Of a stretch of 64,000 nt of DNA, positions 1 through 64,000 are shown one piece after another. The stretch is from positions 1 to 64,000 of the IMG/VR virus record IMGVR_UViG_3300037297_000195; one strand, written 5' to 3'. The notes beneath the pieces were generated by a model that ran no database searches, was not told the DNA's origin, and saw nothing but the letters and a program-made list of their open reading frames with translations. A program made the position numbers and the translations under genes. Positions within the stretch are counted from its first letter, which is position 1, and each line of letters begins with the position of its first letter. The stretch comes from a virus.

Positions 1-158
1 GGAATGGCCTTTACCCATTCCTTGCATTTTTTACAGCCGTCATATCTATCCGGCTTTGTAACAGTCAGATAAACATGACACCAAAATTTATATTTCGGGC
101 ACCAGATATATTTATTAAGTGGTATTCTCCTTCCGTCCGGTGCCAGTTTACGTTTCAT
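1..158 (-). CDS. Cys-rich small protein (partial; 3' end beyond window start)
   Basis: ATG at 158 forms an ATGA overlap with the stop of ORF 155..451. The frame is open to base 1. MKRKLAPDGRRIPLNKYIWCPKYKFWC...GCKKC has a paired-Cys, zinc-ribbon-like pattern. Confidence 0.45.
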   Translation of the reverse strand, partial: MKRKLAPDGRRIPLNKYIWCPKYKFWCHVYLTVTKPDRYDGCKKCKEWVKAI

Positions 159-451
159 TTTTTAATCCAATCGTGTTTTTCTTTATCCCATGTATAGTTT
201 TGGGTTTCAGATTGTTCGTAAAAATCCAATGCTCTGATGGCCCCAGCGCCATATCCCATACGTGTGAAAGCATCTTCTGGGCTAATGCCGCTGTTGATGG
301 AGACTTTTCCATCAAACCAGTAGAAAAAATATCTTTTCATAACGGTTCCTCTGTAATCGACCGGTATCCATTGATTGCCGGGAGGATCAATGAATTTTAT
401 TTCACACTTTTTTCCTTCTTTTGGTTTGAGAAATTCAAATTCTTTTTTCAC
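155..451 (-). CDS. hypothetical protein
   Basis: 98-aa ORF in the minus-strand operon with 4-nt overlaps to both neighbours. No recognisable motif. Confidence 0.5.
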   Translation of the reverse strand: MKKEFEFLKPKEGKKCEIKFIDPPGNQWIPVDYRGTVMKRYFFYWFDGKVSINSGISPEDAFTRMGYGAGAIRALDFYEQSETQNYTWDKEKHDWIKK

Positions 452-891
452 CTTAACACCTCCCTAATTTCTGCGAAGGCCTTTTCGGCCTTGGCTTTCC
501 CTAAAATTTTATAAAAGTATCTGTTTCTCCTCCTCTTGTCCATACCCAGAATCTCCGCAGGGCTTTCGAAGATAATTTTTAATATCTCTAAAGTCTCTTC
601 TTTCAGAAAAAATAAGGGGGAAGTCTTGGAAGGAGAATGGATTTCTTCATCAAATTCTGTTGAAATTATTTTTTTGCATTGTGATGAAAAATGCTTCCAG
701 ACAACACGGCGGCAAACTTGGAAATAGTGAGTCGAAAATTCTCCTTTTTTGGGATTGTAGGTTTGTTTAGCCTCAACAAAGGCTAAATTTGCCTGTCCCA
801 AAGCCTCATCGTATTCGATGGATGGAAAACATCTGGTCACTTTCCAAGCCGTTGAATAGATCATGTTTTTATAATCGTAGTAGTTAATCAT
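448..891 (-). CDS. sigma-70-family RNA polymerase sigma factor candidate
   Basis: DEALGQANLAFVEAKQTYNPKKGEFSTHYFQVCRRVVWKH resembles sigma-70 region 2 (..L.L..A...Y.P..G.FSTY...). The short basic C-terminal helices could be region 4. Overlaps both neighbours by 4 nt. Confidence 0.55.
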   Translation of the reverse strand: MINYYDYKNMIYSTAWKVTRCFPSIEYDEALGQANLAFVEAKQTYNPKKGEFSTHYFQVCRRVVWKHFSSQCKKIISTEFDEEIHSPSKTSPLFFLKEETLEILKIIFESPAEILGMDKRRRNRYFYKILGKAKAEKAFAEIREVLR

Positions 892-1151
892 TTTTGTTCA
901 TTAATTTCAGACAGGGCAATTTGAATAGCCTTTTGAAGTGCTTTGTCAATGTAATCATAGCCTTTCATTTCAGACGCCTTGGCAAAAAATGGCTTTAAAA
1001 AAGAAACTGGGTTACCGTTATTCTTGTAGGCGGTTTTACCCAATCTTTTAGTTCTCCATCGACTTTTAAAATATCCTTCCCCGGTTTCCCCGGTATCGTT
1101 TCCAAGAAAAATCTCTCCTTTTCGTCTTTCGGGATGATTTAAATAGTTCAT
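888..1151 (-). CDS. hypothetical protein
   Basis: ORF-track ORF 888..1187. The internal ATG at 1151 is preceded by GAGAGG and lies just after the stop (1153-1155) of the upstream ORF, so it is the likelier start. Confidence 0.45.
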   Translation of the reverse strand: MNYLNHPERRKGEIFLGNDTGETGEGYFKSRWRTKRLGKTAYKNNGNPVSFLKPFFAKASEMKGYDYIDKALQKAIQIALSEINEQK

Positions 1152-1152
1152 T

Positions 1153-1371
1153 TTATAACCTCTCTTCCCATTTTGCGGCATTTTCACATATTTTGGCCGT
1201 GACGTCCTTTGTGGTCTTTGTGTTTTTCCCGAACTTCACGGCATTTTCGCTTACGAAATAGAAGAAATGGTTTCCGGGAATGCCGATCTTTTTGTATTTC
1301 TTGGAGTTGTATGGGAACCTGACCATTCCCATGTTTTGAAGATAGTTCGCAATTTTAAACTGATTAGACAT
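1153..1371 (-). CDS. hypothetical protein
   Basis: 72-aa ORF with GGAG upstream of the ATG, on the same strand as its neighbours. Confidence 0.45.
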   Translation of the reverse strand: MSNQFKIANYLQNMGMVRFPYNSKKYKKIGIPGNHFFYFVSENAVKFGKNTKTTKDVTAKICENAAKWEERL

Positions 1372-1475
1372 TTTCTTAACTCCTTTCTTTTTGCGTTAAA
1401 ATTTATCCCATCAGGCAGGGGCACAGGAAACCCTATGCCCGAATCTGGTAGGACAAAAGGCCGGATTATGGTAGA

Positions 1476-1823
1476 TTAGAACGGGTCTATGGCAAGCAAT
1501 TCCCCTTTCGTGTTATAGATGACGTTTTCGTCGCCGACGGTGATGGTTTTCTTGCAATCATCCCAGTCTCCCCATATTGGCTCTCCACTACTTCCAAAGC
1601 AAATACCGGCCGATTCATAATCATGGAATATCAGAATTTGACCGGGTTGCCCGCTTGGTGATTCAAAATTGAAAATGGAAATTTCGGTATGCCGATCTTG
1701 TTTAACGACTTTTGTTAATTCAGAAAACAACTTTTTATTGACAAACCTTGAATAAATGCCGTCAATTATGTTGGAATCGGGTGAAACCAACAAATTTTCA
1801 TAAAGTACCATAATTAACCCCAA
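1476..1823 (-). CDS. hypothetical protein
   Basis: 115-aa ORF with a 10-nt overlap to the upstream gene 1814..2236. Confidence 0.5.
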   Translation of the reverse strand: MGLIMVLYENLLVSPDSNIIDGIYSRFVNKKLFSELTKVVKQDRHTEISIFNFESPSGQPGQILIFHDYESAGICFGSSGEPIWGDWDDCKKTITVGDENVIYNTKGELLAIDPF

Positions 1824-2236
1824 ATATATGGCAAGTCATCAGGAACTTGCCAGTTAAATTGTTGATACCAATTCCATCCCTTTTCTCTGTCTTTCCTAAT
1901 TAAATTTGATTTGTGGGAATCATGAAACGCTTCATTGCCGATAAATGGTGGCTTTCCAGCGTTAACAAATTGTTTTTGCATCTCGCAAATTTCGTTATAG
2001 TGAACAATGTAATCGTTAATCCCGCGCTCCCTTAAAATATGGTAAAGTATTTTAAGGTATTCACATAATGAATACCTATAGCCCCACCACATTTTAGAGG
2101 CTGGGTGATTTTTCCACCCTCCTTTAATTATTGTTTTGCCTTCTCGGTAAAACTGGTTACCGAGATGACCCGGATGGCCGGGATAAAGCGACCACCCGGA
2201 TTCCTCATAATCGGAATGTGGTATGAATATTTGCAT
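1814..2236 (-). CDS. pyrimidine-dimer DNA glycosylase-like protein (Pyr_excise-type)
   Basis: An MQIFIPH N-terminus and GGWKNHPASKMWWGYRYSLCEYL...RERGIND match the GW.NHP...MW.GY..aL..Y....RG pattern I associate with the DenV-related Pyr_excise family. Confidence 0.5.
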   Translation of the reverse strand: MQIFIPHSDYEESGWSLYPGHPGHLGNQFYREGKTIIKGGWKNHPASKMWWGYRYSLCEYLKILYHILRERGINDYIVHYNEICEMQKQFVNAGKPPFIGNEAFHDSHKSNLIRKDREKGWNWYQQFNWQVPDDLPYIWG

Positions 2237-2372
2237 TTTTAAATATTCCCAAATGCTTTTATAATTAAATTGATTTGAATGTAGTGCATTAGAAGAGAGA
2301 TATCTGATGTATTTGATTCAAACCACAACCAAGAATTTGATCTTGTGTCCAAAAATCTGATAAACATTTTTT

Positions 2373-2443
2373 ATCCTTTCTTTTTTTTGTTAATAAAATC
2401 TTAATAAATAGCCCAAAAAATGGGCTATTTGGTTAAAACTTTA
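2373..2443 (-). repeat. 71-nt intergenic cassette, copy A (terminator hairpin + A-tract + RBS)
   Basis: 70/71 identical to 2717..2787. On the minus strand it runs stop codon, AUAGCCCA-loop-UGGGCUAU hairpin, U/A-rich tail, AACAAAAAAAAGAAAGGAU. Confidence 0.85.
2408..2428 (-). terminator. intrinsic-terminator-like hairpin
   Basis: 8-bp stem ATAGCCCA/TGGGCTAT with an A5 (U5 on the minus strand) loop, followed on the minus strand by UUAUUAAGAUUUUAUU. Confidence 0.5.
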
Positions 2444-2710
2444 TCCAAAGATTTTTCGTTCTGCTTCATGTGCTTCCCCTGCGCAGCAGCAGGGGATTGC
2501 TGTTGCGGGAGTTGGATATTTCCCATCCCACCATTTCATCATTGGCAATCCGCCTGCCCGTGTGATGTTAGCCGATGATTTAGTCCACCCATAAATATTT
2601 TTAGCGTTTTTGCCTCCCCTAGGTCCTACATATTCTAAGAGAGCGATTTGATCTTTTCGGCTTTCGGCTATTTTTACTAATGCCTCGTGTAGTTTTTGTG
2701 TTCTGGTCAT
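2441..2710 (-). CDS. hypothetical protein
   Basis: 89-aa ORF flanked by the two copies of the 71-nt cassette. AAAGGA RBS. Confidence 0.5.
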   Translation of the reverse strand: MTRTQKLHEALVKIAESRKDQIALLEYVGPRGGKNAKNIYGWTKSSANITRAGGLPMMKWWDGKYPTPATAIPCCCAGEAHEAERKIFG

Positions 2711-2716
2711 TTTATA

Positions 2717-2787
2717 ATCCTTTCTTTTTTTTGTTAATAAAATCTTAATAAATAGCCCAAAAAATGGGCTATCTGGTTAAAACTTTA
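2717..2787 (-). repeat. 71-nt intergenic cassette, copy B
   Basis: 70/71 identical to 2373..2443. Confidence 0.85.
2752..2772 (-). terminator. intrinsic-terminator-like hairpin
   Basis: Same 8-bp stem as 2408..2428. Confidence 0.5.
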
Positions 2788-3054
2788 GTTAACAAGCTTG
2801 AAAGCCGCCTGCCGCGAAATCGACTTTTCGGGTAATTCTTTTATCGGAATGCCGAGTCTTCCGTGCCATGCAGCCCCGCTGTTAGGAGCTGGAGTCCATC
2901 CATGATCGATAACATGATCAATGTCATTGACATGGACGTAAGTTGTAACATAGACAGATTTAACTATGGAGTAGATATGGGTATATCCCATACCCTTGGC
3001 TATTCTGGCCGCTTTTTGAATTTTGGATTCCTTCATTTTATTAACTCCTTTCAT
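2785..3054 (-). CDS. hypothetical protein
   Basis: 89-aa ORF. Its ATG (3054) is in an ATGA overlap with the upstream 52-codon ORF. Confidence 0.5.
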   Translation of the reverse strand: MKGVNKMKESKIQKAARIAKGMGYTHIYSIVKSVYVTTYVHVNDIDHVIDHGWTPAPNSGAAWHGRLGIPIKELPEKSISRQAAFKLVN

Positions 3055-3209
3055 TCAGGCGCTTCGATAAAATCGTGCGGGTTTTGAAGAAAAAAATCAG
3101 TGTCGAGTTCATCGACGTAAACACACCAGGCCGTATCGGCCTCATCGTCATAATCTATAATCCGAAATTTAACACCGTTTTCCAAAGTTCCTATCATATT
3201 AATTAACAT
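3051..3209 (-). CDS. small acidic hypothetical protein (52 aa, below ORF-track cutoff)
   Basis: ATG 3209 is preceded by AAAGGA. It translates as MLINMIGTLENGVKFRIIDYDDEADTAWCVYVDELDTDFFLQNPHDFIEAPE, and the stop TGA overlaps the next ATG. Confidence 0.4.
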   Translation of the reverse strand: MLINMIGTLENGVKFRIIDYDDEADTAWCVYVDELDTDFFLQNPHDFIEAPE

Positions 3210-3239
3210 TTTTTTAATCCTTTTTTAATTGTTATAATC

Positions 3240-3273
3240 TCAAAGAGGCCGCCCGTGAGCGGCTACTCTGAAA
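3240..3273 (-). promoter_or_regulatory. conserved-base/variable-top intergenic RNA hairpin, copy A
   Basis: Minus strand: UUUCAGAGUAG-[CCGC UCACGG GCGG]-CCUCUUUGA. It shares flanks with 3517..3557 but has a different apical stem. Confidence 0.5.
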
Positions 3274-3486
3274 CTATAAGTTGTGAGGGCCGATATAATC
3301 TCCCCACGCAATATCCAAAGTGGCTACGGGATAAAGCGTATCATATCCGATTCGTTTGATGGAAAAAATGAGCTTATAAGGGACTTTGAATAGTGCCACG
3401 ACTTCGGGTTGCGATTGATTGTTTGTCCCCTCAACAATGGCCCAATAGTATCCCTCAACAACTGGCTGCGCTTTCCTGTATTCCAT
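3274..3486 (-). CDS. hypothetical protein
   Basis: The ORF track starts at TTG 3492. ATG 3486 with AAAGGA 6 nt upstream is the likelier start. Confidence 0.5.
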   Translation of the reverse strand: MEYRKAQPVVEGYYWAIVEGTNNQSQPEVVALFKVPYKLIFSIKRIGYDTLYPVATLDIAWGDYIGPHNL

Positions 3487-3516
3487 TTTCAATCCTTTCT
3501 TTTTTTTGTTATGTTT

Positions 3517-3557
3517 TCAAAGAGGCTATCAAATATTAATTGATAGCTACTCTGAAA
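3517..3557 (-). promoter_or_regulatory. conserved-base/variable-top intergenic RNA hairpin, copy B
   Basis: Minus strand: UUUCAGAGUAG-[CUAUCAA UUAAUAU UUGAUAG]-CCUCUUUGA. Confidence 0.5.
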
Positions 3558-3574
3558 TCATATCATCTCCCCAT

Positions 3575-3644
3575 CCCCTCTCTGAGTTTGTCTCACCGGC
3601 TTCCAGTATCCGGTTGCCCATCCGACTCAGTTTCTCTTTCGGGG
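3575..3644 (-). promoter_or_regulatory. GC-rich three-tier stem-loop in predicted leader of leftward early transcript
   Basis: Nested complementary pairs: 3575-3578/3641-3644 (CCCC/GGGG), 3582-3587/3625-3630 (CTGAGT/ACTCAG) and 3595-3599/3610-3614 (ACCGG/CCGGT). Confidence 0.45.
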
Positions 3645-3668
3645 CTGTTTTTTTATTTTCAATGACCG

Positions 3669-3681
3669 TGTATAGTTAATA
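3669..3681. repeat. 13-mer TGTATAGTTAATA, copy 1
   Basis: Identical to 3775..3787. Both copies lie in the divergent control region. Confidence 0.7.
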
Positions 3682-3709
3682 ATCTATCACACACTATCAC
3701 ACCTGTCAA
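3681..3709 (-). promoter_or_regulatory. sigma-70-type promoter for leftward early genes
   Basis: Minus strand: TTGACA (3704-3709), a 17-nt spacer, then TAGATT (3681-3686). The spacer carries the tandem CTATCACAC repeats. Confidence 0.55.
3684..3703. repeat. tandem decamer CTATCACACA/CTATCACACC (operator-like)
   Basis: Two adjacent copies read directly. They lie inside the spacer of the predicted promoter. Confidence 0.7.
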
Positions 3710-3774
3710 GCAAAATTAATTAATTTTTTTGAAAAATATTAATTTTTTTATTTGGTTGATTTTACTAACAAAAA

Positions 3775-3787
3775 TGTATAGTTAATA
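3775..3787. repeat. 13-mer TGTATAGTTAATA, copy 2
   Basis: Identical to 3669..3681. Contains a TATAGT -10-like hexamer on the plus strand. Confidence 0.7.
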
Positions 3788-4030
3788 TTAATACCTTAAT
3801 TTTATTAATAAATTAATCCTTCCCCTGAAAACCAGGCTCTATTATAATGATAGCTAATGAGGCGCGTTTTTGGCCCGGATTAATTTAACTAATTTTACTA
3901 ATCGCGCTACAAGGCTCTGTAAGGGGCTAAATTAATAAAATGGAGGTTTGTAAGTGGTTGAAATAATTGATAGCGGCTCTAAACCAATACTAACATATAG
4001 GGTTTTTGCTAATTTTTAGAGAGTGGAAAA

Positions 4031-4666
4031 ATGGTTAGAAGGAAATATCCTAAAACAAAATCAGATAAGCCTAAGAAAGAGAAGCGAGGGAGAGAATCTA
4101 TTTATGATTCTAAAATTCATCCCACGATTGCGGAAAACGCATGTGCACAGCAAGGGTTAACAAATTTACAGCTTTCTAACTTATTTGATATTAGTATAAA
4201 AACTTTGGACGGTTGGTATGTTCGATACCCAGAGCTGAAAGAGGCTGTCCAGAGGGGTAGGGATAATTTTGATTCTGAGAGCGTCGAATCCGCACTTTTG
4301 AAACGGGCATTAGGATATGAATATGAGGAGCGGACAATAGAAGAAATTAAGGTCAAGGCGGAAGATGCTGAAGGGAAAATAACAAAAATTCCAGGGAAAA
4401 AAATTACGGTTCACAAAAAGGCATTGCCCCCGGAAACCAAGGCTTGTTTTCTCTGGTTAATTAATAGGCATAAGAAAAGATGGAATGATGCCAAAAATAT
4501 TAATATTAATTCAGAACAGACGAATAATTATAAAATCAGTTTTGAGGAACAGCAATTAAAGGATATGAGCCCGGATGAACTTAGAGTTATGGAAAAATTT
4601 GCCAGTGCCATCTATAAAGCTGATCGAAAAGGTGATCTCGGAGAAATCGCTGAGAGATTACATTAG
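4031..4666 (+). CDS. terS: terminase small subunit candidate
   Basis: First gene of the structural operon, immediately upstream of terL. Basic N-terminus, HTH-like LTNLQLSNLFDISIKTLDGWYVRYPELKEAVQRGR, then ALLKRALGYEYEE as in small terminases. Confidence 0.6.
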   Translation: MVRRKYPKTKSDKPKKEKRGRESIYDSKIHPTIAENACAQQGLTNLQLSNLFDISIKTLDGWYVRYPELKEAVQRGRDNFDSESVESALLKRALGYEYEERTIEEIKVKAEDAEGKITKIPGKKITVHKKALPPETKACFLWLINRHKKRWNDAKNININSEQTNNYKISFEEQQLKDMSPDELRVMEKFASAIYKADRKGDLGEIAERLH

Positions 4667-6110
4667 ATTAGTTTTTGATATAGTCGAACCTGGTAGAAAA
4701 TATCATCCAAATTGGCATACAGATGCTATTGCCGATCATTTGGAAGCCATGATTCCTGTTCCCATTTATGATATGGAAAAGGACGATGAAGGAAAATATA
4801 TCCTTGGATTCAACCCCCCTCAGATTAGGCGTTTAGTAATTAATATCCCCCCAGGTTGCACAAAGTCATTAATACTGAATGTTATTTTCCCTTCCTGGGT
4901 ATGGGGGCCGTTAGGATTGCCCATGTTAAGGTTTCTTTTTATCACCTATTCTCAACAATTAACATTAAGAGATTCTATTAAATGTAGGAGAATAATAGAG
5001 TCCGATTGGTATCGGGAATTATGGGGATATCAATATCAATTAACTTCAGATCAGAATAGCAAAATTAGGTATGAGAATAATAAATCGGGGTTCCGTCAAT
5101 CAACTTCTTTAGATGGTATGGCTACAGGAGAAAGAGCGGATTTTACCGGGATAGACGACCCGATTAACATGAAAGAAGCTATTCGCCCAGAACAAACAGC
5201 TCTAAAAAGATGCAATGAAACTTATGATAATTCAATTTCAACCCGTTTTATGCCCGTAACCGGATCATGCTGTATTTGTATGCAAAGGGGAGCGGGGAAT
5301 GATTTATCAGGGTATGTATTGGCAAAAGAATTTGGTGGATGGGAACATTTATGTTTACCCATGGAATATGAAGGAAATAATAGGTGTAGAACTTCACTTA
5401 ATTTTAAAGACCCAAGGAAAAAAATAGGAGAATTATTAGTCCCTCAAAGATATCCCAAAGAAGAAATCAGGTATCTTAAAGCAGATTTAGGTAGTTACGG
5501 CACTGCAAGCCAGTTACAACAGAACCCGGTAGCCAAAGAAGGCGGGATGTTTCAAACTGAGAATTTCCAAATAGCAAACCAATTACCATCTAATAGAGAA
5601 AAACAGATTATAGGGGCTATTCGGTATTGGGATAAAGCCGGGACTGAAGGTGGTGGAGCTTATACAGCTGGCGTATTAATGGTCAGGTATGCCGATAATA
5701 CTTATTATGTTTTAGACGTTGTTAGAGGACAATGGGAAGCCAGACAAAGAGAGCCCATAATTAAACAAACCGCGATGAATGATAAAAACTTGTTCCCAAC
5801 TGGCAGATATCAGGTATGGACGGAACAGGAACCTGGATCAGGGGGTAAAGAATCAGCCCAAAATACAATCACCAGTTTAGCAGGTTTGTCTGTTCATGCT
5901 GACAAGGTGACAGGGAAAAAGGAAGTAAGGGCGGAACCGTATTCAATTCAAGTCGAAAATAAAAACGTTTATTTAGTCTCCGGCCATTGGGTATCTAAAT
6001 TTATTCAGGAGCACAAAGACTATTTAGTGGGGAAATATAGGGATCAAGTAGACGCCGCTGGTGGGGCATTTAACAAATTGGCATTTATGAAAATTGCGAG
6101 GGCTATATGA
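4575..6110 (+). CDS. terL: terminase large subunit
   Basis: YHPNWHTDAIADHLEA followed by a P-loop-like INIPPGCTKS and a C-terminal nuclease-type region. Position is upstream of the portal gene. The ATG 4575 start overlaps terS by 92 nt; an alternative GTG lies at 4632. Confidence 0.85.
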   Translation: MNLELWKNLPVPSIKLIEKVISEKSLRDYIRLVFDIVEPGRKYHPNWHTDAIADHLEAMIPVPIYDMEKDDEGKYILGFNPPQIRRLVINIPPGCTKSLILNVIFPSWVWGPLGLPMLRFLFITYSQQLTLRDSIKCRRIIESDWYRELWGYQYQLTSDQNSKIRYENNKSGFRQSTSLDGMATGERADFTGIDDPINMKEAIRPEQTALKRCNETYDNSISTRFMPVTGSCCICMQRGAGNDLSGYVLAKEFGGWEHLCLPMEYEGNNRCRTSLNFKDPRKKIGELLVPQRYPKEEIRYLKADLGSYGTASQLQQNPVAKEGGMFQTENFQIANQLPSNREKQIIGAIRYWDKAGTEGGGAYTAGVLMVRYADNTYYVLDVVRGQWEARQREPIIKQTAMNDKNLFPTGRYQVWTEQEPGSGGKESAQNTITSLAGLSVHADKVTGKKEVRAEPYSIQVENKNVYLVSGHWVSKFIQEHKDYLVGKYRDQVDAAGGAFNKLAFMKIARAI

Positions 6111-6286
6111 GAGAAAGCAAAATAAAAGATTTATTAATATTGAATAAAAAAATGAAATTAGAAAAAGATATAAGGGAAGCCGTTAAAAGGGTAATGGCTT
6201 TTCGGGATATAGTAAGAGAAAAAATAGTTAAAGAAAAAGTGGGATTTGTAGAAATAAGGGAGGAATTTGATTATGATGAATTTTAA
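6107..6286 (+). CDS. small Lys/Glu-rich hypothetical protein (59 aa)
   Basis: ATGA overlap with the terL stop. No internal stop in 60 codons. Below the ORF-track cutoff. Confidence 0.35.
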   Translation: MRESKIKDLLILNKKMKLEKDIREAVKRVMAFRDIVREKIVKEKVGFVEIREEFDYDEF

Positions 6287-6578
6287 TGGAGGGGATGCTT
6301 ATCCGTGGCAAAATAAAGCAAAAGTTAAGGAGTTTTTGCTAAATACTTTGTCTGGGTTAAAAGTGGAAATAATGTATGTTTTAGGAGATCTTTTTGACAG
6401 TGAAATTAGTGGCGAAGGTCAATTTTGGTATGGGGATGAAGAGAAAAGAATTATTTTGACCGGGCCTGAAGCTTCTACTTTTTTGTCGGATATGATTGAT
6501 GTTACGACTCAAAACCAATTAATGACGCTTTTGGAGAATACGGTAATTGTGAACGATGAATATGTGAGCGAGGAATAA
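6273..6578 (+). CDS. hypothetical protein
   Basis: The ORF track starts at TTG 6267. ATG 6273 lies 8 nt after GGGAGGA. Confidence 0.5.
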   Translation: MMNFNGGDAYPWQNKAKVKEFLLNTLSGLKVEIMYVLGDLFDSEISGEGQFWYGDEEKRIILTGPEASTFLSDMIDVTTQNQLMTLLENTVIVNDEYVSEE

Positions 6579-6590
6579 GGAAATTTATTA

Positions 6591-8030
6591 ATGTCAAGCG
6601 AAACAGATAAACAATTAGCGCTAAACGAAGTAACTGAATCCTACATGCAATTACGCCCATTCTTAGCCGCATACACCAGGATATCCAGGGAGCAGTTAGC
6701 TAAATCCCAAGCTGGTTACGCTTACGGAACAGATAGAGACATTTATGGGGCGTTAGGCTATCCCGAATCTATTTCATACCAGCAATATTACGCTTGGTAT
6801 AGGAGAGATCCACTTGCCAGGCGGATTATTAATGCTCCGGTATCGGCAACATGGGTAGAGCCTCCCGAAATATCCGAGGATGATGATGTAGATGAAACAA
6901 AATTTGAAGCCGAATTCAGAACATTAGCAAAACAAATTAAACTTTGGCATTACCTAAGACGTGCTGATAGAATGGCTGGTATTGGCCGTTATTCTGTTAT
7001 TTTTCTTGGCTTTGATGGAGACGGAACAGATTTGGAATTACAGAACGAGCCGAATCAAAATGCTATTCTCAAATATATCCGTCCATATTCAGAAGCGTCG
7101 GCCACGATTAAATCTTATGTAACGGACAGGTCAAGTGAAAGGTTCGGCTTACCCGAACTTTACAATATAACATCTTCTAATTTGGCATCGACGAAAACGA
7201 CTTCAACCGTCCATTGGTCAAGAGTGATCCACATTGTCGAAGATCCGTTTGAAAGTGATGTGGAAGGCATCCCTAAATTAGAGGCTGTGTTTAACTATCT
7301 GGTTGCCATGCTCGAAGTTGTAGGTGGATCAGCAGAAGCGTTTTGGCGTTTAGCCTTTCCTGGATATGGGTTTTTACAAGAGGCCGGTTCGACAATAGCA
7401 GATGAGGCCGCGCTAAAAACAAAGATCGATGATTTCATACATAAGCTCCAGAGATATATAGCCCTTGAAGGATTTACCGATATCAAACAATTTTCCCCTA
7501 ATACTGCTGATCCCAAAGGGCAGGTAGATGTATTGATAGAGTTGATTTCATCCGGGACGGGATTGCCGAAAAGGATTTTAACCGGTTCCGAAGTAGGCAG
7601 TTTAGCGTCTACCGAGGACAGGAAGAACTGGGCTGATAGGGTGTCAGAACGCCGCCAGGACCATGCAGATGTGATTCTAAGAGACTTAATTTCCAGATTA
7701 ATAAAATATGGGGCGCTTCCTTCTCCAAAAGTCGGTGAAGATGAATACGAGATTAATTGGCCTGAAGTGTATGCTCTTACTGAATTAGAACAAGCAGAAT
7801 TGGCTTATAAGAGAACGCAGACAGTAGCCGAATATTTCGTTAAATCATTAGAAACTATTTGGCCAAGACGAACATTTTTTATTGAGGAAATGAGCTATTC
7901 TGATGAGGAGTTCGACGCCATGGACGAAGAAAACCAGGCTGAATTCGATCAGGAAACCCAATTCGCGGATAGTATGGATGGAGATTTAGATTTAATTAAC
8001 CCGAACGATGAGGGAGATGGCGATGAGTGA
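6591..8030 (+). CDS. portal protein (DUF1073-like)
   Basis: 479 aa, lying between the terminase and MuF genes. YGALGYPESISYQQYYAWYRRDPLARRIINAPVSATW is typical of DUF1073 portals. Acidic C-terminal tail. Confidence 0.8.
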   Translation: MSSETDKQLALNEVTESYMQLRPFLAAYTRISREQLAKSQAGYAYGTDRDIYGALGYPESISYQQYYAWYRRDPLARRIINAPVSATWVEPPEISEDDDVDETKFEAEFRTLAKQIKLWHYLRRADRMAGIGRYSVIFLGFDGDGTDLELQNEPNQNAILKYIRPYSEASATIKSYVTDRSSERFGLPELYNITSSNLASTKTTSTVHWSRVIHIVEDPFESDVEGIPKLEAVFNYLVAMLEVVGGSAEAFWRLAFPGYGFLQEAGSTIADEAALKTKIDDFIHKLQRYIALEGFTDIKQFSPNTADPKGQVDVLIELISSGTGLPKRILTGSEVGSLASTEDRKNWADRVSERRQDHADVILRDLISRLIKYGALPSPKVGEDEYEINWPEVYALTELEQAELAYKRTQTVAEYFVKSLETIWPRRTFFIEEMSYSDEEFDAMDEENQAEFDQETQFADSMDGDLDLINPNDEGDGDE

Positions 8031-8400
8031 GAAAAAGTATGATGTAGAGGCATTAAAGAATCAATATTTTTATGATGATTATTGCCCAAATTGTGAATTT
8101 GAATTTAAGGAGTTAAGAGTCAAAAATTTTGAACTTTGTTTTAATAATGAAGTTGTTGGTCTTATTGCCTGTGAGCGATTTGGTAATTCTGTTGATAGGT
8201 TTAGAAGGCCATATATCAAATACAAAGTTGCTTTATATTTGATGGATAAAAATCTTGCAATATATCATTTTATGCATGGGTTTGAGGCAGAATCTTTGGA
8301 GGAATTAAGGGAAAAAGTTATTAATTATTTTGTCTTTAAGGACGCGTTTGATATTGTTAATGATATTGAAAGGAAAATGAATGGTGATGAGGATGTTTAA
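8023..8400 (+). CDS. hypothetical protein
   Basis: ATG 8023 lies 6 nt after GGGAG and overlaps the end of the portal gene. No recognisable motif. Confidence 0.45.
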   Translation: MSEKKYDVEALKNQYFYDDYCPNCEFEFKELRVKNFELCFNNEVVGLIACERFGNSVDRFRRPYIKYKVALYLMDKNLAIYHFMHGFEAESLEELREKVINYFVFKDAFDIVNDIERKMNGDEDV

Positions 8401-9010
8401 ACAGAAACCGGAGTTTAACTTAGGTGATGAGGTTTGGCTTTATGAATATGACGGAGAAATTTGTGAAGCCATTGTTTCTGGCCTTTATTGGAATAGGTTT
8501 ATGGAATCTTGGTTTTATTTTTTGGATGGCGGAATGGGCAAAATTGTGGAAAGCGAGATTCATTTAATCCAAGATGAAAAATCCATGCCCGATTTAACGG
8601 GGAAAGACAATATAGCCTATCTCAACGGGGAAAAAGTTTGTAATGAGATAAATGAGGAAAATTTAGAGGAGTGGGATTTTATTTTAAATAAAGGTGGTGG
8701 CCCTATTTTTAACAAATTATCTCCAGAACAGATAAAACAGGGAAGAGAAGCGATTAAAAATCTTAGTGAGAGGATAAAGCATACAAGCTGTAGATGCCAG
8801 GATGCCCCAGTTGATAACAAAACCAAGCCATCTTATTACAATAAAGGTGGAATTTCTCTCGAAGATGTCATTTTTGCTTACGATTTAGGCCCATTTGAAA
8901 CAATAGCCCTTAAATATCTTGTTCGGTATAAAGAAAAAAACGGGATTGACGACCTTAAAAAAGCCAAGGAATGCATTGATATATTAATTCGGCATATGGA
9001 GAAAGATTGA
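8381..9010 (+). CDS. DUF3310-domain protein
   Basis: C-terminal PSYYNKGGISLEDVIFAYDLGPFETIALKYLVRYKEKNGIDDLKKAKECIDILI fits the DUF3310 pattern (P.HY...e.i.vi....f..gNaiKYl.R...K....dl.KA..yl). Confidence 0.55.
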   Translation: MVMRMFKQKPEFNLGDEVWLYEYDGEICEAIVSGLYWNRFMESWFYFLDGGMGKIVESEIHLIQDEKSMPDLTGKDNIAYLNGEKVCNEINEENLEEWDFILNKGGGPIFNKLSPEQIKQGREAIKNLSERIKHTSCRCQDAPVDNKTKPSYYNKGGISLEDVIFAYDLGPFETIALKYLVRYKEKNGIDDLKKAKECIDILIRHMEKD

Positions 9011-9102
9011 TGAAAGAAAAAATAGCCGATATTGTTTTTAAAGTTCTTTTTGTTGTGTTAAGACCGGTTTATTGGATATTGCATAAATGGGGTAAATTTT
9101 AA
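9010..9102 (+). CDS. 30-aa hydrophobic mini-protein
   Basis: TGATG overlap upstream and TAATG overlap downstream (translational coupling). Sequence MKEKIADIVFKVLFVVLRPVYWILHKWGKF. Confidence 0.3.
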   Translation: MKEKIADIVFKVLFVVLRPVYWILHKWGKF

Positions 9103-10031
9103 TGCATAGCCACGCCCATAATCATCTTCATATCAATGTAATCAGTGGATCAGATCCGACAAAGACTTTGCCATTGCGGAACCGGTTCGCAAGGGAGATG
9201 AGGAAGCGGTTCGATAAGCTTATTCGGTTAATCCGAACTTCAGTATGGGAAGAAGATGTATTTGGTTTAGCTCCAAGGCCTACTATTTTTCAAACTCCAG
9301 GGGAAAGAGCTTTTGAATTCACCACTTCCGAAGAAAAAATAGAATTATATATCAAATGGATTGAGGAACAAATAGCTGCTGAAGCTTTAGAAATTACAGG
9401 CGCTATTCCAAAAATTGGAGATGAAATAACAAAGCATTGGACTGATTTTTGGGTTCATTCGGCATATCAAAAAGGGATCCAGCAAGCCAGGGATGAATTA
9501 AGGAAAATGGGATTTGATATCCCTGACTTTGAAGGTATCACAAGGGGTGGTCAGTATTTAGGCCTGGAATTTAACAAAAGAGTTCATTCAGAACGAATAG
9601 GAAATCTGTATACCCGTGTTTTCCAGGAACTTAAGGGAATCACGGCTGATATGGAAACCAAATTAACTCGGATATTGGCTCAAGGTATTGCTGATGGCCT
9701 ATCCCCAAGGCAATTAGCGAGGGAATTAACGTCTGTTTTAGGAGATGATTTAAATTTAGTTGATAAGTTAGGTCGTTTTATTCCAGCTAAACGTAGGGCG
9801 GAAATGCTTGCCAGAACAGAGATAATTAGAGCGCATTCAGAAGCGAATATAACTGAATATGAGGAACTGGGAGTTAAAGAATTGAGATGGGTTTATGGTG
9901 GCGTTCGATCATGCGAAATATGCGAAGGTAGAAATGGAAAGAAATACCCAATTAAGGAAACAAGAGGAATGATACCGGTTCATCCCAATTGCGGGTGTGC
10001 ATGGGCACCGGTTATAGAAATACCAGATTAA
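9102..10031 (+). CDS. head morphogenesis protein (SPP1 gp7 / Mu F family)
   Basis: RRAEMLARTEIIRAHSEANITEYEELGV...CEICEGRNGKKY...VHPNCGC is the MuF-type C-terminal core. Position is after the portal gene. Confidence 0.85.
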   Translation: MHSHAHNHLHINVISGSDPTKTLPLRNRFAREMRKRFDKLIRLIRTSVWEEDVFGLAPRPTIFQTPGERAFEFTTSEEKIELYIKWIEEQIAAEALEITGAIPKIGDEITKHWTDFWVHSAYQKGIQQARDELRKMGFDIPDFEGITRGGQYLGLEFNKRVHSERIGNLYTRVFQELKGITADMETKLTRILAQGIADGLSPRQLARELTSVLGDDLNLVDKLGRFIPAKRRAEMLARTEIIRAHSEANITEYEELGVKELRWVYGGVRSCEICEGRNGKKYPIKETRGMIPVHPNCGCAWAPVIEIPD

Positions 10032-10045
10032 TTTTGGAGGAAAAA

Positions 10046-11485
10046 GTGGATAAACAAATTAATTTAAAAGTAACGGTTAATTCACCGGCAATAAGACGGC
10101 AGGAGCACGAAGGAAAAAATTATATTATTGCTCCTGTCGTTATATTAACCGAGGGGGTGCATTGTGGAAGTGCAGGAAGGGTATACCATTCCGCTGAGGA
10201 ATTACAAAAACACGTAATGACTTGGAATGGTATCCCCATTACCGTAGGCCACCCTAAAGATGAAAACGATAATCCCATAGCGGCAAATTCACCGGAAGCA
10301 GTGGAACAATTCAGAATTGGCAACCTCTATAACGCTGAATATGCTAATGATCCTCCTCGAATTATAGCTGAAATGTGGATTGATTTAGATATGGTTTCCA
10401 AGAAAAGTCCAGAAACATTAGCGGATTTAAATGCCGGCAAATTGGAAGTTTCAACTGGGATGTATCATGAATCTATAGAAGAAAGTGGCGTCTGGAATAC
10501 AGAAGAATATGATTATAAAGCGTTTGATTATAGGCCGGAACATTTAGCTGCCTTACCTGGGTGGAAAGGTGCTTGTAGTTGGGAAGATGGATGCGGCGCT
10601 CCAAGGATTAACTGTAATGAAGCAATAAAAAACAAGGATAAAATAAAAGAATATGCTATAATAAAACATGAATTATCCCATGGTCAAATAGGCCGTGAAT
10701 TGCAGAATGAAATTGACAAATGGGATAAGGAAAATTTGTTTTATGTGGTTGAGGAAATATATGATAATGATTTTGTTTACAGCGAATATGATATGACTGG
10801 AAACGAGTCTAAAATTAATTATTTCCGGCTTGGATATAGCAAAACAAGGGATGATAAAATTTCATTAGCTGACCAAACAGAAAAAGAGGAGGTGAGGTTA
10901 AAACAGGAATGGGTTAATGCTAATGGGATTAACAGAAATAAAGAAAATAATAATGGAGGAAAGATGACTAAGGAAGAACGAATTGCTGCAATGATTGCTT
11001 GCAATAAGAACGCTTTCACCGAAGATGATAAGCCTTATCTTGAAGGGCTTTCGGAGGAACGCTTGGAAGCATTTGAGCAGTCTGTTGAGCAAAAAGAGGA
11101 ACCGAAACCGGAAGAAAATCCGGAAGGAAATGCCGCCCCGATTAACATTAACGATTTTGAATTGCCTGAAAAAGCGAAAGAGTATATCCGCCAACAGGAT
11201 ATCAGAATGGAAAAGTATGAACAGATGTTCGTTTCTTACGAACAGGAAAAACAGGCAAGGAAACAGTTAGTCGTTAATCAGATTATCGAAAATCCCAGAA
11301 ACGAGTTCACGACTAAGGAACTAATGGACATGGACGATGCCACCCTTAAAAATCTGGCTAAGATGGTCCAGATTAAAGTGAATTACGGCATGGCTCAGGG
11401 TGAAAAACCGACCTCTTTTGATCCTATGGATGGTTTGGTTGTAATGGCCGAACCTGAGCCGATTTATCAGGGAGGTGAAAAATAA
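10046..11485 (+). CDS. DUF2213-like prohead scaffold/protease candidate
   Basis: GTG 10046 lies 5 nt after GGAGG. The N-terminal APVVILTEGVHCGSAGRVYHSAEELQK...WNGIPITVGHP is DUF2213-like. The C-terminal half is an acidic coiled coil, typical of scaffolds. Directly upstream of the capsid genes. Confidence 0.6.
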   Translation: MDKQINLKVTVNSPAIRRQEHEGKNYIIAPVVILTEGVHCGSAGRVYHSAEELQKHVMTWNGIPITVGHPKDENDNPIAANSPEAVEQFRIGNLYNAEYANDPPRIIAEMWIDLDMVSKKSPETLADLNAGKLEVSTGMYHESIEESGVWNTEEYDYKAFDYRPEHLAALPGWKGACSWEDGCGAPRINCNEAIKNKDKIKEYAIIKHELSHGQIGRELQNEIDKWDKENLFYVVEEIYDNDFVYSEYDMTGNESKINYFRLGYSKTRDDKISLADQTEKEEVRLKQEWVNANGINRNKENNNGGKMTKEERIAAMIACNKNAFTEDDKPYLEGLSEERLEAFEQSVEQKEEPKPEENPEGNAAPININDFELPEKAKEYIRQQDIRMEKYEQMFVSYEQEKQARKQLVVNQIIENPRNEFTTKELMDMDDATLKNLAKMVQIKVNYGMAQGEKPTSFDPMDGLVVMAEPEPIYQGGEK

Positions 11486-11970
11486 TGACTACTTATACGA
11501 GTAAACAAATTGGTGTTAGTTCGCACAATTCGAACAAAGAAGAAGCTTACGCCTATGAAGCGTTTTATCCGGGGCACCTGTTGGAATATGATGCCAATGG
11601 ATATTTCAAAAAGCACGCTACTGCTGGCGGGTCTATCGTGGCTCCTATGGTGGCTAAGGAAGATAGTTTACAAGGTAATGGTGTCGATACCGCTTGCACT
11701 GCCGCGAATCAGGCTCCGGCTTGGATGTGCCAAACTGGCGATATTTTCAACTTTCGTGTTAAGGATGGGGAAACAATTGCTATTGGAGATGAAGTCGAAA
11801 GCGCGGGGGATGGCACTATCCAGAAATATGTAGCTGATACGTTTTCTGGGGCTGAAGCTGTTACCGCTTATCCACTAAACATTTTGGGTGTAGCAATGAG
11901 CGCTTGCGATATGTCTGATAGCTCTGCCGCTGACCCGAGCCCGCCTTTTTGCGCGGTCAGAATTCGATAA
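11485..11970 (+). CDS. capsid decoration/cement protein candidate
   Basis: 161 aa, lying between the scaffold and major capsid genes. ATGA-type coupling. Assigned by position only. Confidence 0.4.
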   Translation: MTTYTSKQIGVSSHNSNKEEAYAYEAFYPGHLLEYDANGYFKKHATAGGSIVAPMVAKEDSLQGNGVDTACTAANQAPAWMCQTGDIFNFRVKDGETIAIGDEVESAGDGTIQKYVADTFSGAEAVTAYPLNILGVAMSACDMSDSSAADPSPPFCAVRIR

Positions 11971-11983
11971 GGAGGAACACATT

Positions 11984-13159
11984 ATGGCTGACCACGTAAT
12001 TGGTGCACAAATTGACAATACTCCGGCCGGATGGCATCCCGATGATGCCCCTCAGATCCATTATTTGGAGCCCAAAGAGGGAAATGATGGTAACACTACG
12101 TATGTTGCTCATGGGGAACCGGCTCATAAACTGTTAAATTCCGGCATGAATTTGAACGCCTTGCGTCCATATTTTGCCTGGAATAACAAAACCAAAAAAT
12201 ATGTTCCCGTTTGCAATATGGGAACACAGATTAATGCTGAAGGAAAAGTCGTTCCGAAACCGGTATTGGCTGCGAATGCTACTCTCCGGGAGGATGAATG
12301 GAAAACGATTGACCAAACTGTTCTTCAGGTATCCCGAAAACAGCTTGCTTTTTATCAGTCTTTGGTTGCTTCTGGCCTGACTTTCCCTTTGTCTGATGCC
12401 CTCGGAACCACTGTCTTAGGCTGGGACAAAATGCAGGACGATGACGGGGATGCCCGCCTGACCATGGAACCGGATATCCCGCCCTTGGAAGGCCGTGTAA
12501 CCTATGACAGGGAATACATTCCGATTCCCTTGGTCTGCAAAGGTTTTCGGCTTAATATCCGCGAATTGAACGCTTCCAGGCGTGGTGGAATGCCTCTGGA
12601 TACCGCCATTATGGCCGATGCTACCAGGAAAGTGACCGAACTTATCGAAAAGCTTTCCATTAATGGAACCAATGGCATTACTTATGGTGGTGGAACTCTT
12701 TACGGTATGCTGAACTATGATCACCGTGTTACCGGGACCCTAACTTCGGCATGGACGAACAGCTCCGCAAGAGATCCGCTTGCTGATGTCATTGCCATGA
12801 AGCAGGACAGCTTGGATATTTATCATAACGGACCATGGCGTATGTTCATTCCGACCGGTTATTCCACCGCTTTGGAAGAAGACTACACTTCGGGATATCC
12901 GAAATCGATCAGGAATCGTTTGCTTGAGGTTGAGGGCGTTAACTCTATCCAAACTTTGGATTATATGACCGCTGGCAATGTCGTTATGATGGAAATGGAT
13001 CAGAGGACCATTCGGATGATCGTGGGTTTTGAGCCCAAAACGATTGAGTGGACTTCCATGGGCGGAATGTCTTTCCATTACATGATTATGGCGATTATGG
13101 TCCCGAATCCCAGGGCTGATGCGAACAACCGAACCGGCATTATTCATTATAGTGCTTAG
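11984..13159 (+). CDS. major capsid protein (HK97 fold, encapsulin/Linocin-M18-like)
   Basis: LREDEWKTIDQTV..., IPIPLVCKGFRLNIRELNASRRGGMPLDTAIMADATRKV.E.IEK..ING matches the encapsulin-like capsid pattern. Strong AAGGAGG RBS and locally higher G+C. Confidence 0.85.
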   Translation: MADHVIGAQIDNTPAGWHPDDAPQIHYLEPKEGNDGNTTYVAHGEPAHKLLNSGMNLNALRPYFAWNNKTKKYVPVCNMGTQINAEGKVVPKPVLAANATLREDEWKTIDQTVLQVSRKQLAFYQSLVASGLTFPLSDALGTTVLGWDKMQDDDGDARLTMEPDIPPLEGRVTYDREYIPIPLVCKGFRLNIRELNASRRGGMPLDTAIMADATRKVTELIEKLSINGTNGITYGGGTLYGMLNYDHRVTGTLTSAWTNSSARDPLADVIAMKQDSLDIYHNGPWRMFIPTGYSTALEEDYTSGYPKSIRNRLLEVEGVNSIQTLDYMTAGNVVMMEMDQRTIRMIVGFEPKTIEWTSMGGMSFHYMIMAIMVPNPRADANNRTGIIHYSA

Positions 13160-13202
13160 GTTTTGTTGTATATATCATCTCCCATTTTATTAACCCCGAA
13201 CC

Positions 13203-13235
13203 CCTGTAACCATTATGTTGAATAGTGGTTACAGG
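13203..13235 (+). terminator. 10-bp stem-loop after capsid gene (attenuator/mRNA stabiliser)
   Basis: CCTGTAACCA (13203-13212) pairs with TGGTTACAGG (13226-13235). No clean U-tract follows. Confidence 0.35.
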
Positions 13236-13488
13236 ATTAACAAATAAAAAAGGTGATTGGGTGTATTTATCTTTTTTTGAAAAACAAATTCGGGCATTTT
13301 GTTCAAGCATCGTCGATGATTTTCCAGATGCCAGGATTAAAATAGTTGGAGTGGATTTCGAATTAACCGAAAATATGATTTTTACTAATTATAATAATAG
13401 TTTTTTTATTATAACCCATAAAAAGACAGGGAATATTTATATTAAACCATGTTTTGTTAATAATGATTGTTTAGAAGGAGATGATTAA
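13225..13488 (+). CDS. hypothetical protein
   Basis: The track's GTG start lies inside the hairpin. An in-frame GTG at 13261 after AAAGGTGA is an alternative start. Confidence 0.35.
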   Translation: MVTGLTNKKGDWVYLSFFEKQIRAFCSSIVDDFPDARIKIVGVDFELTENMIFTNYNNSFFIITHKKTGNIYIKPCFVNNDCLEGDD

Positions 13489-13864
13489 GATGCTTTGTAG
13501 ATTTAATGGTGGTAGGAGCGGGAAAGCGTCTCACAAAAAACCCAATGGTGAATTTGCTGTTATTGGCGACGAACTGGAATTAACCTCCAATCAATATGAG
13601 ATGTTCAAAGATCGGTTTACATTAATCGAACAAGACGTTTTCGAGGAAAAAGATCTGCCCTATTTTGGGGTAAAGGTTGGAACAAAATTTCATATTTTCC
13701 ATATCGAAACGGGGGAACAGCAGACAGACGTTCCGCAAACTCGAAAAGAGGTATTGGATTCATACCCTACAATTCAATTCTTTGCGCAAGATGACTGCCC
13801 ATATAAATTCGAACTGAAAGAAAAATCAACTGAAAGTAAATCCGGGATGACTCGGAAGAAATAG
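13481..13864 (+). CDS. hypothetical protein
   Basis: 127-aa ORF that overlaps the upstream ORF by 8 nt. Confidence 0.45.
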   Translation: MIKMLCRFNGGRSGKASHKKPNGEFAVIGDELELTSNQYEMFKDRFTLIEQDVFEEKDLPYFGVKVGTKFHIFHIETGEQQTDVPQTRKEVLDSYPTIQFFAQDDCPYKFELKEKSTESKSGMTRKK

Positions 13865-13871
13865 GTGTGTT

Positions 13872-14234
13872 ATGGAAGAAGGTATTTTGTCATTAGAAAT
13901 GGCGGGTGATGGCATTTTAAAAATTAACACGCCAACTTTTTCAGATGATATTAAAGAAGTGGTTTTTAATGATAAAAGATATCCCGTTTCACAAATGGAC
14001 AAATTAACATTGGTTATTGCTGTTGGCAATGTGATTTATTTTGATATTGTGTTTATTTCGGGGCCAAACAAGCTAATTAAAACCCCATTTATTTCTCATG
14101 ACATTCGTGAATTAATTGTTAATGAAAAAGACTATGAAATAAATGGTAAAAGAGTAAAGGCGATTGAACTTTATGCCGAAAAGGGAGCGTCGGTTTATTT
14201 AGGAATTGATTATCTTCCAGGGCCAATTATCTAA
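13872..14234 (+). CDS. hypothetical protein
   Basis: 120-aa ORF with a TAATG overlap to the first glycan-island gene. Confidence 0.45.
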   Translation: MEEGILSLEMAGDGILKINTPTFSDDIKEVVFNDKRYPVSQMDKLTLVIAVGNVIYFDIVFISGPNKLIKTPFISHDIRELIVNEKDYEINGKRVKAIELYAEKGASVYLGIDYLPGPII

Positions 14235-14941
14235 TGTGGAATATACCCAAAATTTGGGATTCTCCCGTCTGGATAATTGGTGGGGGGAGATCTCTAAAAG
14301 AGCAAGCAGGGATTGAATCCGACATCCCAGATAAGCATCGATTTGAGCTTGTCAACCGATTTCTAAGGCCAAGGTTGGAAGATAAAAGAGTGATCGGCCT
14401 TAATCGATCTTTATCCCTTGGAGATTGGATTGACATAGCCTATTTCGGGGATACCAGGTTTTTAGACTGGTATACGCAAGACATTTTTAATTTTAAAAAT
14501 TTAATTATTTCCTGTGCTATTTTTTTGAATAACCAAATGAACAATGTTAAAAAGGCTGGCATAAAACAGGTAACAAGAAGTCGATATAGAGGAATTGATT
14601 TAACCCGGCCAAGAAATGAGATCGGTTGGTTCGGAAATACTGGAGCAAGCGCTATACATTTAGCGCTTCTTTTGGGCGTAACCAAAATTTATCTACTTGG
14701 ATATGATGGATTTCCTAACCCGAAAAATATTAGAGATAATAATTGGTGGAGTCCATACCCGGATGGTTATGCTAAATCCGTGGAAGGTGCTGAAAAAACA
14801 TATAACGGGTTTAGAAAATCTTTTGATATTGTTGCTAAAGGGTTAACAAAATACAATGTTGAATGTATTAATTTAACTCCAAATACAAAAATAGAGGCAT
14901 TTCCGACTGGCGATTTAGAAGAGGAATTGGAAAAGTGTTAA
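14234..14941 (+). CDS. DUF115 (MptE/Maf)- / GT42 sialyltransferase-like glycosyltransferase candidate
   Basis: VWIIGGGRSLKE and GNTGASAIHLALLLGVTKIYLLGYDGF resemble the GNGPSL and A..LGY..IYL.G.D motifs of Cst-type GT42 / DUF115 enzymes. Confidence 0.45.
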   Translation: MWNIPKIWDSPVWIIGGGRSLKEQAGIESDIPDKHRFELVNRFLRPRLEDKRVIGLNRSLSLGDWIDIAYFGDTRFLDWYTQDIFNFKNLIISCAIFLNNQMNNVKKAGIKQVTRSRYRGIDLTRPRNEIGWFGNTGASAIHLALLLGVTKIYLLGYDGFPNPKNIRDNNWWSPYPDGYAKSVEGAEKTYNGFRKSFDIVAKGLTKYNVECINLTPNTKIEAFPTGDLEEELEKC

Positions 14942-15852
14942 ATTGGAAAGACAGAACAGTAATGGTTATCGGGGATATCATGGTAGATAGGTTTGTATAC
15001 GGCCATTCTGCCAGGTTATCCCCAGATGCTCCTGTCCCGGTTGTGGATAAAGGCTATGAGAGCTTAAGGCTTGGTGGCGCTGGCAATGTAGCCTATAATG
15101 TTCAAGCTCTTGGCGGCAAACCCATTTTAATTGGCGTTACTGGTAATGACTCGTGGGGTGATTTTGTTGATCAATTTTCATTAAATCCTGTAAAAGATTA
15201 TGGCAGAAAAACGCTTTTGAAAATGAGAATTATGTCTGATGGGCAACAAATTGTGAGGCTTGATTGTGGAGATGTTGATAATTTTCCAGAAGATATTAAA
15301 AACCAAATTAAAACGAGAATATTGGCCTTTAGTAATAATATTGATGCAATTATTATTTCTGATTATGGGAAAGGAGTTGTTACAGAAGAAACAATAACGG
15401 CAGTTAATGAAATTCGACAAGGCAAAAATATTCCGTTAATTATCGACCCTAAGCCGTTTAATATTCCCAAATATGGGTGCTGCCCCACGGCTATGATCCC
15501 AAATATTTACGAGTTACAGGCTATTGCCAATACTCAAAATACAGATTTAGCTGTTAAACAATTATTCGCGGCTACTAAATCAAAAAATGTGTTAGTAACA
15601 TGTGGCAAAAATGGGATGATCCTTTACCAGTCTCCTAAAGAAAAAATAGAGATTGATGCTCAACCAGTTAAGCCCTGTTTTGTGGGAGGGGCTGGTGACG
15701 TGGTGGCGGCGGTAATAGGGTTAGGTTTGGCTTCCGGTATGGACATTGAGAAGTGTTCAAGAATAGCGAATTTGGCGGCAAGCATAGCGATTCAGTATGA
15801 TGAAACATGTGTTTGTCATTTGGAAGAACTTTTTGAAAAAATGGAGAGGTGA
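14935..15852 (+). CDS. pfkB-family sugar kinase, HldE/RfaE domain-I-like (heptose-7-phosphate kinase type)
   Basis: VMVIGDIMVDRFVYGHSARLSPDAPVPVV...LRLGGAGNVAYNVQALGG matches the RfaE kinase-domain N-terminus. C-terminal GGAGDVVAA is a pfkB motif. Confidence 0.8.
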   Translation: MLNWKDRTVMVIGDIMVDRFVYGHSARLSPDAPVPVVDKGYESLRLGGAGNVAYNVQALGGKPILIGVTGNDSWGDFVDQFSLNPVKDYGRKTLLKMRIMSDGQQIVRLDCGDVDNFPEDIKNQIKTRILAFSNNIDAIIISDYGKGVVTEETITAVNEIRQGKNIPLIIDPKPFNIPKYGCCPTAMIPNIYELQAIANTQNTDLAVKQLFAATKSKNVLVTCGKNGMILYQSPKEKIEIDAQPVKPCFVGGAGDVVAAVIGLGLASGMDIEKCSRIANLAASIAIQYDETCVCHLEELFEKMER

Positions 15853-15856
15853 TTAG

Positions 15857-16870
15857 GTGAAAGCGGCAGTATTAACAAAACAAAATAGCCCATTAAAATT
15901 AATGGATTTGATGCTCCCCCCTAAACTTGCTCCAGGGCAGGTGATCGTTAAGGTCGAATATTCTGCCATATGTGGAAAACAAATTAATGAAATTAACGGA
16001 AATGAGGGGCCGGATAAATATCTACCCCATTTGTTAGGCCATGAAGGATCTGGATTCGTTTTTGAAGTCGGTCCCGGAGTAACAAAAGTTAAACCTGGCG
16101 ATTATGTGGTTTTGCATTGGCGAAAGGGAAGTGGGATTGATGCGAAGCCGCCCAAATATAAGGATATGAATTCAGATATGGTAATTGGGGCTGGTCCTAT
16201 TGCCACGTTTGCGGATATGGCCGTTATTAGTGAAAATAGGATGACTAAAATCCCATTCTATTTCGAGAATAGGCTTGATGAGGCTTGTCTTTTGGGTTGT
16301 GGTGTTACTACTGGTTTGGGATTGATAAACAATGAAGCGAAATTGAAAATAGGCCAGTCTATTTTGATTATTGGTTGCGGTGGTGTTGGATTAAATGTAA
16401 TCCAAGGCGCTAAAATGGTTTCTGCCGGATTTATTGCCGTTTCGGATATTAATGAAGACCGGCTAAAGAAAGCAGAATGTTTTGGGGCTGATTGTTTAAT
16501 TGATAATGTTTTGCATGTTGATTCATCGTTTAATGTGGTGGTTGATTGCACTGGTAACCCTGAAATTATTAGCCATGCTTTTGGTTTGGTCCTTCCTGGT
16601 GGGAAATTAGTATTAGTTGGGCAACCTATTGATGGATTACCGGTCACATTTCCGTATATGAACCAGCATTATAAAGGAAAAATGCTAATGGATTCTCAGG
16701 GGGGGTTAACGAATCCCGATAAAGATATTCCAAGATATATTAATTTGGCATATATGGATAGGCTAAACCTTAAGGATCAGATTGCTAAAGTATTCCCATT
16801 GAATGATATCAATTTGGCCATTGAAGCACACTCCAAGGTGGCTGGAAAGGTTCTGGTGAGAATGGCATGA
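15857..16870 (+). CDS. zinc-type medium-chain (alcohol/polyol) dehydrogenase
   Basis: GHEGSGFV zinc-ligand motif, GDYV, and the Rossmann segment ILIIGCGGVGLN. Confidence 0.8.
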   Translation: MKAAVLTKQNSPLKLMDLMLPPKLAPGQVIVKVEYSAICGKQINEINGNEGPDKYLPHLLGHEGSGFVFEVGPGVTKVKPGDYVVLHWRKGSGIDAKPPKYKDMNSDMVIGAGPIATFADMAVISENRMTKIPFYFENRLDEACLLGCGVTTGLGLINNEAKLKIGQSILIIGCGGVGLNVIQGAKMVSAGFIAVSDINEDRLKKAECFGADCLIDNVLHVDSSFNVVVDCTGNPEIISHAFGLVLPGGKLVLVGQPIDGLPVTFPYMNQHYKGKMLMDSQGGLTNPDKDIPRYINLAYMDRLNLKDQIAKVFPLNDINLAIEAHSKVAGKVLVRMA

Positions 16871-17625
16871 GCTATATATACGATTTATGGCAGAGATTAC
16901 GGCCCTATGATTGTGGCCTTGAAAAAATGAGGCTTGGTCGTGAAGGGGATGGCGGTTATGTCGTTTCCCGTGAAGCCTTAATGGCTTCCTCCCATTTAAT
17001 TTCATTCGGCATTGGTGATGATTGGTCGTTTGAAATGGATGCAATCAGAGCAAATCCAGATATTCAAGTGTTTGCTTATGACAAAGAAGACAATTTTGAA
17101 CTGAGAAGCCAAAGCCGGATTAAGTTTTTCAAGTCTGATGTGGTGAGAGATTTACCTTATGCCCCTGAAAATTCAACGCTTAAAATTGATATAGAGGGAG
17201 GGGAATGGGAGTATTTAGACAATATAGACCTTGGTTTTTTTGTTAATCAATTGATAATCGAATTTCATTTGTTTGATGTGGGAGTCCCAAATAGGGTTTT
17301 AACTAAATATTTCCATAATCTTTATTCTAATGTTGTGAAAAATTTTAACAATAATCTTTTCGAAAATTACGAAATGACTATTGGGGAAATACTTAATAAT
17401 TTTGTTCTTTTTCATATTCATCCTAATAATTCACTTAAGCTGGTTGATGTTAACGGGTATCTGTTCCCACCATTAATCGAGTGTTCATTCATCAATAAGA
17501 AATTTGTTAATGATAAAATTCCAATGAGTTTTGACCATTTCCCGTTTGATGGTTTGGATTTTCCGAACAAAATAGACCGATCAGACATTAAACTCCAGTT
17601 TGCAGTGAGGCAAGATAATGAGTGA
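16867..17625 (+). CDS. FkbM / Methyltransf_22-like methyltransferase candidate
   Basis: The GREGDGGYVV, SFGIGDDWSFE and LKIDIEGGEWEYL motifs are characteristic of that family. Confidence 0.55.
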   Translation: MSYIYDLWQRLRPYDCGLEKMRLGREGDGGYVVSREALMASSHLISFGIGDDWSFEMDAIRANPDIQVFAYDKEDNFELRSQSRIKFFKSDVVRDLPYAPENSTLKIDIEGGEWEYLDNIDLGFFVNQLIIEFHLFDVGVPNRVLTKYFHNLYSNVVKNFNNNLFENYEMTIGEILNNFVLFHIHPNNSLKLVDVNGYLFPPLIECSFINKKFVNDKIPMSFDHFPFDGLDFPNKIDRSDIKLQFAVRQDNE

Positions 17626-18331
17626 TTTAACAGAAAGAGGAAAACAGATACGGCGGGATACGATAGAATTAGCCCTTGCCAATGGCGGGTATCATTGGGG
17701 TGGCTCTTTTTCGTGTGTTGAGATATTAATAGCGCTATTCGATTATGTAATGCGTGAAGATGATATGTTCATCCTGTCCAAAGGGCATTCATGCTGGCCG
17801 TATTATGTTTTATTAAGAGAAAAAGGGTTTACCCCCAAACTAACAGGTCATCCATCAATGGGAGATGGCGTTCCGTTTTCTACTGGGAGTTTAGGCCATG
17901 GATTGCCTTTAGGTATTGGAGTTGCTTTAGCAAAAAAGATAAGGGGTGAGCCTGGCCGAGTTTTTGTCCTGGTTGGGGATGGCGAAATTCAGGAAGGGAC
18001 ATTTTGGGAAAGTTTATTAATAGCAAGACAACAAGATTTAAAAAATATTATTTGCATAATTGATAATAATAAAATTCAGGGATCTGGAAAAAATATTCAT
18101 TTTGTTGGGTCGAAAGTTTTGATGGATATGCGATGGAGATATCAAAAAATAGAAGATGGGCACAGTATAGGAGAGCTTAGTAATTTGGATTGTGATTTAT
18201 CTGTTCCTTTGATTGTTAATGCCCAAACCGTTAAAGGAAAAGGCGTTTCATTTATGGAGAACAAGCCCGAATGGCATTCTAAATGGTTGGATAAAGATCA
18301 CAAGGAAAAGGCTATGGGGGAATTGAGATGA
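17618..18331 (+). CDS. transketolase, N-terminal (TPP-binding) subunit
   Basis: Motifs GGHWGGSFS, LSKGH, GSLGHGLPLGIGVALA and VLVGDGEIQEGTFWES. Confidence 0.9.
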   Translation: MSDLTERGKQIRRDTIELALANGGYHWGGSFSCVEILIALFDYVMREDDMFILSKGHSCWPYYVLLREKGFTPKLTGHPSMGDGVPFSTGSLGHGLPLGIGVALAKKIRGEPGRVFVLVGDGEIQEGTFWESLLIARQQDLKNIICIIDNNKIQGSGKNIHFVGSKVLMDMRWRYQKIEDGHSIGELSNLDCDLSVPLIVNAQTVKGKGVSFMENKPEWHSKWLDKDHKEKAMGELR

Positions 18332-18810
18332 GAGAAATATTTGGGAAAACCATAGTCAGATTAGCCGAAAAAGATGAACGAATTGTGCTAATAACTTGCG
18401 ACGTCCATCAAAATATGGATGAATTTAAAATTAAATTTCCAGATAGGTTTTTTGACTTCGGCTTAACCGAACAGGCAACGGTTGGTATCTGTGCCGGCCT
18501 TGCCTCACAAGGATTAAAGCCGGTATTCTATAGCATAACTCCATTTGTTTTGGAAAGGCCGTTTGAGCAAATTAAAATTGATATAGACGAAATGAATCTG
18601 CCGGTCATGCTGATTGGATATGATGATTACCCTACTCATGGCCCTACACACAGAGCGTTAAATCCGAAAGGGCTTGTTTCCCTATTCAAGAATATTGATG
18701 GATTCTTTCCGAACAATAGCAAAGAGGCAGAAAAGGCCATGTTAGATGCTTATCTAATGGATGGGCCTTCGTTCATCCATTTGAAAAAAGACGGATTGCC
18801 GTTTATTTAA
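18328..18810 (+). CDS. transketolase pyrimidine-binding subunit, lacking the usual C-terminal domain
   Basis: FFDFGLTEQATVGICAGLASQGLKPVFYS and GPTH are Pyr-domain motifs. The ORF ends at 160 aa (...GPSFIHLKKD), where split-transketolase B subunits normally continue for more than 100 aa. Confidence 0.75.
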   Translation: MREIFGKTIVRLAEKDERIVLITCDVHQNMDEFKIKFPDRFFDFGLTEQATVGICAGLASQGLKPVFYSITPFVLERPFEQIKIDIDEMNLPVMLIGYDDYPTHGPTHRALNPKGLVSLFKNIDGFFPNNSKEAEKAMLDAYLMDGPSFIHLKKDGLPFI

Positions 18811-18823
18811 GGAGATTTGGGAG

Positions 18824-19426
18824 ATGACAAAAACAGTTTTGATTACAGGCGCAAGTGGTGGTTTAGGAAAAGAATTGGCTAATGTTTTTTACCTTGACGA
18901 TAAAAAGTGGAATTTGATTTTACATTATAACGAACACGAACCACATATCCCCATTTCTAATAGGGTTACGTGGTGGAAACATGACTCGTTAAATCCAAGT
19001 GAGATTCCCAAATTTATTGATGATAAAAATATTGATTTATTGATTAATTGTGCGGGAATTTATTCCGGTCATTTATACGATGTGATGGAGGTCAATTTTT
19101 ATTTTCCTGTTTTTTTAATTGAAAAGTTAAAGAATATCAAAAAGATTATCAATATAAACTCTTTGGCTGGATTGCAGGCAGGGAAAGGGGAAAAAGAATA
19201 TGCCGCTTCCAAGCAAGCTTTTAAGGGATATTGTCAAGCCTTGAAATTGGATGGATTCGAAATTACTGACGCATTTCTTGGTGCCATGAAAACCAAAATG
19301 ACAAAACACAGATCGGACTGGAATGAATTAATGAATCCATCTGAGGTGGCCGACATTATATACAATTTAGCAGAAAAGAAACAAACTGCTTATATTCCTG
19401 AAATTACAATAAGGCGGAAATCATAA
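18824..19426 (+). CDS. short-chain dehydrogenase/reductase (SDR)
   Basis: VLITGASGGLGKELA (TGxxxGxG), NCAG, and the catalytic YAASKQA (YxxxK). Confidence 0.85.
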   Translation: MTKTVLITGASGGLGKELANVFYLDDKKWNLILHYNEHEPHIPISNRVTWWKHDSLNPSEIPKFIDDKNIDLLINCAGIYSGHLYDVMEVNFYFPVFLIEKLKNIKKIININSLAGLQAGKGEKEYAASKQAFKGYCQALKLDGFEITDAFLGAMKTKMTKHRSDWNELMNPSEVADIIYNLAEKKQTAYIPEITIRRKS

Positions 19427-21861
19427 TGAAGTGTATATGCGGTGGAACTAAATACAAACAAGAAAAAAGAGATGGATTTATTGTTAATTCTTATGGGGAG
19501 TCTATCCCCACTGAAATTGATTTGGGTAAATGTTTAAAATGTGGGGTTTTGAGGCAGATAGATTTGCCATTTTCAAATGAAAATGAATATGACGATTATT
19601 ATAAAAATGAATATCCTCCAACAAAAAGGGGGTTTATCAATAATAATTATCAATCTGATTTGGTGGCAGGGGAAAGACTTTTTAATAGGTATAACGATAA
19701 ATATGGAATAAGCAAATCTAAAAGAATGCTGGATATAGGATGCGGAAGCGGGTCTTTTGTTGATGTTTGTAATAAAAAAGGCATAGAGGCATATGGATGT
19801 GAATTAGGAAAATATTATCATACTCCAAAAGACAATAAAATATATTTTAGTAAATTTGAAAATGTTAATTTCCCTACAGATTATGCCGATACTATTTTTT
19901 GTAGCGATGTGATAGAGCATGTCCTTGATCCTGTTAATTTTCTAAATGAGGTTTTTAGGGTTTTGGACCAAAAGGGGAGATTGTTTGTTGAATTCCCTCA
20001 TTTTTATCATGATATTGGGAAGGCACATTGGAAAAAGATAGAACACATTTGGTATTTTACAAAAGATGAATTTATAGGGCTGTTAAGAAGAATTGGATTT
20101 GTAAATGTAAAATGTGATGAATTAATTTCTAAAGTTGATGCTAAATTATTGTTTATAGCTGAAAAGCCTATTCAAAAAAGAACGAAAATATTATTTCCTC
20201 CTGGTATGGGAGATTCGATGTGGAGCATTATAAAACTCGAATCTTTTCTTAAAAGGAATAAAATAAAATCCCCAGTTGATGCCTACATTGTTTGCCCAAA
20301 ATCAAGAGAACATAATGGGCATGAAAGGTCTGTCCCGTTTTTGGAGATGTTCCCTTTTGTTAATAGTACAGGGGTTGTTTACCAATTTGATAGAGCTAAT
20401 CCCGAACATAGAAAAACATGGGAATCTGCTTATGGGAAACCAGATAAAACAATATTTAAAAATATTTTAGACTGTGATTATTTTGTTTCGTATAATGGAT
20501 ACAATATATCATATAAAACATTAGATAAAAGTGATCAGTATGATTGTAATTGGCATCCGAAACGTTTTATTTCGTTAGAGGAAGAGCGATTTAAAAGCGA
20601 TTGTATTAAAAAGTATGGTGATTATTTAGTGCTATTTTTTCCTCTATATGGAATGTATAAATCATGGATTGATAAAATTCCTACTCATGAATTAGCAAAT
20701 ATTATCAATAGAATAGTGGATTATACAAAATTAACTCCAGTTATTGCCGGCAAAGAGTGGGATAGAGATACCCCTGAAATTAGGAGATTTATAAAGCTTG
20801 TTAATGGTGCTATTGATTTAACTGGCAAAACAACAGTTGAACAGGTTTTTGGATTAATTCGTGGTGCTAAAGGGATGATTGCTTATCCCTGTGGATTGCC
20901 CATGATGGCCACTGTTTTAGGCCAAAAAGTGTTAATGATTTGGGATGAGCATTGGGAGTATCAAGGGCACAAAAGACCATTCGCCTATAATTTTGCTAAA
21001 AATTGTTGTCCTCCAGAAACAGTTGGAAAAACATATAAAATAGAAATGATAGACGGATTAACGCCAGAAAAATTTGTTTTGAGCGCTATTAATTTATTAA
21101 CTGGTGAAAATATTGATAAAATAGATAAGGGGGTTGTTTTTGAGAAGCCGATTTTATTATCTAAATCAGAAAAAATTGATACAAAACAGGAAACGAAAAA
21201 ACAGTCTGAAAATAAAAAATATTCTGAATTGCCGCATACTGAAATTGATATTTATTGCGTCCTAAAATCAGGTGGCGTCTATACTGAAAAGGATGTTGCG
21301 ATATTAGAAAGCATGTTAAATCGGAATATCACCCACGAATATAATTTCCATGTCTTATCTGATATGAACGTAAAAAACAAAATCACCTTGGAAAATAACT
21401 GGCCTGGTTGGTGGTCTAAAGTCGAGCTTTTTAAACATCAAGGACCGGCATTATATTTTGATCTCGATACGGTTATATTAAAAAATATTGATCGATTGGT
21501 AGTGGAAACAAGCAAGCTCAAAAAAGGCGAAATGAGGATGTTGATCCCATTTAATCCACGCCGTAGAGCTAATGGGAATTGGGCATCCGGCATTATGGCT
21601 TGGTATGCTGATTTAATGCCTCTGATGGCTCTTACAAGCGCTCAGATTGATGATTTAAGGATGGACCAAACCTATATCGAACAAGAAGCTAAACGAATAG
21701 GGATTACTATTAAGCCAATTAATAATTGGGTGAAAATATACTCTCAAAAATGGCATTGCAAGAATGGGCATCCACCTAAAAATGCAGATATAGTTTGCTT
21801 CCATGGTAAAATAAAACCGAAACATGTTAGCGAAAAATGGGTTTTGGAGAATTACAGATGA
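19426..21861 (+). CDS. three-module enzyme: SAM methyltransferase + GT9 (heptosyltransferase-like) + GT-A DxD glycosyltransferase
   Basis: N-terminal CxxG...CxxC ribbon and MLDIGCGSGSF (SAM motif I). The middle has ILFPPGMGDS... and LTGKTTVEQVFGLIRGAKGMIAYPCGLPMMATVLGQKVLMIW (GT9 C-terminal pattern). The C-terminus has WPGWWSKVELF...LYFDLDTVILKNID (DxD). Confidence 0.6.
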   Translation: MKCICGGTKYKQEKRDGFIVNSYGESIPTEIDLGKCLKCGVLRQIDLPFSNENEYDDYYKNEYPPTKRGFINNNYQSDLVAGERLFNRYNDKYGISKSKRMLDIGCGSGSFVDVCNKKGIEAYGCELGKYYHTPKDNKIYFSKFENVNFPTDYADTIFCSDVIEHVLDPVNFLNEVFRVLDQKGRLFVEFPHFYHDIGKAHWKKIEHIWYFTKDEFIGLLRRIGFVNVKCDELISKVDAKLLFIAEKPIQKRTKILFPPGMGDSMWSIIKLESFLKRNKIKSPVDAYIVCPKSREHNGHERSVPFLEMFPFVNSTGVVYQFDRANPEHRKTWESAYGKPDKTIFKNILDCDYFVSYNGYNISYKTLDKSDQYDCNWHPKRFISLEEERFKSDCIKKYGDYLVLFFPLYGMYKSWIDKIPTHELANIINRIVDYTKLTPVIAGKEWDRDTPEIRRFIKLVNGAIDLTGKTTVEQVFGLIRGAKGMIAYPCGLPMMATVLGQKVLMIWDEHWEYQGHKRPFAYNFAKNCCPPETVGKTYKIEMIDGLTPEKFVLSAINLLTGENIDKIDKGVVFEKPILLSKSEKIDTKQETKKQSENKKYSELPHTEIDIYCVLKSGGVYTEKDVAILESMLNRNITHEYNFHVLSDMNVKNKITLENNWPGWWSKVELFKHQGPALYFDLDTVILKNIDRLVVETSKLKKGEMRMLIPFNPRRRANGNWASGIMAWYADLMPLMALTSAQIDDLRMDQTYIEQEAKRIGITIKPINNWVKIYSQKWHCKNGHPPKNADIVCFHGKIKPKHVSEKWVLENYR

Positions 21862-22541
21862 CCGATCCGATTTTGATAACTGGCCCGGCCCGTTCTGGCA
21901 CGTCAATGACGGCTGGTATTTTTCATATTTGTGGTGCGTGGGGAGGGGATATGACCGGTCCTACATCATATAATAAAAAAGGCCAGTTTGAGAATTCGGT
22001 GATTAGGGATAGCGTTAAAAAACTATTATCGGATATGGGATTGGATCCTCTTTGTCAGAATCCATTGCCGGATAATACAGATATGGAAATTCTATCATGC
22101 CGGTATTTGTGGTGGCGGAATAGGGTTAATGTAATTATTACAGAGCAAGGCTATAATGATCAATCTCCATGGTTTTACAAAGGCGCGAAAATGGTTTTGA
22201 TGTGGAAATTGTGGGCGGATGCCTTTCCGAATGCCAAGTGGATTTATGTCAATAGAGATATTGATGGCATCATAAATTCCTGCTTGAAAACGGGATTTAT
22301 GAGAGCATATAATACGAGAGATGGTTGGAGAAAGTGGGTTGAAAAACATTTACAAAGAAAGGAGGAAATGAGGCAAGCGGGCATCAAAATAATAGATACA
22401 TATTCTGAAGAAATCATTCGGGGGGATTTTGACAGAATTAAATCTATAATTGGTGATTTTGGATTAAATTGGAATGATAAATTAATTAATGGGTTTGTGG
22501 AACCAAAGTTTTGGGGAGGTGGAAAACATGGCCAGAAATAA
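21858..22541 (+). CDS. sulfotransferase-family protein candidate
   Basis: The ATG is in an ATGA overlap with the upstream stop. ILITGPARSGTSMTA resembles a 5'-PSB loop (RSGT[ST]), and WIYVNRDIDGIINS resembles the 3'-PB R-D...S motif. Confidence 0.55.
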   Translation: MTDPILITGPARSGTSMTAGIFHICGAWGGDMTGPTSYNKKGQFENSVIRDSVKKLLSDMGLDPLCQNPLPDNTDMEILSCRYLWWRNRVNVIITEQGYNDQSPWFYKGAKMVLMWKLWADAFPNAKWIYVNRDIDGIINSCLKTGFMRAYNTRDGWRKWVEKHLQRKEEMRQAGIKIIDTYSEEIIRGDFDRIKSIIGDFGLNWNDKLINGFVEPKFWGGGKHGQK

Positions 22542-22848
22542 TAACGGGAATATTTCCGGCTGGGTAAAATGGGCGGTTGGATTAACGTTAACTTTTATGC
22601 TTGCGGTTGGCGGCTATGCTTTTGCAATGATCGAGTCAAAAGTTAGCAAAGAGCGTTATTTAATTGATCAGGCGAGGGTTTGCGATCAGATTAATAATGA
22701 AAAAGTCTTGAATGAAAAAAAAATTGATCGGATAGAAAGAAAAATTGATTTTATGCAGTCCGATATCAATCAAATTATGATAAAATTAGGGCAGATTGAA
22801 GTTAGGATGGGCAATACAAGTGAGGTAATTTATGGCCAGAACGACTGA
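22528..22848 (+). CDS. single-pass membrane / coiled-coil protein
   Basis: ATG 22528 lies 7 nt after GGGGAGGTGG. WVKWAVGLTLTFMLAVGGYAFAMI is a TM helix, followed by a heptad region. Confidence 0.5.
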   Translation: MARNNNGNISGWVKWAVGLTLTFMLAVGGYAFAMIESKVSKERYLIDQARVCDQINNEKVLNEKKIDRIERKIDFMQSDINQIMIKLGQIEVRMGNTSEVIYGQND

Positions 22849-23242
22849 AGCAAATGTTTTGTTAATAATGGGGAGTCCGACAACTTTATCTGAGTCGGAT
22901 GTAACACCATTTATTGTTCCTGCGAATTATATGGTCACTAATTATTTAGCCAGTTATATCACAGATAATGATGATTTGCTTGAAATGATCGAGCGATATT
23001 TAACCGCTCATTATGTTAGTTTGGCCAAAGAAAAAGAGGTTAAATCTGAAGGCATTGAGGGGATAACTCAGGTTTATGGAGGAGTATTTGGGAAAGGATT
23101 AGACTATACGTCTTATGGTCAAATGGCAAAAGCTTTGGATACGACTGGTAGGCTTTATAAATTGGATCAAGGCAAATTAACAAGCTGTGGAATAACAACA
23201 CTAACTGATGTGGGAGAGGATAGAAATTATCCTAATATCTAA
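22832..23242 (+). CDS. head-tail connector/adaptor candidate (DUF4054-like)
   Basis: First of four small ORFs between the head and tail genes. LLEMIERYLTAHYVSL resembles the adaptor-family motif. Confidence 0.4.
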   Translation: MARTTEANVLLIMGSPTTLSESDVTPFIVPANYMVTNYLASYITDNDDLLEMIERYLTAHYVSLAKEKEVKSEGIEGITQVYGGVFGKGLDYTSYGQMAKALDTTGRLYKLDQGKLTSCGITTLTDVGEDRNYPNI

Positions 23243-23607
23243 TGGATATTGCTAAATTTTTAAATCAAACTGCTGTGCATTGGCGCTTTTCCGGCTTTGA
23301 TGGATTTGGTGGGTTTACTTTTGACTCATCCCCGTCGGAGGAATCGGTTAGATGGGCTGATGAGACGTCAATTTATGCGAGTAAAGATGGAGAGGAAATA
23401 GCGGCTAAAACCAAAATATTAACCAAATCTCTTGTTAATGAAAATGATTATTATTATTTGGGAGAATTAACAGATTTAAATTCAGGTGAAATTTCAGATC
23501 CGACTACAGTTGATGGTGCTTATCGAGTTAAAAGAGTTTATACTTTGGTTGATATTAAGGGAAATACTTTAGGATATAAAGCATTTTTTGACGAGGGGAC
23601 TGCATAA
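23242..23607 (+). CDS. head-tail joining protein candidate
   Basis: 121 aa, with TAATG coupling on both sides. Assigned by position only. Confidence 0.35.
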   Translation: MDIAKFLNQTAVHWRFSGFDGFGGFTFDSSPSEESVRWADETSIYASKDGEEIAAKTKILTKSLVNENDYYYLGELTDLNSGEISDPTTVDGAYRVKRVYTLVDIKGNTLGYKAFFDEGTA

Positions 23608-24080
23608 TGGCCAGAGGATTATCAAGACGATCACATTCTGTCATGACCAAAGCGCATAACAAAATGATGAAAAATCTTGAAAAAGAGATTGCCAAAATCC
23701 AAGGCAAAACGTTAAAAGGCTTAACTCAGGCAGCATTATTAATCAAGGGAGACGCTATAGAATTAGCTCCAAAAGATACTGGCCTTTTAAGGAATGCTAT
23801 GTATTTAGCTTATGAAAAAGATGGATCTTTTAAATATACTGGCCAGAATTCTGTTGATGGAGAAAAGGCCAAAGTTGGGCCGGGAAGTGATGTGGAATCA
23901 GCGGTAATGCAAGGTGGTGATAAAATTAGTGTTGCTATAGGAAATTCCGCTTCATATGCTATTTGGGTTCACGAAATAGATAAAAATTATGTGGTTGGTC
24001 AATGGAAATATTTAACCACTGCTATACAGAGGAATCAAAATAATATATTAAAGATAATTAAAGGGCATGCAAAAAAATGA
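23607..24080 (+). CDS. HK97 gp10-family tail-completion/neck protein
   Basis: LKGLTQAALLIKGDAIELAPKDTGLLRNAMYL fits the gp10 pattern (a..i...a...aP..tG.Lr.s). Confidence 0.65.
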   Translation: MARGLSRRSHSVMTKAHNKMMKNLEKEIAKIQGKTLKGLTQAALLIKGDAIELAPKDTGLLRNAMYLAYEKDGSFKYTGQNSVDGEKAKVGPGSDVESAVMQGGDKISVAIGNSASYAIWVHEIDKNYVVGQWKYLTTAIQRNQNNILKIIKGHAKK

Positions 24081-24490
24081 ATCCGGTATCAGTAGACATA
24101 AAAGATGTTTTGGTTGCTGAAGGAATAGGCACTTTTGGTGCTACGTCTGGATGGAGAATTTTTATCGGCGAAATGCAGGATTCTCCCCATACAATTATTG
24201 CAATATATGATACTGGAGGTAATGAACAACAGCCTTTATTCAACGGTGATAATTTGCAAAACCCTGTATTTGATGTTAAAGTTAGAGCTGGTGTTGGAGC
24301 GTATTTAGCGGCTTATAATAAGGCGGTCGAAATCGACAATGTGTTAAATTTAATTAGTGGAAATGCTATTCTAACAGCGAGAAATTATGAAGGGATATTC
24401 AGGCAAACAGATATATTTTTTATCGGATATGATGAGAATAAACGCCCAATTTTTGGGCTAAATTATAGAACAAAACGATATTTAGATTAA
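24077..24490 (+). CDS. tail terminator candidate
   Basis: 137 aa, immediately upstream of the tail tube gene, with an ATGA overlap. Assigned by position only. Confidence 0.35.
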   Translation: MNPVSVDIKDVLVAEGIGTFGATSGWRIFIGEMQDSPHTIIAIYDTGGNEQQPLFNGDNLQNPVFDVKVRAGVGAYLAAYNKAVEIDNVLNLISGNAILTARNYEGIFRQTDIFFIGYDENKRPIFGLNYRTKRYLD

Positions 24491-24503
24491 AGGAGGAAAA
24501 GTT

Positions 24504-25568
24504 TTGGACACAACTAACAAAGTAATTAAAGTGTCTTTGAATGGAAGTGATAGTTCTCCAACCTGGAGAGCTTTACCTGCTCCCTCAGGGAGCTTTAGCA
24601 AAAATGGAGAAACGCTTGACGATTCCATTTTTGGCGCTAATTTTGCCAGCATCCAAATGGGGTTAATTGATTGTTCCATATCCAGTTCGGCCCTTTATCG
24701 TGGGTTTGCCGGTTATGTGGCAACGATTAAAAAAAGTGGAACGTCAACGAGTTTTACAACTGAGGCGTGTAGTCTTGTTTCCGGGTATACTTATCAGATT
24801 GATGATACGACAAAACGGTGTTGGGATTGGACGAAAACATTTACGGTATATAATGATGCCGTGGAAGTAAGCTCATCTCTTTATACCATCGATTTTATGC
24901 ACGGAAAAATCACCTTTTCCGGTGCTGGAATCCCGGCTTCTGCGGATGCCATTACGGTGTCTGGTTATTATTTGCCGCTAACGACTTTTAGCTCCGCTAA
25001 CGACATTTCCATGGGCATGACTGCCAATACAACGGATCAAACTTCATTTGCATCTGCCCAGGCCAATGGTGGGTATATGTCGTATGGCTATGGTCTTAAA
25101 ACTGTTAATTTGTCTCTATCTGGTTTTTATGAGACGTCTACTGGCATTTTTGCATTGCTTGAAGCAAGAGAGCCTTTTGTAATTGAGATATGCCCAGATG
25201 GAAATGCTAAGTCGATTGCCCGTGGTGTATTTATGGTTACAAGTCAAGATCAGGATGGAGCGGTCGGGGATACCGAAACCGAGAGCGTTGAATTCTCATC
25301 TTATGTCGGGGAAGATGTCAATGGGGATGCTATCACTCCGTTTAATTGGCATCATGAGAGTGATACAACTCTTTCTCAAGCTATCCAAGATGTCCTTTAC
25401 GCTTGGGAGAATAATGCTTATCTGTGGGCTCAATATTTGCCGGATGGAACAAATGGGGCTCAGGTTAAGACATTGGTAACTGATTGTTCTTTTTCAACGG
25501 GTGTTAGCGCCATGGCCACTTATGCGGTTAATCTGCAAGGGACGGATGGTATTACTGAATTATCTTAA
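24504..25568 (+). CDS. major tail (tube) protein candidate
   Basis: 354 aa. TTG start 7 nt after AGGAGG. Immediately upstream of the chaperone pair and the tape measure. Ser/Thr/Gly-rich beta-type sequence. Confidence 0.55.
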   Translation: MDTTNKVIKVSLNGSDSSPTWRALPAPSGSFSKNGETLDDSIFGANFASIQMGLIDCSISSSALYRGFAGYVATIKKSGTSTSFTTEACSLVSGYTYQIDDTTKRCWDWTKTFTVYNDAVEVSSSLYTIDFMHGKITFSGAGIPASADAITVSGYYLPLTTFSSANDISMGMTANTTDQTSFASAQANGGYMSYGYGLKTVNLSLSGFYETSTGIFALLEAREPFVIEICPDGNAKSIARGVFMVTSQDQDGAVGDTETESVEFSSYVGEDVNGDAITPFNWHHESDTTLSQAIQDVLYAWENNAYLWAQYLPDGTNGAQVKTLVTDCSFSTGVSAMATYAVNLQGTDGITELS

Positions 25569-25589
25569 ACAAAGAATGGGAGATGAAAA

Positions 25590-25841
25590 ATGAAATTAAT
25601 GGCGTTAAGGGTTAAATATTTTGACGGCGAGATTGAAGGATTTATATGCGCTCCGTTTGGAGATAGCAAATATATTTCCAGAAATGATGGATATATTTCT
25701 GCTATTATTGCCGAGACAGGGGAGGAATTAAGCATTCCGGAAATGGCTGTTAAAAATATTCGAGTCAAATTGCATGAGGTAGAAACAGAAAAATCTGAAG
25801 AAAAAGGAGATGATGAAAATGTCGAACAGTATGAATCTTAG
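25590..25841 (+). CDS. hypothetical protein (tail module)
   Basis: 83-aa ORF with an acidic C-terminus. Its end overlaps the next ORF. Confidence 0.4.
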   Translation: MKLMALRVKYFDGEIEGFICAPFGDSKYISRNDGYISAIIAETGEELSIPEMAVKNIRVKLHEVETEKSEEKGDDENVEQYES

Positions 25842-26256
25842 AGATAAAATTAGGTCTTTAACTGTTGCGTCTAAAAAGCACTTTAAAAGTGAATTATTTT
25901 CGTATGCCGATGGCGGAGAAGAAATAAAAGTTGAATTCCGGGAGCTTACGAGAAAAAGGCTTTCGCAATTAATGAAAAAGGCGACAACAAGAGAGACAAA
26001 CAATGAAGGGAAAGAAATAGATAGAGTCGATAATGATAAATTTATGTATTACGCCATTATCGAAATGACATTTATTCCCGAAACAGACGAGCAGGTTTTT
26101 GAGGAAGGGGATATAGAATCGTTTGAAATGCAACCGGCATCGAATGACAATTTTATCACTCTATTTAGCAAACAAATTAACAAAATGATTGGTGAGGACA
26201 CTGCGGAGCAAGCGGAAAAAAACTCAAAAGAGACGGCGAACTCCGTCTCACAATAG
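25810..26256 (+). CDS. tail assembly chaperone (gpG-like)
   Basis: Last ORF before the tape measure, with an acidic C-terminus. Carries the slippery site A_AAA_AAC 31 nt before its stop. Confidence 0.65.
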   Translation: MMKMSNSMNLRDKIRSLTVASKKHFKSELFSYADGGEEIKVEFRELTRKRLSQLMKKATTRETNNEGKEIDRVDNDKFMYYAIIEMTFIPETDEQVFEEGDIESFEMQPASNDNFITLFSKQINKMIGEDTAEQAEKNSKETANSVSQ

Positions 26257-26441
26257 CGTTATCAAGAGAGTGGGGGAAATTTCCCCATGAAATTGAGGAG
26301 CTTCCAAACCACGAATACTTAAATATGGCGGCTTTTATAAAAATTGAGAATGACGAAATTAAGAAAAAACAAAATGAAGCGAAAAAGAAAAATAATCGTC
26401 CAGGAGTTGGCCGTCGCAGCGTGGCGAGGAGAAGAATGTAA
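25810..26441 (+). CDS. tail assembly chaperone G-T fusion made by -1 programmed frameshift
   Basis: The -1 frame is open from 26196 to the TAA at 26439-26441 (...LKRDGELRLTIALSREWGKFPHEIEELPNHEYLNMAAFIKIENDEIKKKQNEAKKKNNRPGVGRRSVARRRM). This stop overlaps the tape-measure ATG. Confidence 0.6.
26217..26223 (+). promoter_or_regulatory. -1 ribosomal frameshift slippery heptamer A_AAA_AAC
   Basis: It is in the X_XXY_YYZ register of the gpG frame (codons GAA AAA AAC). Confidence 0.55.
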
Positions 26442-29400
26442 TGGCCGTTAATTTTGGAGAAATATTTGCTGTATTTGGTGCTGATACGAGTCCACTTGTT
26501 AAGTCTCAAAAGGAAGTGGACTCTATTAGCAAAAATATGCAAAAAAAGCTGCTGAATGTAACCAAAGATGGAGAGGAATTATTAAAAAAAGTCAATACTG
26601 ATGGCGTTAAAAAAGCCGATTCTGAAGTTAATAAAGCAGCTAAAAATATACAGTCCAATTTAGAAAAGACGAATAATGAAGGAGAAAAATTATTAAAGAA
26701 TGTCCCTGTTAAAGGGATAGAGGAAGCAGAAAAAAAAGTTAACAATTTTGCCGAAACAGTAAAGAAAAAATTTACTGCTATCGGTGACAAAATGAAATCC
26801 ACTGGCGATAAAATGAAATCGGTCGGTGGGAATATGACGGCTTTAACTGCACCGGTAACAGCCTTTGGTGTTATTTCACTTAAAGCTGCGACTGATTTCA
26901 ACGAGGGAATGTCAAAAATTGCAACCCTTATTCCCAAACAAACAGAATATCTATATCAATTAAAAGATGCCGCTCAAGAAATGGGGATTGAGTATGGGAA
27001 ATCACCGAAAGAAGTAGCCGATGGAATGTATCAGGTTATTTCTGCTTTTGGGGATACCTCTGATGTATTAGGAATAACAAGATCAAATTTGACTGCTTCT
27101 GTCGCTGGATTTACGCAATTAACAGATGCAGTTAATTTAACTTCCGCTTGGGTTAAGGCGTATAATGATGTTACCGCTGAAGGGGTTAATAAAGCCAATG
27201 ATTTAGCTTTCCAAATTGTTAAATTAGGTGTAACAGATTATCCTCAATTAGCACAATCAATGGGAGAAGTTCTTCCTGCTGCTGCCGCTTTAGGGGTGAA
27301 ACAAGAGGAATTAGCCGCTTCATATGCCACATTAACAGGGGTGACAGGTAAAGCCAATAAAGTTAGCACCCAATTGAACGCAACTTTTGTTAAGTTATTG
27401 GCTCCGACTGATGCTATGTCGAAAGCTTTAACCCCATTAATTGCCCAAATGACGCAAGAGGGAAAAATTTCTGGAGATTTGGTAAATCAATATTTCGACA
27501 TTCAAAAGGCATATTCAAAAACTGCCGAAGAGATGGAAATGTTGAAGAGCATTGGCCAGGAAAATACCGACGAATATAAACAAAATAAAGAAGCATTAAA
27601 AGGGCTATCTAAAGAATATCAAACGGCAACTGCGGGGTTAATCCCTCTTATTGTCCAGAAGGAAGGTTTTCAAACAGTATTAATGGAAGCCGCTAAAGCG
27701 GCAGATGGGAACTCTAAAAAATTAGTTGAAATGATTGGCAGTGAAGAGGCGTTAAAGGCTGTTTTGGCATTAATTGGTCCTCAAGCAGATACATTTAATG
27801 AAAAATTAAAGAAGATGTATGAAGCTACTGGATCAACTTCTGAAGCCTTTCAAGAAGCCTCTGGGGGGATAAACGAAGTCGGATTTCAGATGAAACAAGC
27901 CACCGCTCAAATTGAGGTTTTAATGGAAAAAACTGGTGATGAATTAATGCCTCTTTTAGGTGATTTGTTGTCAACGACAATTATGCCTCTTGTTCAAGAT
28001 GGTCTTATCCCCATGTTAAAGGAATTCAATACCTGGGATGCAACCACAAAAAAAGTTATAATCGCTTTGGGAAGTATTGTTGTTGCATTAGGCCCATTTT
28101 TGTTCCTATTGGGAACAGTTATTTCTTCGGTTGGAACAATAGTTGGATCATTAGGTGGTTTGGCAAGTGCGGCTTTGCCCTCATTAGGAGCGGCGTTTTC
28201 CGCTGTTGCCTCTGTTATTTCCGGCGCTGTTACTGCCGCTCTGGGAACATTAACAGTGACATTTGGTGTTGTCGCTGCGGCGATTGTTTCGGTTGGATTC
28301 GCAGTATACCAATTAATTAAATATTGGGATGATGTTAAAGCGACTACGGAAGCCCTTGTCACTGCATTAAAATACAAATTTAAAGACCTTGATCTACAGC
28401 TAAAAATATATACCGCCAATATTTACAATTCCGCTAAAACATATTTAGTCGATAAATTTAATTCGATTAAAAAATCAGTGGTTGATTTTGTTAATTACAC
28501 AATTGATTATTGGAAACAAGCCCCAAATAAAATAGCAAATTACGTGAAGCAAATTTATGAGGGGATTAAACTTTGGCTTGTAGATAGAATGGACTCGATT
28601 GTTGTTTGGGTTCAGGCCAAAATTGACGCTATTATCGCCGCATTTCGAGCCGCTTCCGATTTATTGGTTGGCAATAGTATTGTCCCGGATATGATTAATG
28701 CTATTGGAAGTGAATTTGATAGGCTTGAAGATGTGATGGTCAAACCAGCAATTGAATATACAAAAACATTAACCAGGGTTTATGATAGAGCCGCAAAAAA
28801 AATTAGAGGCATTTCTTTTGCTCCGGCGCAAAGAGAATATGCCAGATTGTCTGATATTTTAGCATTAACAAATGGGGTTCCAATTGAAAATATAGGGCCG
28901 GTAGGTGATGTTGGGCTATATCAATTACGAGCACAAATGGGAGAAACGCTTAGTTATACCCAACAATTTATTCAAGACATGTCTTATCTGTTTGAGGATT
29001 TGACATATAATGCCTCTTATAGTGTAGAGGAATTGGAAGACGTGATTGCCTATAATTTTAATTCTATTAATGGAATTATAAAAAATAGTTTTGAGGATAT
29101 TGAAAGCGATGTTGAATCAGATTTAAGTAGTCTTGTTTCGACAATAGAAAATAAAATTGTAGATATTAATAATGTTTTGTCATTAATCGGAATTGATTTA
29201 GCTCAGATAATACAACAAAATTTATTAAATGTAACTGGTAGTGGTGGCCCATTTGATGAATTCATTTCTAATTTAATTTCCATTACTCAAGAAATATCTG
29301 ATGTTTTGGCCCTTCCTGGAAATGAGTTTGAGGATTCATTTACTACTGCAATGGATAATATTGTCGATTATTTTAATGATACATTTATAACAGATATGCT

Positions 29401-30613
29401 GTCATCAATTGATGATTTTATAGCGGAATGGGAGAACAAAATAGGAACAAACTGGACCTCTACCGGGACATTTAAGGGCATTTGGGGCCAGGTTGTTTCC
29501 GACATGAATTATTATTTTGAGGATCTTTTTAATGGCTCTTCCGGGAGTATTGTCGCTCATGCCGATACATTTTTATCTGCCTGGTCTGATTTTGCGAATG
29601 GTTTAATGTTTGCTTGGCAATCAGCATTAAATTTTGTAGCTACCGGGGCATATTTTACCGGGGGAGAAGTCCAGGGATATGCGTCTGGCGGGAAAGTAAA
29701 TGGACCTGGTGGCATTGATAATGTTCCCGCCTGGTTAACCGCTGGGGAATATGTTATTCCCAAAGATAGCGTTGATTATTACGGCAAGGATTTATTTGAA
29801 AGATTAAGAGCAAGAAAATTTTTAGATGGCGGCATTGTTGATGACGGAATAATAACTGTTTTACAAAAGCCATATAACGAAGTGATGACAATGCCATCTA
29901 ATCAGAATAGTTTTACCGTAGGCGCGCCTATGATGTATGATAATACAAGCGCGAATATATTGTCTTGGATGGCCAGAACATACCAAGTTTCAAGCGATGG
30001 CATTAATAAAAATACTCAGACTTTATCGACTTGGGATTATGGTTCTGGGACATGGGCTGGGAAAAAAGATTGGAAAACATTGTTAATAAAATCGGATCTT
30101 ATGGCCCCTACAGGCTGGTATTGTGACGATTTAATTAATAATGGGATATCTTCTCCTCCCTACAGTATGGGCGATCAGAATTATTTTTCCACAATGTCAT
30201 CTGGCGGGGGGTTTAGCAAATCCCCATTGCTTCAGGCTTTGGGAAATAGGGCTGGATCCACATATACTGATGCTTGGTTCCCTGCCGGATTTTATGACTA
30301 TGCCGACATGATGGGAATTAATATTGATGGCAATTGGCTTAACCCATCATTAAATTACCACACTGGGGGGTTAGTTGATGGCGGCTTGGTTAATACATTG
30401 CCGGATGAATATGTAATGCAACCAAGCGCAGTTAGTCATTATGGTGTCGATATGATGGACGACATAAATGATGGGAGTTATCAATCTGGAACAACTGTTA
30501 ATTTGTATGTGACTGTGGAAGGAAATATTATTGACAATCCAAGTGCCGAAAGAGATTTTTTTGCGAGAATTGCCGACAAATTGGATGATTATTATAGGAA
30601 GAGGTTAAGATAA
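26441..30613 (+). CDS. tape measure protein
   Basis: 1390 aa, with a long alpha-helical Ala/Lys-rich N-terminus, a hydrophobic Gly/Ala/Val TM-like segment (~aa 540-620), and C-terminal GG..D.VPAWLT.GEYVIP motifs repeated twice. Confidence 0.9.
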   Translation: MAVNFGEIFAVFGADTSPLVKSQKEVDSISKNMQKKLLNVTKDGEELLKKVNTDGVKKADSEVNKAAKNIQSNLEKTNNEGEKLLKNVPVKGIEEAEKKVNNFAETVKKKFTAIGDKMKSTGDKMKSVGGNMTALTAPVTAFGVISLKAATDFNEGMSKIATLIPKQTEYLYQLKDAAQEMGIEYGKSPKEVADGMYQVISAFGDTSDVLGITRSNLTASVAGFTQLTDAVNLTSAWVKAYNDVTAEGVNKANDLAFQIVKLGVTDYPQLAQSMGEVLPAAAALGVKQEELAASYATLTGVTGKANKVSTQLNATFVKLLAPTDAMSKALTPLIAQMTQEGKISGDLVNQYFDIQKAYSKTAEEMEMLKSIGQENTDEYKQNKEALKGLSKEYQTATAGLIPLIVQKEGFQTVLMEAAKAADGNSKKLVEMIGSEEALKAVLALIGPQADTFNEKLKKMYEATGSTSEAFQEASGGINEVGFQMKQATAQIEVLMEKTGDELMPLLGDLLSTTIMPLVQDGLIPMLKEFNTWDATTKKVIIALGSIVVALGPFLFLLGTVISSVGTIVGSLGGLASAALPSLGAAFSAVASVISGAVTAALGTLTVTFGVVAAAIVSVGFAVYQLIKYWDDVKATTEALVTALKYKFKDLDLQLKIYTANIYNSAKTYLVDKFNSIKKSVVDFVNYTIDYWKQAPNKIANYVKQIYEGIKLWLVDRMDSIVVWVQAKIDAIIAAFRAASDLLVGNSIVPDMINAIGSEFDRLEDVMVKPAIEYTKTLTRVYDRAAKKIRGISFAPAQREYARLSDILALTNGVPIENIGPVGDVGLYQLRAQMGETLSYTQQFIQDMSYLFEDLTYNASYSVEELEDVIAYNFNSINGIIKNSFEDIESDVESDLSSLVSTIENKIVDINNVLSLIGIDLAQIIQQNLLNVTGSGGPFDEFISNLISITQEISDVLALPGNEFEDSFTTAMDNIVDYFNDTFITDMLSSIDDFIAEWENKIGTNWTSTGTFKGIWGQVVSDMNYYFEDLFNGSSGSIVAHADTFLSAWSDFANGLMFAWQSALNFVATGAYFTGGEVQGYASGGKVNGPGGIDNVPAWLTAGEYVIPKDSVDYYGKDLFERLRARKFLDGGIVDDGIITVLQKPYNEVMTMPSNQNSFTVGAPMMYDNTSANILSWMARTYQVSSDGINKNTQTLSTWDYGSGTWAGKKDWKTLLIKSDLMAPTGWYCDDLINNGISSPPYSMGDQNYFSTMSSGGGFSKSPLLQALGNRAGSTYTDAWFPAGFYDYADMMGINIDGNWLNPSLNYHTGGLVDGGLVNTLPDEYVMQPSAVSHYGVDMMDDINDGSYQSGTTVNLYVTVEGNIIDNPSAERDFFARIADKLDDYYRKRLR

Positions 30614-31671
30614 TGGCTCCTAAAATAATGTATGATAATTTAATTAGTGATGAGGATTATCTAACTGCATCTTCTGATCGACCCGGAATCGTTACGAACG
30701 TTATCAAGGAAGGCACTGGTGGGGCGATAATGCAGTCCCTTGGTGATTATACCGGTAATTTAACAAATCAATATACGATTGAAATTGATAGCATTGCTGG
30801 CGGTCAGAATGTAGGGGAAGCAACATTTTCATGGATTGATTCATTTGGAAATGGTGGGGATGGAATTTTAACAAGCACATCTGAAACATCGCTGAATTAT
30901 GGAGTTTCTATTCAATTTGTTGAAAGCTCATCTGATGATTTTGAATTAGGGGATAAATGGTATTTTAAAGCGATTAATTATTATCGTCCTGGACAAATGA
31001 TTAATTATGATCGGGATACAAGATACCGATCATCCGGATTGGATAATCCGAATTGGATTGAAATAGATTTCGGATCAGCCCAATCAATTACCTGTTTTTG
31101 TTTAATTGATCATAATTTTACCGATTCGGCTATTGTGACTTTACAGGCAAATGATAATTCAGATTCAACCGCTTGGGATTCCCCTCCATTTGAGGAAGTT
31201 TTAACTGTAGACGGGCAAACAATCTATAAGGTATTTTCAGCAGTATCATACAGATATTGGAGATTGGAAATTGATGATAATGGGAATCCGGATGCGTATA
31301 TTGAAATAGGGGAAATATTTTTAGGAAATCAATTAACAATAAATGATTATAAATATGGAGATAACAACAATAGATCCGCTCTCCTATCAAATGATCGAGT
31401 TAGGAGTGGGGTCAGAAAAATAATGTATCATAACACCAATCGTGTTATTTCTATTGTGCTAAATAATCCATCTGAATCGGATAGGGATACATTATGGGAT
31501 TTATTTGATTCAATATCATCTAAAGCCAATATGCAACTAAAACCATTTTTCTTGTATATAAATAGCGCTTTGTATTATGTTATATTAGATGAAATTCCAT
31601 CCCGTAGTTATACGTATAATGTTTTTAGTATCTCACTAACATTTGATGAAGTTTTAACGAGTCGGACATGA
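30613..31671 (+). CDS. distal tail protein candidate
   Basis: The first ORF after the tape measure, with a TAATG overlap. YRYWRLEIDDNGNPDAYIEIGEIFLG resembles a carbohydrate-binding-type segment. Confidence 0.5.
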   Translation: MAPKIMYDNLISDEDYLTASSDRPGIVTNVIKEGTGGAIMQSLGDYTGNLTNQYTIEIDSIAGGQNVGEATFSWIDSFGNGGDGILTSTSETSLNYGVSIQFVESSSDDFELGDKWYFKAINYYRPGQMINYDRDTRYRSSGLDNPNWIEIDFGSAQSITCFCLIDHNFTDSAIVTLQANDNSDSTAWDSPPFEEVLTVDGQTIYKVFSAVSYRYWRLEIDDNGNPDAYIEIGEIFLGNQLTINDYKYGDNNNRSALLSNDRVRSGVRKIMYHNTNRVISIVLNNPSESDRDTLWDLFDSISSKANMQLKPFFLYINSALYYVILDEIPSRSYTYNVFSISLTFDEVLTSRT

Positions 31672-33368
31672 TTAATGTATCGATAGAATGGATGAATCGT
31701 ATTGATAGGGGAGAACAACCCACTCCATATATCATAATGGAAACGGGCATGGGATGGAGAGCTTTTGGTGGCAGAAATTTATCTGATATGGATATGGGAG
31801 ATGATAATAGGGCCGATGGGGAATATTATGCAGATGGCGAAATTTATGCTGGTGTTAATTCATTAAAATTATTATCTTTCGATGCAAGGGTTATTTCATT
31901 TGGGAACATTAATAGGACGTTAAAGCCAAAATCAAGAGACCTATTCATTGGTTATAACTCAAAAGAAAAGGCTGAAATTAGCATTACTCTTGACAATAAA
32001 GATCATTATTTTAATGATTTATTGAAAATTGAACCGATATTAAATAAGCGATTACAACTTTATTTAGGATATGAACAAGACCCATTTACAGAACATATTC
32101 CATTGTTTAATGGGGAAATAAGCGATATACAATTTGATTCTCAAGGCAAATTTACCATTAGTGCTCTTGAATCATTATCAGATCTTTCCGAATATTATTA
32201 TTTAAATCGGGCGGGGAGGTTTGATAACCCACTAAATACAAATGACAAATTGCCCATTGTTTATGGGGATTGTTCGGATGGGCCAAATTGGAAGGCTCCA
32301 TGTATTGATACTGTTAATTATGTTTATTGTTTTGCCGGGCATGCCGTTTTGAGTGTTGCGAATGGTAATGATATAAGAGTTTTTGTTAATGGTTTAGAAG
32401 TCGATCCAATTGATTATGTGTTTAACGAATCTGATTCGAGTTATGAAAATATGGCAACAATTACGTTTGCTTCTGCCGCTGCCGGATTAGATGAAATAGA
32501 TGTGGTTGTAGGAGGAAAAGGAAAAGATACGGGCGGGGTATTAATTGAAAACATCATTGATATTATTGATGACTTGCTATTTAATGTAGTTGGATGGGAT
32601 GGAGAATTGGAAGCGACTAAAAAAGCGATGTCATACCATTTATTCGAAGGGAAAAGTTATGTTGCGGCTGGAGTAATAACTGATGATTTTGATGTTTGGG
32701 AAAAACTTAAGGAAATGACCGCCTCTTTTTACGGAACTGTTTTCCTCAATAGCAATAATAAATTAGTAATAGATTTGGATTTAAGAAAATGGAATGATGT
32801 CAGGTTTTATGAGTCAAATGCAATCATGACAACGACGAAAACAGAAATTTATGACGCCGCTCAAATGCTGGACGGAATTGTTAATCATTTTCCGGTTTCA
32901 TATGCTTATGATTATTATAATAAGGAATTTAGGAGTTATACGGATGATTCGGCTTATCATAATTTAATTTCGCAATCTACATATGGAGATAGATCTCCAG
33001 GCAGATTTCAATTTTATTGGATTAGAGAATTAGCAACTGTTAATTCTCAGCAAGACGTATTAGTTGATCGATTGAATAGGCCGATTTGGCAATTAAAAGT
33101 TAAAGACATCTCTGGCGTTAATTTACATTTAGAGTTAGGGGATATAATACAATATACTGCCGAAAATTATTATTCGGCAATGGGAGATGAATTTATTAAC
33201 CAATATTTTTTAATTATTGGGGTAGATTTGGATTTAGATACATATAAAATTAATTGGACCCTGGTTGATACCCAAAGCTACAGGATGTTTTCTGTTTATG
33301 CCGATGGGGATGTTTATGCCAATGGTGAATATTTTGCCGGCGATAATAAAGATATAACAATTTATTAG
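31668..33368 (+). CDS. tail tip/baseplate hub protein candidate
   Basis: 566 aa. Second ORF after the tape measure, with an ATGA overlap. Confidence 0.45.
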   Translation: MINVSIEWMNRIDRGEQPTPYIIMETGMGWRAFGGRNLSDMDMGDDNRADGEYYADGEIYAGVNSLKLLSFDARVISFGNINRTLKPKSRDLFIGYNSKEKAEISITLDNKDHYFNDLLKIEPILNKRLQLYLGYEQDPFTEHIPLFNGEISDIQFDSQGKFTISALESLSDLSEYYYLNRAGRFDNPLNTNDKLPIVYGDCSDGPNWKAPCIDTVNYVYCFAGHAVLSVANGNDIRVFVNGLEVDPIDYVFNESDSSYENMATITFASAAAGLDEIDVVVGGKGKDTGGVLIENIIDIIDDLLFNVVGWDGELEATKKAMSYHLFEGKSYVAAGVITDDFDVWEKLKEMTASFYGTVFLNSNNKLVIDLDLRKWNDVRFYESNAIMTTTKTEIYDAAQMLDGIVNHFPVSYAYDYYNKEFRSYTDDSAYHNLISQSTYGDRSPGRFQFYWIRELATVNSQQDVLVDRLNRPIWQLKVKDISGVNLHLELGDIIQYTAENYYSAMGDEFINQYFLIIGVDLDLDTYKINWTLVDTQSYRMFSVYADGDVYANGEYFAGDNKDITIY

Positions 33369-33377
33369 GAGGATATA

Positions 33378-34592
33378 ATGGCGGTAGGATCAAATTTAAA
33401 AATACAATACAATGAGCGGATGACGGGAGAAAATCACCCGACCAGAACAGATACGCTTAATCGATTGATGGCCCCTGATCATGAACAGGATGGCCATCAT
33501 AAATGGGTTATGCTCCATGAAAATGCGAATCAATCAACAGGGGCGGACCAATTTTTGTTATTAGCGAAAAATGATGGAACTCAAACTGAACTGTATGGTA
33601 GGTCTGAATCCGATGGGACTGTTTTCCAAATAACAAAGGACGGCAAATTATACACCTCTAATAATGTTTGTATAGATTCCGATATGACAATTGGAACAAA
33701 TAATAATTTAATTGTAACTCCAGCAAGAGCACAGAGACTTGTATATCGCGATGGGACAAGAGCATTAACTGCTGATTGGGATATTGGCGAGGGGTTTACA
33801 ATACATTCTGAAAAATTTGCGGCAAGATCGAGTGCTGGTTTACGGTTGGAAGATGATGCCGGGAATTTGGGAGTTTTTATAGAAGATGGTGGCCAGGTTG
33901 GTATTGCGAATAGTAACCCTGGTGCAGCTCTACATGTTACCGGTGATCAAATAACTACAGGATATAATAAAATAGGGTATGGCGCTTCGACAGCGGCTAC
34001 CTATTTGCAAATAGGCGCTGCCAGAACAGATAACGGTTATGCCTATTTTGATTTAATTGGGGATACCACATATCCAAGCTATGGTTTCAGATTTATTCGG
34101 GGGAATACGGGTGCAAATGCATCTACCACCCTATTACATAGGGGAACTGGGCATTTTATATTTCAAACAGAGGAAGCTGCTGAGATTCGGTTTTATACTA
34201 ATGATGCGCTTAGAATGGCAATGGGTTCTACGGGAAATATGTCCCTTTCTAACGGCGAAAATTTAGGAATTGGCAGCTCTTCAATATTTGGAACAAATGC
34301 CGCTAATGTTTTAAGCATTTACAATTCAACCGCTCCAACAACGGCACCAACTGATGCCGTTCAACTTTATGCTGCTGATGCTAACGGAACTGCTGGAAAA
34401 AAAACTTTACACCAATTTGGAGAAATTGGGGAAACCGAGGTTATTTGTGGGGCAACAATATCCACAGCGGTAAATCCAACAAATGCTCGGTTCGGATTAT
34501 TCCATTTTGATTCTGATGCTGGTAATGGTGATGGAGCTCTACGGTTTTATACTGGGACTCAATGGATAACGATCTGGATTGATCTGGATTGA
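33378..34592 (+). CDS. tail fibre / receptor-binding protein candidate
   Basis: 404 aa and Gly/Thr/Ala-rich. GGAGG RBS. The last large tail ORF. Confidence 0.45.
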   Translation: MAVGSNLKIQYNERMTGENHPTRTDTLNRLMAPDHEQDGHHKWVMLHENANQSTGADQFLLLAKNDGTQTELYGRSESDGTVFQITKDGKLYTSNNVCIDSDMTIGTNNNLIVTPARAQRLVYRDGTRALTADWDIGEGFTIHSEKFAARSSAGLRLEDDAGNLGVFIEDGGQVGIANSNPGAALHVTGDQITTGYNKIGYGASTAATYLQIGAARTDNGYAYFDLIGDTTYPSYGFRFIRGNTGANASTTLLHRGTGHFIFQTEEAAEIRFYTNDALRMAMGSTGNMSLSNGENLGIGSSSIFGTNAANVLSIYNSTAPTTAPTDAVQLYAADANGTAGKKTLHQFGEIGETEVICGATISTAVNPTNARFGLFHFDSDAGNGDGALRFYTGTQWITIWIDLD

Positions 34593-34614
34593 TTTGTAAA
34601 AAAGGAGAAAAAAA

Positions 34615-34905
34615 ATGATTGTTCACAAAAATGAATTTAATGACTATGGCAGGATTAAAACAATTAACATTGAATTGCAAAGAGATGAAGAAGGAAATGT
34701 CATCCCGAATGTTGATTTTGGGTATGAAATTGGCAGGGTTGACAAGGAAGAAAATTGGCATAATCAAGGGGTAACCCATATCCATTTTGATGGTAAAGAT
34801 GCGGAAAATGTTTTGCTTGGTTTGAGAACAAGAGATGGAGTAAAAAAACTGTATAAATCCGTTGAGGATATGTTAACAAGAAGGGATTTGGTTGACAGAC
34901 CATGA
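34615..34905 (+). CDS. hypothetical protein
   Basis: 96-aa ORF with an AAGGAG RBS. Confidence 0.45.
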   Translation: MIVHKNEFNDYGRIKTINIELQRDEEGNVIPNVDFGYEIGRVDKEENWHNQGVTHIHFDGKDAENVLLGLRTRDGVKKLYKSVEDMLTRRDLVDRP

Positions 34906-35042
34906 TCAAAAAAGTAATAAAATTCATCAAGAAAAACCCCATAACAGTTGGTTTAGAAAAAGATAGAAGGGGCAAACTTGAGAAAATTTTAAATAAAGCA
35001 AGAGGAAAAGGAGGATGGATAAAGTTCAGAATAAAGTTTTGA
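34902..35042 (+). CDS. 46-aa basic mini-protein
   Basis: ATGA overlap with the upstream stop. 47 codons checked by hand. Confidence 0.3.
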   Translation: MIKKVIKFIKKNPITVGLEKDRRGKLEKILNKARGKGGWIKFRIKF

Positions 35043-35164
35043 AGTGTGTTATTTGCAAACTAAAAAACGTTGAATTTAAATTAAATAGATGGCTAAAGCG
35101 TGTTAATATTAAACTTGAAAAAGGATTTTTTTATTTAAATTTAAAAGGAGATGAAAAATCATGA
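35015..35164 (+). CDS. 49-aa mini-protein with CxxC
   Basis: Its stop is in an ATGA overlap with the ATG of 35161..35523. 50 codons checked by hand. Confidence 0.3.
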   Translation: MDKVQNKVLKCVICKLKNVEFKLNRWLKRVNIKLEKGFFYLNLKGDEKS

Positions 35165-35523
35165 GTATTTTGTCTGGAGTAGTTGGAAATTTGTTTGGCT
35201 CATTAAAGGGCCAATTGATCAGCTTGATTTTGAGCTATCTTCCCGAAATTACAGATCTGATCAAAGATGAATTGGAAGCATTAATCCAAAAATGGTATGC
35301 CGATTCCGGCGATACCCCAAAAATGTGGGATGATTTGTTATTCAGTTTTTGCTTGGATGTCATTAATTTTGGGGATGAAAGTCACAAAAAAGTATTTCCT
35401 CAAGAGTTTAAAGAGGGAATGTATGTTCTGTATTACAAAACGAAAAATACACCTAATCCATATGACGATATTGTAGTCGCCGCATTATTTAAATTAATGG
35501 GCTTGGAAACCCCTGCAAGTTAA
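35161..35523 (+). CDS. hypothetical protein (amphipathic N-terminus)
   Basis: 120 aa with a GGAG RBS. The last plus-strand gene before the convergent terminator. Confidence 0.5.
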   Translation: MSILSGVVGNLFGSLKGQLISLILSYLPEITDLIKDELEALIQKWYADSGDTPKMWDDLLFSFCLDVINFGDESHKKVFPQEFKEGMYVLYYKTKNTPNPYDDIVVAALFKLMGLETPAS

Positions 35524-35528
35524 AAAAA

Positions 35529-35550
35529 TGGGGAGGATAATGCCTCCCCA
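35529..35550. terminator. bidirectional intrinsic terminator at convergence point
   Basis: 8-bp stem TGGGGAGG/CCTCCCCA with a 6-nt loop. It is flanked by A7 on one side (a U-tract for minus-strand transcripts) and a T-rich run on the other. Confidence 0.65.
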
Positions 35551-35686
35551 AAACATTATTTTTTGTTATTATCAAGACATTTTTTACAAACCATTTTTAC
35601 CTCTTTTTTATCTGTTATTAACACATACAATCTTTTGAAAACGCCTTCGCAAATTTCACAAACATTGTAATCGTCTGGTTTGCCAT

Positions 35687-36241
35687 TTATTTTTCCTCAT
35701 TTGCTAATTGATAATGCGGATAATCCTTAAAGGAATTCCAATCCCCTCCCCATTCAATTTTAATGCCAAGTTTATCTGCCGTGTAAATGACGATCTTCCC
35801 AAGATTTTTAAACCCCTTAATATCATCCCAGTCAAGGGGAAAGGGCGCAACATCCACCGCTCTGGAAGGGGAAGAAAGATGTTTACTATTCATCGTTTTT
35901 GAGACACCTTTTGCCACTAATTCTTTTTGCCGTTCAATCGTTCTGTGGCCTTCTAAAATTATGCAATCGGTATGTTTAATCACCTCATTAAAAATCTTTT
36001 GTAATTTTGGGTGACAAGTTGCAAGATTTGATTTAGATCTATTTGAAAATTTATATCCTTTTTGTGGCTCTTCTCCATCTTTAACTTCAAACCACATTCC
36101 ATCAAGCCAATTCCATCTTTTCCCGTCTGAAGTGATGTAAATATTATGGAATTTATGCCATTCGTCATTAGCATAATGAAATGAATAAGTTGTAGGATCA
36201 ACCACATCAAAGTCGATTACTTCAATAAACATTTCTTTCAT
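35687..36241 (-). CDS. endolysin, peptidase M15 (VanY / L-Ala-D-Glu peptidase type)
   Basis: EGHRTIERQKELVAKG, SKHLSSPSRAVDVAP (H-x7-D) and WGGDW...DYPHY are the Zn ligand motifs of M15 peptidases. Confidence 0.8.
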   Translation of the reverse strand: MKEMFIEVIDFDVVDPTTYSFHYANDEWHKFHNIYITSDGKRWNWLDGMWFEVKDGEEPQKGYKFSNRSKSNLATCHPKLQKIFNEVIKHTDCIILEGHRTIERQKELVAKGVSKTMNSKHLSSPSRAVDVAPFPLDWDDIKGFKNLGKIVIYTADKLGIKIEWGGDWNSFKDYPHYQLANEEK

Positions 36242-36249
36242 AATTAATT

Positions 36250-36402
36250 TTACTCCTTGTTTTTAGCGATAAATTTCGCGGCTTTAATGATCAGAAACCG
36301 CAAAATGTCGGCGACTAAAGCTCCAAAAACAGCTGAGAAAAAAACAATTTCGATAAGCTTCATTTGGCTTATCGGCATCATTAAAACTGTTGTTCCTTCC
36401 AT
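36250..36402 (-). CDS. holin candidate (50 aa, one TM helix)
   Basis: AAGGAG lies 6 nt before the ATG. MEGTTVLMMPISQMKLIEIVFFSAVFGALVADILRFLIIKAAKFIAKNKE has a TM helix plus a basic tail. Immediately upstream of the endolysin. Confidence 0.5.
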   Translation of the reverse strand: MEGTTVLMMPISQMKLIEIVFFSAVFGALVADILRFLIIKAAKFIAKNKE

Positions 36403-36440
36403 TTTTTACTCCTTGTTTTTTATTAATTGATGATTTATAT

Positions 36441-36621
36441 ATTAAATGCTGGCTTGCCACATCTTTCTATTAATGGGCAATGCCCTTGAGAAGTAGAGCT
36501 TAATAGAAAGGCATCCCAATATCAAATTGATATCAGGTATCATGCAATCTCCAATATTCCGCTTTATAACCACCATATCTTATTTTTGCGGTTGAAGTTC
36601 CCATGAAAGCCAGCATTAAAT
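36441..36621 (-). promoter_or_regulatory. nested inverted-repeat element (structured leader) upstream of lysis cassette
   Basis: 11-bp pair 36445-36455/36607-36617, 11-bp pair 36463-36473/36500-36510 enclosing GGGC/GCCC (36475-36485), and 7-bp palindrome 36519-36533. Confidence 0.5.
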
Positions 36622-36729
36622 TTATCCTCTCTTTTTCAAGTAAACTTTTTTAACCCCATCTTCAAATTTAAGGATTAAGATTATTTCTTTCGCACGATCC
36701 ATTTCGACGTGTGATACTCTTACTTTCAT
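36622..36729 (-). CDS. 35-aa mini-protein
   Basis: Its ATG lies 1 nt after the upstream stop. Sequence MKVRVSHVEMDRAKEIILILKFEDGVKKVYLKKRG. Confidence 0.3.
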   Translation of the reverse strand: MKVRVSHVEMDRAKEIILILKFEDGVKKVYLKKRG

Positions 36730-36730
36730 T

Positions 36731-37333
36731 TTAAACCTCTTTTACTTTTGAGTATTTACCAATTTTGTTAACTTCAAATACTTTTCCAATTACTAAATAG
36801 GGGCTATGAGTAACCATGATAATTTGTAGTCCTAATTCCTGGCTCACTTTCTCGATAAATTTAGCTGCATTTTCATGCAAATCCTGGCTAAGAAAACGAA
36901 ACGGTTCATCGAATATCAATACATTCCTTGCTCCGCTCAAACTCCATATGGCCACTCTCAGGGCAAATGTGACGATATCTACAATACCTCCCCCGACATC
37001 AAACGGCGTTATTCTTTCCCCGCTTTCTTTTTCAATTAACCAAAATTCAACCTCTGTTTTCCCCCGTTTCTCTATGAATTCAATCTTAAATTCATAGCGT
37101 TTTTCTTGGAAGATGGCTTCAATAGCCAAGGTTACGATATGGGATAATTTAATTTCAATTTCTTTTTGCGTTAATAAGGCCACCTTCTGAATGATAATTC
37201 TGGCCTTTTCGATTATTTCAATCTCTTTTTGTTGGGCGAATAGATCCGTTTTAAGGCCGGTCAATTTTGATTTGAGATAATTTTTCTGGCCTTGATATTC
37301 GTTAATTTTTTTTCTGAGCGCTGTTGATTTCAT
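36731..37333 (-). CDS. sbcC: SbcC/Rad50-type ATPase, C-terminal half (coiled coil + signature/Walker B/H-loop lobe)
   Basis: Heptad-rich N-terminus, then DVGGGIVDIVTFALRVA (signature-like), VLIFDEPFRFL (Walker B/D-loop) and IIMVTHSP (H-loop). It has no Walker A. Confidence 0.7.
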   Translation of the reverse strand: MKSTALRKKINEYQGQKNYLKSKLTGLKTDLFAQQKEIEIIEKARIIIQKVALLTQKEIEIKLSHIVTLAIEAIFQEKRYEFKIEFIEKRGKTEVEFWLIEKESGERITPFDVGGGIVDIVTFALRVAIWSLSGARNVLIFDEPFRFLSQDLHENAAKFIEKVSQELGLQIIMVTHSPYLVIGKVFEVNKIGKYSKVKEV

Positions 37334-37527
37334 TATCTATTATGAGTCGGGATAATGACTATTACATTTTCTTTTTCATGAGTTTCTATCCTAATCTCTC
37401 CATTGATATCCTCATAATAATCACACATATCATTATTGTAATGTGCAAATTGGATTTCCATTTCTGAGGTTTTGGTTCTTTTTGATACTCTATACAATGC
37501 TTCGATTAAATCTTTATTAGTTATCAT
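37333..37527 (-). CDS. hypothetical protein
   Basis: 64-aa ORF with a 1-nt TAATG overlap to the downstream gene. Confidence 0.4.
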   Translation of the reverse strand: MITNKDLIEALYRVSKRTKTSEMEIQFAHYNNDMCDYYEDINGEIRIETHEKENVIVIIPTHNR

Positions 37528-37539
37528 ATTTCAAACTCC

Positions 37540-37803
37540 TTAAAGTATTTTTAACCATATATTCCCAAATTGTTCGACATAAATAATGTAATGATCGGTA
37601 ATATTTACAAAAGTCATATTCTCAGGATCATAAACAAAATCATCACCTGCAATTCCTATTTTAGGATAATTGCCGTTTAGTCTTGAATATTTTAACAGAA
37701 TGGACAATTGATCAACTAACGATTGGAGGTTTATAGTTTTCCCTTGATAGTTTTTATATTCATTCTTGGGCTTTGGTTTGGGCTTTGAACCAAAAATATT
37801 CAT
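37540..37803 (-). CDS. hypothetical protein
   Basis: 87-aa ORF with an ATGA overlap to the upstream ORF. Confidence 0.45.
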   Translation of the reverse strand: MNIFGSKPKPKPKNEYKNYQGKTINLQSLVDQLSILLKYSRLNGNYPKIGIAGDDFVYDPENMTFVNITDHYIIYVEQFGNIWLKIL

Positions 37804-38045
37804 ATATCAAACTCCTCTTCAATCTCCCCGATTATTTTGTTAATTTCTTTCTCTTCTTTTTCTACCTCTTTTGTTAATTTGTCTATTTCCTTTTCAATAC
37901 CTTTTTTGGTTTTAAGGCCAAGGTCTTTAAGCTGTTTCCAGACGCTTTCCTCCCGGCCTTTTGCTCTTTGCAATTCGCCTTCGCGTTTTTGGTTTTCATT
38001 TCTGATTCGCTCAATCTGTTTTTCAAGGCTCATTTTCTTCTCCAT
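37800..38045 (-). CDS. coiled-coil protein
   Basis: 81 aa, almost entirely Glu/Lys heptads. Confidence 0.45.
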   Translation of the reverse strand: MEKKMSLEKQIERIRNENQKREGELQRAKGREESVWKQLKDLGLKTKKGIEKEIDKLTKEVEKEEKEINKIIGEIEEEFDI

Positions 38046-38156
38046 TCATTACAATTATAGCATCTTGCCCAAAGGCCAGTTTTTCCCCATTTACGCCTCA
38101 CTTTAACAACTGATGGCCAGCAGGGGCGACCTTTTTCCTTTGGACAATCAAATTGT

Positions 38157-38405
38157 TTATTGGCCACTTTCTCTATCCATTAAATATTTTCCCATATCGC
38201 TAAAGGATCTGGTGTCAATTTGTGGGTCTTCAGTATTTTCTATTTCTCTCATTAATGTGAAAATATATTGGTAACTAATTGAAGATAATATTTTTAATTG
38301 GACATCGACTATTTTAAAGCCGTATTCTCCATAGCGATTTAATTCTTTCTCTCTTTCTTCGGAGGAACTATTCGAAGACAAGTAAATTTTATATTCATAT
38401 TTCAT
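38157..38405 (-). CDS. hypothetical protein
   Basis: 82-aa ORF with an ATGA overlap. Confidence 0.45.
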   Translation of the reverse strand: MKYEYKIYLSSNSSSEEREKELNRYGEYGFKIVDVQLKILSSISYQYIFTLMREIENTEDPQIDTRSFSDMGKYLMDRESGQ

Positions 38406-38635
38406 TCTTTACCCCTTTCCATAATAATATGTTCGAAAATATCGTCTTTCATATTCTCCAATTCTCTGATTTTGGAAGAGACAGCCCGATAGGCTTTATT
38501 TAGGGCTTCGAGTTTTGTATCATAGAAGTCTTGAACATTGCTAAAATGATGAGATTGATCGCTTTCTACAACACAGATAGCATTCCCTACTTTATTATCT
38601 CCCCAACAAACAGCATATTTTTTAATATCACTCAT
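38402..38635 (-). CDS. hypothetical protein
   Basis: 77-aa ORF with ATGA overlaps on both sides. Confidence 0.45.
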   Translation of the reverse strand: MSDIKKYAVCWGDNKVGNAICVVESDQSHHFSNVQDFYDTKLEALNKAYRAVSSKIRELENMKDDIFEHIIMERGKE

Positions 38636-39513
38636 TTCATTTTCTCCATTATTTTTTGTTTTACTTCATCTTCAATTTCATTATTGCCGAAATATTTTTC
38701 CATGTTTTTCTTAAATGAAATGCTCCCTCCTTCTTGGCCTTTAACCTTATTGATATAAGCTTGAACCTGGATATCATTAAATTCCTTTGCCCGCCTTTCC
38801 CTTTCCTGTTTTTCTTCTATATGTTTCCTGCTAACAACCTCTTCCTCAATCGGGAGAAAAACAGGTTCAACCGAGTTTGATTTGGCGTCATACAAATACA
38901 CTCTTGGCTTGTGATCGATTTGGGCGGCTGTCATTCTCATCATGGAGCCTGGATTAACCAATATCCGGCCTTTATATTCAGCGACAAATGGGAGGTGATT
39001 ATCACCAGAAACGATACAATCATATTCAGGATTTTTCTTAAGTATTTGGATACCGGTATTGGCTACTTGGCCAGGCCATAGCGGCTTATCTTCAATAATC
39101 ATTTGATGGGTGACGCCGATTTTCCTGTCTTTAATTCGATAACTTTCTATCGATTCAAATGGAGTTATTTTTCCTGATGGAGAATCAATAATTCCAGCAT
39201 TAAATAACACGCCAAAAGCAGTTGAGTTAATATCTTTTTCTTCTCTTCCTGATAAATCATGTTGTCCTGGAACGGCCATAACAATTAGGTTAAAATGCCT
39301 AATGGTATTATTAATTAATACATTTAATAGAGCATTACTCCATTTTGGCCTGTGTCCTAAATCACCAGCAATAATTAAAGGGCAATGTTTTTCATCTATT
39401 AAATCAAAAATAAAATCAATCTTTCTTTTTTGCGCTTTCCAATAATCATCAGTTCGGCATAATGGAGTATCGTCTCTTAAATGAAGATCAGCGCAGAATA
39501 TTGCATCAGTCAT
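38632..39513 (-). CDS. sbcD: SbcD/Mre11-type metallophosphoesterase nuclease
   Basis: FCADLHL (D.H), IIAGDLGH (GD.H), PGQHD (GNHD-like), VSGDNH, and GS..R. ATG 39513 after GAGAGGAAA is preferred over the track start 39537. Confidence 0.8.
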   Translation of the reverse strand: MTDAIFCADLHLRDDTPLCRTDDYWKAQKRKIDFIFDLIDEKHCPLIIAGDLGHRPKWSNALLNVLINNTIRHFNLIVMAVPGQHDLSGREEKDINSTAFGVLFNAGIIDSPSGKITPFESIESYRIKDRKIGVTHQMIIEDKPLWPGQVANTGIQILKKNPEYDCIVSGDNHLPFVAEYKGRILVNPGSMMRMTAAQIDHKPRVYLYDAKSNSVEPVFLPIEEEVVSRKHIEEKQERERRAKEFNDIQVQAYINKVKGQEGGSISFKKNMEKYFGNNEIEDEVKQKIMEKMK

Positions 39514-39685
39514 AAAATTTCCTCTCATTTTCTGCATCTTCTATTTGCTCCTGAAGATTCCTTATGTCTTCTTCTAACATTGTTATTTCTTCCTTAAGCT
39601 CTTTATTTTCTTTATCAAGTCGTTCATTTTCCCTATGGAGTTCATTTATATAGCTATTATGGACGGAGATTATTTTGTCAGCCAT
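39506..39685 (-). CDS. 59-aa coiled-coil protein
   Basis: TAATG overlap upstream and an 8-nt overlap with the sbcD start. Sequence MADKIISVHNSYINELHRENERLDKENKELKEEITMLEEDIRNLQEQIEDAENERKFYD. Confidence 0.4.
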   Translation of the reverse strand: MADKIISVHNSYINELHRENERLDKENKELKEEITMLEEDIRNLQEQIEDAENERKFYD

Positions 39686-40110
39686 TATTTAATTCTCCTA
39701 AATATTCTATATTTATATTTTAATTTATATATGATTTTCTGCGTTAAACTTATTTTGGGCTTAGGCTCTTCAACCACATTAAGATAATTATACATTTGTT
39801 CTTTGCTGAAAATTTTTATTTTTTTTCTAAATATGTTATTCAATCCAAATTCAGTATGCAGCCTCCAAAATTCCCCATTATGAATACGCACACATTCATC
39901 AAATTCTACAGTTTTTTTATTAGGACATATGATTTTTCCTTTGTAGTAATTATAATCAATTTCACTTATTTTATCAAGTGCTTCAAATGGCAACGCTGGA
40001 TCAAATAAATAACCAAATTCATTGCAATGGTTGCATAATCCTTTATGCCTGTCTTGACAATAATTATCGAAATCAAAATTATCATTTCGTATATCATTAT
40101 TAAACATCAT
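39685..40110 (-). CDS. Cys-containing hypothetical protein
   Basis: 141 aa, with CNHCN and CPNK...C clusters. Confidence 0.45.
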   Translation of the reverse strand: MMFNNDIRNDNFDFDNYCQDRHKGLCNHCNEFGYLFDPALPFEALDKISEIDYNYYKGKIICPNKKTVEFDECVRIHNGEFWRLHTEFGLNNIFRKKIKIFSKEQMYNYLNVVEEPKPKISLTQKIIYKLKYKYRIFRRIK

Positions 40111-40376
40111 TTAGCCCTTTTCAATTTCCCAGCCATATAAAGCCGAATTAATTCTTTAACAGTGATTCCCATTTTTTTCTCTTGGGCGCGGATATCATTT
40201 GAAATTGCTGTTGCCCCATCTTTATAGCCTACTTTATTACCTTCTTTCCATCCCATTTCATTCCCATCACGCCATGCTCTTAAACAGGAGGCGCACATAT
40301 TTTTTCCTTGGTATTCGGATAATTTTGCCAATATCCCCCTTTTGTCACAGAATTGACAAGTATCTTCTTCCATCAA
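40107..40376 (-). CDS. zinc-ribbon protein
   Basis: CQFC...CASC pattern and ATGA overlaps. Confidence 0.45.
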   Translation of the reverse strand: MMEEDTCQFCDKRGILAKLSEYQGKNMCASCLRAWRDGNEMGWKEGNKVGYKDGATAISNDIRAQEKKMGITVKELIRLYMAGKLKRAK

Positions 40377-40579
40377 TTCCTCCCCATTCTCATTGAATTA
40401 ACAATTGATTTAAGGTGGTTGATTTCCATTTGTTGGGTATTAAATACATTTTTTAACTGAGTTATTTTTTCATTTTGATATCGAATCATTTTCTTATTGT
40501 TCAAAATTTCAAGAGATAGTCTTTCAAGTAAATCATGGATATTGTCAAATTTTTCTTCTAATATATCTACATTTTCCAT
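40373..40579 (-). CDS. 68-aa coiled-coil protein
   Basis: ATG 40579 lies 7 nt after GGAGG. It overlaps the last 13 nt of the ATPase N-half in the -1 frame. Confidence 0.45.
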   Translation of the reverse strand: MENVDILEEKFDNIHDLLERLSLEILNNKKMIRYQNEKITQLKNVFNTQQMEINHLKSIVNSMRMGRN

Positions 40580-41625
40580 TCTTTCACCTCCTGCCCACAC
40601 ACCGGGCATTCATTCGGTTTAATTGCTTGCCATTCTTTATTTATTTCTATTAATGCTCTTTCATGTTCTTTTACTGACATTTCAATCGTTATCAATTCAT
40701 CAAACAGGGCTTCAATTCCCCCCAGCTTGTTTTCTTTATCTTGTAGAGCTTTAACCTTTGCTTCCAACTCATTAACCCTATCAATCGGTATTAATTTAAT
40801 TTCAGATATATCGGATTCAATTTTATTCAGCTCTTTAAACAAGGATTCAAGTTGTGTTAACTTGGAAATTTTTATATTTAGGCTATCCTGTCTCTCTTCT
40901 AAATCATTCAAAATATTTTGAGGTATTAATTTAATCCCGGAAATAACCGATTCAATTTCTTCCAATTCATCCAGATAGTTTTCAAGATCGGATATGGTTT
41001 CTTTCTTCTTTTCCAATTCGATTTCAAAGCCCTCTAAATGCCTCACCATGGCGTCTGCTTTGTCAACCCATGCCAAGGCATCAAATTCCGATTTGGACTC
41101 GTTATAGGCCGTTTCTATGGCCTTAAACTTCTTCCCGGCTTCCCTTTCATCCTGTCTGATTGCTTGGACGGTTTCATCGATTATTTCCATCCTAATAATT
41201 GTATTAAGCGCCTTTGCGGCATCTCCACCAGACATTGACAAAAGAAAAGGCGCATCATGTTGGAACTGAAAATTAAGCCAGGGGATTATGTTAACTATTC
41301 TCTGTATTTCATCGGGGGGGTCAGTCCCAAATTTTTCATATTCAAGGCCATCATTTGTTTTATAAATATTGGTGTTTTTCCCTCTGATTCTGGTAATTTT
41401 TTTATCATTGTCGAATGTGACTGAAATATTGGCCTTTTTCTTTTTATCAAATATAGGAAGAAAAGCGGTCCCGGTAGGTTTGTTTAATAGGTTTAATTTT
41501 AGAGTGCGAACGATTCCGCTTTTACAGGCATCCGTCTGGCCGATAATGCAATTAACTCCCGGATCAAATTTGAGATTTGCTAATCGCAAAGCTTGAAAAT
41601 TCATGATTTGTAATTGATTAATCAT
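40567..41625 (-). CDS. sbcC: SbcC/Rad50-type ATPase, N-terminal half (P-loop + coiled coil ending at CxxC zinc hook)
   Basis: MINQLQIMNFQALR...NCIIGQTDACKSG (deviant Walker A), about 250 aa of heptads, and a C-terminus ...NECPVCGQEVKEWKM. Confidence 0.7.
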   Translation of the reverse strand: MINQLQIMNFQALRLANLKFDPGVNCIIGQTDACKSGIVRTLKLNLLNKPTGTAFLPIFDKKKKANISVTFDNDKKITRIRGKNTNIYKTNDGLEYEKFGTDPPDEIQRIVNIIPWLNFQFQHDAPFLLSMSGGDAAKALNTIIRMEIIDETVQAIRQDEREAGKKFKAIETAYNESKSEFDALAWVDKADAMVRHLEGFEIELEKKKETISDLENYLDELEEIESVISGIKLIPQNILNDLEERQDSLNIKISKLTQLESLFKELNKIESDISEIKLIPIDRVNELEAKVKALQDKENKLGGIEALFDELITIEMSVKEHERALIEINKEWQAIKPNECPVCGQEVKEWKM

Positions 41626-41634
41626 ATAATACCT

Positions 41635-41937
41635 CTATAGAAGAAGATCGTTAGCGAGTTTATAGAATTGATCGGTTTGATCTTCAATTTTTCTCCTTAT
41701 GTTTCTAATTACCAAATATAGAGCAACATTAAAATAAATAGCCGTTAAATTTAAACCAGTTAAAATAAAAAAGTATAAATCTTCCCATTCAAAAGATTCA
41801 CTGTCTCGGGCGGTATATATATAGATGATCGTTATTAAAACGGTTAGGAAGAAGATTGCCGCCACTCTGCGATCTTGAGTCAACCATACTATCATGGCAA
41901 TAAAAAATGTTATTCCAAATAAAACTAAAACGGCCAT
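41635..41937 (-). CDS. membrane protein (3 predicted TM helices)
   Basis: Hydrophobic segments VLVLFGITFFIAMIVWL, AAIFFLTVLITIIYIY and FFILTGLNLTAIYFNVALYLVI. Confidence 0.5.
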   Translation of the reverse strand: MAVLVLFGITFFIAMIVWLTQDRRVAAIFFLTVLITIIYIYTARDSESFEWEDLYFFILTGLNLTAIYFNVALYLVIRNIRRKIEDQTDQFYKLANDLLL

Positions 41938-42098
41938 TAAATTCTTCCCTCTTTTAATATTCTGCTCTTATTCTCCATATAAAAATTAAGGCCTTTTTCA
42001 AATTGTTCATATTTTGATTGCAGTCTGGAATTTATTAGCAATAATACAGATAATGCAATGCAAAAAATAAAAAATGTAAAGATTAATATTATAGACAT
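41937..42098 (-). CDS. 53-aa membrane mini-protein
   Basis: MSIILIFTFFIFCIALSVLLLI... The stop is in a TAATG overlap with the next ATG. Codons checked by hand. Confidence 0.4.
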   Translation of the reverse strand: MSIILIFTFFIFCIALSVLLLINSRLQSKYEQFEKGLNFYMENKSRILKEGRI

Positions 42099-42319
42099 AC
42101 ACTCTTCCAAAGCAGATTTCTATTGTGACATTTAACGGCCAATTTAATGCAGGTTGGCAATGAGGCATAGTCTTCTTTGTTTTCGTTCAAAGTTTTAAAT
42201 AGATGAACAGAGGTGTCTTTGATTCTTTTTTTTGCTTCATCTTCAATCGGCATATGATTAACAAAATTACAAAAAAATTCTGTTTGGTCCATTTCGTTCT
42301 TTAGCTCTGGAGAAATCAT
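42089..42319 (-). CDS. hypothetical protein
   Basis: 76-aa ORF, tightly packed with its neighbours. Confidence 0.45.
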   Translation of the reverse strand: MISPELKNEMDQTEFFCNFVNHMPIEDEAKKRIKDTSVHLFKTLNENKEDYASLPTCIKLAVKCHNRNLLWKSVCL

Positions 42320-42320
42320 T

Positions 42321-42458
42321 TTATCCTCCTAAAATTTCTTTTCCTAATTCCTTAATTATCCCGCCTAACATCATTATTCCTATTGCCCCTAATAAGCCGA
42401 CAATAATGCCGATAATTATTGCTACTCCTTCCCAAACTTTTATTAATATCCATTTCAA
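42321..42458 (-). CDS. 45-aa membrane mini-protein (TTG start)
   Basis: TTGA overlap with the upstream stop. Sequence ...VWEGVAIIIGIIVGLLGAIGIMMLGGII... Confidence 0.3.
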   Translation of the reverse strand: MKWILIKVWEGVAIIIGIIVGLLGAIGIMMLGGIIKELGKEILGG

Positions 42459-42676
42459 TTTTTCCCCCTATTTATCATTAAAATGGCACTGATTGAGCTG
42501 AAAATAATGCAAAATAACCAAGTCGGAGTAAATACCCATTCCCATGATAAATCTACCGCGTTCATTAATTTCAAAAATAACAATAAACATTGAGATAAAA
42601 ACCAACAAAAGGCAATGCTACCCTGGGCCTCTCTTTCTCTCTTCAATTCATCCATTTTTTCTTTACTCATTTTCAT
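42455..42676 (-). CDS. membrane protein (2 TM helices)
   Basis: Hydrophobic segments IAFCWFLSQCLLLFLKLM and WLFCIIFSSISAILMI. Confidence 0.5.
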   Translation of the reverse strand: MKMSKEKMDELKREREAQGSIAFCWFLSQCLLLFLKLMNAVDLSWEWVFTPTWLFCIIFSSISAILMINRGKN

Positions 42677-42872
42677 TAATCCTTACCGCTGTTAAAACGA
42701 ATTCATTAAATAAATTACAATGTAATACATTGTCAACTTTCGGCTTAAATATTAATTTATATTCGCCTGGTGGAAGGCCAAGCCAATTTTCATCCCCTTC
42801 ATCGATTCTTAGCCTATATTTTGGGCCGAGATGGACCGGGAACATTGGATCGGGTGTGATTTTTCTATCCAT
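42663..42872 (-). CDS. hypothetical protein
   Basis: First ORF after promoter-motif copy 1. GGAGG RBS. Confidence 0.45.
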   Translation of the reverse strand: MDRKITPDPMFPVHLGPKYRLRIDEGDENWLGLPPGEYKLIFKPKVDNVLHCNLFNEFVLTAVRINENE

Positions 42873-42887
42873 ATATTTTTCCTCCTT

Positions 42888-42918
42888 CCTATTATATCCA
42901 AAAATCCTAAAATTCTGC
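42888..42918 (-). promoter_or_regulatory. conserved promoter-like 31-mer, copy 1
   Basis: Minus strand GCAGAATTTTAGGATTTTTGGATATAATAGG, with TATAAT at 42891-42896. Intergenic, heading the membrane-protein operon. Confidence 0.55.
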
Positions 42919-42926
42919 TAAATAAA

Positions 42927-43301
42927 TTAAACTATCTTTTCCATAATATCGAAAAATACATTGGCATCCAGCATAACTACTGGATTTTTAAATTCTTTTG
43001 TTTTCATGAATACCAACCAATTTTTTTCTTTTGGGGTATTGGCCCTGGCTTGCCTGATAGCGGCTTGCCAGCCTATAGCTTGGCCGGATTTACACTCTAT
43101 AGCAAAGGGAAACCGTTCTGCCGCTTCTCCCCGGAGAATTACATCAACCCCGTTCATCCCCATTTGACGGGGTTCAATTAATGAATCATCCTCCCTCCCC
43201 CAAGGGATATTCAGGATATCCGAAATTTTAGCTGCAACCCAGTCTTGGAGCCAACGGCCTTTAGCTTTTGCAGATGATGCTGTTATTCGTTTTTTGGCCA
43301 T
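42927..43301 (-). CDS. PD-(D/E)XK nuclease, Holliday-junction-resolvase (Hjc)-like
   Basis: KGRWLQDWVAAKI...NGVDVIL...FAIECKSG gives the D...ExK catalytic pattern, in an Hjc-like order and size (124 aa). Confidence 0.5.
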   Translation of the reverse strand: MAKKRITASSAKAKGRWLQDWVAAKISDILNIPWGREDDSLIEPRQMGMNGVDVILRGEAAERFPFAIECKSGQAIGWQAAIRQARANTPKEKNWLVFMKTKEFKNPVVMLDANVFFDIMEKIV

Positions 43302-43586
43302 TTAATATCCAGCCTCAATGAATTGGATTATTTGATCTATTTTTTCGATATTGTTTAAAATTGCTTCTCTACAGACTTCTCCATCATCGGCCCATCCATC
43401 AATTTTATTAAGGATGTCTTTCAAAACATTAAACATATTTGGGGCTTGAGAGATAAGCCTTGCATTGTCCATTGATCTATTATCATCTGCCAAATCATCA
43501 AATATAAAACAAATTCCCTTCTCATTGCTTTGATCCATAATAATTCTTGAATTTTCATTTATAATCCATGGCTCTGGAGTAAACAT
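43302..43586 (-). CDS. hypothetical protein
   Basis: 94-aa acidic ORF abutting its neighbours. Confidence 0.45.
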   Translation of the reverse strand: MFTPEPWIINENSRIIMDQSNEKGICFIFDDLADDNRSMDNARLISQAPNMFNVLKDILNKIDGWADDGEVCREAILNNIEKIDQIIQFIEAGY

Positions 43587-43588
43587 AA

Positions 43589-44734
43589 TTAAAACCTCTT
43601 TTTTCTATTCGGAACAAAAGCGTTTTCAACTTCGTTCCAAACTTTAATCATTTCTTGTTTAAGTTCGTCTTCCAAGTTGTTTTGTTCAACTAATTCGATA
43701 TATTCAGATAATGGCTTTTCATAATCATCAACCATTTTGATCAAATCTTCTTTAGTTAATTTTTTATCAATTTTTTGTTTAATCCCACTTTCCCGAATAT
43801 AATCTTTTAAATCATCAATTTCCATCGATTCAAGATCCGGTCTTTCTTCCCCAAAAATATCCGGGTATTTACCGGTATATTGCTTAATATATTCGAGATT
43901 GTCTCTGATATCATCGATTCCATATCGATGAATTAATGTAATTGAAGCCTCTCTATAATCAATATCAACGCTTGATTTTTCAACTACAATATTAATTTTT
44001 TTGCCGATTATTCGTTTTGTTTTTGATCCGCTAATTGTGATTGTTTTCCTAATTTTCTCAACCGATTTTATTTTAAGCCTAATACTAAATTGGTGTAAAG
44101 CCTGTCTGGAAGCGCCCGCCGCTCTGGTCTTTTCTTCAAACGGCATGGCATTAATTTTGTCACGAATTTGATTAGAGCAAACAACAATGATATTTTGATC
44201 TTTAATTTCCTTAGCCGTCCATCTAATTTCTTCTGTAAAAACTGCCGCTCTTCTTGCGCCTGAATACCCACCTTCGGCATCAGGCTCGTCTAAATTTGCT
44301 AATGAATCAATAAAAAATCCCCTAATTGGAGCTTTTGATTTGCTTTCTTGAACATGTTTAAATGTTTCCCTAATTCCATTATTGGTGAATGAATTTTTAT
44401 CATCTAAATGAGCGCCAAACATGGCGGCAAAATCTCTATCAAGCCGTCCTTCGGTATCGTTATAATCAATATCTCCATTTTGTTTTTGGATATTACCGGC
44501 GATTTGAGCCATTAAAACAGTTTTGCCAGATCCTTCACCACCATAAATTTCCATTATTATTCCAAGGGGTATTCCCCCTTCATGATTAACGCCGCCAGAA
44601 ATAGCCAAATCTAAAGCAGTTGAACCTGTGCTGATATATATTTTCTTTGGCTCTTCCTTTTTCTCTTTAGGTTTAACAGAATCTTTAACTTGTTCTGATA
44701 ACGGTTTTTTATTTCTCTTCATTAACCCACCCAT
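43589..44734 (-). CDS. recA: RecA-family recombinase
   Basis: ISTGSTALDLAISGG...GIPLGIIMEIYGGEGSGKTVLMAQIAG parallels RecA ISTGSLSLDIALG.GGLP.GRIVEIYGPESSGKTTL. Walker B-like FFIDSLANL. Confidence 0.8.
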   Translation of the reverse strand: MGGLMKRNKKPLSEQVKDSVKPKEKKEEPKKIYISTGSTALDLAISGGVNHEGGIPLGIIMEIYGGEGSGKTVLMAQIAGNIQKQNGDIDYNDTEGRLDRDFAAMFGAHLDDKNSFTNNGIRETFKHVQESKSKAPIRGFFIDSLANLDEPDAEGGYSGARRAAVFTEEIRWTAKEIKDQNIIVVCSNQIRDKINAMPFEEKTRAAGASRQALHQFSIRLKIKSVEKIRKTITISGSKTKRIIGKKINIVVEKSSVDIDYREASITLIHRYGIDDIRDNLEYIKQYTGKYPDIFGEERPDLESMEIDDLKDYIRESGIKQKIDKKLTKEDLIKMVDDYEKPLSEYIELVEQNNLEDELKQEMIKVWNEVENAFVPNRKKRF

Positions 44735-44972
44735 TCATTATTTCCAAACAACGTGTATTCCCATCTTTAAGCGCTCTCAAAGTAATGATAAATTTCTCCC
44801 TATTTATAATGTAGGGGGAGGTTATCCCCCTCCCCGTCATTTTTTTGCCAATACCGTATTTCTTTGCCCATCGGCAAACTGTTTGTCTGGGCAAAATATA
44901 CCCCTCATTCCTTGCTATTTTGATGGCATCAGAAGTTGAGATATAGGTATTGTTTAGTTTAAATTCAATCAT
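44709..44972 (-). CDS. small DNA-binding (HTH) protein candidate
   Basis: 87 aa. ISTSDAIKIARNEGYILPRQTVCRWAKKYGIG resembles a helix-turn-helix. Confidence 0.4.
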   Translation of the reverse strand: MIEFKLNNTYISTSDAIKIARNEGYILPRQTVCRWAKKYGIGKKMTGRGITSPYIINREKFIITLRALKDGNTRCLEIMNGWVNEEK

Positions 44973-46351
44973 TCTTCCAATTCGCCAGCTTCTTCAAGCC
45001 TTTCGAATTCTGCGGCACATTTCTCAAAAGTATCGTCATCACAATCATCTGTTCCACAATCGTCATGATTATTGCATTCATGGCCAAATTTATAACCATT
45101 AGGGCATTTACCCGTTTTGGATTTATTTTGTTTTTTTGGCTTTTCTTCCGGGATTTCTATACCGAGCTGTTTGCAAAGCTCTTTAATGGCTCCCTTTTTT
45201 CCTCCGCTTCCCATACTTAAATCATTATCTTTTGCATATTGTTTTAATTCTTTGAGGGACATGCTATTAATCTGGTCAAAAGTTATTTTTTCATCTACTT
45301 CTAATTCTCCCCCTATGGTATTTTCTTTTAATTCATCAATCAGTTCTCTTAAATTTTCCCGAAGAACTTTTGTCTTTTTGGGCAAATCATCAATTTCAGC
45401 ATTGAACTGTGCATTCAGTTTTTCGCAAAGTTCTTCAAGTTCCTCTCTATCCATTTCATCAATATCCAGACTTTCAAGGTCTAAATCTTTATCGGCTTTG
45501 GGTTCCTCCGGCTCGGGATCAGGCTCTTTCTCCTCTTTCTTTTCAACCGGTTTCGATCTTTCAGCCCTGGTCGGCCTTTCTTCTTCCTGTTCTTCGTCGG
45601 GAGTTACGCCTTCAAAAATGTCTTTAACTTGATCGTAAGAGGGTTTTTTAATCATAGTATCCAGGGGAAGAGCTTTATCGCCATATTTTTCAAAAATTTC
45701 ATCGGGATCTATCTCAACGAAATGATAATTAGATGGCCTTGTATATGTTACTGTTTTCTTTCCTTCTGAAAAAACTTCTTCGTCTATTCTCAAGCTGATA
45801 CCGACTTCACACAAGTTGTCAATTTCGTCTTCTTGTGCTTTGGCTTCCTTCCAAACATCCTTCTCGAAAAAATGCTGATTTGCGGAGAACAAACCGAATT
45901 CACCGGTTTTCAGATTAACAGCATTATAATAACAAATCGGATTCCATTTAGGCCGAAGATCCTTGTCTTTCGTGGCTTCTGCTTCTTCACAGATCGGGCA
46001 AGGCAACCCGAAAGTTTTGGATAAACAAATAACAGTTTCGGTATTCGGGCCAATACCTTTGTGAACATACACTTGGGCTTTATACCACAATTCCCCCTTT
46101 TCAAATTCGGCTTCAGCACTATAGATACCGCTATAAAGTCCCGATACTTCATAAGGGACAAGAGCAATATCGTATCGTTTTTCTTTCTCCATTTTCAAAA
46201 ACTTGGCATCTTCATAGCCTTCGAAAGAAATAAATCCGCCACCACTGCCAGTAGTCACGACGGTTTTTTCTCTTTTCTGCCGAGCTTTCATCTTCTCTAA
46301 ACGTTCATTCCTGCTTTTCTTCGCCATTAAATTTAACTCCTTTTTCTTCAA
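44969..46351 (-). CDS. ssDNA-binding protein candidate (gp32-like Zn module) with acidic linker, HeH/SAP-like motif and C-terminal Cys cluster
   Basis: CLSKTFGLPCPICEE is a Zn-ribbon in a beta-rich N-terminal domain. There are long Glu/Asp/Lys linkers, LKELKQYAKDNDLSMGSGGKKGAIKELCKQLGI, and an acidic end ...EEAGELEE. Position is next to recA. Confidence 0.4.
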   Translation of the reverse strand: MKKKELNLMAKKSRNERLEKMKARQKREKTVVTTGSGGGFISFEGYEDAKFLKMEKEKRYDIALVPYEVSGLYSGIYSAEAEFEKGELWYKAQVYVHKGIGPNTETVICLSKTFGLPCPICEEAEATKDKDLRPKWNPICYYNAVNLKTGEFGLFSANQHFFEKDVWKEAKAQEDEIDNLCEVGISLRIDEEVFSEGKKTVTYTRPSNYHFVEIDPDEIFEKYGDKALPLDTMIKKPSYDQVKDIFEGVTPDEEQEEERPTRAERSKPVEKKEEKEPDPEPEEPKADKDLDLESLDIDEMDREELEELCEKLNAQFNAEIDDLPKKTKVLRENLRELIDELKENTIGGELEVDEKITFDQINSMSLKELKQYAKDNDLSMGSGGKKGAIKELCKQLGIEIPEEKPKKQNKSKTGKCPNGYKFGHECNNHDDCGTDDCDDDTFEKCAAEFERLEEAGELEE

Positions 46352-46438
46352 AATAAGATTTAAAAATAGCTTTCGATATCAACCTCGAAAGTAAATAAAT
46401 TAAAAATATTCCCAGTGGAATCCCGATTAAGTAATACA

Positions 46439-46459
46439 CATTATTTCTGTTTCCTCCTT
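46439..46459 (-). repeat. 21-nt direct repeat (RBS+ATG), copy 1
   Basis: Plus strand CATTATTTCTGTTTCCTCCTT is identical to 46566..46586. On the minus strand it reads AAGGAGGAAACAGAAATAATG. This copy heads only a 4-codon ORF (MCIT). Confidence 0.8.
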
Positions 46460-46568
46460 ATTGATCCTTTTTTATTTTTAGCAACACTCTTCCCCTTGTC
46501 CTTATCTTTTTAACAACATAAACAACGCCATTTATATTTAATTCATCACCAACTTTTAGTTCTTGCAT
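46458..46568 (-). CDS. 36-aa basic mini-protein
   Basis: Starts at the ATG of repeat copy 2 (TAATG overlap with the upstream stop). Sequence MQELKVGDELNINGVVYVVKKIRTRGRVLLKIKKDQ. Confidence 0.35.
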   Translation of the reverse strand: MQELKVGDELNINGVVYVVKKIRTRGRVLLKIKKDQ

Positions 46569-46586
46569 TATTTCTGTTTCCTCCTT
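46566..46586 (-). repeat. 21-nt direct repeat (RBS+ATG), copy 2
   Basis: Identical to 46439..46459. Confidence 0.8.
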
Positions 46587-47056
46587 TGCATTGCTTTCTT
46601 AGTAGCCTTTTCCCCTTCCTTAATTTCTTTCATCCCCCTGACGCCTGGTTTCAATTCCTTGCATTCGGGGCCGGAATAATAATTCATTTCCAAAAGCTTT
46701 ACGGCATATTCAAGGGCGGTTTTTTTATGCCGAATAGCTCGTAATGCTGCTTGGGCATAGCCGAGTTCCTCTCTGGCCTTATTCATTTCTCGTGATAACT
46801 TGATAACGTCTATATCTTCCATAACAAGAGAAGCAATTAACGCCTCAGTTAATTTTTTGAAACGATCTCCTTCCGGATTTTCCCTGATTTCAAGTTCGAT
46901 TTTCGATTTGCAAATATCCAATTCCAATTTAGCATCATCGTATTTTCTTTGTGCCTCTGCAACTATTCTCCCATATTCATCGGCAAGGGAAGGTTGTCTA
47001 AGCCATTCTTCTTCCAACCCAAACGGATCGATTGCTTTATCTCTTTCAAAATCCAT
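46568..47056 (-). CDS. coiled-coil hypothetical protein
   Basis: The track's start at 47137 is a TTG. ATG 47056 (MDFERDK...) about 6 nt after GGAGAGGA, just past the upstream stop, is preferred. Confidence 0.45.
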   Translation of the reverse strand: MDFERDKAIDPFGLEEEWLRQPSLADEYGRIVAEAQRKYDDAKLELDICKSKIELEIRENPEGDRFKKLTEALIASLVMEDIDVIKLSREMNKAREELGYAQAALRAIRHKKTALEYAVKLLEMNYYSGPECKELKPGVRGMKEIKEGEKATKKAMQRRKQK

Positions 47057-47057
47057 T

Positions 47058-47405
47058 TTATTCCTCTCCATAATAAATACATTTATTTGTTGTTTGTTCA
47101 AGGTTCGAAATGACGGGATAGTGATACCCCCATTCAAGATATCCCAAATTAACCAGCCTTTCCCAAATTTCAGACCGGCTTATTGTGTTAAAACTTTCTT
47201 TTTTGGCTAAGGCCAAATTTGCTCTTAATCTTGCATATCTTCTACCTTCTGTTTTGCATGGGTTGTCTTTCTTGGAGCAAATAGCAATTCCCGCTGATAA
47301 TATTTTATCTCCTTCCCAAATTTCACACCGAGTTACAATTGGTTTTCTTTCAATATCCCTTAGATAAGAATATCTATAATCTAAACCCAATTTTGGATCG
47401 ATCAT
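47058..47405 (-). CDS. hypothetical protein (weak Phage_gp49_66-like pattern)
   Basis: 115 aa. ILSAGIAICSKKDNPCKTEGRRYARLRA resembles the G.a.c...D.f....Gr.iA motif. Confidence 0.4.
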   Translation of the reverse strand: MIDPKLGLDYRYSYLRDIERKPIVTRCEIWEGDKILSAGIAICSKKDNPCKTEGRRYARLRANLALAKKESFNTISRSEIWERLVNLGYLEWGYHYPVISNLEQTTNKCIYYGEE

Positions 47406-47599
47406 AATTTTGATCTAATCGCAGCAATGATGACGAAAATAATCAGAATCCCTATGCCCAATCCAGCACTTATCCATATGGGTGACAATACCCACCACCA
47501 TGACCAATTAATTGTTCCAACCAATTTCAAAACGATAAAAACAATTGTTAATAGGCCGGTGAATCCAATTCCACCAGAAGCTGTTGAGCTTTCACTCAT
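47402..47599 (-). CDS. membrane protein (2 TM helices)
   Basis: Hydrophobic segments GLLTIVFIVLKLVG and LSPIWISAGLGIGILIIFVIIAAI. First ORF after promoter-motif copy 2. GGGAGG RBS. Confidence 0.5.
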   Translation of the reverse strand: MSESSTASGGIGFTGLLTIVFIVLKLVGTINWSWWWVLSPIWISAGLGIGILIIFVIIAAIRSKL

Positions 47600-47644
47600 A
47601 ATAATCCTCCCTTAAAATTAATAAAACTGTTAAAAAGTTCTCTT

Positions 47645-47675
47645 CCTATTATATCCAAAAATCCTCAAAATCTGC
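47645..47675 (-). promoter_or_regulatory. conserved promoter-like 31-mer, copy 2
   Basis: Minus strand GCAGATTTTGAGGATTTTTGGATATAATAGG, with TATAAT at 47648-47653. Intergenic. Confidence 0.55.
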
Positions 47676-47683
47676 CGATTAAT

Positions 47684-48595
47684 TTAGTCATTTATTGCCC
47701 TGGAGCAAAATAAAGCCAGTTTGTTTTTGCCTGAGTCAAAAAAGGTGTCTTCTTCAAAAATTTCCAATAAAATTTGGGCTTGCATATCCGGCTTATCTCT
47801 GCCAATTAAAGCCCATCTCAATTTACCAGTGATTGCTCTTCTGATTGTTTCCGGGTTTTCTTTTTCCAAAGCGATTAATAATTTTCTAACTTTTGACCAC
47901 GATTGTTTTTTTAATAGCGCTTCATAAAGATCCTTAATTTCTGCTGAATTTTCAAGAGAATTAAAATTCTGTTCCAGCATTTCCTCTTGACTTAAATTAA
48001 TAATCCCATTAATCATTACCAAGGCTTCGCGGGGGCTACCTTCTGCGGCATCAATAATTTTTGCTTGAACCTCTTTCGGGATTTGCTTCCTTGTTTTAAC
48101 GGCAACTTTTTTAATTAATAATCCCATTTCGGAATCGGTTAGTAATTCGGTCTGATAGCTCTGCATTCTCGATCTGAGAGGCGCAATCAATTTTTGAGGA
48201 TCAGTGGTGCAGAGAAAAAAGAAAACGTGCTCAGGGGGTTTTTCAGTTGGTTTAAGCAGCGCATTTTGGAAGTCTTTCGTTGTTTGGTGGACTTCATCAA
48301 TGATATAGGCTTTGTTCTGATCTTTTATTAGTGGTCGATACGGCAAAGTTTGAATAATTTCCCTTGCCGTATCAATGCCTCTGTTATCCCCGGTATTAAT
48401 TTCAGTGATATCACAATTGAAATTCATGGCCATAATTCGAGCAAGAGAAGTTTTTCCGCTTCCCCTTGGGCCATGAAACAGGTATGATTGTGGCGGATCA
48501 TCATTATCCAGAATTGATTGTAGGCTTTTAACTGTTTTGATATTACCTACAATCTCTGATAATTTTGTTGGCCTTAATTCGTTATGTAATTGCAT
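47684..48595 (-). CDS. clamp loader ATPase (DnaX / RFC-small-subunit-like)
   Basis: RPTKLSEIVGN...YLFHGPRGSGKTSLARI (Walker A), YIIDEVHQ (Walker B), FFFLCTT and SRMQ (SRC-like). ATG 48595 after AAGGAAAA is preferred over track start 48685. Confidence 0.8.
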   Translation of the reverse strand: MQLHNELRPTKLSEIVGNIKTVKSLQSILDNDDPPQSYLFHGPRGSGKTSLARIMAMNFNCDITEINTGDNRGIDTAREIIQTLPYRPLIKDQNKAYIIDEVHQTTKDFQNALLKPTEKPPEHVFFFLCTTDPQKLIAPLRSRMQSYQTELLTDSEMGLLIKKVAVKTRKQIPKEVQAKIIDAAEGSPREALVMINGIINLSQEEMLEQNFNSLENSAEIKDLYEALLKKQSWSKVRKLLIALEKENPETIRRAITGKLRWALIGRDKPDMQAQILLEIFEEDTFFDSGKNKLALFCSRAIND

Positions 48596-48605
48596 TATTT
48601 TTTCC

Positions 48606-48866
48606 TTAATGCGGCCTGTCAATAGGATCTTCAGGTTCGGTTGGTTCAGGGGTAGGCGCGGGGCTAGGGCTAATATCCGGGCCATTAGCTGGTGTTTCCC
48701 CCTTGTGCGCTAAATATTCAGTATTTTTATAATATGGATTTTGGTATCTAATATTTCTTTGTTTGGGATAATCGAAAATATATCCAGACTTTGCCCTCGA
48801 AAACCATCCATGGGCGCATCCAGATAGACTAAAAACGATCATGAAGATAAAAATTATTTTTCTCAT
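48606..48866 (-). CDS. lipoprotein (signal peptide + lipobox)
   Basis: MRKIIFIFMIVFSLSGC has an L-S-G-C lipobox. The mature part is Pro/Tyr-rich. Confidence 0.65.
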   Translation of the reverse strand: MRKIIFIFMIVFSLSGCAHGWFSRAKSGYIFDYPKQRNIRYQNPYYKNTEYLAHKGETPANGPDISPSPAPTPEPTEPEDPIDRPH

Positions 48867-51800
48867 TATTTATGCTCCTTATAAAGATTAACAAAATTTT
48901 CAATACCCAATTCAAACGCTTCCCGGTTTGAATTGTTCCTCAAAACAGAGCTGGGATGCATCCCCCAACATACCCAAATTTTATATTTAGGAATATATTC
49001 TGTTGTTCCTGCCTTTTTTGTAATTCCCCCTTTCTCTCCCGTTAATGCAAATAATGGTATGTTCCCTAATGCCAAAACTAATGGGTTTTCCAATGAGATT
49101 AATTCATCTTTCAACCATTCCGAACATGCCTCAATATGCTCCTGCTGGGGTGTTTTGATTCGTTTTCCGGGATAGCATTTACACGTGTTCATCACGTGGA
49201 AAAGTTTTCTGATTAATTTGTATTTGCCAAACTCATCCCATAAAAGCTTACCCGCTTTCCCAATAAGATTTTTACCATCTCTATCCTCTTCCCATCCAGG
49301 AGCTTCGGCCAGAATTACGGCATTTGTCAAGCCAATTTCAGACAAGACAGGCTTTTTACACTCATCCCTCAGTTTACATTTTTCGCATTTCGATACTTTT
49401 TTGTTGATATATTTGATACCTCTTTTCACTTCAATTGGCGGCCTATTGCAATCAGGGAATTGGAAATCAAAATAATTAGCACATTGATCATTCGGCAATT
49501 TCGAACTATCATAGGCGTTAATACTTTTGAGAATCCCATCTATTGATGGGGATATACTTGGGGCCATATCAAAAAAGCCGGTCCTTTTTTTTGTTTTCAA
49601 TTTAGAACATTCAATGGCCGTTTTCTCTCCAATCCCTTTAATGGAGATAAATGGTGCAATTAATTTTCCATTTTTAGCAACCCAATGATGGGAATCGGAC
49701 AAATCAATTTTGGGTGCTAATATTTCAAGGTTAAGTCTGTTTGCTTCCTCTAATAATGATTCTTTTTGATCTTCCCTTCCATATGTCAAGGCAGAACAAA
49801 TAAATTCAACTGAATAATGGATTTTTAACCAAGCACACCAATAACCTAATAAGGCATAAGCGGTAGAATGGCTCTTATTAAAACTATAAGAAGCATGTTT
49901 TTTGATATCTTCCCAAAAATCTATCCCCTGTTGAATTGTTATCTTATCAAGCTTTTTAACGCCTTCCAAGAACTTTTTTCGATATGGTTCAAGTTTTTTT
50001 ACATCCTGTTTTTTTGCTAATATTTTTCTGATTTCTTCGGCTTCAGTTAAAGTCATTCCGGCAATTTTGTTTAAAAATTGCATGACTTGTTCCTGATAAA
50101 CAATTAATCCAAATGTATCTTTAGTAATTTCGTCATATTCAAAAGAGGATGAAGGTTCGTATAATTCACCATGCCGTCTTTCAATATACTTTTCCGTTAC
50201 TCCTGAATCAGCCGGTCCTGGACGAACAAGGGCAATGGCCGCAATCATATCGTTAAAATTTCTTGGCCTTAAATCCTTGGCTAATTTGGTCATGGCCCAT
50301 GTTTGCCACTGAAAAATACCAACCGTATTCCCTTCAGACAATTCAGAAAAAACTCTTTCATCGTTTAATGGAACATGAGGAAGCGATTTGTTAATGGGGC
50401 AAACATATTCAGATTCATGCATTAATGTTGATTCTTTATTGATGAAAATATGTTTGCCGTTAACAAGGAAAAAGCTATTCCCATAATTTTCTTTAATTAA
50501 ATCCAAAGCGCCATACAATACCGAAAGCGTATCCAGTCTTAATAAATCTAATTTTATTAATCCTAAATACTCGGTGTCATTCATTTCCCAATTAACAATT
50601 TTTTCGTTTTTCCTCTGAAGCAAAACGCCACGACCAGATTCATCAAGAGCATTGGGGGAAAGGATTAATGCAGCCGCATGTTGACCGGCCTGTCTTACAA
50701 CCCCTTCCAATTTAATAGCATGGTTGACAACCCGGTGATATTTTTTCTTAAATTGTTTGGCATTATCATCTTGTTCGCAATATGTTTTTAAAACCTGACC
50801 ATCTTCGGCAATGTCGTATGAAATGCCTTTAGCAAAATCATCAACTTCATCCAGATCAACACCAAATACCCTGGCCACATCACGGATAACCATTTTTGCT
50901 TTTGTGCGGCCAAAAGTTGAAATGCCAGCGATATTATTTTCACCATAAACGGTTTCCAGATGAGCTTTAACCAGATCCCTTTTTTGATCGCTGACGTCAA
51001 TATCAATATCCGGCCAGTCTTTACGATTTTCATTAATAAAGCGTTCAAAAATTAAATTATATTCAAGCGGATCTACTTGAGTAATTCCCAAAGCAAAGGC
51101 AACCAAGCTACCACCAACAGAGCCACGTCCAGGACCAATAGGTATTCCATTTTCCTTACTCCAATCAATCATATCTTTCACAATTAAAAAATATTTTGCA
51201 AATTCTTTTTTCTTAATAACAGACAATTCATATTTAATTCTGTTATTATAATCATCATACTGGAATTCATTTAGCCCAATTTCCTTAAGCCCTTGCCAAG
51301 TAAGCTTTTCTAATTCTCTCTGGATTATTGCTTCACTTTTCCCCTTGAATTTTGGTGGAGCGGGGATTGAAATTTCTTTCTTTTCTATCTCAAAATCAAT
51401 CATATCGGCTATCCTTTTTGTATTGCTGATAGCCTTCATATATTCTTTCTTGGTCCAGAAATTTTGGGCCTCAAAGGAATCCATCATTTCTTTTTTTGAT
51501 TTAAGATAAAATCCATCTGTTTTAAATCGGAATCTGTCTGGATCATTCCATGTTCGTTTAGTCTGAATTGCTAATAACACTTCATGAGTTTTGGTATCAT
51601 CTTCGTTAACATAATGACAGTCATTCGTAGCAACCAAGGGAGCATATGATTTTAATTCAGAAATAATTTCATGAATTTCTTTTTGAATCGGCAGAATATG
51701 AGGCATTATCTCAAGAAAAACCGGTATTTTTAGATCAACCATTTCAAGAAATAAATCTCTACCTTGTTCGTCATTAAGAAAAGATATGCCGCATCCGGTC

Positions 51801-52198
51801 AGAAATATTAAACCATCATTTTGTCTTGATGAAATATATTGCCTGATTAATGAGTAATCAATTCTTGGTTTTTTATAAAATCCCTCAAGGTTTGCCTTAG
51901 AAAGCATGTTACAAAGCGCTTTCCAGCCGGATTCATTTCTAATTAGAATTGTGATGTGATAACGGGTTTCCTTTTCTTTTTTAAATCGGTCAGGAACAAT
52001 ATAGGCTTCACATCCCAATATCGGTTTTATGCCAGCCTTTTTGCATTCAGATTGAAATTTAATTAAACCATCTATGTTCCCATGGTCCGTGCAAGCCAAA
52101 GCGCTCATGCCCAATTCTGAAGCCCTTTGAGCATATTTCTGAGCAGAACCAAGGCCGTCAAGGATGGAGTATTCCGTATGGACGTGTAGATGGATCAT
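48866..52198 (-). CDS. dnaE: DNA polymerase III alpha (DnaE-type) fused to C-terminal family-4 uracil-DNA-glycosylase-like domain
   Basis: PHP motif MIHLHVHTEYSILDG, polymerase core (GRGSVGGSLVAFALGIT, PDIDID) and HhH IKGIGEKTA. The last ~173 aa are CEKCKL..C...AVILAEAPGWEEDRDGKNLIGKAGKLLW...NTCKCYP...GMHPSSVLRN, the UDG family 4 pattern. Confidence 0.9.
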   Translation of the reverse strand: MIHLHVHTEYSILDGLGSAQKYAQRASELGMSALACTDHGNIDGLIKFQSECKKAGIKPILGCEAYIVPDRFKKEKETRYHITILIRNESGWKALCNMLSKANLEGFYKKPRIDYSLIRQYISSRQNDGLIFLTGCGISFLNDEQGRDLFLEMVDLKIPVFLEIMPHILPIQKEIHEIISELKSYAPLVATNDCHYVNEDDTKTHEVLLAIQTKRTWNDPDRFRFKTDGFYLKSKKEMMDSFEAQNFWTKKEYMKAISNTKRIADMIDFEIEKKEISIPAPPKFKGKSEAIIQRELEKLTWQGLKEIGLNEFQYDDYNNRIKYELSVIKKKEFAKYFLIVKDMIDWSKENGIPIGPGRGSVGGSLVAFALGITQVDPLEYNLIFERFINENRKDWPDIDIDVSDQKRDLVKAHLETVYGENNIAGISTFGRTKAKMVIRDVARVFGVDLDEVDDFAKGISYDIAEDGQVLKTYCEQDDNAKQFKKKYHRVVNHAIKLEGVVRQAGQHAAALILSPNALDESGRGVLLQRKNEKIVNWEMNDTEYLGLIKLDLLRLDTLSVLYGALDLIKENYGNSFFLVNGKHIFINKESTLMHESEYVCPINKSLPHVPLNDERVFSELSEGNTVGIFQWQTWAMTKLAKDLRPRNFNDMIAAIALVRPGPADSGVTEKYIERRHGELYEPSSSFEYDEITKDTFGLIVYQEQVMQFLNKIAGMTLTEAEEIRKILAKKQDVKKLEPYRKKFLEGVKKLDKITIQQGIDFWEDIKKHASYSFNKSHSTAYALLGYWCAWLKIHYSVEFICSALTYGREDQKESLLEEANRLNLEILAPKIDLSDSHHWVAKNGKLIAPFISIKGIGEKTAIECSKLKTKKRTGFFDMAPSISPSIDGILKSINAYDSSKLPNDQCANYFDFQFPDCNRPPIEVKRGIKYINKKVSKCEKCKLRDECKKPVLSEIGLTNAVILAEAPGWEEDRDGKNLIGKAGKLLWDEFGKYKLIRKLFHVMNTCKCYPGKRIKTPQQEHIEACSEWLKDELISLENPLVLALGNIPLFALTGEKGGITKKAGTTEYIPKYKIWVCWGMHPSSVLRNNSNREAFELGIENFVNLYKEHK

Positions 52199-52389
52199 TC
52201 TTTTTCGCTTTCATCATAAGCACGATGGGCTTTTTCATTTAAACATAAATTTGCCGAATTGATATAATGACAATTATAATAACAAAATGGCACAACTATT
52301 GGCTCATAAAAATCACAATTTCTTCCTCTCTCATTCAATGTTAAAGAACAAATATATATCCCTGTAATTGACTTCATACACCCATTCAT
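52195..52389 (-). CDS. Cys-rich mini-protein
   Basis: 64 aa with 6 Cys. ATGA overlaps. Confidence 0.4.
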   Translation of the reverse strand: MNGCMKSITGIYICSLTLNERGRNCDFYEPIVVPFCYYNCHYINSANLCLNEKAHRAYDESEKE

Positions 52390-52802
52390 TTCACTAACCC
52401 CATTTCTTTAAAACGAGCAAGATTTCTGGCTTCTCTTTCCAATATTTCATTCATTTCTTTCGTAATATCTTCTCCCTGATAATAAATAGGAATGTCATTT
52501 TGAAAGGCGAAATAAATTTCATTCTTGGTTTCTTCAGAATCAAATAAGGGGTAATCAAAAATAGTCAAAGCCAAAATATCAGACCGTTTAAGCAATTCCA
52601 AAGCCCCTTCAAGCCAAGCTTCATCCGGCAAAATGCCATCAAATAAAGCTGTATTCATATGCGGGCAGATAACTGTATAGCCTAATTCCCAATATTCTAT
52701 AGCCGTTTTTTCAGCCAACCTAATATTTTCAACGGTTTCCCTGATAGTATCCGCTCGATATGGGCCAGCAATGTAAACTACTTTTTCTCTTTTATTCCCC
52801 AT
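52386..52802 (-). CDS. nucleoside 2-deoxyribosyltransferase-like protein (DUF1937/DUF4406 type)
   Basis: VVYIAGPYRADT...AEKTAIEYWELGYTVICPHMN...LLKRSDILALT...ETKNEI..A.QNDIPIYY follows the YIAGPY...G..V.sP......cD.l.........E......PV pattern. Confidence 0.45.
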   Translation of the reverse strand: MGNKREKVVYIAGPYRADTIRETVENIRLAEKTAIEYWELGYTVICPHMNTALFDGILPDEAWLEGALELLKRSDILALTIFDYPLFDSEETKNEIYFAFQNDIPIYYQGEDITKEMNEILEREARNLARFKEMGLVK

Positions 52803-52978
52803 TCTTCACCTCCGATATGAGTAAAATTTTCATCAATTAATTCCCAAATTCTTTGTTGTTCTTCTGCATCTTCAGACTGGATATTTATTTCAAATATTTT
52901 GGATATAGGGCGTAATTCTACCCAATCATTCTCTACATACTCTTCACATTTTGTTTCTATATTATAATGCAAAATCAT
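52778..52978 (-). CDS. hypothetical protein
   Basis: 66-aa acidic ORF on the same strand, overlapping its neighbours. Confidence 0.4.
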   Translation of the reverse strand: MILHYNIETKCEEYVENDWVELRPISKIFEINIQSEDAEEQQRIWELIDENFTHIGGEEWGIKEKK

Positions 52979-53232
52979 TTCCCAACTCCAAACAGTCTTT
53001 TAATTAATTTACAATGTTTAAATAAATCACAATATTCTTTATCCCCTCTGACTTCCCCAACTGTCGCAAATTCTGTTTCTGATACCCTTCCATTTATAGG
53101 GTCGAAATATTCTCTCTTAGAAATGATCCTTTCTCTACATACATAAATATAGCTTGCGGAAAATTGATTATATTTTAGATCAAAACTTTTGCAATTAGCA
53201 CAAGCATTCACTTTATGTTTTTCTCTTTTCAT
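52975..53232 (-). CDS. Cys-rich mini-protein
   Basis: CANC...C...C pattern. ATGA overlaps. Confidence 0.4.
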   Translation of the reverse strand: MKREKHKVNACANCKSFDLKYNQFSASYIYVCRERIISKREYFDPINGRVSETEFATVGEVRGDKEYCDLFKHCKLIKRLFGVGK

Positions 53233-54266
53233 AACAACCTCTTTCCTCCCATTTTTTGGGCTTTAATTAAATTTCTTATTGCAGTGATATAATAACTTTT
53301 CTTTAGCTCAATCCCGATAAATTTTCTCCCCATTTTAATTGATTCATATCCTTCAGAACCAATACCGGCAAATGGGCTTAACACAATATCCCCCGGATTT
53401 GTCCAATAATGCAAACATCTTGCAATTGCTTGTAATTGAAGCGGCGCAATATGGCGTTCATCTTTTTTGTCTCTTGCTATTCTAATATTCAAAGTATCAG
53501 TCTGATCAATATCCATCCATACCGGATCTGCATAACGCCTAAAAACTTTTTGGCTATATCTATTTTTACCTTGTATATCATTTTTACTTTCAATCGGCTC
53601 TGGATCACTCCCAACATAATATTCAAAACCTCTACCATGAGAAACCGGCTCTAGGTTATCTCCCGGCTTTCTAAATGTCAGAATTTCATCCATAAATCCA
53701 TGATTACACCTGGCCGAATCTTTCACTAATTGTTTGTGCATTAATCCTAATGCTTTTGTTCGAACTGCCTGAATAAGCGGATCTTTCCAAATACCAACTT
53801 TTGAGTGGTATATGAAGTTTTGTTTTTCAAATAATCGAACAATCATGCCCGGAAAATCCTTAAGGCCAATCACTCCATCTTTCGCTAAACTCATTAACAC
53901 TATACTGCAATGAACACTCACTAATCTTCCAGGCATGATTACCCGAAATAATTCTGAAATTAAGTATTCGAAATGTTCGTAAAATTCACTATCTGTTTTT
54001 GAATTCCCCATATCCCTTTCATTGTCTGAATAAACATAAAGGGAAAGAAATGGAGGGGAAAATATTGAATAGTGGATTGAATTAGAAGGAATTCCTTTGA
54101 TAACTTCAACACAATCCCCTTGATATAAAGACCAGTTATCAGTTATTTTTTGGGAAATAACCTTAACATTTTTATCGTGTTTTTTGTGTTCAATATCAAA
54201 TAATTTTGCTTTTGCCTCAATTAATTTTGAACGGTAGAATTCAATTTCATCATAAATTTCTTGCAT
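53229..54266 (-). CDS. DNA methyltransferase, N6_N4 (beta-class) family, SPPF motif suggests N4-cytosine specificity
   Basis: Motif IV IFSPPF lies upstream of motif I DIVLSPFAGIGSEGYESIKMGRKFIGIEL. Confidence 0.75.
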   Translation of the reverse strand: MQEIYDEIEFYRSKLIEAKAKLFDIEHKKHDKNVKVISQKITDNWSLYQGDCVEVIKGIPSNSIHYSIFSPPFLSLYVYSDNERDMGNSKTDSEFYEHFEYLISELFRVIMPGRLVSVHCSIVLMSLAKDGVIGLKDFPGMIVRLFEKQNFIYHSKVGIWKDPLIQAVRTKALGLMHKQLVKDSARCNHGFMDEILTFRKPGDNLEPVSHGRGFEYYVGSDPEPIESKNDIQGKNRYSQKVFRRYADPVWMDIDQTDTLNIRIARDKKDERHIAPLQLQAIARCLHYWTNPGDIVLSPFAGIGSEGYESIKMGRKFIGIELKKSYYITAIRNLIKAQKMGGKRLL

Positions 54267-54275
54267 GTTAATTTC

Positions 54276-55433
54276 CTATCTTTTGTAATACCATTTATCC
54301 CAGTCCTTATCTGTCAAAAAACATTTTCCGTTTTTATTTAAAACGCTATCCTTGCTTTTAATCCAACTTTCAAATGTTTTATCCCCTCTATTATATCCAA
54401 ATGTTTGTCCCCAGTTTGAAAAAGCCTTTATTAAATTTTTAGTCCAATATTTGCCAACATAATCAAGTTTTTTATAAGTTTGATTCAATGGCCGATATCT
54501 CATTAGATATGGATTGTTTTTATACCTCCATGCTTGTTGTGCTCTATAATAAGCCTCTTGAGGGGTATCGTTAAAATTGAATAAAACATATGTATAAGAA
54601 TTCCCACTTATTCTAAATCCAACTTTTTGCATTAATTCCATTGCTTTTTGATAATGACCATCATCTGACATCCGATCAAAAGCCGTTCTAAATCCATGTC
54701 TAATATAAGATAAAGATGCTAATAATTTAGCATTTTCTTTATTAATTAATTTACAATCAACCCCATTATTAAAAATAACTTTCTTCTTTCTTTCATTCAA
54801 AAGATTGATTACGTTTTTAACGTGTTCTGAAGGCGACACTAAAAAATTATTATCAGAAACAACGCATACTTCTCTATCTGATTCAATAATATTTTTATCC
54901 CAATTTTCAAGAATGTGGAATTTAGGTTCCATTCTCCATACCATACAATAGCCGCATTTATTTGGGCAGCCCCTTGTGGTAAATAGTGTTATGCAATTAT
55001 TGAAAAAGCCTTTTATGTTATAATCCAGCGAATAATCTGGCAAATATGAATCAATAATATCAGAACAATTAACAAATACTTTTGCTCTTCTCGTATTCTT
55101 AATTATATACTCCGGCATTAAAGAGGCAAAAATACCGCCAACCAGGATATCAACATCTTTCAAAAATAAACTTCTTTCAATTTCATTAATTGTTTTTAAA
55201 ACAGTTTTGGCATCATTAGTAAAACAAGTTGACACACATATTAAATCCAATTCTTCTTGATATCTTGGGTAATTGTCAAAATAAACTTCTTTGCCATGAT
55301 CTTTTAAAAAGGACGATATTTTAGCTAAACCAAGAGGAATATAAACCCTTCGATATGGTGGTTCGATAAGTTGAACTTTTTTTGATTTTTTCAACCTATC
55401 TATTAATTGGTTTTCATCAATTAGCCTGCCCAT
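54276..55433 (-). CDS. radical SAM enzyme with N-terminal B12-binding-like domain
   Basis: TTRGCPNKCGYCMVW is CxxxCxxC. N-terminal VQLIEPPYRRVYIPLGLAKISSFLKDHGKEV resembles the Rossmann-like domain of class B radical SAM enzymes. Confidence 0.7.
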   Translation of the reverse strand: MGRLIDENQLIDRLKKSKKVQLIEPPYRRVYIPLGLAKISSFLKDHGKEVYFDNYPRYQEELDLICVSTCFTNDAKTVLKTINEIERSLFLKDVDILVGGIFASLMPEYIIKNTRRAKVFVNCSDIIDSYLPDYSLDYNIKGFFNNCITLFTTRGCPNKCGYCMVWRMEPKFHILENWDKNIIESDREVCVVSDNNFLVSPSEHVKNVINLLNERKKKVIFNNGVDCKLINKENAKLLASLSYIRHGFRTAFDRMSDDGHYQKAMELMQKVGFRISGNSYTYVLFNFNDTPQEAYYRAQQAWRYKNNPYLMRYRPLNQTYKKLDYVGKYWTKNLIKAFSNWGQTFGYNRGDKTFESWIKSKDSVLNKNGKCFLTDKDWDKWYYKR

Positions 55434-55474
55434 CCCGGTAATACCATCCTTTCTATTTCATTAATTAGATTCAT

Positions 55475-55663
55475 TTATCTATTCCTTGCAACAACATCTA
55501 ACCCATTTTCTTCTGCCCATTCAAGTAAATTTTGATAATCTTTAATTAGCTCTTCTATCAAATCGGCAGCAGCTAATCTTGCCTCTTTTGCTTTATTATA
55601 CCCTTGTCCATACGGATTTCTTAATATTGCTAATAACTTTTTAGTATCACATTTTAAATCCAT
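55475..55663 (-). CDS. hypothetical protein
   Basis: 62-aa helical ORF that overlaps the end of the SNF2 gene. Confidence 0.4.
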   Translation of the reverse strand: MDLKCDTKKLLAILRNPYGQGYNKAKEARLAAADLIEELIKDYQNLLEWAEENGLDVVARNR

Positions 55664-57042
55664 CCCGGCAATACCATCCTTTCTTCGGCTTCATATTTTT
55701 TTGTTCCAGAAATCTTTTCCCCTAAATTATGTCTCGTTATATCGACCGTATATTTAACCATATTTCTCAGCATTGATTGAGCCATTCTATCTTTCCTTTT
55801 GACATTTTCCAGAACTTTCCCTTCTCTTTCCTCAATCACGATATGGGCTTCTACCGGCCTTTTCTGCCCAAAACGCCATACCCTTCGTGTTGATTGAAAT
55901 AACTGTTCAAAGGAATCATTTAGGCCAACATAGATTATTTTGTTGCAGTTTTGCCAGTTCATTCCATGCCCACATATGCCCGCCTTGCTGATAAGTCTTT
56001 TGACTTTTCCTTCACTAAATCTGAGCATATATTTCGCCTTGGTTTCATTCGATTGACTTCCGGTAACCTCTTTCCCATCATTAATTAATTTTGCTAATAA
56101 TTCACTTTCTCCATTCAACCCGCACCAAATAATCCATTGATCATTGTCTGAATTAACTATTTCAGCCGCTTTCTCGCATCGAACTTTAATCGTTTCTCTT
56201 CTGACTCTTAGTCTTTCAGATAATGTTTCGGCTTTTTGAACAAAAAATCCACCACCTGTATTAGTGGCCGGGATAATATGTTCAATATAGTTTAATGGAG
56301 GTAAATCATATCCATCTTGTTCAAAACCAATATCCTTTGGGTGAGCAAACATAACCGCCCAGGAACATAACCATTCCCAAAAATCGCTTTCCTTGGCATG
56401 TTTTTTTAATCTCCATTGGCCCACATCCGAAGGATCGTTAACGAAAAACATAGAAAGCATTTCGGTATAGGTCATCACTCCAAGATATTCGGCGTGATTC
56501 CCTAATTCCATCTCGTCATTTGGAGACGGAGTAGCAGAACAAGCAAGGCGATAAAGGGTATAGAAAAATGCTTCTATAATTTTATTTCTTATTACCCCTG
56601 CCATGTTTTTAAGTATAGAACATTCATCTAGGCAAACTGCAATAAACCTTTTTGAATTAATTTTATGAAGTTTTTCATAGTTGATTATATTGATCCCATT
56701 AATCACATCTTTATCTGATGTAATCACCTTGCATTCAATCCCAAGTTTTTGTTTAGTGTATCCGAACTTTTCTCCCTCCCGTTTAGTCTGTTCCGATACC
56801 GCCAAAGGAGCGACGATTAAGACCGGTTCATTTTCTTTTTTGTTTATTTGGCGGCACCATTCCAATTGTTGAATTGTTTTCCCACATCCGGTTCCTTCAA
56901 ACAGACAAGCCCTTCCTTTCCTTAATGCCCATCTAACAATGGCTTTTTGAAATGGGAATAGTTTGGGGTTAATCTCATCAGGTTCAAATCCGATTGACTC
57001 GAAATAGATTTGTTTCTGTTTTAGGAATTCTTGATATTTCAT
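55654..57042 (-). CDS. SNF2/DEAD-like superfamily-2 helicase
   Basis: EGTGCGKT (motif I), VCLDECS (II), CSATPSPND (III), and GHGMNWQ...FQSTRRVWRFGQKRPV (V/VI). Confidence 0.85.
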   Translation of the reverse strand: MKYQEFLKQKQIYFESIGFEPDEINPKLFPFQKAIVRWALRKGRACLFEGTGCGKTIQQLEWCRQINKKENEPVLIVAPLAVSEQTKREGEKFGYTKQKLGIECKVITSDKDVINGINIINYEKLHKINSKRFIAVCLDECSILKNMAGVIRNKIIEAFFYTLYRLACSATPSPNDEMELGNHAEYLGVMTYTEMLSMFFVNDPSDVGQWRLKKHAKESDFWEWLCSWAVMFAHPKDIGFEQDGYDLPPLNYIEHIIPATNTGGGFFVQKAETLSERLRVRRETIKVRCEKAAEIVNSDNDQWIIWCGLNGESELLAKLINDGKEVTGSQSNETKAKYMLRFSEGKVKRLISKAGICGHGMNWQNCNKIIYVGLNDSFEQLFQSTRRVWRFGQKRPVEAHIVIEEREGKVLENVKRKDRMAQSMLRNMVKYTVDITRHNLGEKISGTKKYEAEERMVLPGWI

Positions 57043-57123
57043 TTTTTAAACTTGATACAAATGAAAAACTAAAAGTTCAAAATAATCTTGCAACAAAACA
57101 TTATATTTCCAAATGGTCATCAT

Positions 57124-57228
57124 TTAATCCACTTCCTTTCCCCTTTCGATCGCTTTACCAATCAAAACGCCAGTGCCAATACATGTTAAAACGCCGAATA
57201 CCAATAAGATAAATTCTGTGATAGTCAT
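57124..57228 (-). CDS. 34-aa membrane mini-protein
   Basis: AAAGGA RBS. Sequence MTITEFILLVFGVLTCIGTGVLIGKAIERGKEVD. Confidence 0.3.
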   Translation of the reverse strand: MTITEFILLVFGVLTCIGTGVLIGKAIERGKEVD

Positions 57229-57262
57229 TTTTTAATCCTTTCCTGGATCAGTATTATACTGA

Positions 57263-57520
57263 TTAATTTATATCATTCCCATAAGCATCAGTTCCATTAT
57301 AATCATCTACATCCCAATGTGTATCGTCAGGTATATAAATTTTAAGTTTTGTTTTCCAGTGACTATTTTGGGCGTCCCTTTTATTTATTTCTTGCTTGCA
57401 AGCGAAATAGATTTCAGGAAAATCATTTCTGGTATTTTCTCTTGAGAGAAACCAATATAAGTAATTAGATGAAAGTTTATTTATTGGAGTCCCTTTATGT
57501 AATCCAAATGGCATTTTCAC
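57263..57520 (-). CDS. DUF3820-like protein
   Basis: MPFGLHKGTPINKLSSNYLYWFL matches the PFGK.kG..l.dlP..YL.W pattern. Confidence 0.5.
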   Translation of the reverse strand: MKMPFGLHKGTPINKLSSNYLYWFLSRENTRNDFPEIYFACKQEINKRDAQNSHWKTKLKIYIPDDTHWDVDDYNGTDAYGNDIN

Positions 57521-57525
57521 TTATT

Positions 57526-58527
57526 TCACTTCCCCTTCAAAGAGATTACATAAACCCAATCATCCCCCTTAAACTTGATGATATCATCAGACAAGGCGCA
57601 ATCCCTTGTTTTTAACAGGATATCTTTCATCAGAATTGGGGAGATGAGAAACGATATCGGATCACCTCGGAATAGGATTTTATCCTTTTCCCTAAACCAA
57701 GTTCCGTCACGATTAATAGATAGTTTAACCTCTTTTTTGTTAACAGAAATTTCTGCCAAGTCCGTTTCATCACGAGCGAATATAATAGCCTTGTCCAAAA
57801 TAGCCAAAAAATTTGTATTAAATTTAAGCTTATTGTTTGCCTCAAACGCTACGACCTTGTCAATATCGTGGTATTTTCCTTTCATAATCAGAAGCCGGAC
57901 AGAAATAATTGTCCCATCTTCCGTATTAAAATAAGCCCAATCTCTGGTATCATTGAAATCGATACCAGTTAGTTTAAACGCCTTTAATTGTTTCAGTTGG
58001 GAATAGGGGATTAACATTTCAAAACCTGTTTTATCCCCTTTAACCATGGCCACCCTATAGTGGTCAGTAGCCTCAATTTCCCCTGTTTCTCGAACATGAA
58101 TACAGCCGTATTCATCGTCCCGTTTTGGAGCGCAGGAAAATGAAACGAAAAAGAGATTGGATAGAAAATTTTCAGGCAATTCTTTCCAATTAAAATCCCT
58201 TGAAAAATGATCGATGGGAATCAATATTTCTTTTTCAAGAGGGAAACCAGCTTCAGCTTTACCGGCAATAACTCGTAATTCCCCTTTTTCTTCCTCCATT
58301 TCAAGTTCATCTGTTTTGATTTTATTGATGAACTTGAGGAAATCATCACCTTGAACTACACCTGTAATGTCGTGTTCAATTTCTTCCATAATGGTCAAAA
58401 AACCATTGTGAGTAATGATTTTATTTTCATGGAATATGAACACACCTGATTGAGCCGCCAATTGACTTGCTTTGCTCAAGGCCGCTTTAAGCCTATTTAA
58501 TGCCTGTTGTAGTTGTTTTGTATTCAT
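57526..58527 (-). CDS. sliding clamp candidate (DnaN-like)
   Basis: 333 aa from ATG 58527 (ATGA overlap). The size is compatible with three domains, and LQQALNRLKAALSK..., ELRVIAGKAEAGFPL resemble clamp N-domain features. The phage also encodes DnaE and a clamp loader. Confidence 0.45.
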   Translation of the reverse strand: MNTKQLQQALNRLKAALSKASQLAAQSGVFIFHENKIITHNGFLTIMEEIEHDITGVVQGDDFLKFINKIKTDELEMEEEKGELRVIAGKAEAGFPLEKEILIPIDHFSRDFNWKELPENFLSNLFFVSFSCAPKRDDEYGCIHVRETGEIEATDHYRVAMVKGDKTGFEMLIPYSQLKQLKAFKLTGIDFNDTRDWAYFNTEDGTIISVRLLIMKGKYHDIDKVVAFEANNKLKFNTNFLAILDKAIIFARDETDLAEISVNKKEVKLSINRDGTWFREKDKILFRGDPISFLISPILMKDILLKTRDCALSDDIIKFKGDDWVYVISLKGK

Positions 58528-58751
58528 GTTGTGCAAAACTCCAAAATTCTTCTCTCCTCGTTTTCCCAATTTTTATCATGCCATTCCTTAATGGCTTCTT
58601 TTGAATTACAATAATGTCCCCATGCATTATACCAACATTTTTCTGATATTTGATCAACACATCCAAAATGTTTACATCCCTTTTGTTTTGAAATATCATT
58701 AGGATATTTACAATAAAAACCACAAAAACCATTTATTGCATTTTCTTTCAT
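58524..58751 (-). CDS. Cys-rich mini-protein
   Basis: 75 aa with 6 Cys. Confidence 0.4.
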   Translation of the reverse strand: MKENAINGFCGFYCKYPNDISKQKGCKHFGCVDQISEKCWYNAWGHYCNSKEAIKEWHDKNWENEERRILEFCTT

Positions 58752-58969
58752 ATTTTAATTCCCACCTTTCCATAAGTTTCTTTTAATTCCCAATCACAAT
58801 CCCCATTTCTACATGAGTATCTTGCAATGACAAACTCAAACGTTATTGACGGACATCCTTCAAATTTCAATTGTCCGCCGCATTTTGGGCAAACAGGAGG
58901 GACAGACCCAAAAATGAATAACAATGGATCGTAAATTTTGCTTCCAATATCGCTCATTTTTTCGGTCAT
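58748..58969 (-). CDS. zinc-ribbon mini-protein
   Basis: CPKCGG...CRNGDC pattern. Confidence 0.45.
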   Translation of the reverse strand: MTEKMSDIGSKIYDPLLFIFGSVPPVCPKCGGQLKFEGCPSITFEFVIARYSCRNGDCDWELKETYGKVGIKI

Positions 58970-59637
58970 TATTTATTTTTCTTTCTGAATCCATCTTCAT
59001 CGGTTTCAACAGGAGCCATCAAAATTTTGGTTTTCTTATCAACAATAGCGCTTAAAGATTTCTTTACTTGGGACATAACAACCCTGGTAGATGATTCGTT
59101 GCCGGGGAATTTTGCCATGGTTTTTTGAAAAATTTGTTCAGATGTGTGTTTGCTCTCTCTGATTAAATTTTCGATAAAAGAACGTTTCGAATTCGGATCT
59201 TTTGCCCGACCTTGCCCTTTTTTCCTCGGTTTTTTTTCGGCAGGTTCGGATTTTTCCTCTTTGGAAGCAGGGTTATTTTCTTCCCGTTTCTTTAACTCTT
59301 CTTTTGTATATCCAACTTTTTTTCCCTTATTAGCCCTATACCCAAACATTTTTTTAAGGCCATTGGGAATATCATTAGGAGGGACAATTTCCTTCAAAAC
59401 CGCCATGGTTTCATCGGAAAAATTATCCTCACGGTGCATATGTTTTTTGACAAATTCAATTATAAACTCAGACACTTTTTCAATTGCGTCTACCAGATCT
59501 GGTTTTTTTGTGCTCGCCGGTTTAACAACAATTTTATCTTCAATGAACAATTCGATTTCAGCAGCAGCCAAGTTGTATCGTTTTAGTTTATCCTTCAGCA
59601 TCTTCCAAATTTCAATACCACTCATTTTTTCAGGCAT
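58969..59637 (-). CDS. Lys-rich hypothetical protein
   Basis: 222 aa, with a central KKREENNPASKEEKSEPAEKKPRKKGQGRAK basic region. Confidence 0.5.
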   Translation of the reverse strand: MPEKMSGIEIWKMLKDKLKRYNLAAAEIELFIEDKIVVKPASTKKPDLVDAIEKVSEFIIEFVKKHMHREDNFSDETMAVLKEIVPPNDIPNGLKKMFGYRANKGKKVGYTKEELKKREENNPASKEEKSEPAEKKPRKKGQGRAKDPNSKRSFIENLIRESKHTSEQIFQKTMAKFPGNESSTRVVMSQVKKSLSAIVDKKTKILMAPVETDEDGFRKKNK

Positions 59638-60041
59638 TATTTATTTTCTCCTTGTAGTCTTTCATATTTTTCAATAAAGCTGTCTATTGCTTCAACAGGA
59701 TCATCAAGTTTCTCGAAGACATATTTGTTTTCGAGTGTTTGGGCTTCTCTTTTTGCTTTCTCACAGAAATTTTCAACTTCAATTTTTCTTTGGTTATTTC
59801 TCCCTTCAATTTCATCAAGGCCATCAAATTCGAAAAAATCGAATAGTTGATCCATGCCCCAAGGGCAATCATTTTTTTCAAATTTTTCGATCTTGAATCG
59901 AGCTTTCCCATTTAAAATTTGGGAAACCTTTTCCTCATTTGTCATTTCCTCATACTGAACTTTATCCTTAATGATCGATGTGACATGTTTTAACGCCACT
60001 TGAATTTTACGATTGAAAAAGTTAATTTGAGTCTGATTCAT
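59637..60041 (-). CDS. hypothetical protein
   Basis: The track's TTG start at 60131 would read through the terminator hairpin. ATG 60041 (MNQTQINFF) after GGGAGAATGGG is preferred. Confidence 0.5.
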   Translation of the reverse strand: MNQTQINFFNRKIQVALKHVTSIIKDKVQYEEMTNEEKVSQILNGKARFKIEKFEKNDCPWGMDQLFDFFEFDGLDEIEGRNNQRKIEVENFCEKAKREAQTLENKYVFEKLDDPVEAIDSFIEKYERLQGENK

Positions 60042-60074
60042 CCCATTCTCCCATTGTATTAATTTTAGTTTTTT

Positions 60075-60110
60075 TACAAAAAGAAAGCCCGCCCATATAT
60101 TGAGCGGGCT
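60075..60110 (-). terminator. intrinsic terminator ending the large ncRNA unit
   Basis: Minus strand AGCCCGC-11 nt loop-GCGGGCU (60104-60110/60086-60092), followed by UUUCUUUUUGU. Confidence 0.7.
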
Positions 60111-60893
60111 GTGTAACCAGAGAAAAATCAAGATACTTTTTTAATTTAATTATTACCGGCCTTTTTCATCCCTGCCTACCTCAGAGAAGGGCCGAACATT
60201 TTCTTTCCTCCCGGCGTTTCGCCATCCGGCGTTTCACCATTTACATTTTTAGTTAATTTACAGGCTCAAGCAGAAACTGAACTTGAGCGGCTAATATCAC
60301 CAAGAAAATGTAACCCTGTTTTTCGTCTTACATACATTAATACAATCAACTTAAGGACAGGTGAGCGAATAAACAGGGAAAAATCGCTCGGGGAAAATGC
60401 TGGACTACCAGCGTCATTCTTAACCCTGAAATCGGTCCAGGGGCGCGGCGCTTTTTAGACCGGAAAAGCTAAACCGTCTCTATCCGCGCTTTGGGTCGGT
60501 TTTTATCGCGGTGTGCCGTTCCGCATTAATTAAATGATGGAGTAGGCATTAAATGTTTGCCGATCAACCGTCACTCCATCAAGACTAATCGACCAGCATT
60601 TGCGAGTTTCCAGGCATACTATCTTCTATTGGGCAGCCATCTTGACCGTTTTGAACTCGCTAAAACCAACGAATCAGATAGCCCAGATTAATTTAGGTCT
60701 CACCAACGCTGGCTCCACCGAGTTAACAGCTTCTACGCCATACCATCTCAACCTAAACAATCTCGCGGTCTCCCTACGGCGTTAGGCCTTCGACCGACTT
60801 TCCGATTGCCCCTTCCCAATCTTTCGGGATGATATCTCCACGCGGGCAATCGACCGAGAGAGTTGACTGGCGGCATCGTTGCGGCCCCCTCTC
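60078..60893 (-). ncRNA. candidate giant (~0.8 kb) structured non-coding RNA, family unassigned
   Basis: G+C is 52-55% against 37-38% in the flanks (hand counts of 60-nt lines). There is no ORF with an RBS. It has its own promoter-motif copy and terminator, and many perfect 7-10-bp helices plus a pseudoknot candidate (listed in findings). Confidence 0.6.
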
Positions 60894-60896
60894 ACC

Positions 60897-60927
60897 CCTA
60901 TTATATCCAAAAATATTAAAAATCTGC
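60897..60927 (-). promoter_or_regulatory. conserved promoter-like 31-mer, copy 3
   Basis: Minus strand GCAGATTTTTAATATTTTTGGATATAATAGG, with TATAAT at 60900-60905. It points into the ORF-free GC-rich region. Confidence 0.55.
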
Positions 60928-60972
60928 AAAGTTTTTTTAATTTTTTCAAACTTTTTTGTTTTCCCATTAATA

Positions 60973-62250
60973 TTAATCACTTCCATCATGGGTTTCTACC
61001 CAACGAATCCGATCTTTTTTGGTTTCCAGCCGCATTTTGAATGATTCAACAGCGGATCCAGGGGCTAAATTCCGGGCCTTGATAAATGAGATCCAGATAT
61101 CATCCTCTTGACTTCCTCCACTCCGAGTCATGGAGATTACCACATCCATGGCATCTTCGTGGCTACTTGTTCCCCGCTGAGCCTTTTTATTCTTTCCGGC
61201 ATGGTGAACAATAATTACAGCCAACCCTAAATGTCTTAGGGTAATCAGCCATTGGTTAATCATATCCCAATCATTTTTGTTATTTTCGTCCCTACCAGGC
61301 GTTAATGCCGAAAGATTATCAAAAATAACTGTTTTAATTTTCGGATTACCCGCAATATATTGATAAATTGAATCCCTCCATTCCTGGTTTGTAAGGTTCA
61401 ATTGCTTTCTTAATTCTCTGGCTATTCGGTTAGAACTTAAAATATAAAGCGGATTTTTTAGATCCTCCCTTAACCCATGGCTTAGTAATTTAAGGCGTTC
61501 TTGCATTTCCCATTCAGGCATCTCTCCGTCAATATAAAGCACTCCTGACGGGCTTTTAATCTGCCATGGGCCTATTTCATAATCCATCCATTCATGACGT
61601 GTTAGGCCGACCGCCAAGGCCAGACAAAGCCATGTTTTGCCTATTCCTGATGGAGCATAAATCATGTTTAATCTACTAAGATTTAACCATGGTCGGACTA
61701 ATCGTCTTGGTTTATGTAATTTCTCCCTGATAAATTTGGTCGAGAGAATGGATGTGTCTTTGATTTCTTCGATTAACGTATTTTGGCCAATGGGTTTGAT
61801 GCCTTTTAGAGCTTGTTCGGCTTCGTCGAACTTGCCTTTTTCTATTAATTCCTGTGCTGTTTCGGATGCTTCCCTAATTTGACATTTCCGAAAATATTCT
61901 ACGGTTCGATTGTATTCAAATATAGGATCAAAATCATTTTCACTTGATTCATATTTACCGTTTATGTTCTGTAATATTAAATTTATTTCTTCTATTTCTT
62001 CTTGAGTGTTCGCCTCTCTTTCCTGGAAACTTTCAAATAATGCCTTAATTTTTGTCTTTGGGGATTCTGAATATTCCGAATAATATTTCAAACAAAGGTT
62101 AATTATTTTATTAATTCCAGATGATCGAACAAAATTAGGATTGTGAATTTTACCATAGGTTTTAACAAATTCATCACTGACAATACATCCGATCAGGATA
62201 TTTTGTTCGATCAATGCCCAGTCAGGTTTTTTTAGTGTTAGTTCTGGCAT
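60973..62250 (-). CDS. DnaB/RepA-like replicative helicase (RecA-fold, AAA_25-type)
   Basis: The N-terminal LIEQNILIGCIVSDEFV is DnaB-N-like. Walker A YAPSGIGKTWLCLALAV, Walker B VIFDNLSAL, and IVHHAGKN. Confidence 0.65.
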   Translation of the reverse strand: MPELTLKKPDWALIEQNILIGCIVSDEFVKTYGKIHNPNFVRSSGINKIINLCLKYYSEYSESPKTKIKALFESFQEREANTQEEIEEINLILQNINGKYESSENDFDPIFEYNRTVEYFRKCQIREASETAQELIEKGKFDEAEQALKGIKPIGQNTLIEEIKDTSILSTKFIREKLHKPRRLVRPWLNLSRLNMIYAPSGIGKTWLCLALAVGLTRHEWMDYEIGPWQIKSPSGVLYIDGEMPEWEMQERLKLLSHGLREDLKNPLYILSSNRIARELRKQLNLTNQEWRDSIYQYIAGNPKIKTVIFDNLSALTPGRDENNKNDWDMINQWLITLRHLGLAVIIVHHAGKNKKAQRGTSSHEDAMDVVISMTRSGGSQEDDIWISFIKARNLAPGSAVESFKMRLETKKDRIRWVETHDGSD

Positions 62251-62429
62251 TTATCTTTGTTAATTGTAATTTTATAAACCAGTGGATTTTCAATCATTTT
62301 ATTTAAATAATAGGCAATTGGCTCTTTAAATTTCCCTTTTTTCGTAAACAAATCTTTATTTTTAAATTCAATAACCTCACTTATAAACCCATTCCCCTTG
62401 TAAGATGCTATTCTAATAATTTCTGTCAT
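62238..62429 (-). CDS. hypothetical protein
   Basis: 63-aa ORF that overlaps the helicase start by 13 nt. Confidence 0.4.
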   Translation of the reverse strand: MTEIIRIASYKGNGFISEVIEFKNKDLFTKKGKFKEPIAYYLNKMIENPLVYKITINKDKCQN

Positions 62430-62468
62430 TTTTCTTCCTCTTTTTTAGGTTAGCTCTGGCATTTCATT

Positions 62469-62744
62469 TCATTTGATTTCTATGCCCATTCGTTTAATAA
62501 AATTATTAAAAGGAACAAAAAATAATGTTTCTTTTCCATACTCTTCTACATTTAAAATAATTGCATGGTGGTCCCTGATTGAGGGCCACGCCAAATCAAA
62601 TCTTTCAATAATAACATTTACATATATTTTTTCTCTGACACTTTTTGGATATTGTTTTAATAAATAAACAATATAATTTCTTTGCTCATCCGAAAGCCGA
62701 TCCCAATCCGACTTCTCATAAATTGGCCATTGATCAAAATTCAT
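62469..62744 (-). CDS. hypothetical protein
   Basis: 91-aa ORF on the same strand. Confidence 0.45.
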   Translation of the reverse strand: MNFDQWPIYEKSDWDRLSDEQRNYIVYLLKQYPKSVREKIYVNVIIERFDLAWPSIRDHHAIILNVEEYGKETLFFVPFNNFIKRMGIEIK

Positions 62745-62866
62745 TTTCTTCCTCTTTTTCTAAAAACGCCATATACACGCGTTTTTTACTATTAATTTTG
62801 TCTACCCCTTACTCCGATACTCGTTTTCGATTTTAATCGATTCTGAAAGAAAAGAATGCCTATAGA

Positions 62867-63214
62867 CTACCCACTTTTGCCCTTCTGCAATCTGGCCACA
62901 AGTGCCTTTTTCTGTTCATCAGTCATCTCTCTTGTTCTTCCACTTTTCCCGGTTCGATATTCCCAAACAGGACAATTTTTACTTGGGCAAGTTTCAAGAA
63001 CTTCAAGTTGATTGGAACTGATACAGTTTTGACAGAATTTTTTAATTGTTTTTAGGCCGACACGGCCAGCGCCATGACCGAAACGATATTTGTAAAAATA
63101 ACATGGCGGGTCTATATCCGGAAAAGCCGGTTTATCTCCTTGACATTTTCTTACTTCGGTAAAAGTGCCGGCACACTCCAAACAATACTTTCTGACTACT
63201 TGAGCTAATGACAT
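62867..63214 (-). CDS. Cys-rich zinc-binding protein
   Basis: CLEC...C...C, CQNC...CPSKNC, with a basic C-terminus. Confidence 0.45.
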   Translation of the reverse strand: MSLAQVVRKYCLECAGTFTEVRKCQGDKPAFPDIDPPCYFYKYRFGHGAGRVGLKTIKKFCQNCISSNQLEVLETCPSKNCPVWEYRTGKSGRTREMTDEQKKALVARLQKGKSG

Positions 63215-63216
63215 TT

Positions 63217-63450
63217 TTAATCCTTTTCTTGGTCAAAAGAAAATACTGTTCTTAAATTAGGCAATGGCTTCTGATGACCATTAAACCGAAATTCAATAAC
63301 TAATTTTAAATCAAAACCTGGGTTTTCGGTAGAAAGAAAATAGTCCATCACTGATGATTTTGTTTCTTCCCCAAAACCATCATAGCACGTTAGATCCCCG
63401 TGTTTCTGTTTCATCATTTCGAAAAAATAAATATAATCAGATATTTTCAT
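63217..63450 (-). CDS. hypothetical protein
   Basis: 77-aa ORF, tightly packed with its neighbours. Confidence 0.45.
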   Translation of the reverse strand: MKISDYIYFFEMMKQKHGDLTCYDGFGEETKSSVMDYFLSTENPGFDLKLVIEFRFNGHQKPLPNLRTVFSFDQEKD

Positions 63451-63451
63451 T

Positions 63452-63664
63452 TTAAAATAACCCTTTCCATTCTAAAAGGCATATAAATTCTTTTTTGGGC
63501 TCACTAACTACCCAGACATGGATCATTGGAGAAATATCTCCTTGTGTTATCGGCGTCATATCTTCATGGCAAGCGCACTTAATATCTCCATATTCTTCTA
63601 AAACCTCTTTTAATTCATCTATTAATTCTTTATTTAAAACATTAATTAATTCAGATATTTTCAT
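63452..63664 (-). CDS. hypothetical protein
   Basis: ATG 63664 (MKISELINVL) after GGGGAG is preferred over the track's 63721, which would overlap the end of the upstream ORF. Confidence 0.45.
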   Translation of the reverse strand: MKISELINVLNKELIDELKEVLEEYGDIKCACHEDMTPITQGDISPMIHVWVVSEPKKEFICLLEWKGLF

Positions 63665-63677
63665 AATAAAATCTCCC

Positions 63678-64000
63678 CTACAGCCTAATTCGGAATTCAT
63701 AATTGGGCAGATTATAATCAATCCACCAGTCGATAAACGTGTTCCACGATTTGGAATTTGGGCCTAAAGCATTTGAGGTAATTGTCATGCCTTGCCTTTC
63801 CTCATCATGAAATTCTTGATACATTTCCACAATTTGTAATGGGTTTCTAATTGACCTGCACCATTTTGCTTCGACGTTATGAATATCGTCTCGTTTGGCA
63901 TGCTGTTTTAATTTGCCAAACCAATCAATAATTTGGCCTGTAACTCTGTATAAATTTTTCAGTTCCCTTTCGTTTGGTTTCTGGTCGGTAATAATTTGCT
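63678..64000 (-). CDS. hypothetical protein (partial; 5' end beyond window end)
   Basis: The frame is open from base 64000 to the TAG at 63678-63680 (...YRVTGQIIDWFGKLKQHAKRDDIHNVEAKWCRSIRNPLQIVEMYQEFHDEERQG...). Checked codon by codon. Confidence 0.5.
   Translation of the reverse strand, partial: QIITDQKPNERELKNLYRVTGQIIDWFGKLKQHAKRDDIHNVEAKWCRSIRNPLQIVEMYQEFHDEERQGMTITSNALGPNSKSWNTFIDWWIDYNLPNYEFRIRL

Follow-up and report, generated by a model that had tools for sequence, protein, structure and literature searches.

We identified a candidate non-coding RNA (ncRNA) gene in the DNA-replication gene block of an uncultivated tailed phage, on a contig of ~70 kb (Logan SRR12668987_16087); JGI has a second assembly of this phage. 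The unit, about 815 nt in length, is located on the minus strand at 60078-60893 of the 64,000-nt stretch of DNA analysed here, which we call the window. It is non-coding. A promoter motif that recurs in the phage precedes it, a consensus intrinsic terminator closes it, and it contains an excess of long helices with a strand-specific G·U part. From these observations we infer its transcript, fold and function. We tentatively favour the reading that the unit is a lineage-specific, stand-alone structured ncRNA gene of the phage, with a confidence somewhat short of even.

Genomic context

The unit is located in a gap of 931 nt (60042-60972), which extends from the TAA stop codon of the helicase gene at 60973-60975 to the next ATG at 60041. 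The two flanking genes are co-directional.

60973..62250, minus strand: AAA_25 replicative helicase, the upstream neighbour
59637..60041, minus strand: 134-aa ORFan, the downstream neighbour, with which the replisome operon begins; its SD-led ATG is 37 nt past the terminator

The gene order before the unit is HTH regulator, O-like/DnaD-like initiator, primase and helicase. It is followed by two ORFans, a sliding clamp, an SNF2 helicase, a B12-radical-SAM protein, a DNA methyltransferase, a nucleoside deoxyribosyltransferase, a DnaE-UDG polymerase, a clamp loader and RecA. Many small genes around the unit are ORFans. No reverse transcriptase, IscB, TnpB or Cas protein is found among the annotated genes, which come from a scan of part of the window's ORFs. 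Proteins of this kind would be expected beside HEARO RNA (IscB/TnpB) and beside group II introns or retrons (reverse transcriptase), and would point to a template or guide RNA.

Promoter and terminator

An earlier note on this DNA had proposed that the unit is bracketed, on the minus strand, by a promoter at one end and a terminator at the other. Our analysis bears this out, with copies of the promoter motif recovered in a looser search and a terminator that conforms to the consensus.

60897..60931, minus strand: putative phage promoter motif CTTTGCAGATTTTTAATATTTTTGGATATAATAGG, with the -10 element TATAAT at 60900-60905
60077..60110, minus strand: intrinsic terminator, with a 10-bp stem (60110..60086) containing 7 G-C pairs and a 5-nt loop, AUAUA

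The promoter 31-mer was not found to repeat when at most 3 mismatches were allowed. The looser search with GCAGAnTTTnAnnATTTTTGGATATAATAGG identified three minus-strand copies, at 60897-60931, 47645-47679 and 42888-42922. About 25-26 of the 31 bases are identical among them, and the last 17 nt are the same in all three. A weak further copy is found at 54.39 kb. The copies at 47645-47679 and 42888-42922 directly precede ordinary SD-led ORFs, and because of this the motif represents, judging from its sequence context, a genuine class of phage promoter. Conservation of the spacer points to the involvement of a phage factor. Transcription would start at about 60890-60893.

The terminator carries the U-tract UUUCUUUUU (also given as TTTCTTTTT), and its dG is about -18 kcal/mol. 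Only two strong minus-strand terminators are found in the 64-kb window. One is at the 3' end of the unit, and the other, near 35,520, closes the entire leftward gene block. No upstream segment pairs over 7 or more contiguous bp with the 5' arm of the terminator. The promoter-to-terminator anatomy is thus confirmed, and the transcript that it predicts would extend over the full length of the unit.

Coding potential

The earlier note had found no credible ORF in about 930 nt, and this holds across the gap, where every frame contains stops. We counted stops by type to probe for recoding. Each frame of both strands is interrupted by 9-22 stops, and these are of mixed types; reassigning a stop codon would therefore not restore an ORF. 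The longest open stretch in the gap, 309 nt on the plus strand, lacks a start codon. GC content by codon position is flat across the unit. The period-3 Fourier signal-to-noise ratio is 1.28, compared to 0.99±0.56 in shuffled sequences; every one of 26 length-matched coding chunks exceeds the unit (minimum 1.60, median 7.4).

Protein searches gave the same picture. The six X-masked frames of the unit have no match in Pfam and no meaningful match in PHROGs, where the sole match covers 17 residues with E=0.0026 and is noise. A six-frame concatenation search among 5.8 billion predicted proteins found no similar protein, either genuine or spuriously called. An exhaustive HMMER search with an open frame of 102 codons returned only repetitive low-complexity proteins, matched through the translated tandem repeat described below. 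On the stop census, the codon-position GC, the period-3 signal and the Pfam and PHROGs scans, all of which are negative, we rejected a coding region or a recent pseudogene.

Base composition

The GC content of the unit (60078-60893) is 0.471, compared to 0.366 for the whole window, and reaches a peak of 0.575 in 200-nt windows. The counts in the earlier note are exact: 33/60 and 31/60 at 60421-60480 and 60781-60840, and 22/60 and 23/60 at 59701-59760 and 61261-61320. GC content by itself does not set the region apart, since 300 nt of the capsid gene attain the same value at that window size, 0.527. The pairing of high GC with the absence of an ORF is unique in the window. Among the ORF-free gaps in the window, the unit is the only GC-rich one, and the other two are AT-rich. 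In the strand of the unit, A and U are about equal, and the purine excess is below that of all neighboring coding strands. G-richness of the R-loop type was not observed, the G/C skew of the unit being no higher than the coding-strand background.

Predicted RNA structure

The predicted fold of the minus-strand RNA contains the following elements, from 5' to 3'.

60803..60852, minus strand: 5' domain hairpin, in which a helix of 9-10 bp (60844-60853/60802-60811) surrounds a hairpin (60824-60829/60814-60819)
60645..60730, minus strand: long imperfect hairpin in which three helices stack: 60725-60730/60645-60650, then 60719-60724/60654-60659, then 60707-60717/60661-60671, the last with 4 G·U pairs
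60535..60581, minus strand: hairpin with a 10-bp stem, 60572-60581/60535-60544
60363..60489, minus strand: helix cluster, composed of helix 60484-60489/60443-60448 and hairpins 60424-60442, 60399-60412 and 60363-60389
60241..60321, minus strand: hairpin 60264-60288 within helix 60306-60313/60241-60248
60211..60240, minus strand: tandem 15-nt repeat, RNA AUGGUGAAACGCCGG AUGGCGAAACGCCGG, with the decamer GAAACGCCGG twice inside

In single-sequence prediction, the 5' domain hairpin has an ensemble pair probability above 0.7, as do several of the helices that the earlier note had listed. All helices in that list, including the 8-bp loop pair, are perfectly complementary. The loop pair, 60371-60378/60314-60321, had been put forward as a pseudoknot candidate. 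Its complementarity stands, and its significance does not, since 8-bp matches are at chance level: the unit contains 7 helices of 8 bp, and its shuffles contain 4.5±2.3. The tandem decamer noted earlier is also present, as part of the larger 15-nt tandem. This repeat is predicted to fold either as two GGYG-AAA-CGCC mini-hairpins or as an alternative CGCC/GGCG hairpin. The sole difference between the two repeat units, U versus C, leaves the pairing intact (G·U versus G-C). Direct reading of the hairpin loops in the unit revealed no obvious enrichment of GNRA or UNCG loops.

Longer helices are more frequent than expected. The unit contains 6 perfect Watson-Crick helices of at least 9 bp, compared to 1.37±1.16 in dinucleotide shuffles, and none of the 100 shuffles reaches 6. 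In 13 coding control chunks of the same length, such helices are at their own shuffle expectation. When G·U pairs are allowed, the minus strand contains 28 helices of at least 10 bp versus 19.1±3.7 in shuffles, a number that 1 of 100 shuffles reaches. The plus strand contains 9 versus 8.3±3.3, reached by 43 of 100. Because a G·U pair is possible only in RNA, and only on one of the two strands, the excess favours structure in the strand that the promoter and the terminator predict to be transcribed. In 150-nt windows between 60550 and 60775, folding energies are -39/-50 kcal/mol in the minus strand and -23/-26 kcal/mol in the plus strand.

Folding energy over the whole length is less distinctive. 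With 120 shuffles, the z score of the minimum free energy (MFE) is -2.4 to -2.7 for the minus strand and -3.0 to -3.2 for the plus strand, which is thus equal to or better than the minus strand. Coding controls average -1.17±1.19, which places the minus strand only about 1 SD beyond them, and 2 of 12 are as low as the unit. Local windows are modestly lower than background, with a mean fold z of -1.4 versus -0.65±1.1. We consider the single-sequence evidence for RNA structure in the unit to be real but moderate. The earlier description of a giant structured RNA is partly supported, by the long-helix excess and its strand specificity; as an established fact it does not stand, the MFE z scores being unexceptional.

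Searches for relatives

The earlier note had proposed two ways of finding relatives, Rfam covariance models and nucleotide searches. Neither returned any. With cmscan at the gathering threshold, Rfam 15 has no match anywhere in the window. At E≤10 with permissive filters, no family was found in the region 59900-61100, and the GOLLD and ROOL models are unmatched. OLE, raiA, HEARO/omega RNA, group I/II introns, RNase P, tmRNA and 6S have no Rfam match either. What appeared was noise, namely terminator-like sRNA matches with E>1 at 60068-60170, which are due to the terminator hairpin alone, and an FMN match of 14 bits (E=2.8). No known riboswitch aptamer family is found in the unit region (Rfam, E≤10). 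A riboswitch or attenuator leader was considered and rejected because the unit has neither an anti-terminator helix nor such an aptamer. Neither tRNA nor tmRNA genes were detected by ARAGORN in the 64 kb.

BLASTN against phages and plasmids identified no homolog of the unit. Degenerate patterns from its back-translated open frames found nothing in IMG/VR, JGI metagenome contigs and GTDB genomes; such scans seldom detect relatives of less than about 85% identity, and a diverged family may exist. We also searched through the neighboring genes. Relatives of the helicase, 30-52% identical, were obtained from protein look-ups (4) and from IMG/VR loci (26), about 30 in all. Blastn and nhmmer searches against all retrieved loci found no similar sequence, and within ±6 kb none of the approximately 30 loci has a GC-rich ORF-free block. 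Coding genes directly follow the helicase in these relatives. One gap, at 1944-2674 of locus L007, was considered as a counterpart block and rejected, as it is a string of small SD-led ORFs.

A scan anchored on the polymerase found no similar unit. The downstream 134-aa protein has no homologs that could anchor a search. The promoter core, scanned for sister phages, gave 4 chance matches in IMG/VR and 0 in GTDB genomes. The tandem motif GAAACGCCGG-N5-GAAACGCCGG gave more than 120 metagenome matches and 8 viral matches, with no extended similarity. They were rejected as relatives because all are coding linkers of pentapeptide period, in contigs of about 60% GC.

Comparison with large phage RNAs

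The GOLLD model features a conserved 3' region with pseudoknots, and ROOL is described by P1-P19 with a pseudoknot, P10. Both are large ornate ncRNAs of phages and prophages with Rfam families; their function is unknown, and cryo-EM revealed that they form nanocages (PMC12286853). They are often located near tRNA genes or tRNA islands in phages and prophages (PMC12286853). The unit shares several properties with them. It is phage-encoded, several hundred nt long (GOLLD is >800 nt) and non-coding without a known function, its GC content stands out in an AT-rich genome, and many helices are predicted in it. The earlier note had seen a resemblance on such grounds. Kinship is not borne out, as the unit matches neither covariance model at E≤10 and there are no tRNAs within the 64 kb. 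In addition, the structures of GOLLD and ROOL are based on covariation over many members, whereas the unit is a singleton with a single-sequence prediction.

It is possible, though we regard it as doubtful, that there is a new class of large (~0.8 kb) phage structured RNA, unrelated to GOLLD and ROOL, of which the unit is the first example to be seen. Such an RNA would be expressed from a phage promoter in the replication module, would have a defined tertiary and possibly oligomeric architecture, and would play a role in infection, in trans. Large phage ncRNAs like GOLLD and ROOL are rare, and another, unrelated RNA of ~0.8 kb would, if this is true, widen a small set. Its defined regulatory context, with a phage promoter in the replication module upstream of the replisome operon, could hint at its function. 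The unit is short enough to be synthesized, which makes its folding accessible to in vitro tests although the phage has not been cultivated. At present it is a reasonable lead for such a test, and not a demonstrated new RNA class.

Proposed role and alternative explanations

In the reading that we favour, a phage-specific promoter would start minus-strand transcription at about 60893. The same class of promoter would drive two coding operons of the same leftward block. A strong terminator would then free an RNA of ~815 nt at about 60078. We take this terminator to be unconditional because no anti-terminator pairing exists. The RNA is predicted to fold into the 5' hairpin domain, a G·U-rich imperfect hairpin of ~40 bp, several hairpins of 5-10 bp and the tandem mini-hairpins. 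It would work as RNA, in trans, during the phase of infection in which the phage replicates. The terminator would incidentally throttle transcription into the replisome genes.

The main alternative is one that we consider unlikely. The unit may be a leader or timing element acting in cis. The promoter at 60900 would serve the 12-kb replisome operon (60041 to about 47684), and the 815-nt RNA and its terminator would gate entry into the operon through leaky read-through or processive antitermination. Precedents for processive antitermination are lambda N/nut, Q/qut and HK022 put. The distribution of signals is consistent with such a gate. Promoters of the conserved class are found only at 60.9, 47.65 and 42.9 kb, with the weak copy at 54.39 kb, and there is none in the 37 nt that separate the terminator from the ATG at 60041. 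With no promoter of this class of its own, the replisome operon may need read-through of transcripts from 60900 or from the upstream early operon. The rarity of strong terminators in the leftward block points in the same direction, as do the factor suggested by the conserved promoter spacer and the tandem mini-hairpins, which are predicted and could be protein-binding sites.

The lambdoid PR'-6S RNA-tR'/nut regions have a similar layout, with a promoter, a terminated untranslated transcript and then a long operon that requires read-through. The lambda 6S RNA is ~194 nt and is located ahead of the late genes. The unit differs in that it is four times longer and GC-rich, and no Q or N homolog was recognized in the phage. 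Several further observations argue against a leader. No alternative pairing that would act as an anti-terminator was found, and no N/Q-type antiterminator is recognizable among the early proteins, most of which are ORFans. The other two promoter copies work without a leader of this kind, and relatives with the same gene order do not have one. Known leaders are also far shorter than 815 nt. If the unit is a leader or timing element after all, it would be an unusually long non-coding gate ahead of a phage replisome operon.

Rather improbable, in our view, is a non-functional remnant. The unit would be a decayed moron or a recombination scar of GC-richer foreign DNA, in which promoter and terminator were kept and the RNA has no role. 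Morons, as described by Hendrix and colleagues, are autonomous promoter-gene-terminator insertions of deviant composition in phage genomes. Like them, the unit is a self-contained cassette, running from promoter to terminator, that lies between two conserved genes, has a deviant GC content and is absent from relatives. Unlike them, it does not carry a protein gene, and its promoter is of the phage's own class. A remnant would account for the unit being a singleton, absent from the ~30 relatives and from all collections searched, for its departure in composition from the rest of the genome, and for its unexceptional folding energy. Several observations argue against a remnant. In no frame does a trace of period-3 signal or of protein similarity remain, the helix excess is significant and strand-specific in its G·U part, which is unexpected of random foreign DNA, and both transcription signals are intact. 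Phage genomes are compact, and this GC-rich ORF-free gap is the only one in 64 kb.

A transcription-activated replication origin, in which the non-coding transcript primes or opens the origin, is very unlikely. Origin-priming transcripts have a precedent in ColE1 RNA II. Among phages, such a role has been proposed for PE1-T, the non-coding origin transcript of the lactococcal c2-type (Ceduovirus) phages (PMC7150918). The c2 origin is located between the divergent early and late blocks, has two flanking early promoters and does not need phage replication proteins (PMC7150918). The unit resembles it in being a promoter-driven non-coding phage transcript, as predicted, with a positional link to replication: within the replication module, it comes right after the genes for the initiator and the helicase. 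Its sequence is lineage-specific, as in the c2-type origin types, which have no similarity to each other. It also contains an AT-rich stretch, at about 60115-60160, ahead of the terminator. We nevertheless rejected a c2-type origin, because the genes on either side of the unit point the same way and a terminator closes it. The phage has genes of its own for an initiator, a helicase and a primase. A classic lambda-type origin candidate is found just beyond the window, within the O-like initiator gene. This candidate contains perfect 24-nt dyad repeats in two copies (L001:3638-3683) and an A-rich tract (3810-3950). The iterons inside the initiator gene and the phage's own primase weaken the origin reading. 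The unit itself has no iteron arrays and no G/C skew above the coding background, and relatives do not have the block.

Two small ORFs bear on the last alternative, that hidden small protein-coding genes make the unit an mRNA.

60748-60876, minus strand: small Arg-rich ORF of 42 aa, with a weak SD-like GAGG 11 nt upstream
60176-60199, minus strand: mini-ORF of 7 codons (MFGPSLR), with a perfect GGGAGGAAAG SD

These ribosome-binding signals, and the small SD-led ORFs that fill the apparent gap in the relative L007, are consistent with hidden genes, which are highly improbable all the same: the small ORFs would span less than 20% of the unit, the period-3 signal is absent throughout, neither ORF has homologs in the 5.8-billion-protein and HMMER searches, and GC-rich non-coding sequence yields Arg-richness by default.

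Promoter copies and transcription of the replisome operon

The phage promoter motif GCAGAnTTTnAnnATTTTTGGATATAATAGG has three conserved copies in the window, all on the minus strand, and one weaker copy.

60897-60931, minus strand: conserved copy
47645-47679, minus strand: conserved copy
42888-42922, minus strand: conserved copy
54387-54403: weaker copy

Conservation within this class extends beyond the hexamers to the spacer and the +1 region. This pattern suggests that these promoters require either a factor encoded by the phage or an RNA polymerase in modified form. For the replisome operon (about 12 kb, minus strand, 60041 to about 47684), no dedicated promoter can be recognized in the stretch that runs from the strong terminator (60086-60110) to the next copy of the motif.

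ORF-free regions and small ORFs

The predicted non-coding transcript contains a 7-codon mini-ORF directly after the tandem mini-hairpins. The Shine-Dalgarno sequence of this mini-ORF, GGGAGGAAAG, is perfect and ideally spaced. The mini-ORF could be a chance occurrence or a leader peptide. Two AT-rich gaps in the window (GC 0.32-0.34) are free of ORFs and probably serve in regulation or packaging.

60176-60199, minus strand: mini-ORF MFGPSLR
3493-4030: gap upstream of the terminase genes
36242-36730: gap adjoining the endolysin gene, where the leftward and rightward gene blocks meet

In L007, a locus from a relative with a related helicase, positions 1944-2674 look at first like a 731-nt ORF-free, GC-elevated gap. 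They in fact hold a series of small, Shine-Dalgarno-led ORFs encoding hydrophobic peptides, and the case warns against ‘non-coding’ assignments resting on gaps alone.

Replication and putative DNA-modification genes

An O-like initiator gene is located just past the right end of the window, in the separately numbered locus L001 of the same phage. A 24-nt sequence with internal dyad symmetry (AGGCTCAAAAATGAGCC) occurs there as two perfect copies in tandem (L001:3638-3683), and an A-rich low-complexity tract follows after about 130 nt (L001:3810-3950). The repeats and the tract form a candidate lambda-type replication origin within the gene.

L001:3329-4573: O-like initiator gene
48866-52198, minus strand: replicative PHP/PolIII-alpha (DnaE-type) polymerase with a C-terminally fused uracil-DNA glycosylase domain
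52386-55433, minus strand: grouped B12-binding radical-SAM protein, N6/N4 DNA methyltransferase and nucleoside 2-deoxyribosyltransferase

The observation on the polymerase extends to the relatives L004 and L007, and the L007 enzyme additionally carries an intein. In relatives, PTPS (QueD-like) and TAGT (DpdA-like) genes are located 3' of the helicase (L003:5152-5553; L004:6941-7711). Together with the radical-SAM, methyltransferase and deoxyribosyltransferase group, these genes hint that phages of this group hypermodify their DNA, with the 7-deazaguanine type as one possibility.
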